Shown: in pieces, positions 1 to 64,000 of the stretch
How the letters are laid out: each line of letters begins with the position of its first letter
How positions within the stretch are numbered: the first letter of the stretch is position 1
DNA from: Actinomycetota bacterium
GTDB lineage: Bacteria > Actinomycetota > Acidimicrobiia > IMCC26256 > PALSA-610
DNA: 64,000 nt
Direction of reading: 5' to 3'
Assembly: GCA_041691275.1 (NCBI GenBank)
Contig: JBEPUZ010000001.1
Coordinates: 21,400 to 85,399, forward strand
Made by a program: the position numbers and the translations under genes
Notes under the pieces: generated by a model
The model's database searches: none
Seen by the model: the letters and a program-made list of their open reading frames with translations, nothing else
What the model was told of the DNA's origin: nothing

Positions 1-68
1 CAGACGATCCGGATGCGGTGAACAGAACTTCCATGGAGGCTCCGGAGGCGGTGAAGGGAAGTGGGAGA

Positions 69-446
69 TCAGGCGACGACGTACATGAACGAGAAGTCGC
101 ACGCGATCGCGCCCTGCGCGCCCGTCGCCGTGGCGCTGGCCGTGAACGCGTTTGCCGCGAACGACATCGGGATCGACGGGCCGAGCGCGGCCGCGCCGGG
201 GACGAACGCGCCGGAGGCGCCCGTGCCGGTCGTCGCGACCGGCACCGGAATCACGACGGTGCCTGCGCCCGCGCCGCTGGCCGCGACCGTGAGCCGCGCG
301 CGCACCGTGACGGTGTTGAGCACGCGGATGTACTCGGCGTTCACGAGCGCGCCGGAGAGCACCCCGGTGAACGTCGGCACCGGGGTGTACGGACCAGCCG
401 CGAGGTTGAGGGCGCCCGTCGTCGTTCCGTTGAACAGGATTTCCAT
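69..446 (-). CDS. Hypothetical beta-strand-rich protein (possible virion decoration/spike domain)
   Basis: 125 aa A/T/G/V-rich ORF; TAGGGT 5 nt upstream of the ATG. Confidence 0.6.
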   Translation of the reverse strand: MEILFNGTTTGALNLAAGPYTPVPTFTGVLSGALVNAEYIRVLNTVTVRARLTVAASGAGAGTVVIPVPVATTGTGASGAFVPGAAALGPSIPMSFAANAFTASATATGAQGAIACDFSFMYVVA

Positions 447-517
447 CGCCCACCCTAGCGCGACCCGGGGCTGAGACGCCCGTGGCGCGCGCGCTCGGCC
501 TCGCGCTAGGGTGGCGG

Positions 518-898
518 ATGGCTCTCACCGTCGCGCTCATCCTGAACGGCACTCACCACGCTTCGACCTCCGGCACCGGCGGAGGCGGCGGATCGACCGC
601 GCTCACGATCGGCGCGGGCGTCGGCCAGGTCCCGGCGACCGGCGCGGGGCAATTGCTCCAGGTCGAGCTCCCGTTCCCGGCCTCGCAGTGGTCCGGCTCC
701 GACGCCCAGGCCTCGTTCGCGCGGCAGCTGTACGTCCAGTGCCAGTCCCTCGACGGCAACGTCACGGCCATCGTCGCGCACGGCACGCCGGTCGTGTTCC
801 CGGCCGGGGCTCTGCCCCGCGCGCAGTTCCTCGTCGATCTCACGGCCGCGGGCGCGGTGCAGATGTGGGTCAAGTCCGAGGCGACCGTCTCGCGCTGA
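518..898 (+). CDS. Hypothetical beta-rich protein (possible virion protein)
   Basis: Starts MALTVALILNG at ATG 518, TAGGGT 5 nt upstream; divergent from the 69-446 gene. Confidence 0.6.
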   Translation: MALTVALILNGTHHASTSGTGGGGGSTALTIGAGVGQVPATGAGQLLQVELPFPASQWSGSDAQASFARQLYVQCQSLDGNVTAIVAHGTPVVFPAGALPRAQFLVDLTAAGAVQMWVKSEATVSR

Positions 899-945
899 TC
901 TTCGTCGCCTCGTGAATATCTGCCGATCGCCTGCGTCTCAGGCGC

Positions 946-1338
946 ATGGTGACCCTCTCCGGCTCGCGCTCCGCGCTGATCGATCTCGGCTCTCGGCTGA
1001 AGAGCATCCTCGGGCTGAAGCAGGTGAAGGTCCGGTCCTCCCCTCACTCGAGCGGCATCGTCGAGTGGGACTTCGAGTACGATCCGCAGCTGACCGAGCC
1101 GCAGGCCGAGGTGCTCGCCGCGTCGCTGGGGCTTCCCAAGGCGCAGGGCGAGCTCGCGTCGGGGCCTGACTTCCGGCTCTGGACGGGGCGGCCGCTGCCG
1201 AGCATGGCCGACATCGAGCGCGCCTGGATCCTCCACGTGCTCGCGCAGTGCGGCGGCAACAAGTCGCGCACCGCGCGCATGCTCGGCATCGATCGCCGGA
1301 CGTTGTACCGCAAGGTCGCGCGGTGGATTGTGGGGTGA
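946..1338 (+). CDS. Fis-family helix-turn-helix protein
   Basis: C-terminal LPSMADIERAWILHVLAQCGGNKSRTARMLGIDRRTLYRKV, typical of the HTH of sigma54 activators and Fis. Confidence 0.8.
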   Translation: MVTLSGSRSALIDLGSRLKSILGLKQVKVRSSPHSSGIVEWDFEYDPQLTEPQAEVLAASLGLPKAQGELASGPDFRLWTGRPLPSMADIERAWILHVLAQCGGNKSRTARMLGIDRRTLYRKVARWIVG

Positions 1339-1418
1339 CGGCGAGGCGATTGACGCCGGATTCCGTCCGTGCGAGCGTGTGGCAGGGTGGTAGACGCCTC
1401 GGCGTCGGAGGAGGGTCG

Positions 1419-1859
1419 ATGAAGATCTACATCGCGGGCTCGAGCAAGGATATCGAACGGTGTGAGATGTGGCGGGACCGCTGCATCGGTCTCGGCATCG
1501 AGATCACCGAGGACTGGATGTCGGTGATGAGGGCGTCGCCGAACGAGCAACTGCTCGATCACGAGCGCCTCGTCGCGTGTGCAGCGGCCGATCTGCGCGG
1601 CGTCGAGGACGCCGACTACGTCTGGCTGCTCGCGCCGCCCGGGACCAAGCCCTCGGCCGGGTGCTGGAGCGAGCTCGCGTGGGCGTTCGCTCGCGGTGTG
1701 CCCGCGGTCTACTCGCCCCCGTCGGGTGAGCGGCCGCAGTTCTGCATCTTCACGGCGCTGCTCCCCCCTCAAGCCCTCTGTGCTTCCGACGACGAGGCGT
1801 TCGCGAAGCTCGAGTCGGCGTTGCGGATCGAGTCGCAGCTGGACGGGGTGGCGTCGTGA
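1419..1859 (+). CDS. Nucleoside 2-deoxyribosyltransferase-like protein
   Basis: MKIYIAG start, DLRGVEDAD and SAGCWSELAWA motifs; GGAGG RBS. Confidence 0.7.
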   Translation: MKIYIAGSSKDIERCEMWRDRCIGLGIEITEDWMSVMRASPNEQLLDHERLVACAAADLRGVEDADYVWLLAPPGTKPSAGCWSELAWAFARGVPAVYSPPSGERPQFCIFTALLPPQALCASDDEAFAKLESALRIESQLDGVAS

Positions 1860-2767
1860 GCGGCATGGGCGACTTCGACCACCACGCCGACTACCTCGAG
1901 CCCGACGAGTCGCCGGGGGCCCCCGACCGGCCGATCACGCCGAAGCCCGCCGTCGACTACCACCCGACCTCGCTCTTCAAGGTCGGAGACCGAGTCGCCC
2001 TCGACTGCGCCGAAGCCTGCAAGTGCGGGCTGCGCGGTCGCGAGACCGAGATCAAGCATGTCTTCTTCTCGATCGACGCGGGTGAGCCCGAAGAGGAACG
2101 CGACTACGCGGTCCTCCTGGACGGTGTCGGCTACGTGAAGGCGGGCGGATTGCGCAAGGTGCTGCACGCGCCTGTCGCCGGCGCACCCGCGAAGCTCGAG
2201 GTCCCGCCCTCGATCGAACCTGAGCCGCGCTTCAAGGTCGGCGACCACGTCCGGTTGAAGACGGAGTCGCGCCACCTCCGCTACGACGACAGCGAGCCCG
2301 AGGTCATGCGCATCGTCCGGATCTACGGCGACGTCGCCGACATGTCGCACGACATCCAGCCCGGGATGCCGGCTCCGTGGGGTCTCGAGCATCTCGTTCA
2401 CGTCGAGACGAACGCGACCTGTACGCGGTGCGGGTACGGCGCGTATCAAGGCCTGTTCTCGGCCTCGTGCAATCGCCCGGGCGGGTGCAAGACGATCGAG
2501 GAGCGGATCGGCGAGCCGGTCGACGGACAGGACATCGTCGTCGTGCGCGGGCGCCACTCCTCACCGAAGCGACACATGGTGGGCTGGAACAACGAGACGG
2601 CATTTCGCGTCACCGGCCGTGACGGCCTCTTTGCCATCAGAGGGCTCGCCATCGACGAGTGGAGATCGATGCGCCGGCGGGAGCTCGCGACCGAGGACTT
2701 CGCGACGGCGCTCAGAGAGGGAATCAAGGCCGGGATCGCGCGTCTCGTCGCGAAGGGTCCGCGGTGA
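1856..2767 (+). CDS. Hypothetical protein with two FKVGD(R/H)V SH3/KOW-like modules and a CxxC
   Basis: 303 aa ORF, translationally coupled on both sides. Confidence 0.55.
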   Translation: MSGMGDFDHHADYLEPDESPGAPDRPITPKPAVDYHPTSLFKVGDRVALDCAEACKCGLRGRETEIKHVFFSIDAGEPEEERDYAVLLDGVGYVKAGGLRKVLHAPVAGAPAKLEVPPSIEPEPRFKVGDHVRLKTESRHLRYDDSEPEVMRIVRIYGDVADMSHDIQPGMPAPWGLEHLVHVETNATCTRCGYGAYQGLFSASCNRPGGCKTIEERIGEPVDGQDIVVVRGRHSSPKRHMVGWNNETAFRVTGRDGLFAIRGLAIDEWRSMRRRELATEDFATALREGIKAGIARLVAKGPR

Positions 2768-3654
2768 CCGACCACTCCGCCGCGGCCGCGCTCCTCGACG
2801 ACTGGGCCTCGCGCGCCGGCAAGGCCGCTCCGAAGCCCGTCGAACCGCAGGCGCCGGCCGACATGCTCTTTCGCATCGCGCCTGAGAAGCTCTGCATTCC
2901 GGGGTACGACGACACCCAGGAGGGCGACCCCTACCGCAACGCCTTGCCGATCGATCCGGCGATGGTGCTCTCGGTGATGGCGCTCGGCGTGCTCGAGCCG
3001 ATCATCGTCCGCAAGCGCCCCGACGGGGTGCTCGAAGTCATCGCCGGGCGACAGCGGACGCGGCATGCGCGCGAGGCGAACAGGCGCTTGCTCGCCGAGG
3101 GCGAACACCCGATCACGGTGCTCGTCAACATCAAGGGTGGTCGGTTCTCGCCCGAGATGGCGTTCATCGTCGACACGACCTTGAACGAGCACCGCGTGAA
3201 CGATCCGCCATCGGTGAAGGTCCGCAAGGCCGCCAAGATGGCCGCGCAGGGCATTGCCGTGCTCTCGATCGCGACCGCGTACCGCGTCGAGCCGCAAATG
3301 GTCGAGCGGTGGCTGCAGGCCTCCCGCGCGTCCATGCCTGTCGCGATCGCGCTCGACGCGGGCAAGATCACCATCGCGACCGCAGCCGACCTGTCGCTCC
3401 ACGACGAGCTCGCGCAGATCGACGCCCTCGAGAAGCTCGCGCTCATCGCCCCCCAGCGCAGCGCCGAGGCTGCGGTCGCGCGGGCCATCGTCAGACGCGA
3501 GCCCCTGCCCGGTAGCGTCCCGAAGCGCGCCGTGCGCTGGATCCTCGACGCGCCCGAGCAGTTCTCGGCCGACTTCATCCGCGGGATCAAGTTCGTGCGC
3601 GGCGAGCTCACGGCCGAGGAAGTGCGCGAGATCCTCGAGCGGGTGGGGCGATGA
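2764..3654 (+). CDS. ParB/Srx N-terminal domain protein
   Basis: GVLEPIIVR...EVIAGRQRTR ParB-like box, followed by an HTH-like region; GTG start overlaps upstream stop. Confidence 0.75.
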   Translation: MTDHSAAAALLDDWASRAGKAAPKPVEPQAPADMLFRIAPEKLCIPGYDDTQEGDPYRNALPIDPAMVLSVMALGVLEPIIVRKRPDGVLEVIAGRQRTRHAREANRRLLAEGEHPITVLVNIKGGRFSPEMAFIVDTTLNEHRVNDPPSVKVRKAAKMAAQGIAVLSIATAYRVEPQMVERWLQASRASMPVAIALDAGKITIATAADLSLHDELAQIDALEKLALIAPQRSAEAAVARAIVRREPLPGSVPKRAVRWILDAPEQFSADFIRGIKFVRGELTAEEVREILERVGR

Positions 3655-3854
3655 CCCCCGAGCGACTGGCGGAGATACGCTACCAGCTCGGCGATCTGAG
3701 CGGCGAGAACGAGGTCATGGTCGACGAGCTGGAAGCGTTGCGCGTGGCACGTGACTACGCGCGAGAGATGGCGCGGTCAGGCACGAAGAGGACGCTGCGC
3801 GAGTACGCATCCGCCACGCGCGCGCTGATCCTCGAGCTGGCAGGTGAGCCGTGA
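3651..3854 (+). CDS. Hypothetical protein
   Basis: MTPERLAEIR start, ATGA coupling. Confidence 0.5.
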   Translation: MTPERLAEIRYQLGDLSGENEVMVDELEALRVARDYAREMARSGTKRTLREYASATRALILELAGEP

Positions 3855-4759
3855 CGCTGCGAGAAGCAGCGGAGGCGATGCTCGAAGCGCTGGACGAGCC
3901 GCAGGAGACGGGCACGAGCGAGGACGGCGAAGGCTTCGTCTCACTCTCGTCGCTGTGGGCAGAAGCCGAAGCCCTCCGCACCGCCCTTGCAGCCGACCCG
4001 GACACGTCTGCGCGAGAGGCGGTGACGCCGGCCGACGCAGCGATCGCCGCGCTCAGCGATTTGCTGGAGATGACCGCCGACTGCCTGCCGGTCGAGCATG
4101 CGCAGCGAGAGCGGGCGATGCGTGCGAGCCGATTCAAACGCACGGCGGAAGCGGCTGATGCGTACACGGCGCGCGTGCGAGCGGAAGTGATCGCCGAGGT
4201 ACGCGTCGCGCTCGCTGGGGACCTGCCGAGCGGCGTCGTGCTCTCGCCAGAGGTCGCGGTGATTCGCGAGGCCGTGCGCGTGACGATGGACCTGCCGACG
4301 ATGAGCGACGGAACGAGACTCAACCGAGCGACCTACGAGAAGCTCATCGCCGAGAATATCGCGCGCGTCGAGGCCGCGATGCCGCAGTGCCCCGAGCGCG
4401 ATCACACCGTGGCGATCCTCCAGCGCTCTGCTGAGCACGAGTACCGCACTCATCCCGAGACGCTGGCGGTAGAGCAGGCGATGGCCGTGGCGCAGCAAGC
4501 ATGGTTCGAGGCATCGGGACGACGCCCGCTCGACGACGCAGAGCTACGCGCCATCGTCGCCTCCGTGCTCGATCCCATCGCAGTGGAGAGAGCGCGGCTG
4601 CGCGAGGCGGTGGTCGAGGCGGCGATGGCTCAGGATGCGTCTGGACGCGAAGCGCTCGGGCGGCGCGACGTGGACAGCATCCTCGTCGCGACCGGCAGGC
4701 ACCTGACCGCCTGCGCCGTCCTCCGAGCCCACATCGCGAAGCACGGAGATGCTCCGTGA
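3851..4759 (+). CDS. Hypothetical helical protein
   Basis: 302 aa ORF, GTGA coupling. Confidence 0.55.
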   Translation: MTLREAAEAMLEALDEPQETGTSEDGEGFVSLSSLWAEAEALRTALAADPDTSAREAVTPADAAIAALSDLLEMTADCLPVEHAQRERAMRASRFKRTAEAADAYTARVRAEVIAEVRVALAGDLPSGVVLSPEVAVIREAVRVTMDLPTMSDGTRLNRATYEKLIAENIARVEAAMPQCPERDHTVAILQRSAEHEYRTHPETLAVEQAMAVAQQAWFEASGRRPLDDAELRAIVASVLDPIAVERARLREAVVEAAMAQDASGREALGRRDVDSILVATGRHLTACAVLRAHIAKHGDAP

Positions 4760-4922
4760 CGGGCAAGTGCGCGACATGTGCTCACCGCTTCTCAGGTCGT
4801 CCGGTCTGGACGTGGGACGGACGCGAGAAGGCGCTCTTCGTCGACCGTCCGATGCGCGACGGCGATTGCTATTGGTGTTTCTGTCGTGCGCTCGTGCGGA
4901 TGATGGACCCGAGGAGACCACG

Positions 4923-5144
4923 ATGAACGCCACCTTCCACGTCGAGAAGATCGAGACCTCGAAGACGCCGGCGCACGTCGACGTGTACGTCCGATACGAC
5001 GGAGGCGCGATCGTGCTGACGTTCCCGGACACCTACCCGAAGAGCACCGTGCTCGTGAACATCAAGAACGAGATCCGGACTCTGATGCACCAAAGAGACA
5101 CGAAGAAGCGCCTGGCTTCTTTGCTGGGGAGGCACGACCTGTGA
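4923..5144 (+). CDS. Hypothetical protein
   Basis: GAGGAG RBS then MNATFHVEK. Confidence 0.55.
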   Translation: MNATFHVEKIETSKTPAHVDVYVRYDGGAIVLTFPDTYPKSTVLVNIKNEIRTLMHQRDTKKRLASLLGRHDL

Positions 5145-5293
5145 AGGTGGTTGTAGGCTTCTCGGGTGGTGTTACGTCCGCATGGTGCGCTGGGTGGGCG
5201 CTCCGCAACCACCCACGCGAGGACGTGACGTTGCTCTTTAAGGTCGGCATGCGCGAGAAGATCGACATCGGCGTTTGCGACTGTGGAGATTGA
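5141..5293 (+). pseudogene. Internally deleted PAPS-reductase/PP-loop family remnant (50 aa)
   Basis: Reads VKVVVGFSGGVTSAW...LLFK directly into DIGVCDCGD*; PP-loop SGG start and Cys-rich end with no core. Confidence 0.5.
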
Positions 5294-5294
5294 G

Positions 5295-5633
5295 ATGAAA
5301 CTACCTCCTGAGCTCACCTCGCTCGTCCGCGCCGCCGCCAAGACCGTCGAGGCCTGGCGCGGGCTCAAGGAGGCACACCGCGACGAGTCGGTGAAGGCGC
5401 GCGCCCGCCACGAGAAGGCGCTCTGGGCCTCGCTCGAGAAGCTCGACACGAGCCTCAGCGAGGTCATGAAGCTCGCCAAGCGCCCGAACGAGCCGATCGA
5501 CGCCGAGGCGCTCTTCGCCAACATCATGAAGGGCATCGAGCTCGCGGGACGCGTCGTCGGGCGAGCTCGTTCGATCGGCTCGACCGCAGGGTCTCGAGTC
5601 GGCCGCATCATCGACGTGAAGCCGGAGGAGTGA
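5295..5633 (+). CDS. Hypothetical coiled-coil protein
   Basis: GGAG RBS, MKLPPEL start. Confidence 0.55.
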   Translation: MKLPPELTSLVRAAAKTVEAWRGLKEAHRDESVKARARHEKALWASLEKLDTSLSEVMKLAKRPNEPIDAEALFANIMKGIELAGRVVGRARSIGSTAGSRVGRIIDVKPEE

Positions 5634-5766
5634 TGCGTCCGCCCGTCGCCCTCACGAACGCCTTGTTCCGCGTGCCGTGCCAGTGCGTGCACTGCAAGGC
5701 CGGTCGGCGTCGCCGCAACGGTGATCCGGTTCGGCTGCCTGCTCAGATGACGGGCGTCAGAAGGTA

Positions 5767-5900
5767 GCGAGTTCGACTCTCGCAGATCTCCGTACGGTGG
5801 CGTGGTGCGAATCCGCGCAGGCTAGTGGGGTGTGGACCCAGCCGATGTAGTTAGCCGGAAAGAGATCCGGCGCGCGGCGCCTCGACCTCGGTCGGGGCGT
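5767..5900 (+). ncRNA. Candidate structured RNA with T-loop hairpins
   Basis: GCGAG-TTCGACT-CTCGC (5767-5783), GCGTGG-TGCGAAT-CCGCGC, GGGT-GTGG-ACCC and GCCGGA-AAGAGA-TCCGGC hairpins in an intergenic gap. Confidence 0.35.
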
Positions 5901-5915
5901 TCGTCGTTCGGCGAC

Positions 5916-6386
5916 TTACGACGCGTGTCCGAACAGCTCGCAGACGAGGTTGTAGACGAACGCGATCACCGTGACGCCGAACATCAGATCGACCGAGCTC
6001 GAGCCTTCCTTGGAGCGACGTGGCCCGCTCGAGCCTTCCTTGGAGCGACGTGGCCCGCTCGGGACGGTGTCGTCGGGCTCGAGCGCGGCGGGTTCGAGCG
6101 CGGCCGGTGCGGCGGGGTCAGATGCGGCGGCGACCGGCACCGGCGTCGGGGCTCTCGGCGGCACGCGCACGAACGCCGCCCAGAACGCTGACAGGACCGT
6201 ACCGATCGCGGTCGCGGTCTCGGCCGCGGCCGTCGGATCGCTCAGGAAGTGCGCGAGGCTGTTTCCGAGGTGCTCCCAGCGCGCGTCCGGGACGAAGATG
6301 GCGATCACGGCCGTGACGAACGCGAGGCCCAGCACGAGCACGATGTGCTTCCAGTCGTTCAGGAAATCCGACATCTTCTTCGTCAT
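5916..6386 (-). CDS. Membrane protein, holin-like
   Basis: Two to three hydrophobic segments; contains a 30-bp tandem duplication (SGPRRSKEGS x2). Confidence 0.55.
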   Translation of the reverse strand: MTKKMSDFLNDWKHIVLVLGLAFVTAVIAIFVPDARWEHLGNSLAHFLSDPTAAAETATAIGTVLSAFWAAFVRVPPRAPTPVPVAAASDPAAPAALEPAALEPDDTVPSGPRRSKEGSSGPRRSKEGSSSVDLMFGVTVIAFVYNLVCELFGHAS

Positions 6387-6820
6387 TTCGGTCCAGTCAC
6401 TTTCTTGATCTTGCCGGTTTCCCCGGTCCGTCCCTGAGCCCCGCCGCCCGAGCCCTCAACCTGGAACTTTTCGGCCATCTCGAGGGCGACCTGGGTCGCT
6501 CGCTCCTCAGCCTTGTGCGCCCGCTCCTCGGCCTTGCGGCGAAGGTTGTTCGCCGCCTCGACCTCGCGGAGCATGATCGCGCGCTCGCTCTCGATCTGCT
6601 TCTCGAGCTCCTCGATCTTCGTGTCGGAGGCGAGCGCGTGTCTCTGCGCCATCTCCATACCGATGCGCGCGGCCGACGACTCCTGGTGCGCGGTCTCGGC
6701 CTTGGCGCGATTCTGATCCGCACCATGCTCGCGCGCCTTCGCATTCGAGCGGGCGATACCGAACGCCGCCACGAGCACGCCAAGCGCCCCCGTCAGGATC
6801 CGCAACCACTGCTCGTCCAT
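6383..6820 (-). CDS. N-terminal TM plus coiled-coil protein (lysis accessory-like)
   Basis: ILTGALGVLVAAFGIA followed by an E/K/A/R heptad region. Confidence 0.6.
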   Translation of the reverse strand: MDEQWLRILTGALGVLVAAFGIARSNAKAREHGADQNRAKAETAHQESSAARIGMEMAQRHALASDTKIEELEKQIESERAIMLREVEAANNLRRKAEERAHKAEERATQVALEMAEKFQVEGSGGGAQGRTGETGKIKKVTGPK

Positions 6821-6898
6821 AGGTCACGTCTGCCTCGCCACCGACTACCCTACCGTGCCGGTGGCCTCGCGCGCCCGTGTCGAGGTAGGCTCTACCCC

Positions 6899-7840
6899 AT
6901 GTCCGCAGCCGCGATGCTCTACACGGCCGTGGTCGGCAACGTCTCGCCGAACGCGTTCCTCGCCGCAACGCAGACGGCCGCCCAGACCGCGCCGGTGAAC
7001 CTGACCCCGGGTCCGTGGACCTCGGCCCAGATCACCGTGCCGGTCGAGAGCGCGCCGGTCTACAGCTTCCCCGCGAGCGCCAGCCCGACCGACGCACAGC
7101 AGACCGCCGCGCTCCGGCTCGGTAGCGATCCGCTCACGGCCGCGCAGCGCGCCTCGCTCGCGTCCTCGCTCGGGATGGCGAGCGCGGGCACCGGCCTCTA
7201 CGGCACCTCGGGGCCGTTCCAGGGCGTGTACTTCGGCAACGTCCCGTCGCCGATGCCGGCGAGCGTGCTGATCTCGGCGTTCAAGCAGGTCTTCGTGAAC
7301 CCGACCGGCGCCGCACCCTCGCTCTCGTGGCGCGGAACGCTCGCCGCCCGCGTCGCCAACACCATGCACGCCTTCACTTCGAGCGCCGCGCTCTGGGGTT
7401 CGACCCCGGCCGGTGATCGCGGCGTGCCGGCCAATCCGGCCTTCGTCGAGGCGGCGCCGGGCGCCGACTACGGCATCTTGCTCGGGCTCGGAGGCGTGGC
7501 GCTGCTCGCGTACGTCGCCTCGCGCGGAACCGCGAAGAAGCCGTTGCTCGCCGGCTGGCGGGCTCGAACGTCCGACATCAAATGCAAGCACGTCAACGTG
7601 GGCGACCAGCGAAGGCGTATGTGCTGGGATCGACAGGGACGTCTCGTCTCGAACACGGCGGTTACGCCGCCCACCGGCCTCGGCAAGCTCTCGACGAACC
7701 GAGAGGGCCTGACCTGGGAGGAGTGGCGGCGCGCGGCCGCCGTGAGCTCGTCGACGCGCGGGGCGCATGCGGCGTGGGTTCGGGGTGAGGATCCGACCGA
7801 ATGGCGGGCCGTGCGGCACGCGGGAGCGGCACGTCGATGA
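6899..7840 (+). CDS. Membrane-anchored virion protein with two small C-terminal modules
   Basis: TM GILLGLGGVALLAYVA, then LLAG/Cys module/GLG/Trp-rich module; TAGGCT 7 nt upstream. Confidence 0.6.
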   Translation: MSAAAMLYTAVVGNVSPNAFLAATQTAAQTAPVNLTPGPWTSAQITVPVESAPVYSFPASASPTDAQQTAALRLGSDPLTAAQRASLASSLGMASAGTGLYGTSGPFQGVYFGNVPSPMPASVLISAFKQVFVNPTGAAPSLSWRGTLAARVANTMHAFTSSAALWGSTPAGDRGVPANPAFVEAAPGADYGILLGLGGVALLAYVASRGTAKKPLLAGWRARTSDIKCKHVNVGDQRRRMCWDRQGRLVSNTAVTPPTGLGKLSTNREGLTWEEWRRAAAVSSSTRGAHAAWVRGEDPTEWRAVRHAGAARR

Positions 7841-8952
7841 ACCGCGCCGCTCCGATCACCGGTCAGCCCGGTCTCTATCGGCTCGCGGGAACCTCGAACC
7901 TCAACGGTCTCGGCATCTCCGTCGACTCGCTGAACGCGAAGGTGACTGCGGTGCAGGCGCAGTACGACGCGCTCAAGACCTCGATGACGCCGCTGCTCAA
8001 TGCCTATGGCCCGCTCGATCAGGACTCCCTCAAGCGCGTGCTCGCGGCCGTGCAACAGGCCGGGAGCTCGCCCGCGATCATCGGCGCCGCGTCGTTCGTC
8101 GGCGTGCTGCGCCTGGCGCTCGCATCCTCGGTCGGCAACATCGCTCGGGCGCGCGCGATCCTCGCGGGCTCGCCGACCGGGCACGAGGACATCGTCGCGA
8201 ACCTGCTGACCACGGCGCAGAACGTCCTCGATGCGACCGACACGCTCGTCTCGAGCGCGGTCGCTGCACAGGGAGCCGTCGCCTCGGGCGTGCGCCGTCT
8301 CGGCCTCAGCGGTGGACTCGGCGTGTTCGGGATCGACGACGCGACTGCTGTTCTCGGGATCCTCGCCGCCGTCGGGCTCGTCGTCGGCGCCGTGTTGATC
8401 TACGCGGTCTTCGTCCAGGTCCAAGCCGCATCGAACGCGCGCGATGTCGCCGACTCGGCCTGCGCTAGAGACGCGGCCGCAGGCCATCCGTGCACCGGCA
8501 CGCAGTGGGCTCAATACCGCACCGACGCCGACGCGCAGGCCCGCCGGCAGAGCGTCGTCCCGGACTTCAGCGACATCCTGCAGTCGGTCGGCTCGCTCAT
8601 CTTCTGGGGCGGACTGCTCGCGGTCGGTGCCGCGGTCGGATACGCCGTGTGGACGACGCTGCCGGCGGCGACGGTCGCGCGCTCGTCATTGACGCGCCGG
8701 GCGAGCTCGCTCGGTCGCCTCGACGGCACGCCGGCCGAGCACTTCGCGAAGGCCGAGCAGCTGCTCGGCAAGGCCCGTCGCGAGCGCGAGCGCGGACGCT
8801 TCACCGATGCACTCGTGACGGCGTCGGCGGCGAACGCCGAGGCCCAGTGGACGGGCGACTATCGGCTCAAGGGCGAGACGTACCACGAGGTCGGGATGGC
8901 GAAGGCCGGGATCCGGATGGGTCTCGGCGGAACAGCAAAGAAGAGGCGATGA
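7837..8952 (+). CDS. Multi-TM putative virion membrane protein
   Basis: Two TM helices, LNGLG and LSGGLG motifs, basic tail GLGGTAKKRR. Confidence 0.65.
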   Translation: MNRAAPITGQPGLYRLAGTSNLNGLGISVDSLNAKVTAVQAQYDALKTSMTPLLNAYGPLDQDSLKRVLAAVQQAGSSPAIIGAASFVGVLRLALASSVGNIARARAILAGSPTGHEDIVANLLTTAQNVLDATDTLVSSAVAAQGAVASGVRRLGLSGGLGVFGIDDATAVLGILAAVGLVVGAVLIYAVFVQVQAASNARDVADSACARDAAAGHPCTGTQWAQYRTDADAQARRQSVVPDFSDILQSVGSLIFWGGLLAVGAAVGYAVWTTLPAATVARSSLTRRASSLGRLDGTPAEHFAKAEQLLGKARRERERGRFTDALVTASAANAEAQWTGDYRLKGETYHEVGMAKAGIRMGLGGTAKKRR

Positions 8953-9455
8953 ACATGTTCTACGGCTTGATGTCGCGATCGACGATCCTCCTCGGCCTCG
9001 TGCTCACCGCGTGCTCGGCGACTCCCCCGCAGGTCGCGCACACCGCGCTCGATCTCACCTCGATCGGCGTCGACCACGTCGACTCGATCTCGGCCGACGT
9101 CTACACCGCGCACGCGCGCGTCGCGCTCGCTGCGGCCTCGACGCTGCCCGAGTACACGAGCGCGATGGTGCCCTACGACACGCTCGAGAGCGCGCTCGTC
9201 TCGACGCACTCGCTTCTGCTCGCCGCCGACGAGGCGATCAACGCCTGGGACGCCGGAGGGCACGCGCAGTGGCTCGCGCTCGCGGCGTGCATCTTCGCTT
9301 CGCTGAGCAACATCGAGGACTCGCTGCAGACGATGGGCGTGACGTTGCCTCCTGAGCTCACCGTCGCGATCAGCGCGATGGTCGCGTTCGCCGGGACGTG
9401 TCCGCCGGCGCTCGCGGCTCCGTCGTCAACATCCGCGGCCCCCTCACCCACCTGA
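8949..9455 (+). CDS. Lipoprotein
   Basis: Lipobox ILLGLVLTAC. Confidence 0.6.
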   Translation: MNMFYGLMSRSTILLGLVLTACSATPPQVAHTALDLTSIGVDHVDSISADVYTAHARVALAAASTLPEYTSAMVPYDTLESALVSTHSLLLAADEAINAWDAGGHAQWLALAACIFASLSNIEDSLQTMGVTLPPELTVAISAMVAFAGTCPPALAAPSSTSAAPSPT

Positions 9456-9466
9456 AGGAGACGATC

Positions 9467-9688
9467 ATGGATCCGACGACCGACATCGAGATCGTGAAGC
9501 TCGTCGTGGAGGCCACCGTGCAGATCGGTGTGATGCTCTACAACGCGTTCAAGACCGGAGACATGTCCGCGCTGCAGAGGCCCGTTCACGAGATCCTTCC
9601 GGAGACCTTGCGCGTCACGCTCGCCAAGCGCGCAGCCGACGCCGAGGCGAAGGCGAAGTTCGGGACGCCGCCCCCCTCCAGCGTCTGA
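9467..9688 (+). CDS. Hypothetical protein
   Basis: AAGGAG RBS, MDPTTDIE. Confidence 0.55.
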   Translation: MDPTTDIEIVKLVVEATVQIGVMLYNAFKTGDMSALQRPVHEILPETLRVTLAKRAADAEAKAKFGTPPPSSV

Positions 9689-9767
9689 TTTCGGGCCGAT
9701 TCCGAGATCGGGCTGGGGTCAATCGACCTCGTTGCGCGGCGAAGGTGCCCCTGCGATGGTGGCGGCC

Positions 9768-10478
9768 ATGAACGAACCGAAGCACCAGTCCAACTCCGAG
9801 ATCCTCGCGATGGTTGCGCGACGCGAGATCACGCCGGTCGAGGCCGCCGACGCCCTGCTTGAGGAGGCGGACCTCGATGTCGAGGCCGACGGTCCCTGGG
9901 CCCGCCTCGGCACAGCTCTCATGCTCGCCGTGCTCTTGATCCTCAGTGCGATGCTCGCGGTCCCGTCGGCCGACGGACAGGCTCCGAGGTGGACTGCGCG
10001 CGACATCCAGATGGAGACGCTCGCCTGCATCCACGAGAACGACTGGGTGGGAGGTCTCGGCGGCACGGCCGACTGCGGCGCGCAGATCCAGGTGATCGAG
10101 AACTCGCGCGACGGGACCGAATCGTTCACGAGTGCGCTGCTGCGGCGCATGCCTCACTTCGCTGCGCGCACCACGAGTCGATCCTGGGTGTGGGATCTGC
10201 GCCCGAACATGATCGCGAATCCGCCTGGCTGGCCGTTCCCTACGCCTGCGATCCACTACCGCGACTCGCTGCACTCGGTCTTCCTGCGCGTGCAGGGCTT
10301 CATGCGCGGCGAAGAAGCGCTCCCGTGTCGACAGGAGCCGATCTCGTGGCTTGGTCGCCGCACGGACGGCCATGTCATCGCGGAGCGGCTCGACTCCGGG
10401 CTCTGGCGTGAGGCCGACTGCGATCGCGGAGGTCCGCGGACTCGAGAAGCATATCTCTACCAGATCGACCCCGATTGA
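9768..10478 (+). CDS. TM-anchored extracytoplasmic protein
   Basis: LMLAVLLILSAMLAV helix followed by a Cys/Trp-containing domain; start uncertain (9756 possible). Confidence 0.55.
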   Translation: MNEPKHQSNSEILAMVARREITPVEAADALLEEADLDVEADGPWARLGTALMLAVLLILSAMLAVPSADGQAPRWTARDIQMETLACIHENDWVGGLGGTADCGAQIQVIENSRDGTESFTSALLRRMPHFAARTTSRSWVWDLRPNMIANPPGWPFPTPAIHYRDSLHSVFLRVQGFMRGEEALPCRQEPISWLGRRTDGHVIAERLDSGLWREADCDRGGPRTREAYLYQIDPD

Positions 10479-10609
10479 TGGACCTCCTCGAAGAGGCCCT
10501 GTACGCGTTTTTCGGGCACCTGCTCGCCCTGTTCTCGGTGATCGCGCTCGTCGTGGCGACCGACTGGGCTCGCGAGACGTTCGGCGGTCGAGCGGAGTAG
10601 TATTCGGTC

Positions 10610-10933
10610 ATGCACTACAAAAACCGCAAGCCGAAGAGCCAGCGCGGTTGTTGCTCGACATGCTCGCGTGCGGAGCGCGTCATCGGCCATCCGACGCCGG
10701 CCTCTGCGCGCGCCGCGATCTCCGGCAGGGACGCGATCACGTCGCACTGTCTGCCGTGGGAGTCGATCGAGGACGCGACGCTCCGGCCGATGCCGGATTC
10801 GTACGGCGACGAGGACTTCGAGGACATCGTCGACCGCTTCATGGGCTGGTTTCCGGGCACGCACGTCGAGCCGGGCAGCCTCGCGCCCGCGATCCGTGCT
10901 CCCGTCCTGCGGCGCCCGATCATCCTCGCCTGA
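10610..10933 (+). CDS. Hypothetical protein with basic CCxxC N-terminus
   Basis: TAGTAT 6 nt upstream of the ATG. Confidence 0.45.
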   Translation: MHYKNRKPKSQRGCCSTCSRAERVIGHPTPASARAAISGRDAITSHCLPWESIEDATLRPMPDSYGDEDFEDIVDRFMGWFPGTHVEPGSLAPAIRAPVLRRPIILA

Positions 10934-10969
10934 AAAGCAAAGGCCGCCACCCCGAAGGGCGACGGCCTT
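10933..10969 (-). terminator. Intrinsic terminator
   Basis: AAGGCCG...CGGCCTT hairpin followed on the minus strand by TTTGCTTTT, between convergent genes. Confidence 0.65.
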
Positions 10970-10987
10970 GGACGAGCTCGACGACGT

Positions 10988-11536
10988 TCAGCGCGAGTGC
11001 GTCGGCGTGATCTCGACCGTGATCTCGACCGCGATCGACGCGGCCGGCGATCCGCCGAGATCGAGGTACACCATCGCCACGGGCAACCCCGTGTTGAGGC
11101 CGAGGCCGGAGGTCGCGGTGTCGAGCAGCCAGGACGCCTGCGGCGCGGCGACGTTGACCGCCGTCCTCGCGGCCGCCGTCACCGGGCGGACCGTGACGCG
11201 AGCGTTCTGGCACCACGTGCGTGCGTTGATGACCTGATCCGTGGCGTTGAACCCGGCGGTCGAGAGGCCGGTGATCGGCGGCATCGGGTGGTCCACCGCG
11301 GGCTGGCAGTCGTCGAACACGCTCAGCGGCAGCTGCTTGCTCAGATCCGTGAGCGCCGTCGCGTCGAACAGGCCGAGCCGGCACGTGCGGTACGCGACGC
11401 CGCCGATCGTGGTGGCGTCGCTCGAGTACGTGGCGTTCGTCTTCGGGTAGGTCGCGATCGCCTCACCGGCGATGAGGGTGCCGTTGAAGACCATGCGTTG
11501 TGCGGAACCGATGGGGCGGGCGGGCTGGATGGCCAT
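10988..11536 (-). CDS. Beta-rich putative virion protein
   Basis: AGGAG RBS; alternating hydrophobic pattern ending AVEITVEITP. Confidence 0.6.
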   Translation of the reverse strand: MAIQPARPIGSAQRMVFNGTLIAGEAIATYPKTNATYSSDATTIGGVAYRTCRLGLFDATALTDLSKQLPLSVFDDCQPAVDHPMPPITGLSTAGFNATDQVINARTWCQNARVTVRPVTAAARTAVNVAAPQASWLLDTATSGLGLNTGLPVAMVYLDLGGSPAASIAVEITVEITPTHSR

Positions 11537-11620
11537 GGAGATCTCCTGTCCGCCAAGGGGTTGGGGCGGCGCAGTTCCCGTCCTAGCACGCCCCGGAGGC
11601 GCCGTGCCCTGCCTCGCGCC

Positions 11621-11794
11621 TCAGCGGCAGACCGCCTTCACGAAGGGCTTGAACCAGCCCTTCTTCACCTTCGGCGACAGGCTCCGGGTCTGCGTCGAGA
11701 TGCACGCCCAGCCGCGGCCGCGGCCCTTCGTCGAGACCTTCCGGGAGCCGGCCGGGCAGCCGCAGGTCTTGCCAACGTTCGCAGCCTTGGTCAC
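11621..11794 (-). CDS. Small Lys/Cys protein (57 aa), paralog of 48250-48402; absent from ORF track
   Basis: VTKAANVGKTCGCPAGSRKVSTKGRGRGWACIS...PFVKAVCR*. Confidence 0.75.
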   Translation of the reverse strand: MTKAANVGKTCGCPAGSRKVSTKGRGRGWACISTQTRSLSPKVKKGWFKPFVKAVCR

Positions 11795-11923
11795 CCAGCG
11801 GTTCTAGCATGTCGAGTCAGTCTCCTTCACGCATCACGATCCACGCGAGGCGGACCGCAGCGAACGCGAAGGAGATCTCGAGCGCCACGAAGAGAATGTC
11901 GACCACGTCGGGGTGGACGAGCG

Positions 11924-12127
11924 TCAGGTCGACTTATTCACCGCGGAGAGCGCCTCGGCGAGCGCCTTGTGGTGGGCGGCCACGGGCTCGCCGAGGAACG
12001 CGCGCGTCGCGAGCTCGATGAGGCGGGTGGGCGGGATCCCCAGTTCGCGCGCCCGGTGCTCGGTGCGCGTCCAGGTGGCGGGTGTCAGACGAACAGTACA
12101 GGTGCGGGTCTTGGACTCGTCGTTCAT
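11924..12127 (-). CDS. Ribbon-helix-helix DNA-binding protein
   Basis: TCTVRLTPATWTRTEHRARELGIPPTRLIELATRAFL. Confidence 0.6.
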   Translation of the reverse strand: MNDESKTRTCTVRLTPATWTRTEHRARELGIPPTRLIELATRAFLGEPVAAHHKALAEALSAVNKST

Positions 12128-12234
12128 CGACGGAAACTGTAGCACGAACGTATGCGAGTCGCGGACGGAAGAGTGCACGGGGCGGCGAAGCGTCGGGGCG
12201 GCGAGGCGTCGGGGCCCCGACGAGGACTGCGACG

Positions 12235-12966
12235 CTACTGCCGGACCGTGACCTGCGTGCCGATGGCGATCTGGACGCCGGGGATCTCGCGCACACCCAG
12301 CGCGATCGCGGCGCGGATCTTCGCCTCGTCCGGGCTGCAGAGCTCGCGCGGGACGAGGTTCGGGTCCACGACCGCGAACTGCATCACCTCGCGCGTCGTG
12401 ATCCCCTGCACCGGCACCGCCGGCGCGATGTTCGAGCTGGCGATGGCGGCCGCGAGCGCGCTGCCCTGCTGCAACGCCGCCTGCGCCTCGAGCGCGGCCT
12501 GCCGGTTCGCCTCGTGGTGCGCGCGCTCGGCGACGCCGATCCCGGCCTTGAGGTGCCGCTCGGCCTCCTCGAGCGCGTCGAGCCCAGGACGGAAGAGATC
12601 TCGAATCCCCTTCTCGGCCTCGCGCAGCGGGCGCGTGATCGCGTCTTGGCGGGACTTCAGGTATTTGGCCTGCGCCTTGACCTTCTTCAGGATGTCGCCG
12701 ACCAGGGCCATGTTCGCCATCGTGATGGGCATGGCCTTGAGCGCTTCGAGATCTCGACGCGCGTTGTCGTTGGCCTGCGTCGCTTCGATGATGGTGTCGT
12801 TGGCGAGAGGCACTGCGTGGGTGTTCTTCATTCGGTCCTCGTACTGGATCAGTTCGTTGTTCGTCTCGACGGTCAGCGGAGAGAGGTGCTCGTCACAGAC
12901 CGAGATCATGCCGTATCGGCCGTGCACCGCGCGGTGAGTCGGTGTCTCGCAGAGGACGCAGATCAT
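12235..12966 (-). CDS. Gp157/Gam-like coiled-coil protein
   Basis: Coiled coil with C-terminal VVDPNLVPRELCSPDEAKIRAAI..GVREIPGV; start uncertain. Confidence 0.55.
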   Translation of the reverse strand: MICVLCETPTHRAVHGRYGMISVCDEHLSPLTVETNNELIQYEDRMKNTHAVPLANDTIIEATQANDNARRDLEALKAMPITMANMALVGDILKKVKAQAKYLKSRQDAITRPLREAEKGIRDLFRPGLDALEEAERHLKAGIGVAERAHHEANRQAALEAQAALQQGSALAAAIASSNIAPAVPVQGITTREVMQFAVVDPNLVPRELCSPDEAKIRAAIALGVREIPGVQIAIGTQVTVRQ

Positions 12967-12979
12967 GGGTCGATCGAGG

Positions 12980-13486
12980 TCACAACGCCCCCATGACCCA
13001 CAACGCGATTCCAGCGGCTTCGAGGACACTGCCTTTCTTCTCCTTCGCCCGGGGGAGACCGGAGAGATCGACGCCCAGGGCCAGGAGCTTCTTCTCGATC
13101 CGGGTCTGCATGATGTCCTTGGGGACGTTGCCCTTCCACGTCCGCGCCGGCACCAGACGCACATCCCCCTCGTCGAGCTTCCCCTCGAGATACGCGAGGT
13201 CGAGCAGATCGTTCTGATCGCCTTTCTGCTGCGGGCCGGAGTAGATGCGCATGTGCTCGATCACGCGCGGGAGCGGGATCGGCTCGGTGAAGCCCGTGGC
13301 CCGGAACGACGCCGGGATGCACGCCGCGATCTGCTTCGCGCGCGTGGCGAGCGACGCGCGGTGATCGGTCGCGGTCGCCAGGCTCAGCTGGTAGATCTGG
13401 CGCGCGACGACGAGGCACCACCCGGTGCCGTTGCCCTTGGCGAAGCCGGGGTCGATCGCGACGAACGTGTGGAGGTCCGGGATCAC
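12980..13486 (-). CDS. RuvC-like Holliday junction resolvase
   Basis: FVAIDPG, VIE, WKG and EAAGIA motifs. Confidence 0.7.
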   Translation of the reverse strand: MIPDLHTFVAIDPGFAKGNGTGWCLVVARQIYQLSLATATDHRASLATRAKQIAACIPASFRATGFTEPIPLPRVIEHMRIYSGPQQKGDQNDLLDLAYLEGKLDEGDVRLVPARTWKGNVPKDIMQTRIEKKLLALGVDLSGLPRAKEKKGSVLEAAGIALWVMGAL

Positions 13487-13833
13487 GGGGTGCGTGCCCG
13501 CTTCGCGGCGCGTGCCTCCATGTACGCCGACACCGCGACGATCGCGACCGCCGTATCCGCCGTATCCGCCGAGAACCCTCCCATGTACGCGCCGCCGAAC
13601 AGCATGGCCGGGAGGATCAGATCGGTGAGGACCACCGGACACTTCGCTGGATCGTCGGCGGCCTCCGGGGGTACACGAGTGACGACACGTGCCGCCCAGA
13701 GAACGCGCTGCGTGTGGGTGACGATGTGGACGGTTCCGTCCACCTGCGGCGTCTCCTCGATGATCTCGCTTCGTAGCGAGGGGGCTCCGCATCCATCGCA
13801 ATGGAGGTAGGTCTTGATGTCTCCAACGGTCAT
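13483..13833 (-). CDS. Hypothetical protein with CxxC
   Basis: MTVGDIKTYLHCDGC, coupled to neighbours. Confidence 0.45.
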   Translation of the reverse strand: MTVGDIKTYLHCDGCGAPSLRSEIIEETPQVDGTVHIVTHTQRVLWAARVVTRVPPEAADDPAKCPVVLTDLILPAMLFGGAYMGGFSADTADTAVAIVAVSAYMEARAAKRARTP

Positions 13834-14774
13834 ACCTTCATCTTCCTTCCGACGATCGACTCGTCCGTGCCTTCGGTGATGTCCAGGCGGCTTCGCTCTC
13901 CTCTCACGGCGTCGAGGTGCACCTCGATGGCCTTGCGGCACGCGGCCCGGATCGCCTCGTCGCTCGGGCGCGCGGTCGGGGCGTTGCCGATCGCCTTCGC
14001 CGGGACCTCGACGAGCGCCGCGCCGGTGAAGCCGCGCAAGATGTTGCCCTCGGCCCCGCCGCCCATCATGGCCGTGGAGATCCGCTCGCTCTCGTCGACG
14101 CGGGCGAGGGCTGCGCCGCCTCCCGACCCGAGTCTCGGTGCGTTGTCGGCCGCGCGCTCGAGCGGGATGTACGCGTCGAGGATCGGATCGCTCTTCTGGT
14201 ACGAGAGCCGCGGCAGATTCGCGACCTGGAACTGCACCGTCCACCCGGCGTAGGTCCCGGGCTCGTAGCCCTGATCGAGGATCTCGATGTCGTAGTCGGT
14301 GACGGGCTCGTCGACGGGCTCGGTGGTGGCCGGGATCTCGCCCGCCGCCACGGCCTCGTCGTAGATCGCGTCGGCGACTCGGTCCATGTCGTACTGCTTG
14401 TTCATCGCCTCGCGCTCGGCTGGCGTGGGCGTGGGTGGGGCGTAGAGCGTCTGCACGTACCGCAGCCCCTCGTCGAGCGTGGCGACCTCGGCTGGGGTGA
14501 GGCGGTTGTCGGTGTGTATAGGCACCGTCGTGTCCTCGCCAACATCGACAGGGTCCACATCGAGTTTCCGCTTCATGCCGGACGAGAGATATAGGTCCTC
14601 CGCCTCGGCTCCGTTTTCCTTGATCAACGCGGAGATGAAGGCATCGAGGCCCTCGTCGTCGATGATCTCGGCGATCGCGTCGGCGTCGCGCTCACCATCG
14701 ACCCAGAGCCGGGCAGGCACCCAGTCGGAGTTGATGGTGCACTCGATCGAGGACTTGATTCTAAACTTGGCCAT
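13830..14774 (-). CDS. Acidic hypothetical protein
   Basis: 314 aa ORF in the replication operon direction. Confidence 0.6.
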   Translation of the reverse strand: MAKFRIKSSIECTINSDWVPARLWVDGERDADAIAEIIDDEGLDAFISALIKENGAEAEDLYLSSGMKRKLDVDPVDVGEDTTVPIHTDNRLTPAEVATLDEGLRYVQTLYAPPTPTPAEREAMNKQYDMDRVADAIYDEAVAAGEIPATTEPVDEPVTDYDIEILDQGYEPGTYAGWTVQFQVANLPRLSYQKSDPILDAYIPLERAADNAPRLGSGGGAALARVDESERISTAMMGGGAEGNILRGFTGAALVEVPAKAIGNAPTARPSDEAIRAACRKAIEVHLDAVRGERSRLDITEGTDESIVGRKMKV

Positions 14775-14817
14775 GGAATCTCTTTCGTTTTTCAGCTTCG
14801 ACGTACGCGGTCAGGGG

Positions 14818-15426
14818 TTATTCACCGGGACTGAGACCGGGACCGAGAAATCGTCGATCTCCCTGCACCGCCAGCCTCGTGTGACGCGGATTGACTCGGA
14901 CCGGGCCTAGCGACCCCAGGCCCAACGCGGCCTCCACCCGACCGCCGAAGTAGAGTAGCCACTGATTGAAAGGCGCGTGCGTCTTCTGGCCGTGGTGCTT
15001 GACTCGGGGCAGCCATACCTCGACGTCGGCCAGGGCTGCGGTTTTTGTCCAGTATCTGTTCCCTGTGCGCACGGGCACCAGAGCTGCGATCTCGTCACCG
15101 TCCTGTGTGGCCTTGGCTAGGAACAACTTGAACAACGGATCGCTATACGGGAAATTGCACCAGACGAGCCCGTGCCCGCTCCACCGGACCTGCAGCCCGT
15201 CCGCGAACACGGTGCGCTGCGCGAACGGGGCGACCGCCGGGTAGTATTCGGGCAGCATAATCGCGGTCGTCGACCGGACAATGCTCTTCGGATTGCTACA
15301 TGGATCGAGGCCGATCGGGCCGAGGACCCGTTCGATCGTGGAGAGGATGTACTCCGGCGTGAAGACCTTGTCGTTGGACTGGCCTTCACCGTTCGCGGAT
15401 CGGACGCGATTCTCTAGCTTGCCCAT
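14818..15426 (-). CDS. Phage N6-adenine DNA methyltransferase (Dam-like)
   Basis: FTP, LDPCS, DGL..W and VWCNFPY (NPPY-like) motifs. Confidence 0.75.
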   Translation of the reverse strand: MGKLENRVRSANGEGQSNDKVFTPEYILSTIERVLGPIGLDPCSNPKSIVRSTTAIMLPEYYPAVAPFAQRTVFADGLQVRWSGHGLVWCNFPYSDPLFKLFLAKATQDGDEIAALVPVRTGNRYWTKTAALADVEVWLPRVKHHGQKTHAPFNQWLLYFGGRVEAALGLGSLGPVRVNPRHTRLAVQGDRRFLGPGLSPGE

Positions 15427-15429
15427 CGA

Positions 15430-15746
15430 TCATCCGACGTCCAGCGTCCCGTGCGGGAGCCGGAGGCACGCATCGCGGATTCGCACCAAGAACTCGATCG
15501 AGCTCTCGAGATCACCCCAGCCGTTGGGGGGATTGAACTTCTCGTACTTGGCCCGATCTCCCTCCATGCTGCGGTCAGGATCGGCGCGACCTCTCGGCCC
15601 TGCTTGCCGTTGAGCTCGAAGAGGGAGATGCCGGCCTCCTTCCAGGCGCCCGACAGATTGTAGGTGTAGTTCCAATCGCCGTGATGACGCGCCTCCGCGC
15701 CGCAATGCCCGCACGACGGGAGGCTCAAGCTGACGTCGTAGCTCAC
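15430..15746 (-). pseudogene. Conserved-looking phage protein split by a frameshift
   Basis: MSYDVSL..NYTYN..ILTAA in one frame continues as MEGDRAKYEKFNPPNGWG..AC in another, near 15567. Confidence 0.5.
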
Positions 15747-15939
15747 TCGAGCAGCTCCCGGAGCACGCGCATCGCGGCCTCGCGCCGCCCCACGTCATCC
15801 GCAGCCGCGCGCAGCTCGACGCGGCGGAGCACAGCTCGCTGAAGCGCCGAGTGGATGTCCTGCGTGAGGTAGTTGGCGTCCTTGACCGGGCCCGGGGGCG
15901 GCACCGGGGATGAGTCGTCGATCGGCTTCATGTCGTCAT

Positions 15940-16233
15940 TCACTCGACCACCATGTAGTCTTCCGCCAACATGTCCGTCTGACTCGCAAGCCACGGGACG
16001 AAGCATGCGTCGACCGTGCGCATGCCGATCCACGGCAAGAGCGAAAGCCTCGCGATGGGGGCCCCGTCCGGATGCTGCGGGACGAACGCGACCGGGTGAG
16101 CGGCGTCCGCGAGCGGCCCGGCGTACCAAGGCTTCGCGGGAACGAGGCCGAGCCACATCTCCTTCCCATTCCAGCCAGCGCGCGAGACGCGCTTGCCCTC
16201 CTTCAACGCGGCGATCGCATCTCCGAAGTTCAC
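15940..16233 (-). CDS. DUF2829 / Tad2-like (Thoeris anti-defence 2) protein
   Basis: NFGDAIAALKEGKRVSRAGWNGKEMWL...PWLASQTDMLAEDY. Confidence 0.8.
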   Translation of the reverse strand: MNFGDAIAALKEGKRVSRAGWNGKEMWLGLVPAKPWYAGPLADAAHPVAFVPQHPDGAPIARLSLLPWIGMRTVDACFVPWLASQTDMLAEDYMVVE

Positions 16234-16267
16234 TTCGCCCTCCGGTTCTCGTCGATGTCTGTGTCGA

Positions 16268-16507
16268 TCATGGCACCCTCCTGTTCCAGAACCACTCGGC
16301 CTTTGCGACTGCGCGATCCTGCTCTGCCTTGTAGGACTCAAGACTGTTCGTCGCATACGTCCTGCACGGCTCTCCGGGACCCCGCGCGCCGCAGAGGCAC
16401 TCGACGGCCATCTCGCCCCCGGGCTCGTCAGGTACGACGCGGGCGTTCGTCTGCCCGCAGAACGGACAGGGCTTGCGGGGCTCGGGCTCGGGTGCGGGCT
16501 CGGTCAT
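16268..16507 (-). CDS. Lar-family restriction alleviation-like Zn-ribbon protein
   Basis: KPCPFCG...VECLCGARGP...WNRR. Confidence 0.65.
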   Translation of the reverse strand: MTEPAPEPEPRKPCPFCGQTNARVVPDEPGGEMAVECLCGARGPGEPCRTYATNSLESYKAEQDRAVAKAEWFWNRRVP

Positions 16508-18618
16508 GCCATCACCACCTTCGGCTCCCAGGCCTTGATCCGGCCATCCTCGCCTCGCACGATGCTGGCTTCTTTCATCCATCTGCGCATCAGGCACGGC
16601 TCCGCGTCGGGCGGCACGTGCGGCAGCCATTCCTGTGCCACTCGGCGCATGATCCCGGCGGCCTCCTGGCTCGCCTCCGAGGCGCGGTCGATCGGAGACT
16701 CCCCGATGGCCTCGTCGTGCACGAAGTCGAGGACGTACGAGCCGTGCAGCGCCGGGTACCGCGTCCCCTGCGAGTCGCGCCCGGTATAGCAGGCACGCTG
16801 GACCTCGTAGACTGCGGCCTTGGCGGTGTCTGCGGCGAGTGCTTGGAAGAGCGAATTCGAGTTTTCTGGGTACGACCCGCCGCCCCTGATCCGATTCGAC
16901 ACCAGCTGCGTGATGTAGCCTTGGCGTTCGGTCGCATGCCGGATGTACTTGAAATACGGTGCGTGCTCGGGGCACATCTGCTGCCACGAGAGACCGTAGG
17001 CGTGCGCCTCTTCGAGCGAGAGAAAGACGTTGTACTTCGGGCCCGCGGCGAAGCGCTGAATGCCCTTGTCCCCCATGCCGCCCGGCTTGCCGAAGACGAA
17101 CGGCTTGCCGCAGTCGCGCGCCTTCTTCGCCTTCGGATCCTTCTTCTTGTTCGCCAGGACCCAGTCGTACTCGAGGCCGAAGATCATCGCGCCCATCATC
17201 GAGTGAACGTCCTTCTTCGCGTTCAGCATCTCTCCGAGCTTGGAGAAGCCGAAGAGATACATGCAGACCTGAGCCCAGGTGCAGAGCTCGAGCTGCCCGT
17301 AGTCGATCGACCAGAGCAGGTATCCGGGACGGGGAATGAAGCTCTCCCTGAGTCCAGGCTCAGTGGAAACGTTCTGAATTTGGAACCCGAACGCCGATCT
17401 ATTCGGCAGATCCTTTTTCTTGAGCTTCCCGCCGCGACACGACGTTCGTCCGGTCTCGAGCAACGTCTCGAAGCGGGCCTGGATCGGCATCTTCGCGCTC
17501 GCAGCGTCCTTGAGCGTCGCGAGCTTCGCCTGCGTCACAAGGATCGAGGACAGCGCCGAGTAGTCCTGAAGCACCCCGTCGCCCGAGTCGCGCGTCGTCT
17601 CCTTCGTGAGCTGCACGCGGCCGTCGTCGGTGCGCGGAACCTGCTCGTCTTCGTCGAGCTCGTCCTCGTCGATCTCATCCTCGGGCGCCGCGCCCTCGCC
17701 CGTCTCGTGCCTCGGGCGATTGCCCCACACGGCCTCGAGCCGGGCGCCGGCGGCCTTCCCGCAGCGCTTCCACACGCCCTTCTTCGTCAGCTCGACGAGG
17801 CCGTGAGCGGCGAGGCCGCGGATGCGATCACCGGCCCGCTGAGCGGCCTCCGTGGCGGCGACGTCTCCAGCCGCCGACGCGCGCACGTACTCGGCGTAGA
17901 TCCCCTGGTACTTCGAGGCGTCCCCCTCGATCAACCGCTTCTTCTCGGCGGCGAGCTCGGCGTCGAGCTTGTCGATCCACTGCGCGTCGAGCGCGAACCC
18001 GCGCGCCGACACGAGCGTGAGCCAGAAGCTCGCGCGGGCCTGCCTCGCCGCGTCGACGAGGTACTCGGGCGGGGCCGTGAGCTGCTCGTGGAGCACCGCG
18101 CGCGTCTCGGCGAGATCGTTGAGCGGGTACTCGCGCGCTTCCTTCGGCCACTGCGAGACCGGCGTGCCGAGCAGCGTGCCGTACCGCAGTCGCCAGCCGT
18201 CGGGGCCCTTCTCCATGCCGCGACCGAAGTAGCGTTTCACGAGATCGGCGAGGTGATAGGTCGCCTTCTTCGGGCCCTCCGGCGTACGCGCCCAGCCGAG
18301 CGTGCCTTGCGCGAGATCGATGAGCTGCGCGTTCAACTGCACGTCGAGCACTCGGAGCTCGTCGTACGCCTGCCAGATCACGTCCGAGAGCTCGGGCATG
18401 TCGGCGAGTGCGACGGAGGTGTCGAACGCGACGAATGCCCCGACAGCATAACCCTCTTGGTAGGTGCGATAGAGCCGGTCACGCACCGCGTCGCGATCGA
18501 AGCGGCAGTGCAGGATCTCGTCCTGTCCGGTGACGTCGGTCACGAGACAGACGGGCGGCGGTGCGAGAGACCCCGGAGAAATGAGGACCGTCTCGAAGTC
18601 GAGGGTGTTGAACTTCAC
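16504..18618 (-). CDS. Family A DNA polymerase with 3'-5' exonuclease domain
   Basis: LDFET exonuclease motif I, TGRTS, QIQN, motif A DYGQLE, motif B R...K...FG, motif C VHDE. Confidence 0.92.
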   Translation of the reverse strand: MKFNTLDFETVLISPGSLAPPPVCLVTDVTGQDEILHCRFDRDAVRDRLYRTYQEGYAVGAFVAFDTSVALADMPELSDVIWQAYDELRVLDVQLNAQLIDLAQGTLGWARTPEGPKKATYHLADLVKRYFGRGMEKGPDGWRLRYGTLLGTPVSQWPKEAREYPLNDLAETRAVLHEQLTAPPEYLVDAARQARASFWLTLVSARGFALDAQWIDKLDAELAAEKKRLIEGDASKYQGIYAEYVRASAAGDVAATEAAQRAGDRIRGLAAHGLVELTKKGVWKRCGKAAGARLEAVWGNRPRHETGEGAAPEDEIDEDELDEDEQVPRTDDGRVQLTKETTRDSGDGVLQDYSALSSILVTQAKLATLKDAASAKMPIQARFETLLETGRTSCRGGKLKKKDLPNRSAFGFQIQNVSTEPGLRESFIPRPGYLLWSIDYGQLELCTWAQVCMYLFGFSKLGEMLNAKKDVHSMMGAMIFGLEYDWVLANKKKDPKAKKARDCGKPFVFGKPGGMGDKGIQRFAAGPKYNVFLSLEEAHAYGLSWQQMCPEHAPYFKYIRHATERQGYITQLVSNRIRGGGSYPENSNSLFQALAADTAKAAVYEVQRACYTGRDSQGTRYPALHGSYVLDFVHDEAIGESPIDRASEASQEAAGIMRRVAQEWLPHVPPDAEPCLMRRWMKEASIVRGEDGRIKAWEPKVVMA

Positions 18619-18623
18619 CGTGG

Positions 18624-19004
18624 CTACGCCGCTCGACCGCCGTGTCGATACTCGCGCTTCTCGTTGTAGGCCATCTTCCGCTCGATGGCGTCCTCGAGAT
18701 CGAGGCCGAGCAGATCGGCGAGATGCATGCACCGGATCACGGTGTCAGCGAGCTCGGTGATCATGCCCTCGGGCTTGCCGTCCTTCTCGTAGTACGAGAG
18801 GTGCCCGTCGCGCAGCGCCTCCATCGCCTCGGCCACCTCGGTGACGACGAGCATGAGCTTGGTGCCTATGGCGTTCGTGTCAGGACCGACCACGGCGGGG
18901 TGATGCTCGCCCGCCTTCACCTCGCACAAGGGCGGCAGATGCCAGCCTTTTCTTGCGCCCCACGCCCCGATCTCCTGCTGCCACGTGCTGATCGATTTCG
19001 TCAT
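18624..19004 (-). CDS. MazG-like NTP pyrophosphohydrolase
   Basis: LVVTEVAEAMEA, ELADTVIR, KMAYNEKR..RHGG. Confidence 0.85.
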   Translation of the reverse strand: MTKSISTWQQEIGAWGARKGWHLPPLCEVKAGEHHPAVVGPDTNAIGTKLMLVVTEVAEAMEALRDGHLSYYEKDGKPEGMITELADTVIRCMHLADLLGLDLEDAIERKMAYNEKREYRHGGRAA

Positions 19005-19078
19005 CCCACACCTCCGTCCCGACCCCGATCACGTCGGCGGCAGGACGGAGGCGCCCGAGTCTCCCCGGGCACCGACGT

Positions 19079-20107
19079 TCAACGACCTGCGCGGAGATCG
19101 GCTTCGGTCTTGGCGCCGAGATGCGGCGCGGCCGGGCACCAGTAGTAGCCAGCGGCTCCGGGGTGTGCGACCCAGCCCGAGGGTGGGAACGCGGGGGTCT
19201 GCGGCGCGGCCTGAGGGAGCGGCGGGAGCCCCGGCGGCAGACCGGGCATGCCGCCCGGCGGGAGTCCCGGCATGCCGGGGAGGGACGGAAGCGACGGGAT
19301 CGTCGGCTGCGGGAAGGAGGGCTGTTGTGCCTGCATGCCCATCTGCGGCATGCCCGGGATCTGCGGCTGCATCTGGGTTGGGATCTGCGGCTGCATCTGG
19401 GGCATGAAGCCGCCCATCTGCGGGGCCTGCATCGGGGGAGCGGCCTGCGGCATCGGCGCGGTCGGGATCCCCATCGAGGGCATGAACCCGCCGGGCGCAG
19501 TCGGGGACCCGAACCCGCCGGGCGCAGTCGGGGCCTGGGCCTGCATCTGCGGCATGAAGCCGCCGGGCGCGTTCGGGATGGACGGGGCGCCACCCATCGG
19601 CGCGTGGCCCATCGGAGCTCCGGTCGGGGCCACCGACGCGTCGTTGATGCGCGACGCGAACGTCTTCGGCGTCGGGCCCCAGCGATGCACCATGAACAGG
19701 TTCTTCGTCTTCTGCGTGGTGATCTCCTGCGTGTCGCAGTGCAGGAAGCGGCCACGGATCAGCTGCCTCGAGTCGACGGTCGCATCGACGTGCGCCTCCG
19801 TCACCGACGCGCGCATCTGTGCTTCCTGCGTCTGCGGGTCGATCCCGAAGGCCGAGGCGACGAAGCACAGGATGTTGCCGGGGGTGTTCGGCTGCTTGAG
19901 ATCGGGCGCCCACGAGGGCCGATACCCGACCGGCGCCTCGTTCGGGTTGTTCGTCTCGTGCACGACGAACTCCGCGATGTACCGCGTGCCGGTGTGGCCG
20001 TTCAAGATCGAGCACTGCACGATCTCGAGGATGCCGCTGAAGTTGTCGGGCAGCTTGGGCCCCGACTGGCTGACGGATGCTTGCTGGATGTTACCGAAGA
20101 TTCCCAC
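19079..20107 (-). CDS. Putative ssDNA-binding protein with long Met/Pro/Gln/Gly low-complexity tail
   Basis: Beta-rich N-terminal ~155 aa between polymerase and helicase; AGGAGG RBS; function inferred from position. Confidence 0.5.
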   Translation of the reverse strand: MGIFGNIQQASVSQSGPKLPDNFSGILEIVQCSILNGHTGTRYIAEFVVHETNNPNEAPVGYRPSWAPDLKQPNTPGNILCFVASAFGIDPQTQEAQMRASVTEAHVDATVDSRQLIRGRFLHCDTQEITTQKTKNLFMVHRWGPTPKTFASRINDASVAPTGAPMGHAPMGGAPSIPNAPGGFMPQMQAQAPTAPGGFGSPTAPGGFMPSMGIPTAPMPQAAPPMQAPQMGGFMPQMQPQIPTQMQPQIPGMPQMGMQAQQPSFPQPTIPSLPSLPGMPGLPPGGMPGLPPGLPPLPQAAPQTPAFPPSGWVAHPGAAGYYWCPAAPHLGAKTEADLRAGR

Positions 20108-20142
20108 TATTTCCTCCTACGTTCGGGGTCCGATTGCCCGGC

Positions 20143-20535
20143 TCAGGCCGGGTAATACTTCGTCGCGCGCTTCTGCCCGCGACGCTTGATCTGCTTGGTC
20201 GCGAGCAGCTTCTTGATCGGCAGCTCGATGTCCGTGAGCTGGAGGCCGAGAGTCTTCTTGATCGACTCGGCGCCGTAGCCTGGGAAGGTCCGCACGGTCT
20301 CGAGCACGGCGTCCGACACCTTCGCGAGCTCCTCGTGGGAGCGCTTGATGGGACGTGCGGCGCGCGGCTTGGCGGCGGGCTTGGTGACCACCTTCACGAT
20401 TTTCGTGATCGAGCCGGTCGCGGTCGGCCCCACCGGCTTCAGCCTGGCGCCTCCGAGCTTCGCGAGGATCTCCTGACGAGCCTCCTCGCGGTAGTGGTCA
20501 CGGAGCTGTCCGAGAATCGCTTCGATCTGGGTCAT
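20143..20535 (-). CDS. Basic winged-helix DNA-binding protein (Polyangia-type)
   Basis: KRSHEEL...PGYGAESIKKTLG...LPIKKLLATKQIKRRGQKRATKYY. Confidence 0.7.
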   Translation of the reverse strand: MTQIEAILGQLRDHYREEARQEILAKLGGARLKPVGPTATGSITKIVKVVTKPAAKPRAARPIKRSHEELAKVSDAVLETVRTFPGYGAESIKKTLGLQLTDIELPIKKLLATKQIKRRGQKRATKYYPA

Positions 20536-20634
20536 GGTCGTAGCCCCTCCTGAGGGCAGTGGTGGAGGTCGCGGTGTATCTTCGCGACGAGTGGATGTCA
20601 AGTCACTTGTCAAGCGGCTTTAAGGAGCGCCCCG

Positions 20635-23600
20635 TCACCGCCACAACGCCTCCCTGTCGGGCGCGTTCGGGATCGTGATGTCGGCGTAGCAGAGCCGTTG
20701 CTCCTGACCCTCCATGTCGGAGGCGCGGCGCGCGTCCGAGCACGCCTTGTCGAAGTCGGCGAAGATCTCCGGCACGGCCGCGAGCACGTCGACCGTGACC
20801 TCATCCGCGAGCTGTCCTTCGCGGTGCGTTCTGCTCTGGAGCTGTTCCATCTGCATGCCCGTCGTCGGCGTGCTCACGATCAGGTTCTGGTTCCAGCCGT
20901 CTTGCAGGTTCAACCCCGCCGAGTTCGCGTCGATGCTCGCGATCATCGGCGTGTGCTTGGGGTGATCCTCGATGAAGCGGCCGTTCTGATCGAGGCCTTG
21001 CTGCGCGTAGTACGACAGCCCCGTGTACGCGCTCAGTGCCTTGCCGAACTCGACGAACTTCACCCAGATGATGCCGGGATTCTTCGCCGCCCACGCCTTG
21101 CACGCGTCGAGCGTCGCGCGAGAGAGCCAGATCGCCTCCTTGTTCTTCTCGGCGTCGAACGTCGGCTCCTCGCGCATCCACTCCTCGTAGACGGTGCGCA
21201 TCGTGCGGCCGGCCATGCCGAGCTCGTCGCCCCACGGATGATCGTCGTACACGCCTTCGAGGATCGCGCGCTCGACCATCGCCGCGGACATGATGCCTCG
21301 TCGATTCGTCCGCAGCACCTCGCGCACGACCGAGGCCCACTCGCGTCGGAGGCGTCGCCACTGATCGGGCGGGGCGGGGTTCCATCGGTAGAAGAAGCCG
21401 CAGTTCATCGTGCGGAGGTGCCGCCACAGCTCAAGCTGGTCGACGATCTCGACCTTGTCCGGGCGCTCCCACGTCATCTTCATCTGCGCGACGTGCGCGG
21501 TGATGGCCGGGTCGTTCACCACGAGGGGGCTTATCCGAAGCGAGACGCCGAGCGCGCCCTCCTGCGTGGCGATGACACCTGGAGTCTCCGTCAGGCGCCT
21601 CCGGTAGGCCTTGCGGACGCCGCGCAGTCGGTCGGGCTCCGCGAGCTCCTCAGGGGAGCACAGCTCGAGCAGGACGCCCGGATCGAGCGTCGGGCCCTTC
21701 TCGTCGGGATCGCGCTCCCACCACTTCACGTCACCCTCGGCGTCGAACGAGATCGAGGTCTCGTCGTCGAGCGCGCTCGACCACTCGACGAGCGACTTGA
21801 ACTCGCGCGGGACGGGCGATCCGTCGCCTAGGCACCATCCGGCGATGTGCGCGTAGTCCTTGATCGAGCGCTTCGCGATCGTGCCCGACATGGCGACGAC
21901 CTTGGTCTCCGGATTGGCGTCCAGATAGGCACTCAGGCGCTTGACCCGCGCCGCGGCGCGGTTTTTAAGGCGGTGGCACTCGTCGAAGATGATGACGTCC
22001 GGACGCTGGATATTGAGCTCGTTCTCGGACTGCATCAGGCCCAGAATCTCGTAGGACATGACCCGGCAATGCGGGATGTACCAGTCCTTCCGATAGCGCG
22101 CCGCGTCGCGTAGCGTCTTTTCCTTCAAGGCCGCAGGGACCACCAGCAAAGGACGCACTGAGTTGAGTGCCAAGAAGCCCAGAAGGCTCAATAGCGTATT
22201 GTGTACGATGATCCCGTCGCACACGAAATTGCGCGTGGCTGGGACACTGAGATCGGCCACGGGCCGTTCACCTACGCCCACTACGCTGACTGCCTGCGTC
22301 CAGATAACGTCTGCATACGCCATCCAAGCGCGTTGCCCTCGATACCCCAGGGCTTCGATCACATTGCGAAATCGACTCCGGCTGCACCAGCCATCGCCGC
22401 CTACCATTAGGCCCGCCCTGAGCATCATTCTGACGGTGTCGCTCCAACCCATCTCCTTGGCCATACTATCGGCCATGCGTCCGTTGATCGGCACCACGTC
22501 GACATTGGAGTTGCGCACGATGTCCCTCAAGCGATCCGTCACGCCGGAGCTGGCTTTCTCCTTGCCTAGAACAGGCCCTATTCGAGTTCCGAACGTGACG
22601 GCCTCTCCTCCCGTAATCGTGAGGCGCCAGGCATCGAACTCGCGCTTCACGCCGCCTTTGGTGTACGACGAGCGCTTGTATTTCTTCCGGCTATGGATGC
22701 CGAGCCTGAGCAGCAGAAACTTGAGATCGTATATCATCTTCTCCGAGGCCAAAACGATCTCAAAACCGTTAGCGGTAGTGTAGCCATCGCAGGCCCAGAA
22801 TCGATTCAGAAACAGAGCGATCTGATGATCGGGCAGCCCCCAGAACTCCGCAGGAAGGCGTTTGGCTTTCGCGAGTCCGTGGAGTCCCCATCGCTCTCTG
22901 AACGCATGCGCTTTACGTACCGAGTAGTCCTGACATCGAACCCCCGCCGCGGCTCGCTTCAGCGAGCTCTGCGTTGCCTGGGGGCGGAAACCTGTGATTC
23001 GTTCGGCCACATCCAGAAACTCGGCAACGACAGAGGGCGTCCCGTTGGTGAAAGACGTAGTGCTTTGCGAGACTCCGCCGTCGCTGAGTAGGTACGACGC
23101 GAACAAGACCTCATCGTCCGACGCGATCGTGACCGTCTCGCCGGCCTCTTGTCTGATTATTCGAGGTGTCGCGACTAACGTCCCTGTGGCGATGCTCGAA
23201 GCGTACTGCCACCCGTTCTGCGTCAGGACAGGGTGGTCGATACTGACTACGGTCTCGGCCCCGTCCGCCAGCACGAGTCGCACGCACGGCTTAGATCCAG
23301 ACGGAAAAGCCACCGCGTCCTGCGTTCGGACGGGGCCGTCTCCCTGCAGGGACTTCACCTTCAAAGGTCCGAACTCACCTGCGGTTCTGCGCTTGCCGGT
23401 GGCCACGTCGTATATTTCGCTGGCGTAGTCAACGCACTTGCCAGATCCGGTACGCGCACTGACGAACAATCCCTTGCGCGCATGCATCTCCCAGAGCGCG
23501 GCCGTCTGCACCGGGCGCAAGGTCGCCGTGCTCCCTGGGCGTCGAAGGTGCTTCACGAAGTACGCCTCGACCTCGCGCTGATCGCGCGACTCCCACTCGC

Positions 23601-23685
23601 GACGAGGCAACGCCTTGATGCGCTGGAAGTCGTAGGAGCTCAACACGCCGCGTCGGTTGCGCGGCTTGGGCAGTAGTTCGCTCAC
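20635..23685 (-). CDS. SNF2-family helicase containing an intein
   Basis: LRPVQ, TGSGK|T, DECH, SGT, GLNLQ, QSRTHREGQ motifs. Confidence 0.9.
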   Translation of the reverse strand: MSELLPKPRNRRGVLSSYDFQRIKALPRREWESRDQREVEAYFVKHLRRPGSTATLRPVQTAALWEMHARKGLFVSARTGSGKCVDYASEIYDVATGKRRTAGEFGPLKVKSLQGDGPVRTQDAVAFPSGSKPCVRLVLADGAETVVSIDHPVLTQNGWQYASSIATGTLVATPRIIRQEAGETVTIASDDEVLFASYLLSDGGVSQSTTSFTNGTPSVVAEFLDVAERITGFRPQATQSSLKRAAAGVRCQDYSVRKAHAFRERWGLHGLAKAKRLPAEFWGLPDHQIALFLNRFWACDGYTTANGFEIVLASEKMIYDLKFLLLRLGIHSRKKYKRSSYTKGGVKREFDAWRLTITGGEAVTFGTRIGPVLGKEKASSGVTDRLRDIVRNSNVDVVPINGRMADSMAKEMGWSDTVRMMLRAGLMVGGDGWCSRSRFRNVIEALGYRGQRAWMAYADVIWTQAVSVVGVGERPVADLSVPATRNFVCDGIIVHNTLLSLLGFLALNSVRPLLVVPAALKEKTLRDAARYRKDWYIPHCRVMSYEILGLMQSENELNIQRPDVIIFDECHRLKNRAAARVKRLSAYLDANPETKVVAMSGTIAKRSIKDYAHIAGWCLGDGSPVPREFKSLVEWSSALDDETSISFDAEGDVKWWERDPDEKGPTLDPGVLLELCSPEELAEPDRLRGVRKAYRRRLTETPGVIATQEGALGVSLRISPLVVNDPAITAHVAQMKMTWERPDKVEIVDQLELWRHLRTMNCGFFYRWNPAPPDQWRRLRREWASVVREVLRTNRRGIMSAAMVERAILEGVYDDHPWGDELGMAGRTMRTVYEEWMREEPTFDAEKNKEAIWLSRATLDACKAWAAKNPGIIWVKFVEFGKALSAYTGLSYYAQQGLDQNGRFIEDHPKHTPMIASIDANSAGLNLQDGWNQNLIVSTPTTGMQMEQLQSRTHREGQLADEVTVDVLAAVPEIFADFDKACSDARRASDMEGQEQRLCYADITIPNAPDREALWR
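22198..23436 (-). mobile_element. Intein (413 aa) with LAGLIDADG homing endonuclease
   Basis: Begins CVDYAS after GSGK and ends IIVHN before T; block B SIDHPV; YLLSDG and FWACDG motifs; different codon usage from flanks. Confidence 0.92.
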
Positions 23686-24701
23686 AGGCTCTCCGTCACT
23701 GCTTCGATGAAACGGGCCGCGACCGGCGCCGTGATCGCGTTCCCGTAGGCGCGCAGTCGTCCCACTCTCGCGGTAGACCCATGAGAAAGCGGGAATGTGC
23801 CGGGTTCAGTTGGCCGCCACTTTCCATCGGTGCACCAGACCCATTCGCAATCGGCCCACGGGTCGAGAGGGTCGCTTGGAGACTGAGGCTGGTCAGCGAC
23901 ACGCCGAGACTCGATCCCGACTCCGCCGCCTTCTCCTTCCGCGCCAAGAACTGCTCGACCGTCCCTCCCGCCTCCTGCGCTGCCGGAGTCGCCCAGGAGG
24001 CCAGCGCCGCCGCCCCCGGGAGTCGATCGGTCCCTTGAGCCGGGCCTCCGTTCGGGCCGTCCTGCGAGCACGGCGTCGGCCACGGCGCCACGATCGGCAC
24101 CACCATCCTGGCCGCGTCCGTGAGCGTCGTGCCCGCGTGATGCGTCTCGGTGACTTCGTATCCTCTCGCGCCACTGCTTGCGCCATCCTGAGTCGTCGTC
24201 GTCGGCCAGTGCGACGATCCAGAGTCGGTTTCGGATGTGCGGCGCCCCGACGCCGCAAGCCGGAATATCGACCGCCCCGACGGTGTAGCCCTCTCCTTCC
24301 AGGTCAGTCGAAAGAGCGTCGAGCCAAGCGAGTGCAGACTTGCTTGCAACCTGTTCGCCAAAGATCGCGCGAGGGCGGCGCTCGCGGATGAGCCTGAACC
24401 ACTCTGGCCAGAGGTGGCGCTCGTCGTCGAAGCCTTTTTGGCGGCCGGCATCGCTCCATCCCTGACAGGGGCAGCTACCGGTCCAGACAGGTAGATCGTC
24501 CGGCCATCCGGCGAGACGGAGAGCGTGCGACCACGCCCCGAGCCCGGCGAAGAAATGCGCCTGTCCCGAGCCAATGTCGCTCGGACCCACCTCTGCAATC
24601 GAGCGTTCATCGACTCTCCCGGACGCGATCTTCCCGGCCGCAGCGAGGTTGCGTAGCCACGCGGCCGGGAAGGGATCGAACTCATTGTAATAGGCCGCCA
24701 C
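23682..24701 (-). CDS. C5-cytosine DNA methyltransferase (large subunit)
   Basis: [33 protein letters not shown]. Confidence 0.88.
23696..24451 (-). CDS. Nested out-of-frame methyltransferase small subunit (WPTP repeats, motif IX-like)
   Basis: WPTT/WPTP/WATP repeats and [18 protein letters not shown] inside the MTase gene; start uncertain. Confidence 0.6.
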
Positions 24702-24710
24702 CGAGTCAGA

Positions 24711-26336
24711 TCAGGATTCGATCTCGGCCACCACGCTGCGCGCATAATCGACGAGCTGCTTGGGCGTCGTCTGCGAGCCCCACGCGAGCGGCAGCAGCAC
24801 ACAGACCACCTGCGTGATCCGGTCTCCGGTCGAGGTGCCGAAGATGTCCTCGGCGGGGATGGATGCCGTCGGGACGGCGCCGGTGCCGAAGGATGTCTGT
24901 GCAGCGACGGGGGCGGCCCCCACCTGCACGCCAGCCGCACGAGCCGCGCGGATCTTTTCGCGGACGCCCGGCTCGCGAAGGCGCTTCACGTCGAGGCCCA
25001 TGCTCGTCGCGAGCGCGACGAGCTGCTCCTTCTTCATCCCGTCGAGCTCGTCGGCCGTCGTGGCCGTCGCCACCGGCTCGAGCCGCAGCGGCTGCCCGAC
25101 GCCCTCGGGGGCGTTCACCGAACCGAACGGCAGGCCGTCGGGTCCGATCATGACGATGGGCGGGAGGACCCCCTGCGGCGTGGTCGGCAGCCCATGGATC
25201 GTGGGCGGGCCCGCCGTGAAGGTGATCGGCGACTGCGCGGCCTGCATCGCGGGGGCGGTCTGCATGGGCGGCGGCGCGAGCTGCGCCTGGATGACGGGGG
25301 GCTGCGCCTGGATGACGGGGAGTTGCTGCGCCTGGATGACGGGGAGTTGCTGCGCGACGTAGATCTGACGGATCTCGCGCGTCGCCGTGTTCCACTCGTA
25401 TCCGGGCGTGGTGTGCGCGACCCACTCGCCCTGCGCGATGGCCGGCGCTTGGGGCATGTACTGCGGCACCTGGGCGGAGGCGGCGTTCGCGCCGGCGGCC
25501 TGTTGCGTCGCGAGGGCGATCTGCTGATCGAGGGGCAAGTTGCTGGGGGTCTGACCGTTCATGTTCATGGCTACTCTCAACCTTTCTACACCGGAAACGG
25601 GACAATAGTTGATATGGGGGCAGCCCCCATACTTCTTGCAGGAATCGAGATTCGGCGGAAGGTCTGCGGCCTTTCGATCCGATCCGCGCAGCTTGATGAG
25701 CTCGACCGCGAGCTTGTCGAGCGGCTCGAGACGGTACCTGGACTCGTCTCGGTGCACGCGGAGATGCACCTTCTTCGACACGTAGGGCTTGTGCTGGCTG
25801 TAGTAGACCCAGAGGAGATCGGTCTCCTTCGCCAGAGGGAAGTGTTCGAGGATGGCGTTGGCGTAGATGATCGCCTGCGCGTCAGTGCGAAGCGTCTCCT
25901 CGTCCAGGGCGTACTGGAAGTTCTTGGATCCGGTGGTCTTGTGATCGCCGATGCCGGGGATCACGCCCTCGACGCCGTAGTGGACGGGCATGACGTACTG
26001 GTTATTCAACGACGCCCAGGCGAAATCGACGCGGCCCGTCCAGTGCCGCATATGGAAGTTGCCCTCGATGTCGAGATGCTGCCCCGGCGGCGGCAGATGG
26101 TGCATCCCGCCGTACGCGATGCGCCCGGGGTGGAACTCGACGTTGTCGATGACGAGACGCTCGGGATCGGGCGCGACGCCCTTCGAGAGCCAGTCCTCGA
26201 GGATCTTGTGGACGCGCTCGCCGACCAAGGCGTTGCGCTGCGTCGGTGTTTGGATTTTTTCGAGCTTGGAGAACGCCCATTTACGCGGGCATTCGACGAA
26301 GGTGTTGATCTGCGAAGCGGAGACGGAGTAGCTCAT
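24711..26336 (-). CDS. PD-(D/E)xK (Cas4/RecB-like) exonuclease with Q/P-rich extension
   Basis: [36 protein letters not shown]. Confidence 0.82.
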
Positions 26337-26445
26337 CGCAGCCGCCAGACGAGCCAGCAAACGGCCGCGACGAAGCCGATCTCGCCGATGAAGATCATGC
26401 TTCGTGTGAAGGCCTGGATGCGATCCTGAGTGTCCATGAAGCCTC

Positions 26446-29076
26446 CTAGTTCACTACTGTCCCGGTGCGTCGTACAGTGGCCTTCTCGATGCCGATGAGC
26501 GCATCCTGCACGGTCTTCATGTCCAGGTACCCGGTCGCCTGACCCCACATCACCAACGCGCTCAGATCGAAGTTCCTCATACGCGAGGTGCGTCCGTCCG
26601 GGCCCCGCTGGAAGGCCTCTCTCGACAGACCGCCGAGCGCTCGAGCGATTGCGGTCGGGGTCGGGGGCGTGCCTCGATCCTGGATGTAGAGCGTCCAGGC
26701 CTCGTGGATCGCGCGCGCCGTGACGAACAACTGCGTTCCGTCCGACAGGATGAGCTTGTCTCGGCTGTACTGGGCCGTGAAGATCTGGGGCCTGAGCAGA
26801 TAGCCCGCCACCCACTGGCAGATCTGCGCTCGCAGCCCGGTCTGCGTCGAGAGCGACTCGACGAGCTCTTTCGACTCGCCCGCGACGATGAAGCGCCCCT
26901 CGCGCTTCACCTCCCAGTTCTCCACCAGCCACATCACATGGCGAGCGACGCGATCCTCGGCCATCCACTGCGTCGTGTCGTGCGCGAGGATGAACTCACG
27001 CGCTTCCGGCTGCACCGGCAAATGCAGGAATCGCTCGGAGAAGGCCGAGATGTCGTGCTCGGTCAGGTGCTCGGCCGTCTCGAGCAGGCCGCGGTTGTTG
27101 GCGGCGAGGATCAACCGCAGAGCCCCCTTCACGGTCGCTGCGGGCCTGTACTTCCGGTTCAGCGTACGAGTGCGCGCCTGGATGAACTCGCGGATCTCGG
27201 CGGTCTGCAGGTGCCCTCGGGAGTCCTTGGGCACGGTCTCGTCGGCGAAGACGATGGGGCACTTCGTGATCAGCTCGTTGAAGGCCGCCATCGCATCCTT
27301 CAACGGCGTCGGCGCACCCTCGGTGAAGATCCTGGCGACGGCGTGCGCGAGGAGGCTCTTGCCGGTGCCAGGCGGGCCCTCGAGGTAGAGCGCCGCGCAG
27401 GGCTCGTCAAGCTTGGTGACGCTGGCCAGCCAGTCGAACAGCTTCGGGGCTCGCTCCTCTCCGGCCAGGAGCGTCAGCCAGCGCTCGACGTCGGGATCGT
27501 ACCGGCTCGTGACCCGGATCGGACACGGCGCCTCGATGAAGTGCCGGGTGATCGGATCGTAATGGGCCCGCTGCGCCGTCAGATCCACCACAACCTCGTT
27601 CGCTACCGAGCCGTAACTCTCCATGAGCTCTCCTATCGTCTTTCGACGGCTGCCTCGTTGCGTCATCTCGTAGAGATCGACGCCTACGGTCGCCGCGGGG
27701 GCCAGATCTCGAAGCGCGGCATTCACGACATCGGCCTCGCCGTAGCATCGGTACGCGCCGTCGCAGAGCAGGTAGTACGACGCGCCTTTCTGTATGACCC
27801 AGCGGCGCTGCAGCTCGTCGGCGCGGTGCCCCAGGTTCTCGGCCATCTGCAGGATGTCCTCCTGCACGTAGGCCTCGCCTCGCGCGCCGTTGAAGGCCTC
27901 CGCGATCCGGGTCGTGTGATCGACGACGGGGGTGTTCGGCTCTTTCCAGTCGCAGAACCCTAGGATCACCTCACGACTGAGGTGCGTGGGCTGCATCTGG
28001 GCCAGACTAGGCATGAACAGATCGGCCACGGCCTGACGATCTGCGACCGGGTGGCGATCCAGAATCTCGCGCACCAACCGAACCGTTAGCGGGTGCCGCC
28101 CTCCGCTCTCCGCGTACGGCTCGCCCCTCACGATTCGCTCGAGCGCCTCACCCAGATCTCGCTTCTTCGGAGAGGCCTTGAGCGCCCTCGCGATGCGCCC
28201 CAGATCGTGCCTGTCGAGCGTCGTCCGACTACGGGCGACGACAACCGGCGAAGCGTCTCGAGGCTGGGGTCCCAGCGCCGCGAGCAGCGTGTCGATATCG
28301 AGGCTGAGGCCGGGCACCGCCTGGTAGAGCGGCGCCACCCCCGTGCCCTCCTGGAACGATGGCGCGTAATAGCGATGCGCCAGATCCTTGCATCCGGTGT
28401 CGCTCAGGCCCGCGAAGAGCTGCCTGCTCAGCACATCCCAGATGCGAGGCCACTCGGACGGCAGCACCATCCGACTGAAAGGGAACACGATTCGCAGCTG
28501 GTAGTACGTGCCGGCGAGGGCTGGGATCAGATTGCCGATCTTGTCCTTGTACGAACTATCGGGCTTCTTCCGTCTACCTGTATGACTGAACGTCGACATC
28601 ACGACGTGCGCGAGCCCTGCGCCGCGCAGCGGCCCGAGCACCTTCGAGAGATCCGACTCGTGGAGATCATCGAAGTCGAAGATCGCGAACCACACCCCGA
28701 TGACGAACTTCGTCTCGCCCTTCTTCGGGCCGTGACCCGGCATCCACTCCGTCGCGTTGAAGAGCTGCGGCGAGTCCTTCCGCACCGCCGACTTGTGCTG
28801 TCCGATCGCCTCCACGAGCGAGGGCCAGTCGGGGCACTCGTGCAACGTGACGCGCGTGTCGTTCAGACGCGGGAATGTGCTGACCTTGAAGATCGACCTG
28901 CTCCGACAGTGAGGTAGGTCGACCCCCGAGCTCGAAACGAGTGCCGGTGCCGGTGCCGCGTCGCGTTGCACCCAGGCTCGCCGCCGGCGTGACGCAATCG
29001 ACAACGGCACCCGTTGCGAGCCCGGGGAGGGCCTAGGTGCGAGTCGACTTGTATCTGCGCGGTCGGGCGGTGTCAA
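26446..29076 (-). CDS. Primase-helicase (prim-pol N-terminus, NrS-1/DUF5906-like helicase)
   Basis: DFDD, STFSH, LRIVFPFSR, Walker A GPPGTGKS, FADE, AANN; true start probably downstream of 29076. Confidence 0.85.
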   Translation of the reverse strand: MTPPDRADTSRLAPRPSPGSQRVPLSIASRRRRAWVQRDAAPAPALVSSSGVDLPHCRSRSIFKVSTFPRLNDTRVTLHECPDWPSLVEAIGQHKSAVRKDSPQLFNATEWMPGHGPKKGETKFVIGVWFAIFDFDDLHESDLSKVLGPLRGAGLAHVVMSTFSHTGRRKKPDSSYKDKIGNLIPALAGTYYQLRIVFPFSRMVLPSEWPRIWDVLSRQLFAGLSDTGCKDLAHRYYAPSFQEGTGVAPLYQAVPGLSLDIDTLLAALGPQPRDASPVVVARSRTTLDRHDLGRIARALKASPKKRDLGEALERIVRGEPYAESGGRHPLTVRLVREILDRHPVADRQAVADLFMPSLAQMQPTHLSREVILGFCDWKEPNTPVVDHTTRIAEAFNGARGEAYVQEDILQMAENLGHRADELQRRWVIQKGASYYLLCDGAYRCYGEADVVNAALRDLAPAATVGVDLYEMTQRGSRRKTIGELMESYGSVANEVVVDLTAQRAHYDPITRHFIEAPCPIRVTSRYDPDVERWLTLLAGEERAPKLFDWLASVTKLDEPCAALYLEGPPGTGKSLLAHAVARIFTEGAPTPLKDAMAAFNELITKCPIVFADETVPKDSRGHLQTAEIREFIQARTRTLNRKYRPAATVKGALRLILAANNRGLLETAEHLTEHDISAFSERFLHLPVQPEAREFILAHDTTQWMAEDRVARHVMWLVENWEVKREGRFIVAGESKELVESLSTQTGLRAQICQWVAGYLLRPQIFTAQYSRDKLILSDGTQLFVTARAIHEAWTLYIQDRGTPPTPTAIARALGGLSREAFQRGPDGRTSRMRNFDLSALVMWGQATGYLDMKTVQDALIGIEKATVRRTGTVVN

Positions 29077-29129
29077 GAAACTCGTGACGGTCTGGCGACA
29101 CGTGCGACGCGATGGCTGTCACAGTCAGG

Positions 29130-29576
29130 TCAGTCGTCCTCGTCCTCGTCCTCGTCCTCGGGCTCGATGACGGCGTTCTGGATCCCCTCCCACAGCCCCG
29201 AGGCCTTCACGGCCTTCTCCGGACGCAGGAACTCGATGGCGCGCTCGATCAGGACGGGGTCGCGCCTGAACGCGCTGATCCCGAAGCTGCACTTGGGGCA
29301 GAGCAGGCCGCAGAGGCGCCCGTGCGGGTCCAGATCGAGATGGAAGCTCCGCCGTCGATTCATGTCGAGGGCGCGGCGGCAGACGGCGCAGCCCCCCTCC
29401 TGGGCGGTCCAGAGCCGCGTCACCTCGGCGACGTCGGTGCCTGCCCGCCGCGCGCTGCGCTCGAACGCGGCGCACTCGGGACAGAGCCGGTACCGACCCC
29501 CTGCGGATCGAGGCCGAGCCTCGAACGCGTCGAGGGATTTCGACTGCCTGCAGCCTTCACAGATTTTATAGTCCAC
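29130..29576 (-). CDS. Endonuclease VII-like protein, possibly inactive
   Basis: CEGC..CPEC Zn finger, QEGGCAVC, GLLCPKC; expected DHDH and CN read DLDPH and CS. Confidence 0.65.
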   Translation of the reverse strand: MDYKICEGCRQSKSLDAFEARPRSAGGRYRLCPECAAFERSARRAGTDVAEVTRLWTAQEGGCAVCRRALDMNRRRSFHLDLDPHGRLCGLLCPKCSFGISAFRRDPVLIERAIEFLRPEKAVKASGLWEGIQNAVIEPEDEDEDEDD

Positions 29577-30027
29577 TAGACGACCCTCCTTAACCTGAAC
29601 CGGAACGCGGTGACACAAATTCCGGAAAAGACTTCTCCCGCGAGTTTTCGAGCGGCGACCGACCGTACGGTACCCACCGTCGGTATTGCTAGTCCCTCTT
29701 CTGACGAAGTCTCCTTCCAGTGGTGTGTTGGTGTGTTGATCTATGAATATAGCTATATTTAAGGTAGTCACGTTCACATAGATCTAAGATATAAAGCCGT
29801 GATCAACCGTGATGGGCCGTGGCAGGGACTATGAACGTCGAAAACTAGACGTGCAATACCAATCGTACCCGCAGTACAGTATCGTGTAGGCTCAGGTGCG
29901 CAGGGCACTACTGTAAGCGTGATGGCTACATGTAGTTATGCGTCATCTAGCCTCAACTCCATCACGGCACGAACGCATCACGGCGTCTCATAGTACCGAA
30001 TTTATAGATCCGCATGTTGATGAAACC
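29577..30027. other. AT-rich divergent intergenic region, candidate replication origin
   Basis: 14-bp palindrome AATATAGCTATATT (29746-29759); CCGTGAT repeats at 29797 and 29807 with inverted ATCACGG at 29961 and 29977. Confidence 0.45.
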
Positions 30028-30056
30028 TTGCGAATCACCGCCCTCTCAGGTAGAGC
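30028..30056 (+). promoter_or_regulatory. Sigma70-like promoter, leaderless
   Basis: TTGCGA-N17-TAGAGC, 6 nt before ATG 30063. Confidence 0.55.
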
Positions 30057-30062
30057 CTCTCC

Positions 30063-30368
30063 ATGACCCAGTCGCCGTTCGTGCCGACCCCCTCCCCCGA
30101 TCTCGTCACCTACCTCGAAGGCCTCCTCGACCGAGCCCGGGCGGGGGAGATCCAGTTCCTCGTCTGCTCGGCGGGCGTGACCCCCGAGGGCGAGCCGACC
30201 GGCTTCGACGTGCGTGTGCACGTCGCGATGGGTGATCGGGTGCCGCGGTATGCGCCACCGGCCCGTCGGGCGGTCTACGCGGCCGTGCTCGAGGGTGCGC
30301 AACGCGGGATCGCGACGCTCGACATCAACTTCCGTCGGGTCACCCCTGATATCCTGCTGCCGGAGTAG
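30063..30368 (+). CDS. Hypothetical protein
   Basis: LEGLLDRARAGEI motif, upstream promoter. Confidence 0.6.
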   Translation: MTQSPFVPTPSPDLVTYLEGLLDRARAGEIQFLVCSAGVTPEGEPTGFDVRVHVAMGDRVPRYAPPARRAVYAAVLEGAQRGIATLDINFRRVTPDILLPE

Positions 30369-30372
30369 ATCC

Positions 30373-31173
30373 GTGCCATCGACGAACCCCGCGCGACCGA
30401 AGAAGCTCCCCGGCCGGATGTGGGGCTCGCATCTCTACCGGCAGGTGCAGTACCGCCAGGGCGAGCTCGCGCAGATCGGCTACCTGGCCCGCTGGCGCAA
30501 CAAGGGCCGCGTACCGCTGGATCTGCTCGCGAAGCTCACGTGCCTCTATCCCGCGTTCGATCACGTCGAGTATTGGCTCGGCTACGCGGACGATCTGACC
30601 TCGCGCGATCTCGACAGACGTATCCTGGTCGGGCATCCGTACCGATTCGATGAGCCGACACGTCGCTCGCTAGAGGCTGCGGCCCAGGAGTTCGGTCTCG
30701 TCTGGTGGGCGACCCCGCCGAAGAAGCCGAATCCGGGACAGGAGGGTGCGGCACCTGGCGTGATCACGTCCTGGTACTCGGACAGCACGTGGCTTGTCGT
30801 CGTTCAGCCGAAGGACCGTTTCGCGGGCGCGCCGGCGCCGGAGGAGTGCGCTATCCGCTACGGCCGGAAGTCGGAGCGTCGGCCTCTGGAGCCCGGGGAG
30901 ACGCTACAGGAGCGGCCCCCGAGGCCGTCCGTGATCAAGAAGCGCAAGACGCGGCGCAGCCTGCAGCCGCCGAGGATCTCCATCGCCGACGCCATCGACA
31001 ATCCCGCCGAGTCGACGGCCCGATTGCTCAAGTGGCGGCGGCTCCAGGAGAACAAGCGCCGTCTCGCGGAGCTCGAAGCCTCCGTCGACATAGATCGAGA
31101 GCTCGATGAGACAGAGCAGCTTCTCGCCGCAGTCGTGAATAGAAAACCTCCTGACCCGTCGGAGTCATCATGA
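30373..31173 (+). CDS. Hypothetical protein
   Basis: FDH..W, LVGHPY and SWY motifs with basic C-terminus; start uncertain. Confidence 0.55.
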   Translation: MPSTNPARPKKLPGRMWGSHLYRQVQYRQGELAQIGYLARWRNKGRVPLDLLAKLTCLYPAFDHVEYWLGYADDLTSRDLDRRILVGHPYRFDEPTRRSLEAAAQEFGLVWWATPPKKPNPGQEGAAPGVITSWYSDSTWLVVVQPKDRFAGAPAPEECAIRYGRKSERRPLEPGETLQERPPRPSVIKKRKTRRSLQPPRISIADAIDNPAESTARLLKWRRLQENKRRLAELEASVDIDRELDETEQLLAAVVNRKPPDPSESS

Positions 31174-31568
31174 ACAGGAAGCAACGCCGCACCGCCGCCA
31201 AGCACGGCAACCCGTACCAGGCCGCGCAAGCGCAGCTCGAGGGAGATCTCCGGAGGGCGCTGCGAGTCCACGGCGTCGAGCTGATCTCGGTGGCGGCCGG
31301 CGCGCAGAACGAGGAGTCGCGCGTGATCGTGCACGTGAAGCGCGGCGAGCAGACGGTCTTCATGCAGTCGCCGCCGAAGACCGTGAAGGGCCTCGTCGCG
31401 GGGATCCTGGCGAGGCTGGACGGCAAGGATGTCGAGCCGACGCTGGTCGAGCTCGTCGTCGCCAAGGAGGCGGCGCCTACGCCGTCGCCGACCACAGCCG
31501 CGCCAGGGAACGGAGAGCGCCCCGAGCCCGTGTACACCGACCTCTCCAAGTACCTGGAGAGCACGTGA
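31170..31568 (+). CDS. Hypothetical protein
   Basis: MNRKQRR start typical of phage ORFs, ATGA coupling. Confidence 0.6.
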   Translation: MNRKQRRTAAKHGNPYQAAQAQLEGDLRRALRVHGVELISVAAGAQNEESRVIVHVKRGEQTVFMQSPPKTVKGLVAGILARLDGKDVEPTLVELVVAKEAAPTPSPTTAAPGNGERPEPVYTDLSKYLEST

Positions 31569-31893
31569 CCGCGATCACGGCCTATCGCGACCCGAAGCAC
31601 CGGAAGCGGATCGCGGTCTTGCGCGCCGCAGACCCCGCTCAAGCCCTGCGCCGGCTCGCGGAGTGGAACACGATCATGGACCGGGTCGGCGACGCCGAGA
31701 GCCCCGAGCGCGGCCGCGAGCACCGGCGCGAGGCCGACGAGCTCTGGGTGAACATGAAGAAAGAGCAGCCCTGGACGTTCCTCGGGTGGCTCGGAGCCGA
31801 CACCAAAACGGTCGTCGACGAGGGCGGCGTCGACATCGGGGTGGCGGCGCCCGGGGATCTGCACGAGGCCGAGGACAAGCTGGAGGGGTGGAG

Positions 31894-31897
<4 letters not shown>
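31565..31897 (+). CDS. Hypothetical protein
   Basis: GTGA coupling. Confidence 0.5.
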
Positions 31898-32235
<338 letters not shown>

Positions 32236-32461
32236 AAGTCACCCCGCTCGGCTACAGAGGTCCGATCATCTTCGAGAACGAGGTGGTCTACGCCGCCAAG
32301 CGCCTTATCCACGCGCTCGGGCACGTCGGACCTGGCGAGCTGAAGGACTCGGTGAGGGAGTTGCGCGAGCTCGCGGCCGCGCAGCCCGGGTACGAGACCT
32401 TGCTCTTGGCCGTAGCCCAAGAGGCCCAGGACCGAGAGACCGTCCAGATCCGAGCGGGTAC

Positions 32462-32713
32462 ATGATCATCCCCATCAAAGGCTATGTCGGCGAGTTCCTC
32501 GACACCGACGCGAACGCGCACTTGTCGATCACCTGGACCCACGACGCGCCGATCGAGCTCGTGAACGAGCTGCGGCTACGCGAGGGCCTGCCGGAGCTGA
32601 CAGCCAGAAAAGCGTCGGGTGCGCGGAAGCACCTGCGCGTCGAGTTCCATACCTTCGTGAGCGGCCGTGATCCAGAGGTCGTCGATCGCCTGAAGAAGAT
32701 CTTCGACCCGTGA
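32462..32713 (+). CDS. Hypothetical protein
   Basis: MIIPIKGYVG, coupled. Confidence 0.45.
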   Translation: MIIPIKGYVGEFLDTDANAHLSITWTHDAPIELVNELRLREGLPELTARKASGARKHLRVEFHTFVSGRDPEVVDRLKKIFDP

Positions 32714-33053
32714 CCGACGACTCACCTCACCTCGAGCGCGCCGCGCTCGCCGACGGGCTCTCGATCTACCGCTCCGGCGGGCGGCCCTCGAGCGAAGTGC
32801 AGCGCTGGAGGCGGGAGAACCCGGAGAAGTACGCGCTCGCCAAGAAGCGCGACTACGCGCAGCACGTGGCTCGCGAGGCTGCGCGCGATCTGCGCATCGC
32901 GGCCCTGATCGCCCCGTGGGCGGTCACCGCGTTGATCGCGAAGGCCCTGGCACGCCGCGCCGATCGTCGAGCGAAGGCAGCTGCGGCGACCCGAGCTTGG
33001 CGTGCACGCCTCCGTGCACGCCGCCAAGCCAGCGATTCAGCTAGCCTCCCCGG

Positions 33054-33386
33054 GTGAAGAAACGCCCGCCGCAGTCGGCGACACCGCAGGGCCCGATCAT
33101 CGGCTTCGCCTGCACCAAGATCCCCGCGAGGCTGCTGCGGAGCTCGTGCGGGATGAGACACCGCAACGCGAGCACGCCGTGGAAGCCGGGCGAGCGCAAG
33201 GTGAAGGTGTTCTCCGAGGTGTGCGCGAACTGCGGGATCGGAGCTGCGCACCTGAAAGGCCTGCACCCGGCCATGTGGGATGACGGCACGCCGATCATGC
33301 CCGTCGAGCTCGTCCCGGTGAAGTCGCTCGTGCGCTTGAAGGCGAAGACGAACGACGGCGGTGTCGAGTATTTCGGTCGCCGCTAG
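33054..33386 (+). CDS. Hypothetical Cys-containing protein
   Basis: FAC..SSC..CANCGIG pattern. Confidence 0.45.
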   Translation: MKKRPPQSATPQGPIIGFACTKIPARLLRSSCGMRHRNASTPWKPGERKVKVFSEVCANCGIGAAHLKGLHPAMWDDGTPIMPVELVPVKSLVRLKAKTNDGGVEYFGRR

Positions 33387-34053
33387 CGCCTGAACCGGCG
33401 CTTGCCGAACACCAGATTGGCGATCGCCTCGATCTCCCGCGGCCCGCAGATGCGCCCGGCCTCGGACTCGTCGGCACGCTCTTCCCAGGCCATGCGCGAG
33501 ATCGGACGGTGCTCGGAGCAGCCGTCGCGACAGAGCTCGGCGTCGCTCATGAGCGCGATTCGGCATCGACGGATGAAGTCGACGTCGGCCTGCGGATGTG
33601 ACGGGTCAGATGACGACGTAGATGCCATCGGTCCGCTGGTGGTTGAAGGTCCCGTCGGGCAGCAGCGCTACCTCCACGATGAACGGCCGATCTCGGTAGT
33701 TGCTCGGGATGAACATCGCGCGGACCGGAGGCGGCGGGCGAGTGGTGATCGGGGCCGAGGCCCACACGCGCTCTCGGAACTCCTGACGGGCGGTCTCTCG
33801 GTCCATGGCGGTCAGACGCCACCCTTCTTCGCGGTATTCACCGGCGGCTCCGAGATCCCGGCCTTGGCCTCCTCGAGAATCCCTGAGACCGCGACGAAGT
33901 GCTTGTTCGTGATGGGCTCCGGGACCGGGATGGCGGCGCTCGACGGGCGATCGCGCCGCCGCAGATAACCCCTCACGACACGCCACGGATCGCCGATGTC
34001 GTGAGGGGCGTTCGCGAGCTCGGCGTCGAGCAGGATGAGCGCGTCGGCGAGGG

Positions 34054-34290
34054 TCACGTGGCGAATGCCCGCTCTTGACGCTGTAGCAGCGCTCTCCGGA
34101 GAACGTGATGGCGTTGCATCTCGTACACGAAGAACTCCTCTGCTGTTTTGCTGTGTTTACGGCTGTTGCACCCGCGACAGGCGGCCGCCAGGTTCGACGG
34201 CGTGCTCTTGCCCCCGCGCGCCAACGGTACGATGTGATCGACGGTCAGCTCGCGAGGATCGCGGTCCGTGAAGTATTTCTTCGGAGGCAC
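34054..34290 (-). CDS. HNH endonuclease, N-terminally short
   Basis: TVDHIVPLARGG..SNL.AACRGCNSRK; first CxxC absent. Confidence 0.7.
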   Translation of the reverse strand: MPPKKYFTDRDPRELTVDHIVPLARGGKSTPSNLAAACRGCNSRKHSKTAEEFFVYEMQRHHVLRRALLQRQERAFAT

Positions 34291-34292
34291 GG

Positions 34293-35039
34293 CTACTTCA
34301 CTTCGTAGATCCAACGTCGAGCGACCATCGAGTCCGGGGCCTCCCACCCAGGACCCATGTTCACGGACGGGTCCATGGGAATCCATTTCCCGTTTACATT
34401 CACACTGTAATACACGTGGTCGGCACTGCCGTCGACCGACTGTTTCGTCGCGATCACAACGAGGTTACAGTCGATGCCAATCGCTCTCGACGCCGCACAT
34501 CCGAGCGTGGCGAGCTCGTCGCAATCGGCACCTCCGGTCTTCAGGATGTGCCGCGCTTTCGAGTACAGGTCAGTTCCGATGGGGTCCGACAGGTATCGCG
34601 TTTGCGAGCGAACGCCCTTGAAGATTTCACGAGCTTCTTCGAGCTTATTCTTCTCTTTGATCATCCACTGATCGCCGTTCCACGCGGTCGAGCCGGGCTT
34701 GCGCTTCGAGACCGTCTGACGGGCCCAGGCGACGACCTGCGGGTCGGTGGTGCCCTGCTCGACGCGGTCGATGATGACGGACAGGCGGTCACCCAAGGTG
34801 TTCACCTGGTACTTCGATAAGCCCATCACACCGGCGCGCGTCTTCGACGGGGCCGCCGACGAGACCTGACGCGGCATCTGACGCGTCGCCGCTCGAGGCA
34901 CCCTGATGGTCGGGACGCGTCCCGGCATCGCACTCGGCGAGGACTTCAACCCCTCGGACAAGTGCTTCGCACCCTTGGCCATGCTGTTCACGCCGAGGAT
35001 TATCGACCCTAGCCCGATAGCGATCCCGAAGAGGTTCAT
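34293..35039 (-). CDS. Transglutaminase-like (papain-fold) protein with N-terminal TM; candidate maturation protease
   Basis: Y.SDP, GADCDE (Cys), DHVY (His), WIPMDP (Asp). Confidence 0.8.
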   Translation of the reverse strand: MNLFGIAIGLGSIILGVNSMAKGAKHLSEGLKSSPSAMPGRVPTIRVPRAATRQMPRQVSSAAPSKTRAGVMGLSKYQVNTLGDRLSVIIDRVEQGTTDPQVVAWARQTVSKRKPGSTAWNGDQWMIKEKNKLEEAREIFKGVRSQTRYLSDPIGTDLYSKARHILKTGGADCDELATLGCAASRAIGIDCNLVVIATKQSVDGSADHVYYSVNVNGKWIPMDPSVNMGPGWEAPDSMVARRWIYEVK

Positions 35040-35055
35040 GCCCTAGCCTACCGCA

Positions 35056-35409
35056 TCAGTCGAAGTCGTCGTAGTCGTCGTACGCGTCCTCGAGCGGCAT
35101 CCCGTAGTGGTCCACGCGCTCGGTGCCGCCCCGGAGCCACTCCCCGAACCATCCCTCGAACTTCTCGTAGCCCGCGAGCGAGTGAGCGTCGAAGGCGCGC
35201 TCGGCCTGCTGGTACGACCGCTCGCCCTCGCGGAGCACGCGCCGGACGCCGCGGAGCGCGTTCGCGTCGTCGAGCTCCGCCTTCTTGAGGAACGCCTTCT
35301 TCGAGACCTCGTCGCCGGCCGCCACGCCCTGATCCCGAGGGCCGCCACACGCCGCGCAGAAGCGGTCGCCCGCCCCGCACAATCGCCCACAGCGGCAGCC
35401 CCAGGACAT
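35056..35409 (-). CDS. Zinc-ribbon protein
   Basis: CRCGRLC..DRFCAACG; TAGTCT 6 nt upstream. Confidence 0.6.
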   Translation of the reverse strand: MSWGCRCGRLCGAGDRFCAACGGPRDQGVAAGDEVSKKAFLKKAELDDANALRGVRRVLREGERSYQQAERAFDAHSLAGYEKFEGWFGEWLRGGTERVDHYGMPLEDAYDDYDDFD

Positions 35410-35434
35410 GGTCGAAGACTACTACCGCTCGCCT

Positions 35435-37372
35435 TCAGTAACCACCGGAATACGCGGCTGCATCCCCGTCGAAGCCCTCGAGCACGGCCGGCGCGGGCCC
35501 GGTCGGCTTCTCGCCCGAGCCCTCTTCGGGCACGTCCGAGCCGTCGCCCTCGGCATCCGGAGCCGGTGCGCCATCGGCAGGCGTCGGCTCCGCGACCGGG
35601 GCCTGCGCCGCAGCTGCCGCATGAGCCGCATCGGCCTGCTGCGCCATCGAGCGGATCGCGGGGATCTTCTCGATGATGCCCGCGCGGACGACGACGTAGT
35701 TCTCCTTGAACGCGACGAGGGTCGCCATCGCGGTCTCGCCCGGGAGCAGCCCGCCATCGATGAGGATCTTGAGCCAGCCGCCGAGCGCCTTCAGCGACTC
35801 GTGCGGGTTGACGGGGTTCATGGCGATGGCGCCGAGCAGCCCCTGCAGGAAGCCCTGCCAGCGCTGGATCGGCTGCAACGACAGGAGCGCGTCGATGGTC
35901 GACTGCACGCGCTCGCCCGGCGTGTTGGCGTTCGTCATCGCCTGCATCTTCGCCTGGAAGTTGGCCGGGAGCGGCACCTCGTCGATCGGCGGCGAGGCCT
36001 GCTCGGTGATCTGCGCCGGCGCGCGCTGCACGGAGCGGTTGTCCGTGATCACCACCGGGCGCGGCGCGAGAGGCGGCGGCGTGGCGTCGACGCGGGCACC
36101 GATGGCTCGCGAGATCTCCGAGCCGGGCCCGAAGATGTTGATCGCCGCGTCCCAGAACGTCGTGCCGGTCTGCGACGGAGGCGGCGGAGGCGGGGCCACG
36201 GCGGCCGCGAGCTCCTTCACGCGCACGAGCGTCCCGATCTGCTCTTCGAGCGTGGCCGGCGGAGCCGACTCAGCCTCGCGACGCTGGAAGATCTCGATGA
36301 CGTCCTTCACGCCGAGCCCGTCCGTGGGGCGCGCCGCCTGCTGCGCCTGGATGATGAGACCGGCCATCTCGACCGCGGTCGGCCCGCTCTCGTTCTTCAC
36401 CAGCGGCACGACCATCGCGACCGCGCTGCTGATCGCCGTGATCAGCTCGGGCATCGACCAGCTCGGTCCCGGGGGCGGCATCGGGGGCATCGGCGGCATC
36501 GGCGGCGGAGCCGCCTCGAGCTTCTCGAGTCGACGATCCATGCGCTCGAGCAGCGACGTGATCGCCGGATCGACGGCCGGCCGCGCCGCGGAGGCAGCAG
36601 CGGACTGCTGTTGCATCATGGCGAGGAACATCTTGGTGCTCTCGGCCTGCTGGGCAGCCTGCGCGGTCTGCGCCTGCATCTGCATCTGCATCATGGCTGT
36701 GAACATGGAGGTATCGGGACCGGTGTTCTTGGGCTGCATGTCCACGAGGAACTCCTTGGCGTTTCTGAGCTGGGTGAGGGCGTCGGGCTGAGGGGCGGGC
36801 GGCTTGGTGACGTGGCGGAACATCTCGACCATCAGCGGGTCGGACGTGGACGGAGCCGCAGACGTAGACGCCGTCGGGTACCGCGGAGGGCTCATGAGCT
36901 TCACGATGCCGGCAGGCCACTCCTTGCCTTGAGCGTCGATGATCACGACGTCGTACTCGCCACCCCCGTGCTTCGGCTCCAGGTACTGCTGGATGAACGA
37001 TTCGATCTCCCCGACGCCATCGACATCGGTCTTGTTGTAGTTGCCGACCGTGGCGAGCGAGCCGTCCTCGCGCCGCTGACGGATGCGAATCTTCTCCGCA
37101 CCAGGGAGCAGCGCAGCGATCTTCGGAAACTTCCGAACCGCCAGATGGTCCATGCCCTTGACGCTCGAGTTGTCCGCGAGCGTCTGAGCGGCCGCCTTGT
37201 TCGTGGCGGCCTTGTCGGCAGCCATGGACTTCGGAGTCGGCATACCGGGTACCGGCATGGGCGGCGGACCGACTCCGAGCGACGGACCGCCGTTTCCGAG
37301 GATGTCGGACATGTCCGGAGAGAGCATCTCCAGCGTGCGACTCACATCAGCATTCATCTCAGGCTTGCTCAT
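35435..37372 (-). CDS. Large Met/Pro/Gln-rich helical protein
   Basis: 645 aa ORF; HGGGEYDV domain followed by poly-Pro and MMQ tracts. Confidence 0.7.
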   Translation of the reverse strand: MSKPEMNADVSRTLEMLSPDMSDILGNGGPSLGVGPPPMPVPGMPTPKSMAADKAATNKAAAQTLADNSSVKGMDHLAVRKFPKIAALLPGAEKIRIRQRREDGSLATVGNYNKTDVDGVGEIESFIQQYLEPKHGGGEYDVVIIDAQGKEWPAGIVKLMSPPRYPTASTSAAPSTSDPLMVEMFRHVTKPPAPQPDALTQLRNAKEFLVDMQPKNTGPDTSMFTAMMQMQMQAQTAQAAQQAESTKMFLAMMQQQSAAASAARPAVDPAITSLLERMDRRLEKLEAAPPPMPPMPPMPPPGPSWSMPELITAISSAVAMVVPLVKNESGPTAVEMAGLIIQAQQAARPTDGLGVKDVIEIFQRREAESAPPATLEEQIGTLVRVKELAAAVAPPPPPPSQTGTTFWDAAINIFGPGSEISRAIGARVDATPPPLAPRPVVITDNRSVQRAPAQITEQASPPIDEVPLPANFQAKMQAMTNANTPGERVQSTIDALLSLQPIQRWQGFLQGLLGAIAMNPVNPHESLKALGGWLKILIDGGLLPGETAMATLVAFKENYVVVRAGIIEKIPAIRSMAQQADAAHAAAAAQAPVAEPTPADGAPAPDAEGDGSDVPEEGSGEKPTGPAPAVLEGFDGDAAAYSGGY

Positions 37373-38424
37373 TCGGCACCCTCTCCATCTCGTTCATCCG
37401 CTTCCTGGAGTCGATCCAGGAAGTCACCAATCTTGCCTTGGGCCTCGCGTACCTTGTCGGCATAAGGACCCTGCGCGATCAAGGAGACGCCTTTGCCATG
37501 AACCGCACCGGCCAGATCGCTTGGGCGCATGACCAAGTAGTGGTCCATCGTGGTTTGGATCTTCTTGTGGCCCATGATCTTCGCGATGGTCGTGGCGTCC
37601 AGCCCGGCTTTCCACAGTGAGGTTCCGTACGTCCGGCGCAAGGTGTGAGGCGTCAATCTCGACGGATTTCTTCCGTGCGCGATCATCTGCTCTCGAACCC
37701 ACTGCACGTTCTCGCGAAGGGTGCGATTCGGGAGCGGTCGATGCTCGCTCTCCGGAAACAGGTAGAGACCAGGGTAGTAAGTGCGCCAGTCGCGAAGGTA
37801 ACGGCGGAGGATCGGAGGGCCGTCGAGCAGCAGCGGGACCGTGCGGAGCTCGCCGCCCTTGCCGCGGACCGTCAGGCAGATGTGTCCGATCGTCTTGCCG
37901 TCTGCGGTCTTGAATCCGACCTGGCTGATCGACGACATCGTCAGGTTGGTGAGCTCGTCGCTCCGCAGCCCGCAGTAGGGTAGGAGCAGAAGCGCCGTGC
38001 GCGCGGGCTCCTGACACTGATTCGACCAGCGGAAATACTCGAGCAGATCTTCGTCGCGTAGATCGTTCGGTGGATCTCGGATGATCTTCGGCAGATCAGG
38101 CGAGTTGAGCTGCCGGATCGTGATCGCGCCGCGGTCCTGCAGCCACTTCAAGAAGCGCTTCGCGCCCGCCGTCATCGTCGCGACGCTCGTCGCCTTGAGC
38201 CCGTAGGCTGTCTGCACCTCGGAGAAGAGCGAGAGCACGCCGGGCGGCAGATCCTTCATGTCGATCCCGTTCGAGTGCACGAACGCGATGAACTTCTGTG
38301 CAGCCAGACGGTACTTAGACGCGGTCGCGTCGCCGTTCATGTGCTTCAGGTACTGGTAGAACTGATCGACCGACGAGTCGGGAAGCACGACCGACGTTTG
38401 CCACAGTAAATCGGTTTTTGGCAA
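37369..38424 (-). CDS. Tyrosine recombinase (XerC/D-like)
   Basis: GLRSDE, GKGG, HTLRR, MGH, TMDHY catalytic residues. Confidence 0.92.
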   Translation of the reverse strand: MPKTDLLWQTSVVLPDSSVDQFYQYLKHMNGDATASKYRLAAQKFIAFVHSNGIDMKDLPPGVLSLFSEVQTAYGLKATSVATMTAGAKRFLKWLQDRGAITIRQLNSPDLPKIIRDPPNDLRDEDLLEYFRWSNQCQEPARTALLLLPYCGLRSDELTNLTMSSISQVGFKTADGKTIGHICLTVRGKGGELRTVPLLLDGPPILRRYLRDWRTYYPGLYLFPESEHRPLPNRTLRENVQWVREQMIAHGRNPSRLTPHTLRRTYGTSLWKAGLDATTIAKIMGHKKIQTTMDHYLVMRPSDLAGAVHGKGVSLIAQGPYADKVREAQGKIGDFLDRLQEADERDGEGAE

Positions 38425-38534
38425 GAGAGCACACGTCCGTGCTCGATATATCCAGTACGTACGCCACGTCTGTCCTACGTTTGAACACGGACGTGTGCTG
38501 GCTGCATCGAAAGAGGCGGTGATACAAGCCGCCC

Positions 38535-38900
38535 ATGAGCAATCAGCAGATCCGTCCTCTGAGCGGCATGGTCGTGAGCGGAGTCGCAGCGCCCCGCGTT
38601 CTCACTGGCACGGACTCGTTGATCCACCAGCTCGACACTCTGGCGACGCAGCAGGGCGGCCCGTACGTCGATCTCGTGTCGCTCTACGTGCAGAACCCGA
38701 CCGGAGCCGGAGTCGATCTCCTGCTCACCGTCGCGGGCGGGTCCGTGATCACGCAGACCATCACGTCGAAGGCCGCAGCCGTGCTCGTGCTCGACAACGT
38801 CCCGTTCCAGACCGCGGCGAACGCGACGGCCGCGAACACGCAGATCGTCGGACACGGCACGGGCCTGGTGTTCTGGGGCACGTTCAGCCGTCCGGTCTGA
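38535..38900 (+). CDS. Beta-sandwich putative virion protein
   Basis: All-beta pattern ending LVFWGTFSR. Confidence 0.6.
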   Translation: MSNQQIRPLSGMVVSGVAAPRVLTGTDSLIHQLDTLATQQGGPYVDLVSLYVQNPTGAGVDLLLTVAGGSVITQTITSKAAAVLVLDNVPFQTAANATAANTQIVGHGTGLVFWGTFSRPV

Positions 38901-38937
38901 TCGCTCGTCCGCTCAACGTCTCAGGAGAGGGTGCACC

Positions 38938-39321
38938 ATGGATCTCAACGTCACAGGGCTCGCGAACACGACCACCGAGCTCGACATGATCATCTCGCCG
39001 CGGGACGGCACGCTCGTCTGCGTGGCCGAGCACCACGGAGTGCACGTCTGCTGGGGCTGCTTCGAGCCTTTCGACGAGGACAAGTCGGCGCTGAAGTTCA
39101 CCGAGATCCGTACGCCCGGCGCGACGGTCCGATGCGCCGTGCACCGCAAGTGCGTCGACCCGAAGAACCGCAAGGTCTTCTCCGACGGCGGCCAGCCGAC
39201 GACGCGTCTGCAGTCGATCGGCGAAGTCGCTCGAGGACTGCAGCTCCGCAAGACCGTGGCGAGGGCCGTGAACGCGCTCGGCGCAGCCGCAGCCGACCAG
39301 GTCTCCAAGATCATCCTCTAA
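38938..39321 (+). CDS. Cys/His-containing hypothetical protein
   Basis: CWGC...HRKC, AGGAG upstream. Confidence 0.55.
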   Translation: MDLNVTGLANTTTELDMIISPRDGTLVCVAEHHGVHVCWGCFEPFDEDKSALKFTEIRTPGATVRCAVHRKCVDPKNRKVFSDGGQPTTRLQSIGEVARGLQLRKTVARAVNALGAAAADQVSKIIL

Positions 39322-39390
39322 GGGGCGACTCGATCGCCGCCCTCTGGGTAATCGCGGGCATCCCGCGCGTTCAACGAGGTAGGGTGTCGA

Positions 39391-40143
39391 GTGAACCGCG
39401 CTGATCAAGAGCTGCTCGATTATTCGAACGGTTCGTATTCGACCAGCGATACCGGCTGCGTCGGCGACACGATCGCGATCTCTCCTAAGCCGTTTCCGGC
39501 TCCTGGATTTTTGGTCGAGTATCTCGGCTGGAGCGCAGCAGTCCAGGAAGCGACCGACGCCTGCGTCCTGCAGAACGGCGTCTGCTGGATCCTCAAGCCG
39601 GAGCAGCTCGCCCCTCGGTTTGGCCAGGAGTCCGATGGTGGCTGTCCCGGATGCCGCGGACGCGGCCCGACCGGCTTCGCGGGGCTCACGCGCACGACGC
39701 AGGGCGCTCGAATGCAGCAGGGACTGCCGCGTCGGACCGATTTGCGCACGTGGAAGCCGACTGCGGTCGTGACCCCGCAGGGCGTCGCGGCCATCGCGCA
39801 GGGCGCAGTGCTCCCGCTCTGGCAGCGGATCTACAAGTTCGCACCGCCGGAGCGTCTGGTGATGGCGCCCGCAGGCCTCGACTACACGTCGGCCGTGCGC
39901 GGGGCTCAGTACCTTTCGACGCATACGGGTCGTCCGATGGTCGTTGGCGGCGAGAGGGACGGCCGCACGATCCCGATGATTTACGTCCAGCCCGGCGGCC
40001 TCGTTCGCGGCGTCAACGGAGTCCGAAAGCCCGTGCAGGGATGGGAGACGGACGCCGTCTCCATGGACTCGTTCGAGATGCGACAGGCATTCGCGGCCTC
40101 GCGCGGCGCGAGCATCATGCCTTGGAACGCTGTAGGCGGCTGA
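39391..40143 (+). CDS. Hypothetical protein
   Basis: TAGGGT 5 nt upstream of the GTG. Confidence 0.55.
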   Translation: MNRADQELLDYSNGSYSTSDTGCVGDTIAISPKPFPAPGFLVEYLGWSAAVQEATDACVLQNGVCWILKPEQLAPRFGQESDGGCPGCRGRGPTGFAGLTRTTQGARMQQGLPRRTDLRTWKPTAVVTPQGVAAIAQGAVLPLWQRIYKFAPPERLVMAPAGLDYTSAVRGAQYLSTHTGRPMVVGGERDGRTIPMIYVQPGGLVRGVNGVRKPVQGWETDAVSMDSFEMRQAFAASRGASIMPWNAVGG

Positions 40144-40219
40144 GTCGGCCGCTTGCACGCAATCTTCGCTACACGGTAGGACGATGGCTAGGGCTGATGC
40201 CCAGGAGAAAAAAGGTCAC

Positions 40220-40804
40220 ATGGACTACGACATCTCGGGACTCGGCGCCTTCCTCGACGCAGACGCCATCAAGGCAGGACTGATGAGCAGCGCCGTCGGC
40301 GGCGGCGGCATCCTTCTCACCACGACCGCGCTCGACAAGGTGTGGGCCCAGCCCGCAGCCGGCAGCGGTTCGATGTTCGCGCCGGACGCCCAGGGCGGCA
40401 ACGGCACGAAGAACTTCAAGATGGCGAAGTCGGCGGTCACCGCCCTCATCGGCATCCTCGGCGGGCGCGCGCTCTACGAGAAGAACCGCGATGCGGCCGT
40501 GGCGTTCACGGGCGCGGTCGGCGGTCTCGGCATCGCCGAGCTCGTGGCCTCGATGGTCAACGACCCCGCGTCGACGACCGGCCCGACGGTCCGCACGTCG
40601 AACCTCTCGGGTCACCTCAGCGCGGCGGATCTCCGCGCGCTCGAGATGGCCGTCTCCACGCCGATGGCGGCGTGGCGCCCCAGCTACGACATGGCCGGCT
40701 TCGGCGGCCCGGTCACCCGCACGCAGATGCTCTCGGCGCCGGTGACGAGCGCCACCGAGCTCGGCAACAGCGGCATGGCCGCGTACATGCCGTACCTCTC
40801 GTAA
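40220..40804 (+). CDS. Glycine-rich membrane protein, putative major membrane protein
   Basis: Three Gly-rich hydrophobic helices; ISGLG and MAGFG motifs; immediately upstream of the capsid candidate. Confidence 0.65.
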   Translation: MDYDISGLGAFLDADAIKAGLMSSAVGGGGILLTTTALDKVWAQPAAGSGSMFAPDAQGGNGTKNFKMAKSAVTALIGILGGRALYEKNRDAAVAFTGAVGGLGIAELVASMVNDPASTTGPTVRTSNLSGHLSAADLRALEMAVSTPMAAWRPSYDMAGFGGPVTRTQMLSAPVTSATELGNSGMAAYMPYLS

Positions 40805-40929
40805 GGCATCCGCCTTTCGAGCCTGATCGACGCGGCGTCGTGCCGCCCTGACGCCCTCTCAGATGGTCTGAGAGGGCACCTGACAGACCGAGACCGGAAC
40901 GAACACCGGCTCGACACGGAGCTCCGCAC

Positions 40930-41655
40930 ATGAACGACGTCGGCGTCATCGAACCGATCCCGGGCCAGCCCGGCCTCTTCCAGGATCCCTCTGCCCCGGG
41001 CAAGGTGATCAACATCCGCGACTTCCGCGAGGGCGACAAGTACGACTCGGTCGCGCTTCCGACCGGCGCGATCGCGTTCGGCACGACCTTCACGTTCTTC
41101 CAGAACCTGCAGGGCAAGAACAACGGCCCGCAGGGCAACCTCGACACGAACATCCGCACTCAGTCGAAGCTGAGCGCGGGCGAGTCGATGATCCTCGACC
41201 GCATCGGTCTGTACATCTGCGCGTCCACGGGCATCAGCTTCCCGTCGCCGCAGGACTACAAGACCATCGTCGACAACGCGTACTACCGCCTGAACATCAA
41301 CGGCCTCCTGCAGGACGAGGGCCCGGCGATCAAGTTCCCGAGCGGGTACGGTCTCTACGGCCAGACGCAGGAGAGCGGTCAGGGCATCGTCTCGATCGGC
41401 GTGCCGGCGACGGCGAGCGCGGCGCGCCTCATCCGCAAGCAGCTGCTGAACCAGAACCACGAGATCGAGGGAACGCTCACGTTCCCGCAGCGTCAGTGGC
41501 TCACGCAGGCCCCCTCGGCCGGCGGCGGCGGCTTCTCGACGGCGGCGCTCACGCCCACGATCGTGGTCCAGGCGCAGACCGAGCCCCCGAGCAACTGCGC
41601 GGTGGTCGTTCGGAACTTCCTCCACGGCCTCATCCGCTCGGCGGTCAGCAAGTGA
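40930..41655 (+). CDS. Putative major capsid protein (single jelly-roll type)
   Basis: 241 aa beta-rich ORF with YDS..FFQ..DTN..L..I motif, strongly biased codons and two downstream UUCG hairpins; fold is inferred. Confidence 0.55.
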   Translation: MNDVGVIEPIPGQPGLFQDPSAPGKVINIRDFREGDKYDSVALPTGAIAFGTTFTFFQNLQGKNNGPQGNLDTNIRTQSKLSAGESMILDRIGLYICASTGISFPSPQDYKTIVDNAYYRLNINGLLQDEGPAIKFPSGYGLYGQTQESGQGIVSIGVPATASAARLIRKQLLNQNHEIEGTLTFPQRQWLTQAPSAGGGGFSTAALTPTIVVQAQTEPPSNCAVVVRNFLHGLIRSAVSK

Positions 41656-41659
41656 GCTG

Positions 41660-41740
41660 AGGGGCTTCGGCCCCTTGCCCCATGCGCCCGGGCGCACAGC
41701 CAACAGGGTCCCGGCTTCGGTCGGGGCCCTGTTTGCTTTT
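41660..41740 (+). terminator. Two UUCG hairpins, the second an intrinsic terminator
   Basis: AGGGGC-TTCG-GCCCCT; AACAGGGTCCCGGC-TTCG-GTCGGGGCCCTGTT followed by TGCTTTT. Confidence 0.8.
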
Positions 41741-41772
41741 CTGGTACATTCGACTTCGGAGAAAGACGACCA

Positions 41773-42330
41773 ATGGAAGCGATCCTCGCCCTGCTGCAGC
41801 AGCTCCTCGACACTCTCAAGCAGATCGTCTTCCCTCCGAAGGGGGATGCGCGCGCGATCCCGCCGGGAGCGATCCTGACGTACTACGCCGACATCGCGTC
41901 TGGCGCGATCCGGCCCGAGGACGTCCGCTTCGAGGCCCTGACCTTCAAGATCATCGTCGATGCGACCGGGACCCCGGTGTTCACGAGTGACAAGGTCACC
42001 GTGATCGCTCGGTACAACCTGGCGATCCGGCGCATGTACTGCGCGCTGGCCGAGTCCATCGCCTCGCCCGCCGGCCAGTTCATCAACTTCAACGTCCTCG
42101 AACAGGCCCGCAACTTCTCGATCTTCAAGCGACCCGTCTCGATCGCGGCTGCGGCCCGAGCGAGCTCGGAGCCGTTCGCCTGGGATGGCGTCTACATCAC
42201 CGTCCCCGGCACGGATCTCGAGGTGTCGTGGTCGATCGACAGCGCGCTCTACGCGTCGCTCATCGGCTCGACGAAGCACGCGCAGATCGTCATCACGGGC
42301 GACTACATCGCGTGCGGGCCTCAGGGCTGA
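41773..42330 (+). CDS. Putative second/minor jelly-roll capsid protein
   Basis: 185 aa beta-rich ORF after the capsid candidate, ending AQIVITGDY. Confidence 0.5.
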   Translation: MEAILALLQQLLDTLKQIVFPPKGDARAIPPGAILTYYADIASGAIRPEDVRFEALTFKIIVDATGTPVFTSDKVTVIARYNLAIRRMYCALAESIASPAGQFINFNVLEQARNFSIFKRPVSIAAAARASSEPFAWDGVYITVPGTDLEVSWSIDSALYASLIGSTKHAQIVITGDYIACGPQG

Positions 42331-42333
42331 TCG

Positions 42334-42753
42334 ATGCACGATGACGGACAGGGCGGAGACGGCCGACGAGGTGGACCCAAGCCCCTCAGCGGGCTGTTCA
42401 CCGACGTCGAGCTCCGCGCGTACTTCGCGTCGGTCGTGGGCCAGTTCCGCGGCCCGTACGGCAAGCGCGGCGGCACAGGGGTGCTCCTGGCTGGGCAGTC
42501 GAAGGGCCTGGCCAACAACACCACCAAGGACCGAGTCCTGAGCGTGACCGTCACTCGCTCGGATCTCGGCGGCGTGCTGGCCAACGTCATCTTCTCGCAG
42601 AACCAATCCGGCGGCGCGTCGAACAACGACTTCCCCGTCGCATTCGGCGTCGACAGCCGCGAGCGGTTCGTGCTCAACCCCGGTGATCAGCTCTCGGTGC
42701 AGATCACGAGCGGCGGCCCCGCGACATTCGTGGTCGGCCAGGAAACACACTGA
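42334..42753 (+). CDS. Small beta-rich virion protein (penton/spike-like)
   Basis: RFVLNPGDQL motif shared with the next gene. Confidence 0.55.
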   Translation: MHDDGQGGDGRRGGPKPLSGLFTDVELRAYFASVVGQFRGPYGKRGGTGVLLAGQSKGLANNTTKDRVLSVTVTRSDLGGVLANVIFSQNQSGGASNNDFPVAFGVDSRERFVLNPGDQLSVQITSGGPATFVVGQETH

Positions 42754-43139
42754 TGTTCCTGTGGCTCATCATGCGAGCCCGTGCGCTGTTCACGGATGTG
42801 CAATGGCGCATGTACGCCGCCTCCGTCATCGGCCGGAACGGATTGCGCAATCCGTTCGGCGCTCGGCGCTCGTTCGTCGCGACCGTCAACACGCCTGTGC
42901 GCGTCGCGAAGAACGACTCGAAGGCTCGCGCGTTGCTGGTCAACGTGCAGCTGCTCAATGGCGCAGGCACCGCGACGTTCGCCGCGTCGCCGTCGATCGG
43001 AGCGACGGACATCTCGATCGACTGGGGAAAACCCGACGCACCGCAGTCAGGCCAGTTGTTCGTGCTCGCGCCTGACGACCAGTTGTTCGTGCTGGCGGGC
43101 CTGAATCAGGTCTTGGCCGTCGGACAGGAGTGGTACTGA
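42753..43139 (+). CDS. Small beta-rich virion protein, paralog of upstream gene
   Basis: LFTDV and LFVLAPDDQL...VGQE shared with 42334-42753. Confidence 0.55.
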   Translation: MFLWLIMRARALFTDVQWRMYAASVIGRNGLRNPFGARRSFVATVNTPVRVAKNDSKARALLVNVQLLNGAGTATFAASPSIGATDISIDWGKPDAPQSGQLFVLAPDDQLFVLAGLNQVLAVGQEWY

Positions 43140-43140
43140 G

Positions 43141-43878
43141 ATGGACGACCTCGATCGGTTCTTCCCCGTCGTCCCGCAGAACGTCCCGGCGGATGATCTG
43201 AGCGACTATCTGCGCATGTACGCGAACGAGGCCGGCGCCTTCGCGCGCTCGCAACAGCCCATCACGGTCAGTCGCATCGAGTCGACCGTCAACACCCGCA
43301 TGCCCGTCATGCGCACGCTTCAGGGCTTCTCGTTCGGGACCGTCGGACAGCCCCTCGGCGTCGATCCGAACAGCCTCGTCGACTCGAGCGGCAACCCGAT
43401 CGTCTCGGCGGTCTGGATCCAGCGCGCGCTCAACGCCGCAGGGATCCGCACGAACGTCGACGGCATCGTCGGCGGTCAGACGATGACGAACCTGCTGACC
43501 GTGTGGCGGAACCTCACCGCGAGCACGGCCCCGCAGCCGACCAAGCAGGTGACGGGGTCGCTGACGAGCCCCGGGACCGTGAAGATCCCCCGAGCGCTCC
43601 AGGACGTGCTCGCGGCGTACCCTCAGGTCGTCGATCCGCCGCCGCTGCCGGTCACTCCGCCCGCATCAAGCCCGCCCTCCCCGCAGACGCAGCCGCAGGT
43701 CAGCTACCCCAGCACCCAGGGCAGCCAGTTCACGGGCATCCTCGGCGTCGCGGTCGTCGGCGCGGTCGTGCTGGCGATCATGAACCGGAACAGCTCGGGC
43801 TCGACCTCGAGCGCGAGGCGGCTGCCCGTGCCGTCGTATCGCAAGTCAGAACGTCGGTCGGCGCGTAGCCGACGCTGA
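43141..43878 (+). CDS. Peptidoglycan-binding domain protein with C-terminal TM
   Basis: WIQRALN..VDGIVGGQT, Pro linker, TM, Arg-rich tail. Confidence 0.7.
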   Translation: MDDLDRFFPVVPQNVPADDLSDYLRMYANEAGAFARSQQPITVSRIESTVNTRMPVMRTLQGFSFGTVGQPLGVDPNSLVDSSGNPIVSAVWIQRALNAAGIRTNVDGIVGGQTMTNLLTVWRNLTASTAPQPTKQVTGSLTSPGTVKIPRALQDVLAAYPQVVDPPPLPVTPPASSPPSPQTQPQVSYPSTQGSQFTGILGVAVVGAVVLAIMNRNSSGSTSSARRLPVPSYRKSERRSARSRR

Positions 43879-43901
43879 ACCTTTCGCGGTAGGACACGAA
43901 C

Positions 43902-44810
43902 ATGACCGATTACATCGCCGTTCTCGATGGTCTGATGGCGAACCCGAACACCCAGCAGGTCGGCCAGGCCTACCAGGGCCGCAGCCTCGTCTCGCAGGCC
44001 GGATGGGTCGGTCAGACGCGCAACGTTTCCGGCTCCGGTGGCGCGAACTACTCGGGCGGCTCGAGCTTCTACCCAGGCGCCCCGACGCTTCCGAGCTCGG
44101 AGGGCCTCGCGGGCATGGAAGAGGGCTGGATGAACGACTCCACCCCGCAGACCGATCCGCAGGCCGACTACCACAGCTACCTCTCGGCGTTCTCGGCGAG
44201 CCCGTACGTGATGTCGGGCATCGGCGACGCCGACGCGACGCAGGCGACTGGCTACCAGGGCCGCAGCCTCACCTCGCAGGCGGGCTGGGTCGGTCAGACC
44301 CGCAACGTCTCCGGCTCCGGCGGAGCAAACTACTCGGGCGGCTCGAGCTTCTTCCCCGGTGCGCCGACGCTTCCGTCGAGCGAAGGCCTCGCGTCGCTCG
44401 AGCGCGCGTTCGGCAACGCCGGTCTCGTCCAGTCGGCCGACGCGGCGTACCACGCCCAGTCCGGCTACGTGACGCGGAACGTCTCGGCGTCCGGTGGCGC
44501 GAACTACTCGGGCGGATCGAGCTTCTTCCCCGGCGCTCCGACGCTCCCGTCGAGTGAAGGGCTCGCTCGCGCGACGCTGCGTGGCCTGCTCGGCCTCGGC
44601 GTCGATCCGATGCGTGCCGCGGCGGGCGTCATGCGCGCTCGTCCCGTGTTCGTCGTCGACGTCAACAACCCGTGCGGCTCGGCGTACGACGCCGCCTTCA
44701 AGTCGGCGATGGCCTCCGGCTACGACAACGCGTGGGCGCAGATGGCGGCCCAGCGCGTCGCCGAGCGCTGCATGGCGGTCGGCTGGGATCTGTTCGCGAC
44801 GAAGGCCTGA
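43902..44810 (+). CDS. Protein with three internal repeats
   Basis: TRNVS(G/A)SGGANYSGGSSF(Y/F)PGAPTLPSSEGLA x3. Confidence 0.75.
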   Translation: MTDYIAVLDGLMANPNTQQVGQAYQGRSLVSQAGWVGQTRNVSGSGGANYSGGSSFYPGAPTLPSSEGLAGMEEGWMNDSTPQTDPQADYHSYLSAFSASPYVMSGIGDADATQATGYQGRSLTSQAGWVGQTRNVSGSGGANYSGGSSFFPGAPTLPSSEGLASLERAFGNAGLVQSADAAYHAQSGYVTRNVSASGGANYSGGSSFFPGAPTLPSSEGLARATLRGLLGLGVDPMRAAAGVMRARPVFVVDVNNPCGSAYDAAFKSAMASGYDNAWAQMAAQRVAERCMAVGWDLFATKA

Positions 44811-44818
44811 GGCCGTCC

Positions 44819-46897
44819 GTGAGCCGTGAGCTCGCGGAATACCTGAACGCGTACAGTGCCGGCCCGATCAGCGGGTTCGGCCTGACGGTCGGGCCTCTTC
44901 CGTCTTCGATTCGGCCGATCGCGCCGCCCGGCGCACCCCCCGCGCTGACGCCCCAGGCGACGCAGCAGATCACGGACCGTCTCGCAGCTGCAATCGCGCC
45001 CGTCCTTGCAACAGCTGCGGCTGCTGTCACCTCGGCGGCCGCGCTGGACTCGCAGATGTGGTCGCTGGACGCGCAGTGGCGATTGAACGCGCAGTGGGGC
45101 GACATGCGCTCCTGCGTGCGAATCGTCAACGTGGACGGGACGGTCGGGACATCGTCATGGGTCGACGGCACCTGCAAGAACCTGGTCGGCAACGATGTCG
45201 CCGCCACGTGCAACTGGGGCCTTTGGCGGCTGGGCAAGTGCGACATCGCCACGGCCACTACGCTGTCTTTCCAGTTTCCTCGGTACTTGTGGGCGCAATC
45301 CCGCATGAGGGACATGCTCGCTAACACGCCGCGGCCCGGGGTGACGTCGGCGCAGGACACCGCCGATTGGTGCTGGAACGCAGCGCAGTTGGTCTCGGTG
45401 CTGCTCTGGTCCACCAACGTCCGTTTCGACACGGAGTCTGGGCAGTTCGCGTCGGACATGGCGGCAGCCATCGATCCAACCGCAGTTAGACTGGATGGCA
45501 AGAACATCCGGCCCAGCCTCCCAGGCGGCACAGGGTTGCTGCCTACCGACATCTCGCGACTCGATCAGACGGGGCTGGGCGAGTCGCGAATGCAGGGAGG
45601 CGGCATTCAAGCCGCGGCGCCGCCTGACTACGATGGCGCAGCGCTGGTGCCTGGGCGGGCCATCGTCGCCGTTCGTTGGCCCCTGAACGTCAGAGTCTGG
45701 AACTACGTCGGCAATGTCGGCGTGACGGCACACGGCGCATACCCGGCTACACGCGCGTACTTCGATCCGGCGTTCGCGCCCGTATGGACGACGAATCTGG
45801 TGGATGACGGAGGGAGCCACCTCGACCTCCCGTTCACCTTCAGCGACGTGCAGGCGGTGCAGGCGCAGCAGCGCGCCGTCGCCCCGGACATCTCGCTTCA
45901 GCGACGCATCGCGTTCAACAAGTTCATCCTCTACACGTGGGGCGATGGCCGTCTGTGGCGCGCCTACGGAGCGCCGGTCTATCTCGGCTTCGACACCGCT
46001 CTAGGCACGCCGCTTCAAGTGGTGTACGGCACGGCGCAGACGGTGGTGAACGACTACGTACGATTGCTCCAGTTCTATTCGGATCCGTCGCGCGACTACA
46101 TCACCTGGATCCACAACGCGATTCAGATGTGGAACCTGCGGACCCCGGTGCAGTTGACATCGCCGGCTGCGGCCGACTTCGTCAACGCGAAGACGGCTCT
46201 GATGCAGAGCGCAGCTCAGGCGAAGGCCCAGTACGACACCGCAGCGCACTCGACCACTGGCGCCACGGTGTCGAGTATCGTGTTCACGGCGGTGAGCTCC
46301 ATCCTCTCGATGATCGGAGGCATCGGCGCCGTGCTCGCCTACGCGCTGCAGATCCTTCAGCAGCTCGAGGGCTTCCTGGCCAACGCGATGAGCACGACGA
46401 TCCCGCCGTGCGCCGCATTCCCCTTCATCCGAGTTCTTGCTCCGGCTTCAGGCGGCTGCGACCTGAGCCAGGACGCGATCGAGTCCGCCTTGCTCGGGAT
46501 CGACTCGAACGCCACGTGGCCGGTCTCGGTCGCGGGCCTGACGCGCGCCTTCGTCGTCGACGCGGTCCCGTTCACGGTGACGTTTCAGGCGGGCGACTCG
46601 ACCCCCGACGCGGTCGCGCGACGGATCAACGCCGCCGCGGCGCTCGTGGGGCTCGGTGCGGTCGCGTCGGTCGTGAACGGCCAGGTCCACGTCCAAGGCT
46701 CGGATCCGACGAAACCTCCCGTCACCGCGACCGGAGGCACGGCGGCCGCGCTCCGGTTCCCCGGCCCGACAACCGCGCCTCCGACCGGCGGTCAGCCTCC
46801 GACCGGGGGCCCGCCCGCGACTTCGTCGGCCCCGAAGTCGAGCTCGGCACCTTGGCTGGTCGGAGCCGCGCTGCTCGCGTGGCGGTTCTTGCGGTAG
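44819..46897 (+). CDS. Large membrane-anchored virion protein (possible entry/receptor-binding)
   Basis: About 690 aa, internal hydrophobic hairpin, C-terminal Pro/Thr linker and TM. Confidence 0.65.
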   Translation: MSRELAEYLNAYSAGPISGFGLTVGPLPSSIRPIAPPGAPPALTPQATQQITDRLAAAIAPVLATAAAAVTSAAALDSQMWSLDAQWRLNAQWGDMRSCVRIVNVDGTVGTSSWVDGTCKNLVGNDVAATCNWGLWRLGKCDIATATTLSFQFPRYLWAQSRMRDMLANTPRPGVTSAQDTADWCWNAAQLVSVLLWSTNVRFDTESGQFASDMAAAIDPTAVRLDGKNIRPSLPGGTGLLPTDISRLDQTGLGESRMQGGGIQAAAPPDYDGAALVPGRAIVAVRWPLNVRVWNYVGNVGVTAHGAYPATRAYFDPAFAPVWTTNLVDDGGSHLDLPFTFSDVQAVQAQQRAVAPDISLQRRIAFNKFILYTWGDGRLWRAYGAPVYLGFDTALGTPLQVVYGTAQTVVNDYVRLLQFYSDPSRDYITWIHNAIQMWNLRTPVQLTSPAAADFVNAKTALMQSAAQAKAQYDTAAHSTTGATVSSIVFTAVSSILSMIGGIGAVLAYALQILQQLEGFLANAMSTTIPPCAAFPFIRVLAPASGGCDLSQDAIESALLGIDSNATWPVSVAGLTRAFVVDAVPFTVTFQAGDSTPDAVARRINAAAALVGLGAVASVVNGQVHVQGSDPTKPPVTATGGTAAALRFPGPTTAPPTGGQPPTGGPPATSSAPKSSSAPWLVGAALLAWRFLR

Positions 46898-46906
46898 GAT
46901 GGCGAC

Positions 46907-47872
46907 ATGACGAAGCTGGGATGCTGCGGGCAGAGCCGTGTTTCGCTCCGAGGGATGATCTCGGAGGCGGACACGTACCCGGCGAACACCGCTCGCGGAC
47001 GAGTCGCGCGTCAGAAGCTCGCATACGCCGTCGCGGCCGGCCGCGCCGCGCAGATCGGCAACAAGGTCGCGTACTCGAGGGCGATGAACGGTCTCGGGAG
47101 CCTCGGCGGGCTCGGGACGTTCACGGCGGGCTCGGCCGCATTCTCAACCGCAGCCGCCCGCGTGACTGCCGCCGCGCACGCCGCGACTGCGACGCCCACG
47201 CCTGTTCCCGCAGCGTCGCTCGGGTCGCAGCTCTCGACGTACACCTCGCTGGTCGCCGGCCTGATCAACATCGGGACGAGCATCGCGCGAACCGCCGGCG
47301 GCGACCCCAACGTCACCGCAGCCATCGATATGGTCGTGGGGTGGTTGCGCGCCATTCTGACCGGAAGCAGCACGGTGACGATCCCGACGCTCACGCCAGA
47401 TCTGCTCAACGGGCTCGCCGACTTCTGTGCGCACAAGGATCAGATCCAGAACCCGATCGACCTCGGGCTGACAGCCATCGCGTCCGTGGTGCGAGGCGTA
47501 GGTATCGCCAGTCGAGACACGGGAGCCCAGGCGGCTGCAGATGCGATCGACCTCGTACGAGGTCGTGCTGTGGGGCTGCTCAACAGCCTGTGCACGGCGG
47601 TCGTAGCCGCAGGGGGTGTCGCGCCCGTGGACTGCTCGTCGATCGCGCACGCGGTCTACGATGCAGCGCAGGGCGGTTGCGTGTGCGGGCCGAACTTCAT
47701 GGCGAGCCCGACGGTTGCCGACACGTGCATTCCGGCGCCGGTCGTCTTCGTTCGGACGGGTGGATCGACTACGACGTACATCCCGACGGTGTTCCATCCA
47801 GCGGCCGCGAAGAACTCGATCGTGGTTCCGGCGGCGGCTGCGGCTGCGGCTCTCTGGTGGTTCCTCAAATAG
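46907..47872 (+). CDS. Membrane-anchored protein with EGF-like Cys cluster
   Basis: MNGLGSLGGLG; C..HAVY....CVC...C; C-terminal AAAALWWFLK. Confidence 0.65.
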   Translation: MTKLGCCGQSRVSLRGMISEADTYPANTARGRVARQKLAYAVAAGRAAQIGNKVAYSRAMNGLGSLGGLGTFTAGSAAFSTAAARVTAAAHAATATPTPVPAASLGSQLSTYTSLVAGLINIGTSIARTAGGDPNVTAAIDMVVGWLRAILTGSSTVTIPTLTPDLLNGLADFCAHKDQIQNPIDLGLTAIASVVRGVGIASRDTGAQAAADAIDLVRGRAVGLLNSLCTAVVAAGGVAPVDCSSIAHAVYDAAQGGCVCGPNFMASPTVADTCIPAPVVFVRTGGSTTTYIPTVFHPAAAKNSIVVPAAAAAAALWWFLK

Positions 47873-47914
47873 GCGACGTTGCGGTCCTAGACCGCGTAGT
47901 GGTAGGAGAATCTC

Positions 47915-48055
47915 ATGGCGTGCAAGAACATCCGGGTGAAGGGTCACATGGTCAAGGCGCATCGCGTGAAGGCGAAGACGTCGGGCCGACACAAGCACAA
48001 GGCCTACACGGTGAAGGCTCACCGCGTCCCGGCCCACACGCGCAAGGTCTGCTGA
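47915..48055 (+). CDS. 46-aa Lys/His-rich protein; absent from ORF track
   Basis: MACKNIRVKGHMVKAHRVKAK...VKAHRVPAHTRKVC*; AGGAG upstream. Confidence 0.7.
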   Translation: MACKNIRVKGHMVKAHRVKAKTSGRHKHKAYTVKAHRVPAHTRKVC

Positions 48056-48131
48056 CCTTTCGCCGCCCCCGTCGTCTCGGACCCGCTTGAGCGGGTTCGT
48101 CGGTCAACCTCGTTCGCTCGGAGATTCGATC

Positions 48132-48230
48132 ATGAAGGCAGGAACCTGCAAGTGCGTCAAGGGTGGCCGGAAGCTCTGCAAGGGCAAGAACGGCAAGGTC
48201 CAGTTCACCAAGGGCAAGTGTCGTCGCTGA
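48132..48230 (+). CDS. 32-aa Lys/Cys protein; absent from ORF track
   Basis: MKAGTCKCVKGGRKLCKGKNGKVQFTKGKCRR*; GGAG RBS. Confidence 0.65.
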   Translation: MKAGTCKCVKGGRKLCKGKNGKVQFTKGKCRR

Positions 48231-48249
48231 GCGACGCACGCTGAACCCC

Positions 48250-48402
48250 ATGGCCCGCAAGAAGAAGTCCGCACGCAAGGCCAAGCCCACCAAGGCGGGT
48301 TGCGGCTGCCCTGCGGGCGCCAAGCGCTATTCGACGAAGGGACGCGGACGTGGTTTCGCGTGCCTGAAGAACGGCAAGTTCGTGAAGGCAGTCGGCTGCT
48401 GA
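48250..48402 (+). CDS. 50-aa Lys/Cys protein
   Basis: MARKKKS..CGCPAG..STKGRGRGFAC..FVKAVGC; paralog at 11621. Confidence 0.75.
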   Translation: MARKKKSARKAKPTKAGCGCPAGAKRYSTKGRGRGFACLKNGKFVKAVGC

Positions 48403-48421
48403 GCCGACAGAGGAGTCCCTC

Positions 48422-48730
48422 GTGGCATCGAAGAAGACGAAGCGGAAGACGACGAAGCGCTGCCCGCCGTGCACCGCCGCGTCGATGGCGCGAGCGGAGT
48501 TCAGCTCTGCGATCCGTGGCGGACACTGCTCGGTCGCGAGCCGCGAGCTCGACAAGATCAAGAGCGAGATCAGCAAGAAGGTCGACAACATGGGCAAGGG
48601 CGCACGCGCTCTCGCGTACCGCGACCTGCTGCACAAGCAGGACGCCGTGAACCGCTGCTCGGAGCGCCGCGAGACGTCCGACGCGAGCCGCTTCAACGGC
48701 CTGCGTTCGCGCCGTCGTCGGGCGCGCTGA
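48422..48730 (+). CDS. Basic protein
   Basis: MASKKTKRK...FNGLRSRRRRAR; GAGGAG RBS. Confidence 0.65.
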   Translation: MASKKTKRKTTKRCPPCTAASMARAEFSSAIRGGHCSVASRELDKIKSEISKKVDNMGKGARALAYRDLLHKQDAVNRCSERRETSDASRFNGLRSRRRRAR

Positions 48731-48773
48731 GCCCGCGCTCGCGCCGCGTCGCGCGATGATGTAGCCTCCCGGC

Positions 48774-48974
48774 ATGGAAGACGTGCACATCGCGCACTGG
48801 TCGCAGTGGCTCGCAGCTCGTCAGGCCGTGCACCATCCAGAGCGAGAACCCGACGGCAAACCGTGGCAGCTCTTCTACTCGGCGCCAATGCGCAGCTGGC
48901 TGAAGGCGTACCGCGTCTCACCCACTCACATGCGCGCCGAGCGCCACAGTCAGTGTCCTTGTCGCTTTTCGTGA
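48774..48974 (+). CDS. Hypothetical protein
   Basis: TAGCCT 6 nt upstream. Confidence 0.45.
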   Translation: MEDVHIAHWSQWLAARQAVHHPEREPDGKPWQLFYSAPMRSWLKAYRVSPTHMRAERHSQCPCRFS

Positions 48975-48981
48975 GGCTGCG

Positions 48982-49182
48982 ATGAAGTGGTGCATGGCGG
49001 CGCCGACCGCGTTCAAGACGAAGCGCGAGGCGCAGGCCATAGCCCGCAAGAAGGGATTCGCGCGCGTCACTCGAGCGTCGTTCCTGGCCTTCGCGAAGCG
49101 GAAGGGCCATGCGCACCCGCAGCCCGTGCAGAAGCGCCTCTGGGTCATCGAGGTGCCTTGCTCGACTCGTGGTAGGGTCTGA
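48982..49182 (+). CDS. Small basic protein
   Basis: FKTKREAQAIARKKG motif. Confidence 0.5.
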   Translation: MKWCMAAPTAFKTKREAQAIARKKGFARVTRASFLAFAKRKGHAHPQPVQKRLWVIEVPCSTRGRV

Positions 49183-49184
49183 CC

Positions 49185-49331
49185 ATGTTGATCCCCTTCG
49201 CACTCGGCTGGGCCGGCGGCTACCTGACGTGGAAGACGCTCGTGCCGACCGTGTGCCCGTCACGCAAGGGCGCGGGCCTCTACGGTTTGGCGAAGAAACC
49301 CCGCCGGACGAGTCGGGCGTCACGCCGCTGA
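49185..49331 (+). CDS. 48-aa TM plus basic-tail microprotein; absent from ORF track
   Basis: MLIPFALGWAGGYLTWK...GLYGLAKKPRRTSRASRR*; TGG-TAGGGT 6 nt upstream. Confidence 0.6.
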   Translation: MLIPFALGWAGGYLTWKTLVPTVCPSRKGAGLYGLAKKPRRTSRASRR

Positions 49332-49366
49332 TCTGGGTCGAGTCGGCCGTGTGGTAAGGTGATCGC

Positions 49367-49708
49367 ATGCTCGGAGCTCTCGCACTGCTCGGACTCGCGG
49401 CCCTGGCCGGCGGCGGCCGACGTCGAGGTCTCGGCGATGCGCCGCAGCTGCCGAGCGGAGATCCAGTTCGGGTTCCGGACTCGACGACCGTCTACCTCCT
49501 CCAGCCGCGCACGTTCGCGCACCCGGCCATTGCCGCGCAGGTCGAGGCTCGAGCGGAGTCCGAGGGCGGGCAGTGGGCCGTGGTCCCGTCGAGCGGCTGG
49601 GCCGGGGCCAAGCACTTCGTCACGGCGAAGGCGGCGCGCAGCGCGTTGAACGCGGCGGGCTACAAGGGGCCGTACGGCAAGGGCGCTTCGAGCCGGTGGA
49701 CGAGATGA
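49367..49708 (+). CDS. Signal-anchor protein with RRRGLG junction
   Basis: MLGALALLGLAALAGGGRRRGLGD; TAAGGT 6 nt upstream. Confidence 0.6.
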   Translation: MLGALALLGLAALAGGGRRRGLGDAPQLPSGDPVRVPDSTTVYLLQPRTFAHPAIAAQVEARAESEGGQWAVVPSSGWAGAKHFVTAKAARSALNAAGYKGPYGKGASSRWTR

Positions 49709-49880
49709 TGACCTACATCGTCATGGCGTTCGCCGGTGCCGCGATCTACGCCGGGGCGCAGCCGCCGTCGAAGCCGGAGTCGCAACTGGTCAGAGAGACG
49801 CGAGAGTGGTTCGAGCGTCGAGATCGCGAACGAGCCGAGTCGCGCCGCAAAGCCGCAGCAGCCGATCGTCGGGGGTACCG

Positions 49881-50018
49881 ATGAAGAAGCCGAAGAGGGG
49901 CGACTGCGTCTGTCGACGTACGAAGCGCGGCGCGCGCTCGTTCTGCCGACGCTACGACGGTCGTGTCGAGATCCACGGCGCGTGCAAGCCGCGCCGTGCC
50001 AGATCGAGGGTCTCGTGA
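49881..50018 (+). CDS. 45-aa Arg/Cys protein
   Basis: MKKPKRGDCVCRRTKRGARSFCRRYDGRVEIHGACK, similar Cys pattern to 48132. Confidence 0.55.
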   Translation: MKKPKRGDCVCRRTKRGARSFCRRYDGRVEIHGACKPRRARSRVS

Positions 50019-50331
50019 TCATCACCTTCACCCTCCTCGCAGGCCTTCTCGCCATGATCCTGAACGGCTATTGCGCCGAGTGCAGCGGAGCGGACGTCTC
50101 GTTGGCGCCCATCTACGTCCAGGTGATGCTCGGGTTGATGGCGCTTCTCGTGCTCGCGACGACGCCATACGGCGCCTTCGTGGAGAATCTCGGATCCGGC
50201 GCTCGGGTTGAAGATCAGATGAAGCGCTACGGAGTGGATGGAGTCTGGCACCTCGCGAGGAAGTGCCCGCTCAAGTCGTGCGCTTGCGGCTGCGGCGGGC
50301 CACTCATCGATCTGGATCCGCCCGAGGCGCC

Positions 50332-50748
50332 GTGAAGATCTCGATCACGGAGATCGATACGGGTACGCGCAACGGCTTCGAGTTCGAGGCTACTTGCGAC
50401 GGCAAGCGATGCGGACGCATTACGGCTGCGCGGCGAGATCGCAGTCACGTCGGAGCCGTCGTGTACTCGGTAGACCGCGTCGATGTCTTCGAGCCCTTCC
50501 GACGGCACGGCGTCGCGACGAAGCTCTACGAGGCCGCCGCGCGCGAGGCGTGCACTCGTAGAGCTCGTCTCGCGTCGCTCGAGCGGAATCCGGACGCGCA
50601 CTCCACGGCCTTCTGGAAGAAGCAGGTGGCGAAAGGACGCGCGATCGAGAAGCCCATTCGAGGCGCCGACGCCGACCGCTACACACGGTACGTGCTCAAG
50701 TCGTGTGACGGCGACATCGATCTCAGTGGACTGCGGAGTCGACGATGA
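50332..50748 (+). CDS. GNAT acetyltransferase
   Basis: VDVFEPFRRHGVATKLYEAA acetyl-CoA motif A, AFWKK. Confidence 0.75.
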   Translation: MKISITEIDTGTRNGFEFEATCDGKRCGRITAARRDRSHVGAVVYSVDRVDVFEPFRRHGVATKLYEAAAREACTRRARLASLERNPDAHSTAFWKKQVAKGRAIEKPIRGADADRYTRYVLKSCDGDIDLSGLRSRR

Positions 50749-51503
50749 CCGCGACCTGTTCCATCCCCCCTCTCGATCAGTCCACCACGAGCATGGGCTG
50801 GTATCCCGGTCTGTTCGTCTACTCGAGCTGCCCTGCGTTGCCGCCATGCGGGTTCACCGATCCGAGCCTGCAGTTCCTCGCGGACGCGGGCTCGCCGGTC
50901 GTCGCGCCGTTCCCGGTGACCGTCATCCAGACGAGCCCGATGTTCATCGTGCGCCCGGCCGCTGACGGCATCGCGTACAACGGCCTCGACATCCGCATGA
51001 CCGATGTCACGCCTGCGGCGCCCGTCGGCGCGACGCTCCAGAAGGGTGATCTGCTCGGGCGCATCGCGCCGGGCAAGCGCGGCACGAAGTGGGTGCTCTG
51101 GGGCCGCGGCACGGACGGCACAACCGGCCAGCAGCCCGGCGTCGCGATCATGTTCTCTCGGCTCGGGCTGCAGGTCGTCGGCGCGACCCGCCCGCAGGTG
51201 GATCAGTACCGGACGATCTCGTCGTTCGGCGGGCGGCTGCTCGCCGTGACCGGCGGCCCGGCGGACTGCTCGAGCGGACCGATGCACGGTCTCGGTGCAT
51301 ACCTCGGCTCCGCGCCGAGCGGCTACGTCGAGACGCCGAGCTCGGTGTACTCGAGGTACGGCACGAGCGCGCAGACCGACCGCTCGGTCCCGAACCCGAC
51401 GCACATGAACGTCCAGCCGACCGCCGCGCAGGTCGGAGGTGCGGCCGGAGGCCTTCTTCTCGTGCTCGGTCTCGGGGTCGCCTGGACTCTCTGGAACAGG
51501 TAG
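50745..51503 (+). CDS. M23-like (possibly degenerate) domain with C-terminal TM
   Basis: GSPVVAP and VGATLQKGDLLGRI; Zn-ligand His not evident. Confidence 0.5.
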   Translation: MTATCSIPPLDQSTTSMGWYPGLFVYSSCPALPPCGFTDPSLQFLADAGSPVVAPFPVTVIQTSPMFIVRPAADGIAYNGLDIRMTDVTPAAPVGATLQKGDLLGRIAPGKRGTKWVLWGRGTDGTTGQQPGVAIMFSRLGLQVVGATRPQVDQYRTISSFGGRLLAVTGGPADCSSGPMHGLGAYLGSAPSGYVETPSSVYSRYGTSAQTDRSVPNPTHMNVQPTAAQVGGAAGGLLLVLGLGVAWTLWNR

Positions 51504-51512
51504 AGTCGGGCG

Positions 51513-51794
51513 ATGATCACCCACCACTGTGACGTGTGCGCGAAGGCGTCGGAGTCGATGACCGCCGAGGCGAACGGCATGCGCGGGGTTCCGTGGGGCT
51601 GGTTCCACCGGGCAGGTCGACTCCCCGGAGGCAACGAGATCCGGGTGACGTGCTGCTCTACGGAGTGCTGCGCCGCCTACGACAAGGTCGAGGCAGAGCA
51701 GGTCGGCTTCGCGTGGGGCAAGTTCTCCCCGCCCACGACGGACGACAAGCAGCCGAATCCGACGCTTTCGTTGAAGCCTCTGACAGTGAAGTGA
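51513..51794 (+). CDS. Zinc-finger protein
   Basis: CDVC..PWGW..CCSTEC; TAGAGT 6 nt upstream. Confidence 0.6.
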   Translation: MITHHCDVCAKASESMTAEANGMRGVPWGWFHRAGRLPGGNEIRVTCCSTECCAAYDKVEAEQVGFAWGKFSPPTTDDKQPNPTLSLKPLTVK

Positions 51795-51798
51795 GCAC

Positions 51799-52128
51799 GT
51801 GACCTACCTCCTCGTCACCGCCGCGATCGCGTTCACCGTCCCGGGGATGGTCTTCGCGATCCGCGCCCTGCCCTGGGTGTCGCGCAAGGTCGACGCGGGC
51901 ATCAAGCCGTGGGCGTGTGACGTCTGCATGAGCTTCTGGCTGACGGGCGGGTTGGCGCTCGCGGCCGTGATGCGTGATCCGACGCTGATCCTCTGCGCCG
52001 GGCCGGCGTACACGCTCGCGATGCTCGTCCTGTCGTTCATGGAACGGCCGTCACAGCCTCCGCCGATGCCGCCGTTCGTCGAGTCCGGCCTCGCCGAGAA
52101 GCTCGAGCCAGCCCCCGGAGAGCCATGA
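51799..52128 (+). CDS. Membrane protein with CxxC (DUF1360-like)
   Basis: Three TMs, WACDVCMSFW. Confidence 0.55.
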   Translation: MTYLLVTAAIAFTVPGMVFAIRALPWVSRKVDAGIKPWACDVCMSFWLTGGLALAAVMRDPTLILCAGPAYTLAMLVLSFMERPSQPPPMPPFVESGLAEKLEPAPGEP

Positions 52129-53291
52129 ACGACTGGGACGGCCTCGACACCTCCGAAGCAGACATGTCGGACTACCTCGGCGGACCCACGCCGACAGGCC
52201 CGCTCGTCTCGCCGCTCTATCTGGGCGGCACCACACAGAACTTCCCGTCGCCTGGCGTACCCACCCCCTCCACGCCAGGCGCGGGAGGCCTTCGGGGCCT
52301 CCAAGTACGGCGCGGCGGACTCGGCGACTTCACGCCAAGCGCCATCTGCGAGCTGCGCACGCTCTCCAAGCTCGCGTACCTGTTCTTCGTGAACGTCTCG
52401 ACCGGCGACACGCAGAAGGCGCTCGCGACGCTGAGCGTCTATCGGTCGCTCTACAACGCCTCGCGGCACACGATCGCGACCGGGTTCTCGACTGCGGCGC
52501 AGGCCGTGTTGCCGGTCGCGATCGCGAACGCGGCCTGGGCGACCGACACGATCCGAGCGATCTCGCTGACGATGCAGGCGACGCTCGGGGCCTCGAACGC
52601 CGCGCTGACGACCGCGCTCGAGGCGATGCCGGCGAACATGGCGCAGCTCGCGGCGTGGTTCCCGGCCCTGCAGGCCGCAGTCGGTGCCGAGGACGCGGCG
52701 CTGCGCGACTACGCCAACACCCCGACGAGCGGAGACTACGCCACTTCGATCGGCGCGATCGCGCGTGATGATCTGACGAACTGCCTGACGCCCGCGCCGG
52801 CGGCACCGACAGCCGCGCCCGCAGGGACGCCGTTCGTACTCTCGCCGGGGCCCTCGTCGACGACCTACCTCCCGGCCCCGGTCCAGACGACCTACACCCC
52901 GGCGCCGAGCGCGTCCGGTCCGGGATCGGCGGCCGCCGTGACGGGCCGCGGCTCCGGGATGCTGACGGCGGTGCTCTTCGGCCTCGTCGCGTACGGCGGC
53001 TACCTCGCGTTCAAGGACTCGGACAAGGCCGGCAAGCTCTCCGCCGTCCCCGTCGACGACCGGATGCTCGCCCGAGCCCGCCGCGCGGCGCTCTCCGACG
53101 TGAAGCACATGAAGTGCCTGCCGACCGCCGACGCCCGCCGCCGGGTCTCGATGGACGAGCTCGCGGGGCCCAAGGGCGAGAAGCTCGCCGAGGCGCTCGC
53201 CGCGCTTCCGCCCGAGTCCGCGATGCCCGTCGAGGAACTGTACTTCGGCGAGCTCGACCGCCTCGCCCCCGGCCGGAGACGGTGCGTCTGA
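52125..53291 (+). CDS. Membrane-anchored virion protein
   Basis: MSDYLGG, RRGGLGD, Pro/Thr linker, TM, post-TM domain. Confidence 0.65.
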   Translation: MNDWDGLDTSEADMSDYLGGPTPTGPLVSPLYLGGTTQNFPSPGVPTPSTPGAGGLRGLQVRRGGLGDFTPSAICELRTLSKLAYLFFVNVSTGDTQKALATLSVYRSLYNASRHTIATGFSTAAQAVLPVAIANAAWATDTIRAISLTMQATLGASNAALTTALEAMPANMAQLAAWFPALQAAVGAEDAALRDYANTPTSGDYATSIGAIARDDLTNCLTPAPAAPTAAPAGTPFVLSPGPSSTTYLPAPVQTTYTPAPSASGPGSAAAVTGRGSGMLTAVLFGLVAYGGYLAFKDSDKAGKLSAVPVDDRMLARARRAALSDVKHMKCLPTADARRRVSMDELAGPKGEKLAEALAALPPESAMPVEELYFGELDRLAPGRRRCV

Positions 53292-53318
53292 CGTCGTGAG
53301 GTCTGCTAGGATCGCCTC

Positions 53319-53888
53319 ATGATCGGCGACTACCTCGACGGCTACGCGGAGTTCCTGGACGAGCACGATCTGCGAGCTCTCGGCGCCTCGCCGATGGTCG
53401 TGAAGGCGGCCGCCATGCGAGCGGCCGCGCCCGCCCTGCCGCAGTACGTCGTCACACCGCCCCCGTCGCGTCTCACGGCCGCGCAGCCCCAGCGCCTCGT
53501 CGCCGCGATGATCCCGGCCGGTCGCGCGCTGGCGATCCCGTTCGGCGCGACGATGCCTTCGGTGCTCAACCCCGGAGTCCCGATCACCTCGAGCATCGAT
53601 CCGACGACGGGCGGGCCGGTCGCGTTCGCGCCGCCGTCGAGCGCCCCGGCGACGACCGGGCCTTCGGTCGCGTCTCCGGCGGGGGCCCCCGACTCCGGCG
53701 GATCGCTCTCGCCCGCCTCGATGGCCTACGGACCGGGCTACGTGCCGGCGAGTCAGGTGCCGAGTCAGCTCCCGAGTCAGTTGCCTGGCGCCGGCGGAGG
53801 TGCCTCGGGCTCGTCCGGCACGGCGAGCTCGACGATGGGCTGGCTGCTGCTCGCGCTCGGCGGATACTGGATCTACCGAAACGTCTGA
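53319..53888 (+). CDS. Pro/Ser-rich protein with C-terminal TM
   Basis: MIGDYLDGY start; WLLLALGGYWIY; TGC-TAGGAT 6 nt upstream. Confidence 0.65.
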   Translation: MIGDYLDGYAEFLDEHDLRALGASPMVVKAAAMRAAAPALPQYVVTPPPSRLTAAQPQRLVAAMIPAGRALAIPFGATMPSVLNPGVPITSSIDPTTGGPVAFAPPSSAPATTGPSVASPAGAPDSGGSLSPASMAYGPGYVPASQVPSQLPSQLPGAGGGASGSSGTASSTMGWLLLALGGYWIYRNV

Positions 53889-53922
53889 CGCCGCGCGCTC
53901 GGGCGCCGTGTAGGGAGATCCC

Positions 53923-54495
53923 ATGGACGACAATCAGCTCGAGGCGATCACCGGAGTCCCGCGGCGCGTCATCATCGCGATCCGCATGGTCGAGTCGCGC
54001 GGGCACTGGGACGCGGTTCGCTTCGAGCCGCACATCTTCTGGAAGATCCACAAGGCCCTTCCGGTCGAGTGGTCCGGCAAGAAGATCCGCGAGCACCTCT
54101 CGCCCGAGGAGCTCGTGTCGGTGCCGTACACGCCCGGCCTGACCGGCGCCGCGTCGCACATCGCGGCCGAGACGAATCGAGCGGCGGTCGAGCGGGCGAT
54201 GTTGATCGACGCGAACGCGACCGTGCGCGCGACGTCGTGGGGCGCGTACCAAGATCTCGGCGCCGCGTTGCTCGCGGAGGTGCCCGGCGACCCGTCGACG
54301 GCGGTGAAGCGCTTCGATGCCGATCCGCGCGACATGAGCGGCAAGCTGTTCGCGCGCTGGGTGAAGGGCCGTCCGCACTTCGGCGCGATCGCGAGGTCTC
54401 TCGACTTCGATGCCTGCGCCCGCATTTATAATGGATGTACGGACTGCACGCTCTACTCGAGCCGCCTGCGCGCAGCCTACAACGCGGCGATCTGA
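53923..54495 (+). CDS. N-acetylmuramidase (DUF3380) endolysin
   Basis: VESRG, RFEPHIF, TSWGAYQ, ARIYNG. Confidence 0.85.
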   Translation: MDDNQLEAITGVPRRVIIAIRMVESRGHWDAVRFEPHIFWKIHKALPVEWSGKKIREHLSPEELVSVPYTPGLTGAASHIAAETNRAAVERAMLIDANATVRATSWGAYQDLGAALLAEVPGDPSTAVKRFDADPRDMSGKLFARWVKGRPHFGAIARSLDFDACARIYNGCTDCTLYSSRLRAAYNAAI

Positions 54496-54496
54496 C

Positions 54497-55117
54497 GTGC
54501 CCGCCATCACCACGGCGAGCGGTTGGTCCTACAACCTGACCCCCGAAGATCTCCTCTGGGCATCGAGGATGATCTACGGCGAGGGCGGCAATCCGTACGC
54601 GGTTCTGTGGACGATGGCGTCGCACATGGCGCTTGTCCGTGGCTCGAGCTTCACGACGTTGATCCGCAGCTACTCGCAGCCCATCAACCCCATCTGGTAC
54701 GCGGACGGCTCGAAGTGCGGACCCGGCGGAACCGCAGTCGGCCAGCCCAACTGCTCGGCCGCGAAGCTCGCCAAGCGCGCGATGATCGCGCAGCTGCAGC
54801 CATCGCAGATGCCGAACGAGTGGAGCATCGTGCAGCAGTGGGCCAACGGCCTGATCCCGAATCCGGTCCCGACTGCGACCGAGTTCGCCGATCCGACTGT
54901 GAGCGCGAGCTGTCTCGCAGGCTCGCACGGCGATTGTGCGCGGCTCATCCTCGTCGACGGGAACTGGTACATGGCCTCGTCCGGCTCGGTGAACTGGCAG
55001 CCCAACTTCGTGCGCATCGATGGCGCGGGCGATCTGGTGCGTTCCGGTCTCGGCCTCGTCGGTGGCGCGATCGGGCTCGGGCTCGGGTATGCGTTGTTCT
55101 CTTGGTGGAAGCGGTAG
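54497..55117 (+). CDS. SleB-like cell-wall hydrolase with C-terminal TM
   Basis: EDLLWASRMIYGE, NPVPTATEF, TM tail. Confidence 0.55.
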   Translation: MPAITTASGWSYNLTPEDLLWASRMIYGEGGNPYAVLWTMASHMALVRGSSFTTLIRSYSQPINPIWYADGSKCGPGGTAVGQPNCSAAKLAKRAMIAQLQPSQMPNEWSIVQQWANGLIPNPVPTATEFADPTVSASCLAGSHGDCARLILVDGNWYMASSGSVNWQPNFVRIDGAGDLVRSGLGLVGGAIGLGLGYALFSWWKR

Positions 55118-55121
55118 ACGG

Positions 55122-55670
55122 ATGCCCGCCCGTCCATCGAGCTACGCCTTGATCGGCGACTCGCAGGCCGACGGGCTCGCGACGCCGCTCGCGACGAAGC
55201 TGCCCGTGGTGTTCTCCGAGCCGCACGTCGGATGGACCACGGCGAGCGTGTTCGGGGCGCCGTTGACGAACGCGCTCGCGAGCTCGGCCGGCACCGTCCT
55301 CGCGGTCACGGGCGGCAACGACGATCCGCTCAACACGTCGGCCTTCGACGCGGGCGCCGCACGAGCTCGCGCAGCCGGCAAGCGCCTGATCGTCGTCGGG
55401 CCCGTGTTCGCGGTCACCTCCGATCGAGCCCGTCACGACGCAGCTCGAACTGCGCTCATGGCCGCGGCCGCCCGGAACGGCGTCGCGTTCCTCGACGCGT
55501 ACCCGCTGACCTCCGATCTCGCGCGCACGACGAACGTGCACCTGGGGCCGGGCTATCCGACGTACGCGGCGCGCCTCGCGGCCGCGCTGCAGGGCGGAGG
55601 CGGGCTCGGACTGGCGGGGGCGATCGCCGGCGGGATCGGCGCGTGGCTCTTGTGGCGGGTCTGGTCGTGA
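55122..55670 (+). CDS. SGNH/GDSL hydrolase with C-terminal TM
   Basis: IGDSQA, GGND, NVHL, TM tail. Confidence 0.75.
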   Translation: MPARPSSYALIGDSQADGLATPLATKLPVVFSEPHVGWTTASVFGAPLTNALASSAGTVLAVTGGNDDPLNTSAFDAGAARARAAGKRLIVVGPVFAVTSDRARHDAARTALMAAAARNGVAFLDAYPLTSDLARTTNVHLGPGYPTYAARLAAALQGGGGLGLAGAIAGGIGAWLLWRVWS

Positions 55671-55917
55671 CCGACACCGACGACATCGCCGCGCTCGACG
55701 CGCACTTTCGGACCGTCGCGCCGGGCTCGGACATCGAGAAGCGATGGCGGGCCGTGCGCGCAGCCCTCCAGCGCGCGAAGCGGATCTCGTCGCAGTCGCT
55801 CCCGGCGGTCGCCTCGAGCGCGCAGCACTTCATCGCCGCGCGCGATCACATCAACGCCGGCATCGAAGCACTCGGCGGCATCACGGCGGGGCATGTCGAG
55901 CCGCCTCTCGAGGACGG

Positions 55918-56460
55918 ATGAAGGCGAAGAAGCGCACCTCGGCAGCGGGCGCCGGTCGATGCTTCGACGCCGTGGAGGTCGACGGGACGAAGGTGCGCGC
56001 GTGCCTGAAGACGAGCTCGGTGGAGCTCACGGCGCGTCGCGACGGCCGCAAGGTCGGGCACGCGTTCCTCGACACGCACAAGGGCGCTCTCGTCGTCGGT
56101 GAGATCGAAGTCTCGGAATGTGCACGCCGTAGCCGGGTCGGGACACGACTCTACGAAGCTGCGCTCGTGGTCGGGTGCCGCGCGGGTTTGCCTGTCACCT
56201 CGGATTCGATGCGATCGCAGTACGCGGAGGCGTTCTGGCGAAAGCAGGCGTCGAAAGGTCGCGCCGTGTGCGAGGCTGGACGTGGATCCGTCTACGAGGC
56301 ACCGACAGGCGGTATCCGTCGCGACATGCCGATACCGGGCGAAGATGATGCAGGAGATCCCGCGTGGGATTGTGCGCGCTACGTGGTCAGTGCCCCGTGC
56401 GGTGTGTCGTCGCTTGCAGGCACGAAAAAGCCCCCGACGCCGAAGCGTCGAGGGCGATAG
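55918..56460 (+). CDS. GNAT acetyltransferase, paralog of 50332-50748
   Basis: IEVSECARRSRVGTRLYEAA, AFWRKQASKGRA, basic tail. Confidence 0.7.
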   Translation: MKAKKRTSAAGAGRCFDAVEVDGTKVRACLKTSSVELTARRDGRKVGHAFLDTHKGALVVGEIEVSECARRSRVGTRLYEAALVVGCRAGLPVTSDSMRSQYAEAFWRKQASKGRAVCEAGRGSVYEAPTGGIRRDMPIPGEDDAGDPAWDCARYVVSAPCGVSSLAGTKKPPTPKRRGR

Positions 56461-56680
56461 GGATCTTGGTGCGACCGGCCTAGCGTTCGCAGTGCCTACA
56501 GAAGCCGTGGCGTCGTACCTCCTCGGCGCACGTCTCGCGTCGGATGGCGGTGAGATCGTGCGACTCGCTCGCCGTGATCCCCACGGAGTAGTGTTCGCGC
56601 TCGGGCGCGTACTTGCGGCGCGCTACCGGGCGCATCGCCGTAGATTGCGTACAGACAATCGACGCAAGTAGCCGAAATCA

Positions 56681-56781
56681 CCCCATGCACGCGCGCACGC
56701 GCCCGCACGCGCACCCGGGCGAATGCCCCATGCACGCGCGCGCGCACGCGCGCACGCGGGCGTATACGTGTACGCGCCCGC
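56681..56781. repeat. Alternating purine-pyrimidine tracts and hairpin
   Basis: Perfect RY runs 56684-56702, 56729-56758, 56760-56777; CCCCATGCACGCGCGC x2. Confidence 0.85.
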
Positions 56782-57014
56782 ACTCGAGCGCGCATCGCGC
56801 GAGCTGATGGTTCGCGAAATCATTGGCATTTTAACCATGTGAGCGATCTCACGAAAAGGCTTTGAATAAAAAGAGGGGGGTCCCGTCTAATAGGGGCGAA
56901 CGACGAAACGGGAAGATAGGGAATCGGAGAGAATCGACCGACCCTGAGAATATCCGGTAAGTCGGTGCGTATCAGTAAGCGGGCCTGCGAAGCCCTAGCT
57001 AGGGAGATTGAACC

Positions 57015-57383
57015 ATGACGACCACGAAGATCGCCCGCGAAGCCAACAAGGGCCCGGGTAAGTACGAAATCGCCCGCGAAGCCGTCAAGGGCCCGGGTAA
57101 GTACGAAAGCGAGCCCGCATGGGTCGCGTTCGCTTGGGAAGAGATCGTGCTGCACGGATGCGCACGCGAGGATCTCACGGATCCCGACGACGAAGAGAGG
57201 ACGATCTCCCTCGTGGATCTGGACGAAGAGATCCGCGCCGCGTTCCCCGACGCGCCCGAGCATGCCGCGCTGTATCAGCGCTCGGATGGTTTCGTGTGCC
57301 GCGCCGATTACGATGCGTGCATGCGCTTCGTGGCGGAATTGCGCTTCGTGGCGGAATCGGCGGAGACTTCCGAGGACGAGTGA
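57015..57383 (+). CDS. Acidic early protein
   Basis: GGGAG RBS in repeat; internal tandem duplications. Confidence 0.7.
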   Translation: MTTTKIAREANKGPGKYEIAREAVKGPGKYESEPAWVAFAWEEIVLHGCAREDLTDPDDEERTISLVDLDEEIRAAFPDAPEHAALYQRSDGFVCRADYDACMRFVAELRFVAESAETSEDE

Positions 57384-57574
57384 ATAAGGATCGAGTCTAG
57401 TACGTCGAATCGGTGCGAGGTCGTACGGGGCCTGGACGTCGTAGTCCGCTCGCATCATAGGGGCCCGCGAAGCCCTAGGGAGATCGTCATGAGCGAACAA
57501 CGGACTACGCCCATCGGACGGCCGGACGAAACCACCACCACCGCCACCGCCACCACCACCAAAGGACAGAGACC

Positions 57575-57988
57575 ATGACCACCAAGACCCTCACGATCAC
57601 CATGAGCGAGCGCCGCCCCGTCACGCTCGTCGCCGACGAATGGCCCGTCGTCGCACGCGCGGACTGGCACTCCGGCGAGCACAAGTCGCAGGCCAACGAG
57701 ACGGCGCACATCGTCGTACGCGAGCACGACGACGGTCGACGCATCGTCTACAGCGTCCGCGATCGTGGCGACGGGGGCATGCCCGCCGGGTACCGGGCCA
57801 CGGCCGGCGGCTACATGGTCGGCACCATCGCCGGCGACATGCGCCAGCCGTCGAGCGGGGGGCCGCTCACGTCGGCGCACCCGGACGAGGCCGAGACCAT
57901 CCGCGCCATCCGACGCGCGGGGGGCGTCGTGGGCATGGACCGCCTCGCCGACGAGTGCATCGCCGATCTGCCGGCTGAGTCGATCTGA
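57575..57988 (+). CDS. Hypothetical early protein
   Basis: AAGGA RBS; VREHDDGRRIVY motif. Confidence 0.7.
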   Translation: MTTKTLTITMSERRPVTLVADEWPVVARADWHSGEHKSQANETAHIVVREHDDGRRIVYSVRDRGDGGMPAGYRATAGGYMVGTIAGDMRQPSSGGPLTSAHPDEAETIRAIRRAGGVVGMDRLADECIADLPAESI

Positions 57989-58164
57989 CGCGCGCGCGCT
58001 CGTCGACGCCGTCTGACACCGCAGCACGCGGCCAGAGTCGCCTCGCTTGGTTTTCTTTTGAATAAGGATCGAGTCTAGTACGTCGAATCGGTGCGAGGCG
58101 GTAAGGGGCCTGGACGTCGTAGTCCGATCGCATCATAGGGCCCGCGAAGCCCTGGGAGGTGTCT

Positions 58165-58800
58165 ATGCAAGTGCCGAGCCTTTTGGACGATCGCGTCCTG
58201 CGTCACGTCGAGATCGACGGACGGTATCGTCTCCTGCTCTGGGATACGAATCGCCGCGACCGATACGGCAAATCGACGCTGGGGTACGCGTTCTCTCGCA
58301 TCGGCGAGAGTGAGCCGATCTTCTCGGCCGAGGATTACCACGTGCCGGGGTGCGTGGACGATGACGCCGCTGTACGCGGTTTGCTCGGATTCCTCACGCT
58401 TCGGGGGGGCGACACGGACTCCGATTACTTCGCGAACTACACGGAACGTCAATGGGCGTTTTCGCGCGGCGACGCGGAAGAGATCTCGTGCTGGGGTATG
58501 GACGAGCACGATCTAGAAGGGTCGTATCCGCTTGTCGACGTGGACGAGACGCCGGCGCCGCTCGCGCGCCTTGAGGGCTGGCACGACACGCAAACGGGCG
58601 GAGGTTGCACGGCATGGCAGATCGATCTACCGGGCGGCCGGTACGCGCTGATCACCGATGGCGACGCGAGCATCCCGACACACGAGGGCGATCTCGTGAT
58701 CGGCCTGTACAGCGACGAAGGCGATGCCATCGCCGATGAGTCGTGCTCTACCCTGGCCGAATGCCTCGCTTGGTTTTCTTTGAATAAGGATCGAGTCTAG
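58165..58800 (+). CDS. Hypothetical early protein, possible two-domain fusion
   Basis: GGAGG RBS; FLTLRGGDTD..YF and TGGGCTAW segments. Confidence 0.7.
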   Translation: MQVPSLLDDRVLRHVEIDGRYRLLLWDTNRRDRYGKSTLGYAFSRIGESEPIFSAEDYHVPGCVDDDAAVRGLLGFLTLRGGDTDSDYFANYTERQWAFSRGDAEEISCWGMDEHDLEGSYPLVDVDETPAPLARLEGWHDTQTGGGCTAWQIDLPGGRYALITDGDASIPTHEGDLVIGLYSDEGDAIADESCSTLAECLAWFSLNKDRV

Positions 58801-58888
58801 TACGTCGAATCGGTGCGAGGTCGTACGGGGCCTGGACGTCGTAGTCCGCTCGCATCATAGGGGCCCGCGAAGCCCCGGGAGATTGAGT

Positions 58889-59212
58889 ATGAGCGAACAA
58901 CGGACTACGCCCAAGGGCAAGATCGATATCATCCGTGATCAATGGGTGTGCGTCGATTGCCTGTTCGCGCTCGCGAATGGCGAGTATCCCGACGACGCGA
59001 CACGCGCGGCGGAGATCGAGGCGGGCGAGACGCGCGAGCTACCCTATCGCTGGGCGCTGGACGGGCCGCACGAAGGAGAGTCGGAGGAGGCGGATCAGGA
59101 TCCGTTTTCGTGGCGCCCTTGCGCGTGCTGCGGATCGCGTCTCGGCGGATCGAGGCACCGTGCGGCGTTGATCCTTGCTCTTGTCGAGTACAATCGATCG
59201 GTGAAGTCGTGA
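58889..59212 (+). CDS. Zn-binding early protein
   Basis: CVDC...FSWRPCACCGSRLGGSRH. Confidence 0.7.
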   Translation: MSEQRTTPKGKIDIIRDQWVCVDCLFALANGEYPDDATRAAEIEAGETRELPYRWALDGPHEGESEEADQDPFSWRPCACCGSRLGGSRHRAALILALVEYNRSVKS

Positions 59213-59430
59213 CCCCGGCCCGACGGCCGACCCGGTGGGGGTCCTCGCCGAATCTCGAGACGAGCCCGTCGATCAAGGGAGTGATCGCGGCGTTCTACTG
59301 CACGAAGCCCGAACGGATCACGCTCACGGCCGAGCCCGGCGGGTGGTCGATCAAGAACGGCGAGCGCGAGATCGACGGTACGTGGGTCCGGTTGATCAAG
59401 GGCCGGTACGTGCTCGAGAGTCGGTCGTGA
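59209..59430 (+). CDS. Hypothetical early protein
   Basis: GTGA coupling. Confidence 0.5.
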   Translation: MTPARRPTRWGSSPNLETSPSIKGVIAAFYCTKPERITLTAEPGGWSIKNGEREIDGTWVRLIKGRYVLESRS

Positions 59431-59526
59431 CCGAGCCCGGCGAGCACGGCTGGCTTCGCGACTCCAGAACGGGCGCGCTCGTGTCGTGCGACGGTCCCGA
59501 GATCGAGTGTTGATCGGGCCCCGAAC

Positions 59527-59838
59527 ATGATCAAGCAAATCCGATACTCGGAATGTGCCTACGCCGCGCCGAATGCGTGGGGCCTCGGCCAGATCCTGAA
59601 CAAGTACGACGCCGATCACGTTCACGTGATCTCGTATCCGGCGGACAACGATTGCGCGGCCGATGGCGTCGCCGTTGTGCTCGGGTTCCCGACGGCGCGC
59701 GAAGCTGAGATCGCGGCCGATGCCTACATCGCGAACCGCTACGGTAGGCTCGCGACGGTCCGGCACACATGGAGCCCGGTCTACACCGATCCCGCCCGCT
59801 GGCCGGAAGGTCGTCCGTTGCCGCCTGACGAACGTTGA
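59527..59838 (+). CDS. Hypothetical early protein
   Basis: Stop codon is the TGA of the repeat. Confidence 0.6.
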   Translation: MIKQIRYSECAYAAPNAWGLGQILNKYDADHVHVISYPADNDCAADGVAVVLGFPTAREAEIAADAYIANRYGRLATVRHTWSPVYTDPARWPEGRPLPPDER

Positions 59839-59877
59839 ATAACCGGACGCGCCTAGCGTCCTAGTAGCGAGGCTCCG

Positions 59878-60357
59878 ATGACCGAGCACTATTTCTTCTC
59901 GAAGCGGGCGCTCGACTCGAAGTCTCGCAGCGCCGACGACGCTGATCTTCCGTGGCTCAGGAAGCGCTTCCCGACGCACTTCCGCGTGACTGCGTTTCGC
60001 GCGCGGGAAGGCGTGCCGCGTGATCCCGGGCTCGAGCAGCACTTCGACACGGACGCGCGCGGGTTCAAGGCCGCGAAAGCGTACGCGGTCTCGCTCGTTT
60101 CAGACGGCACCGCGACGAACGCGGGCGTGGACGTCGAGGCGCAGTTCCCGTCGCACTTCTACGTTCGATATCGAAACATCGGTGGTTGGACCACTGTGAT
60201 CAGCAACGTGTTCGAGGCGGAAGCGGGTCCATCCGAGCGCGAACAAGCCGAAGAGGATCTCCGCACGGCTCGACGTACGGGCAACAACGACGCAGTCTGG
60301 GCACTCGAAAAGCGTATTCGTGTGCTCGGAGGTTGCCGCCTGACGAACGTTGAATAA
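59878..60357 (+). CDS. Hypothetical early protein
   Basis: GAGG RBS after repeat; stop codon is the TAA of the next repeat. Confidence 0.6.
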   Translation: MTEHYFFSKRALDSKSRSADDADLPWLRKRFPTHFRVTAFRAREGVPRDPGLEQHFDTDARGFKAAKAYAVSLVSDGTATNAGVDVEAQFPSHFYVRYRNIGGWTTVISNVFEAEAGPSEREQAEEDLRTARRTGNNDAVWALEKRIRVLGGCRLTNVE

Positions 60358-60727
60358 CCGGACGCGCCTAGCGTCCTAGTAGCGGGCCCGCGAAGCCCTA
60401 GGGAGATTGAACCATGACGCCGGGTAAGTACGAAAGCGAGCCGTCGTGCGAGTGCTACCGCTGTCACGTGGCGCGGGTGTCGACGTGACGCGCCGCGTGG
60501 CGCTGCGCTTGTCGTGGTGGGTCTACTCGGGCGGCGTGCCGATCTACGCGGTCGACACCCGCGCCGAAGCACGCACGCTCGCCGATGCGTGGCGCGCCGA
60601 TCTGCCCGGCGCCCGCGTCACCCTCAGCACCGCACGTCATCGGTCCGCCGACGACGCGATCGCCGCGCATGCGCGGGGCGAGGTCGCACCGTGACGCGGG
60701 CCCACGAAGCCCTAGGGAGATTGAACC

Positions 60728-61168
60728 ATGACGACCACGAAGATCAAGCCGCTCACGAAGAAACAGATCGCGGAGAACGAGAAACAGGAAGCGATCGCGA
60801 ACCTGAGGCGCGTCGCGCCCCCGGGCTCCACGATCTTCGGGATCGTGCGGAGCGTCGCACGTTCGGGCATGAGCCGGACGGTCGACTTCTACGTCAAGTC
60901 GGCGGATCCGGCCTATCGCGACGACGCGGGGCTGCGGTACCTCTCGGGATGGTTCGCGACGGCGGGCGGGTACTCGCGCGACAAGTCGGGCGCCCTGAAG
61001 ATCGGAGGGTGCGGGATGGATATGGTGTTCGGCACCGTCTACAACGTCGCATCGGCGACATGGCGCGGGACGAAGGTACCCGAGGCCGGCAAGCGAAACG
61101 GGAGGCGGCTGCGCGCCGATTCGCAGAATGACTCGCCCGGCTACGTGTGGAAATCGCGGGCGCTGTAG
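60728..61168 (+). CDS. Hypothetical early protein
   Basis: RSVARSGMSR and GCGMDM motifs; repeat RBS. Confidence 0.7.
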   Translation: MTTTKIKPLTKKQIAENEKQEAIANLRRVAPPGSTIFGIVRSVARSGMSRTVDFYVKSADPAYRDDAGLRYLSGWFATAGGYSRDKSGALKIGGCGMDMVFGTVYNVASATWRGTKVPEAGKRNGRRLRADSQNDSPGYVWKSRAL

Positions 61169-61249
61169 GATCGTAGCGCTGTAGGATCGTAGCGCCCGGC
61201 CAGGGACCGGAACGGGGGGCGGCACCCCGTGGGCGCTTGGGAGAATGTC

Positions 61250-61699
61250 ATGCGTGCAACCCTCGTTTCTGTGATCCTCGCCCTCTCGGGCTGCGCCGTC
61301 ACGATCGGCCCGTTGCCGGTCAGCGACTCGGGCCCGATGGGTGATGCGGCCCCCCAGGGCGACGCGGCGCCGACACCGGCCCGCGACACCGGCGCCGATG
61401 CGGGCCCGGCCCTACAGGGCGACGCGAGCCCGATCCCCGACGCGAGCTCGGCGCCCGACGCGGGCGACGTCCCGGCCGACTCCGGGGTCACGTGCGACGA
61501 CGTCTGGAGGGCCTACGCGGCGGCCGCGGCGCGCCTCGGGTGCACGCCGTACTTCGGCGGGTGCCCGATCGTGCGGAGCTACGACTACTGTTTGGCGCAC
61601 CTTCAGGCCGCCACGATGGCCGACGACGGCGGCACGGGCGGCGCGGCCTGTACGGCGCTCGCGTCTCTTGAGAGCGAGTGCTCGCGGGCGCAGCTGTGA
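61250..61699 (+). CDS. Myxobacterial-type lipoprotein
   Basis: Lipobox LALSGC, DSG/DAA/DTG/DAG linker, Cys-rich C-terminal domain. Confidence 0.7.
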   Translation: MRATLVSVILALSGCAVTIGPLPVSDSGPMGDAAPQGDAAPTPARDTGADAGPALQGDASPIPDASSAPDAGDVPADSGVTCDDVWRAYAAAAARLGCTPYFGGCPIVRSYDYCLAHLQAATMADDGGTGGAACTALASLESECSRAQL

Positions 61700-61747
61700 C
61701 GGCCCCCAAGGCCGCCGCGAGCGCGATAGGTAAGCACACAGGAGAAC

Positions 61748-61939
61748 GTGATGGCCAAGTACAACCGCCGCATCGGACACATCCACTTCAACGTGGGCAC
61801 CATTGGAGGGGGCGTGAACGCCTGCCCGTCCAACGCCCTGCTGTACAGCAAGTCCACGGCCCTAGTGACGTGCCCCAAGTGCCAGACCACCAAGGCCTAC
61901 AGGGCCAAGGTGGAGGCCGGTCTCCAGGGGCCGTCATGA
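61748..61939 (+). CDS. Small Zn-finger protein
   Basis: IH..AC..VTCPKC; AGGAG RBS. Confidence 0.55.
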   Translation: MMAKYNRRIGHIHFNVGTIGGGVNACPSNALLYSKSTALVTCPKCQTTKAYRAKVEAGLQGPS

Positions 61940-61973
61940 CCACCATGGCCAAGGACCTCGGGGCGGGGCGGTC

Positions 61974-62531
61974 ATGACCGAACGTGATGGATCTCGAACG
62001 CTGCGAGCGCCCACGGCAGTCACGCCGCGCGAGCGGAAGGGTCCGCGCGACCGCTTCACACACTCGATCCAAGCCGGGCACTACAAGCTGCGCGAGCACT
62101 TCATCGGCTCGAAGGTCGACCGGCGCACCACGGGGCCGGGCCTCTCGACGCCCGACGGGCTGAAGGAGGGCACGCGCCTCTCGATCATCGAGGCACCGTC
62201 GCTCCTGCGCGAGGGCAGCTCCGGCACAGTGCTGGAGCTTTGCGCCCCGTTCGCGCTCGGCTTGTCGAGCATCGCCTACGCGACGAAGCAGGCTGAGGGC
62301 ACCACGTGGTTCTCGTCCGTGCCCGACGACATCATCCGAATCTTCGACATGATGGAGCCGGACACGAGCGAGGAGACGTGGCTAGACCACACGCTCGGGC
62401 TCGGGAGGTATTCGAGGGGCTGCGGGCACGACGTGCTGCATCGTCTGCTCAAGACGGGCGTGCTGACGCGCGAGCAGATCGTCGAGGCGCGCGCGGCGAC
62501 ACGGCGGAGCTGCGCACGATGGAGCAGGTGA
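61974..62531 (+). CDS. Hypothetical protein
   Basis: 185 aa ORF in array direction. Confidence 0.5.
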   Translation: MTERDGSRTLRAPTAVTPRERKGPRDRFTHSIQAGHYKLREHFIGSKVDRRTTGPGLSTPDGLKEGTRLSIIEAPSLLREGSSGTVLELCAPFALGLSSIAYATKQAEGTTWFSSVPDDIIRIFDMMEPDTSEETWLDHTLGLGRYSRGCGHDVLHRLLKTGVLTREQIVEARAATRRSCARWSR

Positions 62532-62676
62532 ATCAGTGGGTGAGCACGCTCGCCCTCATGACGAGCCCGATGGCGCGCGCAGCGCCTCGGCGATGGCGCC
62601 ACGTCCGACGACATGTCGGGTGCGCGGGAGCAGGGCGAACCGGACGATCACAACGAACAGCGGACGAGGTCGAGCA

Positions 62677-63285
62677 ATGAGTACCAAGGCGGCAAAGCGC
62701 GAGAGCGCCCCGGTTCCGAACGAGCAGGGCCTCGCCCTGGGATCGATCGGATTTGGTTTCGTGCCCCACGAGTCAGAGGCGCACTTCACCGTTACGATCG
62801 GCGCGAGCGACATCGTGATCAGCGAGCACGCGCATTGGTCGGGAAGCTTGGACGACGACCTGGTCACGTTCGGCCCAAGCACTGACCACGTTGCGCGTGT
62901 CCGGCTCGATCGCCTGAGGTGGGACCGCATCGTGCTCGAGATGGAGCAGGAGCTTAACGGCCGACTCCGGAAGCGGGGTATCCCTGCTGCGAGATTCAAG
63001 GGCGCTCGGGTACCGATGGGCCGACTGTTTGGAAAAGAGGTCGTCCTCCTCGCGTGGGCCGTGGAAGACGCCGACCCCGCGCTCTGCTCGCACGCGGTCA
63101 CGAATTGGCTCGGACTGGCGCCCGAGGAACGATGGTGGCTATACACCATGACGGCGGCGGCGACAGGACATGCGACGCTTCATCGCGGCATCGGTTGGCG
63201 AAAGGCGCTCCATTTCGCTCTGACCGAAAACCCCGTGGCCGCGTTTCGAAGCGGGCGTGCGACGGTCCCGAGATCGAGTGAATAA
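62677..63285 (+). CDS. DUF3780 family protein
   Basis: IGFGF, FGKEVVLLAWAVED, NWLGLAPEERWWLYTMT, GWRKAL.FAL.ENP. Confidence 0.85.
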   Translation: MSTKAAKRESAPVPNEQGLALGSIGFGFVPHESEAHFTVTIGASDIVISEHAHWSGSLDDDLVTFGPSTDHVARVRLDRLRWDRIVLEMEQELNGRLRKRGIPAARFKGARVPMGRLFGKEVVLLAWAVEDADPALCSHAVTNWLGLAPEERWWLYTMTAAATGHATLHRGIGWRKALHFALTENPVAAFRSGRATVPRSSE

Positions 63286-63340
63286 CCGGACGCGTCGAGC
63301 GTCCTAGTGTCGGGCCCGCGAAGCCCGGGGAGAGAAGAGG

Positions 63341-63727
63341 ATGAGCAACCGTCAATATCAGGTCTACCGGACCACCACGTCAGGCGCGGTCGCGATCGAT
63401 AGCGCTCGACGAGGCGCGACGCTTGCTCGCGAGCGCGGATGGCGCGGTGTGGATCGGGTCGTTCAACGGCACTCGCGTCGTGTGCGTCGAGACGGAGTCG
63501 ATCTCGTGACCCCCGACACCAAGCCCGGCTTTTACTACGTCTCGGTCGTCGACGGCGCCCGCCGAGCGTTCGTCAAAGGCCCATACCCCGATCACGCGGC
63601 CGCGCTCGCGGCGGTCGACTCGGTCCGAATCGAGGCCGAGTCTCGAGATCCGCGCGCCGCGTTCTACGCGTTCGGCACGGCGCGTTGCGACGAGGAGATC
63701 GCGGCCGTGTTGGGGCGGCCGTCGTGA
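63341..63727 (+). CDS. Hypothetical early protein
   Basis: Repeat RBS; YYVSVVDG..GPY..H..AL..V..DPRA.FYAFGT in the C-terminal half. Confidence 0.6.
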   Translation: MSNRQYQVYRTTTSGAVAIDSARRGATLARERGWRGVDRVVQRHSRRVRRDGVDLVTPDTKPGFYYVSVVDGARRAFVKGPYPDHAAALAAVDSVRIEAESRDPRAAFYAFGTARCDEEIAAVLGRPS

Positions 63728-64000
63728 CCCGCGCCGCGACCGTCGACCCCTACAGCGGCCCGATGGCGCGCGCCGCGGAGGCCTTCCAGGCTCGCGACGT
63801 GGAGCGCCTTCGGGAGATCGAGGAGGCGTTGTGGCTCGCCGTCGAACGCTACAGCGAGGCCTATGCGGTCAACGGCAACGTGGCCGATCAAGCCATGTGC
63901 CGGGAGGCGAAGCGCTGCGCGGGGCACGTGATCAAACTGATCGCGCGGATGAATAAACCATCTACCGACTCCGTCTGATAGGCCGACCGAAACTAGTGAG

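What the first reader, a model, noticed from the sequence alone, without database searches (positions are those of the whole stretch)
56981..64000. Repeat-delimited early gene cassette array
Seen: short, mostly unrelated co-oriented genes flanked by modular repeats: TGAATAA (often providing the upstream TGA or TAA stop), a hairpin module in long or short form, then GGGCCCGCGAAGCCC plus RBS and ATG. A further TGAATAA occurs near 63950. Established analogue: PeSL promoter/stem-loop cassettes that shuffle genes in T4-type phages. Inference: a plug-in expression and recombination platform for host-takeover or anti-defence genes; one cargo is a defence-system component.
Basis: partly seen in the sequence, partly recalled or inferred. 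Interest (0 to 1): 0.85.

Follow-up and report, generated by a model that had tools for sequence, protein, structure and literature searches.

The report
Repeat-punctuated, shuffling early-gene array in phage
A novel high-GC phage separates its small early genes with copies of one intergenic module (stop codons in all frames, small hairpins, ribosome-binding site), and related phages carry different genes between the same modules, so the repeats look like plug-in points for gene swapping.

Summary
GGGCCCGCGAAGCCC occurs 7 times (0.95 expected) and TGAATAA 8 times on the + strand (0.48 expected for both strands of the window). All lie in intergenic spacers of one co-oriented array of small genes, window 56863 to the window end and on to the contig end. 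The contig (86,128 bp, probably circular) is an unclassified phage: DNA polymerase, primase, helicase, integrase and a muramidase closing the late block.

Each module supplies stops in all three frames, a variable spacer, a 4-5 bp hairpin and a strong SD 12-19 nt before ATG. Repeats run into the first codons and last codons of unrelated genes, which reads as recombination scars.

Cargo differs between relatives. A soil run holds about 99.9% identical late genes but lacks gene A, F-H and M-O, with one breakpoint inside the box. Three short contigs from another metagenome keep TGAATAA, box and SD around different genes.

No sigma-70-like promoter or + strand terminator lies in the repeats, so the PeSL analogy holds for shuffling, not for promoters. 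One cargo has DUF3780, a defence-associated domain; most others are ORFans.

Verdict: a new variant of a known kind (PeSL-like role, SAS/ESAS-like anatomy). RNA-level function is inferred only.

The parts
56839..56852 (.). 14-bp palindrome GTGAG-CGAT-CTCAC just upstream of the array; operator-like (inference)
   Evidence: sequence
56862..56891 (+). Only promoter-like arrangement in the region: TTGAAT-N18-TCTAAT. It overlaps the first TGAATAA. Weak: lacks A at -10 position 2, so the scan did not call it
56863..56995 (+). First module: TGAATAA, about 110 nt unique leader, box 1 (GGGCCTGCGAAGCCC, 56981-56995)
57015..57383 (+). Gene A, 122 aa, acidic (net -15), ORFan. Stop is the TGA of TGAATAA. 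Absent from run X2
57381..57475 (+). Long module copy 1 (95 nt) ending in box 2 (57461-57475)
57489..57988 (+). Leader mini-ORF B0 (29 aa; its first 8 codons are shared with gene D), overlapping by ATGA with gene B (57575-57988, 137 aa)
58040..58152 (+). Remnant of the 3' end of gene C (GCCTCGCTTGGTTTTCTTT) plus long module copy 2 with box 3 (58138-58152)
58165..58800 (+). Gene C, 211 aa, acidic (net -24). Reads through TGAATAA and stops at the module's TAG. Its C-terminal 74 aa are homologous (52%) to the N-terminus of a longer protein in L110
58781..58875 (+). Long module copy 3, 100% identical to copy 1, with box 4 (58861-58875)
58889..59838 (+). Genes D (phrog_3034), E and F coupled by GTGA overlaps, then G after a 13-nt spacer. 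G ends at the TGA of TGAATAA
59836..59877 (+). Short module without box: TGAATAA, CC, hairpin GGACGC-N5-GCGTCC, TAGTAGC, SD
59878..60357 (+). Gene H, 159 aa, ORFan. Its last 25 nt are identical to the end of G but read in another frame. Stop is the TAA of TGAATAA
60351..60398 (+). Short module with box 6 (60384-60398)
60414..60694 (+). Leader mini-ORF I (24 aa; contains the PGKYESEP piece also found in gene A), overlapping by GTGA with gene J (69 aa)
60698..60712 (+). Box 7 (GGGCCCACGAAGCCC), directly after the stop of J, no TGAATAA
60728..61168 (+). Gene K, 146 aa, phrog_12365. Its leader plus first 14 codons (the 55-mer) recur at the contig ends before another gene
61189..61236 (+). 48-nt intergenic element, identical in L044 and L114 except two positions that change together (G..C to A..T)
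61250..61699 (+). Gene L, 149 aa, lipoprotein-like N-terminus (LSGC; by eye)
61751..62531 (+). Genes M (62 aa, CxxC pair) and N (185 aa; paralogue of contig C1 590-1102). Little or no cover in run X2
62536..63285 (+). Gene O with DUF3780 domain. The script's gene call starts at ATG 62677 (202 aa); the family scans used the longer GTG ORF from 62536 (249 aa). Stop is the TAA of TGAATAA. Little or no cover in run X2
63279..63326 (+). Short module (hairpin loop GTCGA instead of GCCTA) with box 8 (63312-63326)
63341..63978 (+). Gene P (apparent frame change near 63400), Q (phrog_20105) and R, coupled by GTGA overlaps. TGAATAA at 63950-63956 lies inside R

Best explanation
This is the hyperplastic start of the early (non-structural) operon of a novel, probably temperate, high-GC phage. 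Unrelated small genes, alone or in groups of 2-4 translationally coupled genes, are separated by copies of a composite intercistronic module.

What the sequence shows each module supplies:
(i) translation stops in all three frames (TGA and TAA in TGAATAA, then TAG), so any upstream gene ends there whatever its frame;
(ii) a variable spacer with small hairpins;
(iii) a 4-5 bp hairpin box (GGGC-N7-GCCC) 12-19 nt before the start codon;
(iv) a strong SD, and sometimes the first codons or a 24-29 aa leader ORF that overlaps the cargo start by ATGA or GTGA.

Inferred function. The array is read as one long transcript from a promoter upstream of 56900. On that RNA the modules act as punctuation: a ready-made, context-independent translation start, and possibly processing and stability sites (an A/U-containing linker between two hairpins).

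Shown by comparison. Because the copies are near-identical, they are substrates for homologous recombination that deletes, duplicates and replaces the genes between them. The evolutionary role is therefore PeSL-like, but the modules are not shown to be promoters.
For: Repeats are real, strand-specific and confined to this region:
- Counts far above expectation, all on one strand.
- 9 of 62 intergenic spacers of at least 25 nt in the contig share them, and all 9 lie at window 56461-64684.

Anatomy:
- All 7 TGAATAA-led modules have stops in three frames, 6 of 7 within 29 nt.
- 5 upstream ORFs end in the module, using three different frames.
- The box ends 12-19 nt before ATG.
- Genes within a unit overlap by ATGA or GTGA.

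Internal mosaic scars:
- Shared first codons: MTTTKI three times, MSEQRTTP twice.
- Shared 3' ends read in different frames (G and H).
- A remnant of the end of gene C after gene B.
- A fragment of the start of gene G near the contig end.

Relatives:
- Run X2 (other study, soil) has 16 differing letters in about 12.0 kb of late genes. Its contig then leaves the reference at 56998, right after box 1 plus TAG, and continues with the 18 nt that follow box 2. That removes gene A.
- X2 joints run 58025 to 60445 and 61705 to 63208. Depth is near zero over A and low over F-H and N-O.
- L044, L110 and L114 carry the box 15 of 15 identical, while gene K is only 69% nt / 64% aa identical. They have (G)TGAATAA/G/T at gene ends and GGGGAGAGAAC before ATG.
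- L044 and L114 share both flanks of one slot but hold unrelated cargo, 130 versus 116 aa.
- In L110 the flank CGCGCTATC is followed either by the box or by a different palindrome, GGTCCAATGCGATGGACC; the SD that follows is GGGGAGAG and GTGGAGA respectively. This favours a hairpin over one fixed protein-binding sequence.

One transcript is compatible with the scans: no + strand terminator-like site and no sigma-70-like promoter in 56400-64000; a single weak TTGAAT-N18-TCTAAT sits upstream of the array.
Against: - No RNA data: no RNA run holds the sequence (see Tried and rejected).
- Folding energies of the modules and leaders are mostly not better than shuffles: z from -2.2 to +1.65.
- Covariation in the box is weak. 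The 4 core pairs never vary and only the flanking pair varies; 39 of 500 shuffles reach the covariation score.
- The promoter scan uses an E. coli-type consensus and the host is unknown. Host- or phage-specific promoters in the modules are not excluded.
- Cassette order in the contig rests on the original assembly across exact repeats of up to 95 nt. The public unitigs of the source run break at every module.
- Relatives are few: contigs of one other study, and three short contigs from one metagenome. Several X2 joints are marked 'between: not known'.
Confidence: 0.6

Rival explanations
1. True PeSL-type cassettes. Each module is an early promoter plus a terminator or attenuator, so every cargo unit is transcribed on its own.
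For: - Position from upstream stop to downstream ATG, co-orientation, and ORFan cargo that differs between close relatives all match the PeSL description (passages of PMC2839356 and PMC4122927).
- The PeSL stem-loops are also G-run/C-run hairpins, and T4 deletions at GGGC/GCCC repeats are mentioned there.
- The host's promoter consensus is unknown.
Against: - 0 sigma-70-like sites in 56400-64000 (0.8 expected by chance) and 0 terminator-like sites on the + strand.
- By eye, TTGAAT in the modules has no -10-like hexamer at 16-19 nt.
- The hairpins lack T-tracts.
Confidence: 0.2
2. The box is a double-stranded DNA site for a phage regulator, stoperator-like. It silences or times the early operon, for example in lysogens.
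For: - An asymmetric motif in one orientation, in short spacers next to stops and starts, in a phage with an integrase.
- Stoperators are cited as the contrasting case in PMC3203893.
Against: - Copies are confined to 7.8 kb of an 86-kb genome.
- In L110 a different palindrome replaces the box in the same flank within one contig. That fits a structure better than one protein's site.
- No candidate binding protein was identified.
Confidence: 0.08
3. The repeats are neutral scars of recent duplication and gene conversion, with no function of their own.
For: - The copies are very similar (87-100%).
- Mosaic patches extend into coding sequence.
Against: - The box is 15 of 15 identical, and TGAATAA and the SD are kept, in relatives whose shared gene is only 69% identical in DNA.
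- Position relative to stop and start is constant.
- Three-frame stops occur in both module forms.
Confidence: 0.07
4. An integron-like array: site-specific cassettes with attC-like sites moved by a dedicated integrase.
For: - Co-oriented, promoterless-looking small genes separated by repeats.
- GTTGAAT in 2 of 8 copies fits the GTTRRRY core (by eye).
- Integron elements have been reported in phages (search listing only, PMC9892861).
Against: - The only tyrosine recombinase is a generic Xer-like integrase about 19 kb away. It scores 29 bits against the integron-integrase model, whose cut-off is 265.
- The repeats are not long imperfect palindromes, and no inverse core was seen by eye.
Confidence: 0.02
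5. An assembly artefact: a chimeric consensus of a mixed phage population, joined at repeats.
For: - The contig crosses exact repeats of 55-95 nt.
- Unitigs of the source run break at each module.
Against: - Each cargo-plus-flank unitig of the source run matches the contig with 0 differences (records 1-8).
- The repeats themselves and their positions at gene borders do not depend on cassette order.
- The same design is seen in independent assemblies.
Confidence: 0.03

Closest known systems
PeSL (promoter-early stem-loop) cassettes of T4-type phages (PMC2839356, PMC4122927; passages read)
   Same: - Short conserved intergenic motifs from upstream stop to downstream ATG, dense in a hyperplastic region of small ORFans.
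- Close relatives differ by insertion, deletion or replacement of the genes between motifs.
- G/C-run hairpins.
   Different: - No sigma-70-like promoter and no terminator-like hairpin here.
- The modules carry three-frame stops, an SD and even first codons.
- The phage is unrelated, 67% GC, and has an integrase.
- Mini-circles are not shown.
SAS / ESAS (start-associated sequences) of Cluster K mycobacteriophages (PMC3203893; passages read)
   Same: - A GGG...CCC-framed short repeat just upstream of start codons.
- One orientation, only in the non-structural part of the genome, before genes of unrelated families.
- Some copies have inverted repeats upstream.
- Function proposed in translation initiation.
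   Different: - Different sequence.
- The box lies 12-19 nt before ATG and does not contain the SD; SAS lies 3-7 bp before the start and contains AGGAG.
- It is coupled here to a stop motif and to demonstrable cargo exchange.
RNase III processing sites between T7 early genes, bacterial REP hairpins, and the synthetic 'bicistronic design' (all recalled, no call)
   Same: - Intercistronic structured RNA that separates or stabilises cistrons.
- A leader mini-ORF overlapping the start of the cargo gives context-independent translation.
   Different: - Stems here are only 4-8 bp, too short for classical RNase III sites.
- The box is absent from the rest of the binned genome, unlike host REPs.
- No processing is shown.

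Membership tests
PeSL (T4-type) | Sigma-70-like early promoter (-35, N17, -10) inside each element | tested here: not met
   0 promoter-like sites in 56400-64000. Only one weak TTGAAT-N18-TCTAAT, upstream of the whole array.
PeSL (T4-type) | Stem-loop that terminates or attenuates transcription | tested here: inconclusive
   Small hairpins are present, but there is no terminator-like site on the + strand. Function not testable here.
PeSL (T4-type) | Flanks ORFans in a hyperplastic region; close relatives differ by the genes between elements | tested here: met
   X2 versus the contig. L044 versus L114 versus the contig. Most cargo have no family.
PeSL (T4-type) | Excised mini-circles formed by recombination between elements | not testable with these tools
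   Only contigs could be laid. No circular junction of good support was seen.
SAS/ESAS (Cluster K) | 13-bp consensus GGGATAGGAGCCC that contains the SD, 3-7 bp before the start codon | tested here: not met
   The box is GGGCCCGCGAAGCCC, ends 12-19 nt before ATG, and the SD is separate.
SAS/ESAS (Cluster K) | One orientation, restricted to the non-structural region, before unrelated genes | tested here: met
   7 of 7 boxes on the + strand. The repeats are in 9 of 62 spacers, all in the early array.
Integron cassette array | Integron integrase next to the array | tested here: not met
   TIGR02249 scores 29.1 bits against a cut-off of 265. The best models are generic XerC/XerD-like, below their cut-offs.
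Integron cassette array | attC sites with paired RYYYAAC / GTTRRRY cores in an imperfect palindrome | tested here: inconclusive
   By eye only: GTTGAAT in 2 of 8 copies, and no inverse core seen. No attC model was run.
DUF3780 (cargo O) | Pfam PF12635 above the gathering score | tested here: met
   127.5 bits against a cut-off of 27. PADLOC DUF3780 at 2e-33. NCBIfam 'DUF3780_antiphage' scores 126 bits, below its equivalog cut-off of 200.
DUF3780 (cargo O) | Sits in a Type-2 BREX-related locus with a DUF499 ATPase, a methyltransferase and a helicase (PMC12839542) | tested here: not met
   Its neighbours are small ORFans in the phage array. It is a lone copy, not a defence locus.

The most novel reading that the evidence does not exclude
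The modules are a dedicated plug-and-play system rather than passive homology. In this reading the GGGC-N7-GCCC hairpin (interchangeable with other small palindromes) is recognised by a phage factor: either a recombination or nuclease activity that excises and inserts cassettes, or an RNA-binding regulator that times the whole early set. The tRNA-like minihelices found in the same arrays, with canonical T-arms and in two independent phage lineages, would serve as RNase P/Z-type punctuation of the early polycistronic RNA, as in mitochondrial tRNA punctuation. Cargo would then move between co-infecting phages as ready-to-express units.
Probability: 0.12. Interest if true: 0.8.

Novelty: new variant of a known kind. 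Interest (0 to 1): 0.55.

Why it matters
How phages gain and lose small accessory genes at gene borders is an old question: linker sequences that guide recombination, or random joins followed by selection (recalled). PeSLs in T4-type phages are, as far as I recall, the main worked example of linker-guided exchange.

This array shows the same outcome in an unrelated, uncultured, high-GC phage, with a different kind of linker. The linker carries translation signals (three-frame stop, hairpin, SD, leader codons) rather than a recognisable promoter. Breakpoints are visible between phages that are otherwise about 99.9% identical.

It gives a defined and testable set of junctions. It also gives a short list of fast-turnover early genes as candidates for host-interaction or counter-defence functions: acidic proteins, a lipoprotein, and a lone DUF3780 protein.

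Tried and rejected
- **RNA evidence.** No RNA holder is listed for the array, so there is no evidence on expression, transcript starts or processing.
- **Known RNA families.** Rfam on 56400-64000, on L005 and on L044/L110/L114 gave only sub-threshold matches: malK-III 23.7 bits against a cut-off of 50, mascRNA-like 23.9 against 42.5, tRNA-Sec-like 24.9 against 47.
- **Named relatives.**
  - blastn of the array against 50,697 phage records: no match.
  - The DNA polymerase is at best 30.5% identical to an unclassified Caudoviricetes record.
  - Gene K has only 29-36% matches, in Gordonia, Caulobacter and other phages.
- **Viral contigs, 6 scans.**
  - Box plus SD: 1 single-copy hit inside a coding end, chance.
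  - DNA polymerase and the K alignment: none confirmed.
  - Intergenic element: 0 hits.
  - Alternative box: 1 hit inside a gene, chance.
  - Third box form: 0 hits.
- **Metagenome contigs.**
  - Muramidase as query: 56 pattern hits, none confirmed.
3 of 119 proved to be relatives.
- **Genome contigs.** Intergenic element: 9 stretches, 0 of 9 related.
- **Related genomes.** 0 of 40 hold the box.
- **Host link.** The tRNA-like pieces match no tRNA gene of the bin, and the contig shares no long segment with the other 411 contigs. The host therefore stays unknown and the bin assignment is unsupported.
- **Cargo function.** Atlas searches for C and N scored at most 0.80, which is uninformative. 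No structure was predicted.
- **Box covariation.** Weak.
- **Supplements.** None were requested. The PeSL lists, SAS figures S3-S4 and the DUF3780 supplementary data might refine the comparisons.

Full report
**Where the finding lies.** The window is G000:C1:21400-85399. Contig C1 is 86,128 bp, 67% GC, and its first and last 55 nt are identical. The same 55-mer also occurs once inside the contig, at window 60719.
- With a 55-mer assembly graph this leaves one unused in-edge and one unused out-edge. A circular or circularly permuted genome is therefore the simplest reading, but it is an inference.
- PHROGs finds a DNA polymerase, helicase, exonuclease, primase and a tyrosine integrase.
- Pfam finds a muramidase at 53923-54495, near the end of the + strand block that precedes the array.
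- Pfam finds a Dam-like methyltransferase, an HD protein, ThyX and DUF3310 in the + strand genes that follow the array after the contig wraps.
- The contig shares no long segment with the other 411 contigs of the bin, and no tRNA gene of the bin matches its tRNA-like pieces.
- I read it as a complete or nearly complete genome of an unclassified, probably temperate phage with an unknown host.
- It has no close named relative.

**The observation.** Counts are far above expectation.
- Box GGGCCCGCGAAGCCC: 7 copies with up to 2 mismatches, all on the + strand at 56981-63326. Expected 0.95; 0 of 100 shuffles reach 7.
- TGAATAA: 11 in the window, 8 of them on the + strand at 56863-63956. Expected 0.48.
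- In the whole bin the box occurs only here, apart from two one-mismatch hits. It is in 0 of 40 related genomes.
- A self-comparison of all 62 intergenic spacers of at least 25 nt in the contig shows the repeat family in 9 of them, all between window 56461 and 64684.

**Anatomy.** My gene calls rest on codon statistics trained on the contig's long ORFs. They give a run of co-oriented small genes A to R in the window, continuing to the contig end and beyond.
- Genes form units of one to four. Most neighbours within a unit overlap by ATGA or GTGA (F and G are separated by 13 nt). Units are separated by spacers.
- Spacers come as a 95-nt long module (57381, 58059, 58781; 87-100% identical) or a short module (59836, 60351, 63279). 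There is also a bare box (60698) and a first module with a unique 110-nt leader (56863-56995).
- All 7 TGAATAA-led modules have stop codons in all three frames: TGA at +0, TAA at +4, and TAG at +17 or +26. In 6 of 7 these fall within 29 nt.
- Upstream genes use them in different frames. A and G stop at TGA, H and O at TAA, and C reads through both and stops at the TAG.
- The box ends 12-19 nt before the ATG, with GGGAG or GGAGG in between.

**Hairpins.** Two hairpins recur in the centroid folds.
- GGACGC-N5-GCGTCC in the short module: same stem, loop GCCTA twice and GTCGA once.
- The box itself, GGGC-N7-GCCC.
- The long module as a whole does not fold better than shuffled sequence (z +0.3 to +0.8), and neither do most leaders.
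- In 10 box copies from four contigs the four core pairs never vary. The flanking pair is C-G, G-C, A-U or G-U in 6 of 9 distinct rows. Only 39 of 500 shuffles reach the observed covariation score, which is weak support.
- Better support for a structure comes from contig L110. There the flank CGCGCTATC is followed once by the box and once by a different palindrome, GGTCCAATGCGATGGACC; the SD that follows is GGGGAGAG and GTGGAGA respectively. A third stem-loop form (GAGGCTTCTGCGAGGCCTC) precedes the SD elsewhere.

**Scars inside the genome.** Repeats do not stop at gene borders.
- The leader and the first six codons (MTTTKI) are shared by A, K and the gene that spans the contig ends. K and that gene share 14 codons.
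- B0 and D share eight codons, MSEQRTTP.
- G and H share their last 25 nt, read in different frames.
- The last codons of C recur as a dead remnant after B.
- The end of O recurs at the end of F.
- A piece of the start of G lies in the last spacer.
- B0 (29 aa) and I (24 aa) are built from such pieces and overlap the start of the next gene. They work, by inference, as leader cistrons that pass ribosomes to cargo lacking its own module.

**Relatives 1: a near-identical phage.** Public runs X1 (sediment, probably the source), X2 and X3 (soil, another study) hold the sequence. Their contigs were laid on C1:66129-86128 (window position = locus position + 44729).
- X2 matches the late genes with 16 differing letters in about 12.0 kb (records 9-11).
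- Its contig leaves the reference at window 56998, which is box 1 plus TAG. It continues with GGAGATCGTCATGAGCGA, exactly the 18 nt that follow box 2 plus TAG at 57479-57496. Gene A and one long module are therefore missing, with the crossover inside the box.
- Summed depth in the bin over gene A is accounted for by the flanking contig alone.
- Further X2 joints link 58025 to 60445 (record 12, side 252) and 61705 to 63208 (record 14, side 221). Depth is low over F-H and N-O.
- B, C, L and parts of the rest are present at 97-99% identity.
- Some joints are marked 'between: not known', so replacement rather than deletion is possible.
- The unitigs of the source run X1 match each cargo unit with 0 differences and break at every module. 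The order of units in the contig thus rests on the original assembly.

**Relatives 2: a diverged lineage.** Comparison with the contig showed that 3 of 119 are relatives, all from one metagenome.
- L044: K homologue, 64% aa and 69% nt identical.
- L110: a protein whose N-terminus matches the C-terminal 74 aa of gene C at 52%.
- L114: the start of a 44.8-kb contig.
- All three have the box 15 of 15 identical, (G)TGAATAA, TGAATAG or TGAATAT at gene ends, and GGGGAGAGAAC before ATG.
- Gene order differs. L044 runs lipoprotein, K, a zinc-ribbon-like gene, the intergenic element, Y, Z, box, W. The contig runs J, box, K, intergenic element, lipoprotein L.
- L044 and L114 share the same 5' flank (intergenic element, hairpin, SD) and the same 3' flank (a short GTG-started ORF, TGAATAACCC..., box, MKILCTECGK...). 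Between them they hold unrelated genes of 130 and 116 aa. The short ORF is about 110 nt longer in L044, and the difference ends exactly at TGAATAA.
- This is cassette replacement between co-occurring variants.

**Promoters and terminators.** The scan found 0 sigma-70-like sites in 56400-64000 (0.8 expected by chance). It found 4 terminator-like sites, all on the - strand.
- By eye, the only promoter-like arrangement is TTGAAT-N18-TCTAAT at 56862-56891, next to a 14-bp palindrome.
- This fits one long early transcript. The host is unknown, however, and other promoter types are not covered.
- The linker between the two hairpins of a module (TAGTAGC, TAGTGTC, CATCATAG; GCTATC in L110) is the most A/U-rich single-stranded stretch in a GC-rich leader. 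A role as an endonuclease site is my inference only.

**Cargo.**
- Of the 10 largest proteins scanned against Pfam, PHROGs and PADLOC, one passes Pfam's threshold: O, DUF3780, 127.5 bits. PADLOC also lists O. D and K belong to PHROGs of unknown function.
- Of 10 further small proteins, one (Q) has a clear PHROG.
- NCBIfam adds only the DUF3780 'antiphage' model, below its equivalog cut-off.
- Passages of PMC12839542 describe standalone DUF3780 as a core gene of Type-2 BREX-related systems and propose a reader role. Here it stands alone among ORFans.
- A and C are strongly acidic. L starts like a lipoprotein. N has a paralogue 3 kb downstream.
- 'Anti-defence' remains a guess.

**Comparison with known systems.**
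- PeSLs are strong sigma-70-like promoters plus terminator stem-loops. They lie between stop and ATG in hyperplastic regions and recombine to shuffle ORFans and form mini-circles (passages). Role and setting match; the promoter feature was tested and not met.
- SASs are 13-bp GGG...CCC-framed repeats 3-7 bp before starts, in one orientation, in the non-structural half, some with upstream inverted repeats, and thought to act in translation (passages). The anatomy is similar. Sequence, distance and the separate SD differ.
- An integron reading fails on the integrase.
- I therefore file this as a new variant of a known kind, not as a member of either family.

Noticed in passing
just past the window end: L010 19274-19313 (C1 85402-85441), L010 about 19802-19832 (C1 about 85930-85960); L110 about 1588-1640: Three tRNA-like minihelices with canonical T-arms (GGTTCGAWTCC loops) and acceptor-like stems sit in intergenic spacers of the arrays, in two phage lineages. 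ARAGORN calls no tRNA. Rfam gives only sub-threshold mascRNA-like (23.9 bits) and tRNA-Sec-like (24.9 bits) matches. They could be processing signals, pseudo-tRNAs or att-like pieces.
   Followed up: partly
window 61189-61236; L044 1361-1408; L114 about 348-395: A 48-nt intergenic element is identical in three contigs except two positions that change together (G..C to A..T). The flanking genes are unrelated or 69% identical. It matches no Rfam family.
   Followed up: partly
window 56681-56793: Direct repeats of CCCCATGCACGCGCGCACGCGC-type units lie in the 554-nt spacer between the late block and the array. Run X2 differs here by several small indels.
   Followed up: no
window 56839-56891: A 14-bp palindrome lies next to the only promoter-like arrangement (TTGAAT-N18-TCTAAT). 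This is a candidate operator and early promoter for the whole array.
   Followed up: partly
window 63341-63509: Gene P seems to change frame near 63400. MSNRQYQVYRTTTSGAVAIDS... continues plausibly in another frame as ...LDEARRLLASADGAVWIGSFNGTRVVCVETESIS. This could be an assembly error, a pseudogene or a programmed shift.
   Followed up: no
window 61974-62531 and C1 590-1102 (L011): Gene N has a paralogue about 3 kb downstream in the early region. Shared motifs include FxGSKVDRRxTG and DTSxxTWLD.
   Followed up: no
window 57030-57107, 57327-57362 and 61160-61191: Short tandem duplications: a 39-nt unit twice and an 18-nt unit twice inside gene A, and a 16-nt unit twice right after the stop of K.
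   Followed up: no
window 14818-14824 (- strand): One of the three - strand TGAATAA copies also supplies the stop (TAA) of a gene (14818-15426), followed by a 43-nt spacer. No box is present.
   Followed up: no
C1 1-55, 82118-82172, 86074-86128: The 55-mer at both contig ends is also the leader and first codons of gene K. Circular closure is therefore likely but passes through a three-copy repeat.
   Followed up: partly
window 56940-56952 and L110 5-17: A motif GACCCTGAGAWA is shared by the first leader of the array and the first spacer of L110.
   Followed up: no

Follow-up and report, generated by a model that had tools for sequence, protein, structure and literature searches.

A DUF3780 gene at the end of a repeat-bounded cassette

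The stretch of DNA analysed here (the window) is 64,000 nucleotides long and corresponds to positions 21400-85399 of contig C1. C1 itself is 86,128 bp long and, because its ends overlap by 55 bp, is circular, with a closed circle of 86,073 bp. Towards the end of the window lies an ORF encoding 202 amino acids on the plus strand, with an ATG at 62677 and a TAA stop codon at 63283-63285. The choice of start codon is backed by the nearest relative of the protein, P0002, which has the same N-terminus at its own beginning. The gene, the features around it and one marker gene elsewhere on the element are as follows:

62677-63285, plus strand: solo DUF3780 (MtsB-like) gene with a truncated C-terminal tail (from the ORF, the Pfam, PADLOC and NCBIfam matches and an AF2 model)
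63279-63343, plus strand: intergenic repeat module that supplies the stop codon of the gene (from repeat families D2 and D3, a motif map, an alignment and folds)
56863-63343, plus strand: array of small ORFs without a known family, split by copies of the module; it continues over the contig junction into C1 positions 1 to about 5000
61974-62531, plus strand: upstream ORF of 185 aa in the same repeat-bounded cassette, without a known family; a paralogue lies at C1 551-1099
63341-63727, plus strand: downstream ORF of 128 aa without a known family
61706-63207: stretch of 1502 bp absent from a near-identical strain of another study (the run X2 contig is contiguous from 61705 to 63208)
40930-41655, plus strand: gene for a 241-aa beta-sandwich protein, a candidate capsid protein; the most conserved gene of the element and a marker of the virus family

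The first-pass annotation had placed the protein in DUF3780, and profile comparison bears this out: Pfam PF12635 matches residues 25-189 with an E-value of 3.6e-37 and 128.4 bits (cut-off 27), and two DUF3780 models of PADLOC match at 114.5 and 103.7 bits. With the NCBIfam model NF042961 ('anti-phage-associated DUF3780') the protein reaches 126.9 bits, short of the equivalog cut-off of 200. PHROGs has no corresponding family, and a weak match to the TrxC model of NCBIfam (E 0.007) was dismissed.

In an alignment of 30 sequences, the window copy agrees with the others at all 48 invariant columns. Of the 49 columns in which 103 operon copies show at least 85% conservation it keeps 45, among them E150-L155 (EERWWL) and G173-R175 (GWR), and the core residues FGF, NxRL and GKE..LLAW.ED are likewise present; the four conserved columns that have changed are H35A, W107F, L122V and R179H. 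We rejected F or L at position 107 as a change specific to solo copies, as 11 of the 20 copies with either residue there are operon copies. The AF2 model of the protein (pLDDT 91.0, pTM 0.85) has strands at residues 36-41, 45-51, 71-78 and 111-114 and six helices. The predicted fold is alpha+beta, a four-stranded sheet packed by helices, and agrees with the fold as it is described in PMC12839542.

The operon context of DUF3780

DUF3780 belongs to a type-2 BREX-related system, which PMC12839542 describes as a DUF499 ATPase, an N6-methylase and an HKD-helicase, with DUF3780 as a stand-alone component; by its count, DUF3780 is found in 1090 of the 1120 taxa (98%) that have the system. This DUF499-centred system, equivalent to Gao_RL, was characterised only in 2026 and has been given the new name MANTIS, with MtsB for DUF3780 (Shaw et al., bioRxiv 10.64898/2026.09.23.753747). 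The preprint twice writes the MtsB family as 'DUF3870', probably a slip, the name being DUF3780 in Pfam, NCBIfam and PMC12839542.

According to the preprint, MtsB forms a stable dimer, seen in a 2.6 A structure with the interface pairs W159-E156, S167-A190 and G177-D188. Methylation by MtsC needs MtsB and MtsA, and restriction needs MtsA, MtsB, MtsC and MtsD all together. In the gel-shift assays that the preprint reports, MtsB did not shift DNA, and it apparently does not read the modification; its contacts with other MANTIS proteins are transient, and the authors call its mechanism unclear. Some phages escape MANTIS, which the authors ascribe to unknown anti-MANTIS mechanisms that they expect to exist. 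The text of the preprint that we consulted has no passage on phage-encoded or orphan MtsB, and that of PMC12839542 none on solo or prophage DUF3780; the supplements of both may list viral or solo copies, or give the dimer residues more precisely. Judged from the spacing of the motif, EERWW of the window copy probably holds the published W159-E156 pair of the dimer interface.

The partners that the first-pass annotation had named as normal for DUF3780 (a DUF499 ATPase, a DUF1156 methylase and a helicase-nuclease) are the ones described in PMC12839542 and in the preprint, where the helicase is a PLD-helicase, and they agree with our own locus counts given below.

The gene stands alone on the element and in the MAG

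In MANTIS the DUF3780 gene is placed between those for DUF499 and DUF1156, with the PLD-helicase nearby; the window gene is not so placed. Local DUF499 and DUF1156 profiles, built from the operon at locus L027, found no fragment of either gene on C1 even at E<=10. The MAG to which C1 belongs (4.6 Mb, 412 contigs, 95% complete) has a single DUF3780 and neither DUF499 nor DUF1156; MtsA, MtsC and MtsD were found neither there nor on the circle. That DUF3780 is alone in the window, as had been noticed from the window itself, is thus confirmed by the whole circle and by a nearly complete genome. The observation could have been undone by partner genes just beyond the window; these were looked for on the closed circle and none was found, so that their presence there is excluded. 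On this mobile element, a defence-subunit homologue stands by itself.

DUF3780 was found in none of 200 other genomes sampled from the order of the MAG and in one of 400 sampled from its phylum. We considered the lack of MANTIS in the host lineage as an argument against an anti-defence role and set it aside as uninformative, because the global rate is itself only about 0.3% (at least 582 of 185,579 species genomes).

The carrier element

C1 has replication and nucleotide-metabolism genes of phage type. It shares 10-12 core genes with three relatives in IMG/VR, which are 82.7-101.9 kb long and each have direct terminal repeats and a CheckV completeness of 100; the core common to the three comprises a polymerase, a helicase, an exonuclease, a recombinase and the 241-aa and 185-aa proteins. 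All three complete relatives are classed as viral genomes. The earlier description of the carrier as a virus is therefore supported indirectly, by its phage-type genes and these relatives. Among the C1 proteins we recognised neither a terminase nor a portal nor an HK97 capsid protein. A scan of the contig for Walker A motifs found no packaging ATPase, the only motif being that of the primase-helicase.

The Walker A scan and three other routes did not lead to a classification of the element. The C1 DNA polymerase has only four weak matches among phages (<=30% identity) and, used as a query, found no relative in IMG/VR. A tblastn search of GenBank phages with a 441-aa ORF gave no match, and a search of the ESM Atlas with a 741-aa protein gave no usable one. 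A 40%-identical relative of the 741-aa protein is encoded in a genome of the MAG's order (G057:C66:152-2083, locus L214), which lends weak support to that order as the host lineage of the virus group.

Two other genes of the element deserve mention. A Tad2-like gene (Thoeris anti-defence 2, PF11195; 15946-16230, minus strand, 77 bits) adjoins the DNA polymerase gene, outside the array. It is 46 kb from the DUF3780 gene; the ten ORFs that neighbour the latter are without a Pfam match. A 1016-aa helicase (20635-23685, minus strand) has a long insert after ...GSGKC, and within the ORF set the Pfam models Intein_splicing and LAGLIDADG_3 have a single match each; judged from its sequence, the helicase appears to be the ORF that carries this intein with a LAGLIDADG endonuclease.

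The cassette array varies between strains

The first-pass annotation had also noticed that the gene ends in the array repeat, and this proves to be literally so: its stop codon is the TAA of the TGAATAA with which the repeat module begins. In the module at 63279-63343, TGAATAA is followed by a hairpin at 63288-63304, a second hairpin at about 63310-63328 around GCCCGCGAAGCCC, a GGAG-rich Shine-Dalgarno-like stretch and the ATG of the ORF that follows. Nine of the ten copies of the repeat core on C1 lie at window positions 56983-63314, all on the plus strand. The repeat hairpins fold no better than shuffled sequences (z -0.9 to 0.06); no sigma-70-like promoter was found and terminator-like sites are not in excess. 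Ten cassette ORFs gave no Pfam match at E<=0.05, and some of the cassettes are paralogous to each other.

Near-identical strains have a mosaic of these cassettes. The run X2 contig (5001 nt, depth 14.7) joins 61705 directly to 63208, and the gap of 1502 bp covers the ORFs at 61748-61939 and 61974-62531 together with codons 1-177 of the DUF3780 gene; the final 78 nt of the gene survive in that strain, as does the repeat. In run X3, by contrast, a 231-nt contig matches 62657-62862 without differences. Joints lie at repeats, as in run X4 (56998 to 58889), and elsewhere a block has been replaced, 58025 being joined to 60445 with 156 other letters. This pattern suggests repeat-mediated shuffling of cassettes between strains. 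The DUF3780 gene is variable between strains and dispensable, since a near-identical strain has lost it and since it is absent, as is the array, from all three complete IMG/VR relatives.

Small genes without a known family that are flanked by repeated regulatory stem-loops and shuffled as whole cassettes are known from T4-type phages, as Promoter-stem-loop (PeSL) cassettes. The window array is similar in that small ORFs alternate with a repeated module and strains differ by cassette, but its repeat has another sequence, it has no recognisable promoter and it belongs to another virus lineage.

Solo copies are rare in cells and recur on viral records

The canonical order of the operon is DUF499, DUF3780, DUF1156, as seen in L027. 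At the best 80 genome loci, DUF499 is adjacent to DUF3780 in 78, the exceptions being L055 and L063. Among the best 80 metagenome loci, a partner is present at 77 and the other three are too short to tell; none of these 80 holds a relative of the window copy above 54% identity. The picture on viral records is different. The 34 loci in IMG/VR comprise 25 with complete DUF499-DUF3780-DUF1156 sets and nine solo copies, and the 146 ORFs neighbouring these nine include those for terminase, portal, Sak4, RusA and anti-repressors. Among GenBank phages, a single record out of 50,697, that of Proteus phage Pm34, matches DUF3780. Solo copies are thus rare in cells and enriched on viral records (9/34 in IMG/VR, plus Pm34).

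The two cellular exceptions are bacterial DUF3780 genes with neither DUF499 nor DUF1156 adjacent within the DNA examined (for L055, 9.9 kb upstream and 1 kb downstream), and both have the full C-terminal tail motif described below.

The Pm34 copy is that of a cultured phage (vB_PvuS_Pm34, KY420199), a lambda-like siphovirus. Its gp4, which is 37% identical to the window protein over 80% of the query, is likewise a solo DUF3780 and stops eight residues after GWR. It differs in that gp5, directly upstream, matches the last 174 positions of the DUF499 profile (111 bits), and in that gp4 falls in another DUF3780 clade, beside IMG/VR operon copies. The gp5-gp4 pair is a captured fragment of a MANTIS operon: the end of one gene (DUF499, MtsA-like) and the gene that follows it. 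The pair (L012, KY420199 1105-2193) adjoins lysis genes, and both genes are annotated as hypothetical.

A phylogeny of 117 copies, the window copy included, was computed with IQ-TREE (quick search, LG+G4); it is unrooted and has several solo copies on long branches, where placement is unsure. The window copy and P0002 form a pair with an SH-aLRT of 100, and the stem that carries them measures 0.85 substitutions per site, where the median for tips is 0.15. The pair is sister to the operon copy L024 (SH-aLRT 96) and nested among operon copies. Mapped on the same tree, the label 'viral solo' has at least six origins on well-supported branches. The nesting among operon-embedded copies supports capture of the window copy from an operon copy, as the earlier reading of a captured subunit had proposed, and similar captures appear to have been repeated.

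The captured gene seems to have stayed under selection. The window copy and P0002, which are 75% identical overall, have the same residue at 46 of 49 positions conserved in the family and at 105 of the 152 remaining ones (Fisher p 2.4e-4), and this concentration of identity at family-conserved sites indicates continued constraint on the core of the two proteins.

Viral solo copies lack the C-terminal tail

The C-terminal tail is missing from viral solo copies, an observation that is new here. In 103 operon copies the number of residues from GWR to the stop codon has a median of 48 (IQR 37.5-58) and is 28 or fewer in only four. In the 11 viral solo copies it is 27 (the window copy), 28, 8, 10, 8, 21, 14, 15, 14, 11 and 76. 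The operon tails typically contain a hydrophobic motif, which we define in this analysis as LPLF, EIFRL, DLFRL and similar sequences 18-40 residues after GWR. By a crude scoring, 91 of 103 operon copies have the motif, as do both genomic solo copies, whereas none of the 11 viral solo copies does. The window copy lacks it, its tail reading ...AAFRSGRATVPRSSE.

Across seven phylogenetically independent pairs, a short tail went with solo status in about 5.1 and the opposite was seen in none. The sign test gave a median p of 0.0625 (range 0.031-0.375), so that the tie between tail loss and viral solo status is suggestive and not significant. Loss of the tail is, moreover, equally expected from neutral decay after the loss of partners and from a change of function.

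In the window copy the truncation is recent, given that P0002 keeps a tail 39 aa longer. Recombination at the repeat may have brought it about incidentally. Looking downstream of the gene's stop codon for what might be left of the P0002 extension, we found low-complexity noise only.

A possible anti-MANTIS protein and its alternatives

An anti-defence or dominant-negative function, as the first-pass annotation had envisaged, is plausible and gains some support from the recurrent absence of the tail among viral solo copies and from the conserved core that the window copy has kept. More specifically, the window protein may act against MANTIS, most likely as a poison subunit; we hold this to be a real possibility, at somewhat less than even odds. 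An MtsB acquired from an operon copy would now be an accessory gene of a repeat-bounded cassette array, having kept the conserved core, EERWW...GWR included, and shed the C-terminal tail with its 'LPLF / EIFRL'-type motif. Made during infection, the protein would either enter mixed dimers with the MtsB of the host or be its competitor at MtsA or MtsC. It would be unable to complete the activation step, and restriction of the viral DNA would be blocked in the manner of a poisoned subunit, since restriction needs MtsA, MtsB, MtsC and MtsD together. Dimerisation of the window protein, its contacts with MANTIS proteins and its effect on defence are what we infer, while the sequence data themselves show its family, its solo status, its nesting among operon copies, the loss of its tail and its variable presence between strains.

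We prefer the poison-subunit reading because MtsB is required for restriction and the dimer-forming core is kept, and because truncation recurs in unrelated viruses and there is a viral precedent. The precedent is that of orphan cas genes on viruses, which act as anti-CRISPRs via defective complexes, as reported by Katz et al. (10.1101/2023.06.24.545427). There, as here, one subunit of a multi-protein defence system stands alone on a mobile element, and action through a defective complex is what we propose for the window gene; the orphan cas genes concern another defence system, however, and no recognisable anti-defence cluster surrounds the window gene. Compared with MtsB of MANTIS itself, which is borne by an operon, the window copy sits outside any operon in a viral accessory array, scores below the equivalog cut-off and is without the tail motif. 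Several points speak against an anti-MANTIS role: the tail statistics are weak, neutral decay or altered function would equally remove the tail, the gene is easily lost, its GC3 is below the element median, no MANTIS was found in the MAG, and no known anti-defence family was recognised among its neighbours.

One alternative is a decaying passenger, that is, a recently transferred fragment of a defence operon without a selected function and heading for loss. The clean gap of 1502 bp removes the gene in a closely related strain, the tail is truncated at the repeat, and the GC3 of the gene, at 0.75, is below the element median of 0.84; in Pm34, too, DUF3780 directly behind a C-terminal piece of DUF499 looks like a raw captured operon fragment. 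However, the window gene has an intact frame with all core motifs, its conservation against a 75%-identical relative is concentrated at the family-constrained sites, and intact solo copies occur in at least six viral lineages. We regard a passenger as unlikely.

We would give the same low standing to a repurposed module, in which the DUF3780 core has been put to a viral use that has nothing to do with MANTIS (a dimeric co-factor of some viral DNA enzyme would be an example) and the tail has gone because the old partners no longer matter. No MANTIS was found in the MAG or in the sampled genomes of its order, a long stem such as that of the window pair is expected after a change of constraint, and the element encodes methylases of its own (Pfam MethyltransfD12 and Dam matches). 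Yet these methylases are of families other than DUF1156, the positions conserved for the operon role are nearly all kept, and the neighbours of the gene are strain-specific ORFs without a known family, none of which recurs beside DUF3780 at other loci.

It is also conceivable, if rather improbable, that viral MtsB boosts methylation, tipping host MtsABC to methylate and so protect the incoming viral DNA, which would be anti-defence by hijack. A viral protein of this kind may be likened to lambda Ral, a small protein that disarms methylation-based restriction and is not known to be a homologue of a host subunit. Ral is unrelated to the window protein in sequence and fold, and the same is true of Ocr, a DNA mimic that is cited in PMC12839542 as an anti-restriction protein against BREX. 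The preprint on MANTIS reports that methylation in vitro is most efficient when MtsC is outnumbered by MtsA and MtsB, and that MtsB adds an early ATPase burst (10.64898/2026.09.23.753747), and the conserved core of the window copy would suit such a role. But MtsB is required for restriction as well, so that extra MtsB need not favour methylation, and the missing tail speaks against full MtsB function in the solo copy.

Finally, a virus-borne defence or superinfection-exclusion component with partners in the array is very improbable: the complete sets at 25 of 34 IMG/VR loci do imply that viruses and proviruses carry MANTIS as cargo, but neither the cassette nor its surroundings hold an ATPase, methylase or nuclease as a partner, and the one Walker A motif of the contig is accounted for by the primase-helicase.

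Implications for MtsB and for viral counter-defence

Beyond the single locus, we tentatively put forward a broader and more doubtful proposal: tail-less copies of MtsB, taken up independently by at least six unrelated virus lineages, the present one among them, may be the first anti-MANTIS proteins, poison subunits that have the dimer core and lack the C-terminal docking motif, and the tail would thereby be the contact of MtsB with MtsA or MtsC. If true, the tail would mark the functional contact between MtsB and MtsA or MtsC, a step that the published work could not resolve, and the co-option of a defence subunit as an inhibitor, which until now has been known for Cas proteins, would be found in methylation-based, BREX-related immunity as well. 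Failing that, the locus neatly illustrates how a piece of a defence operon travels through the accessory cassettes of viruses. Solo viral copies that are similarly truncated in several lineages bear on the role of MtsB and on anti-MANTIS factors together.
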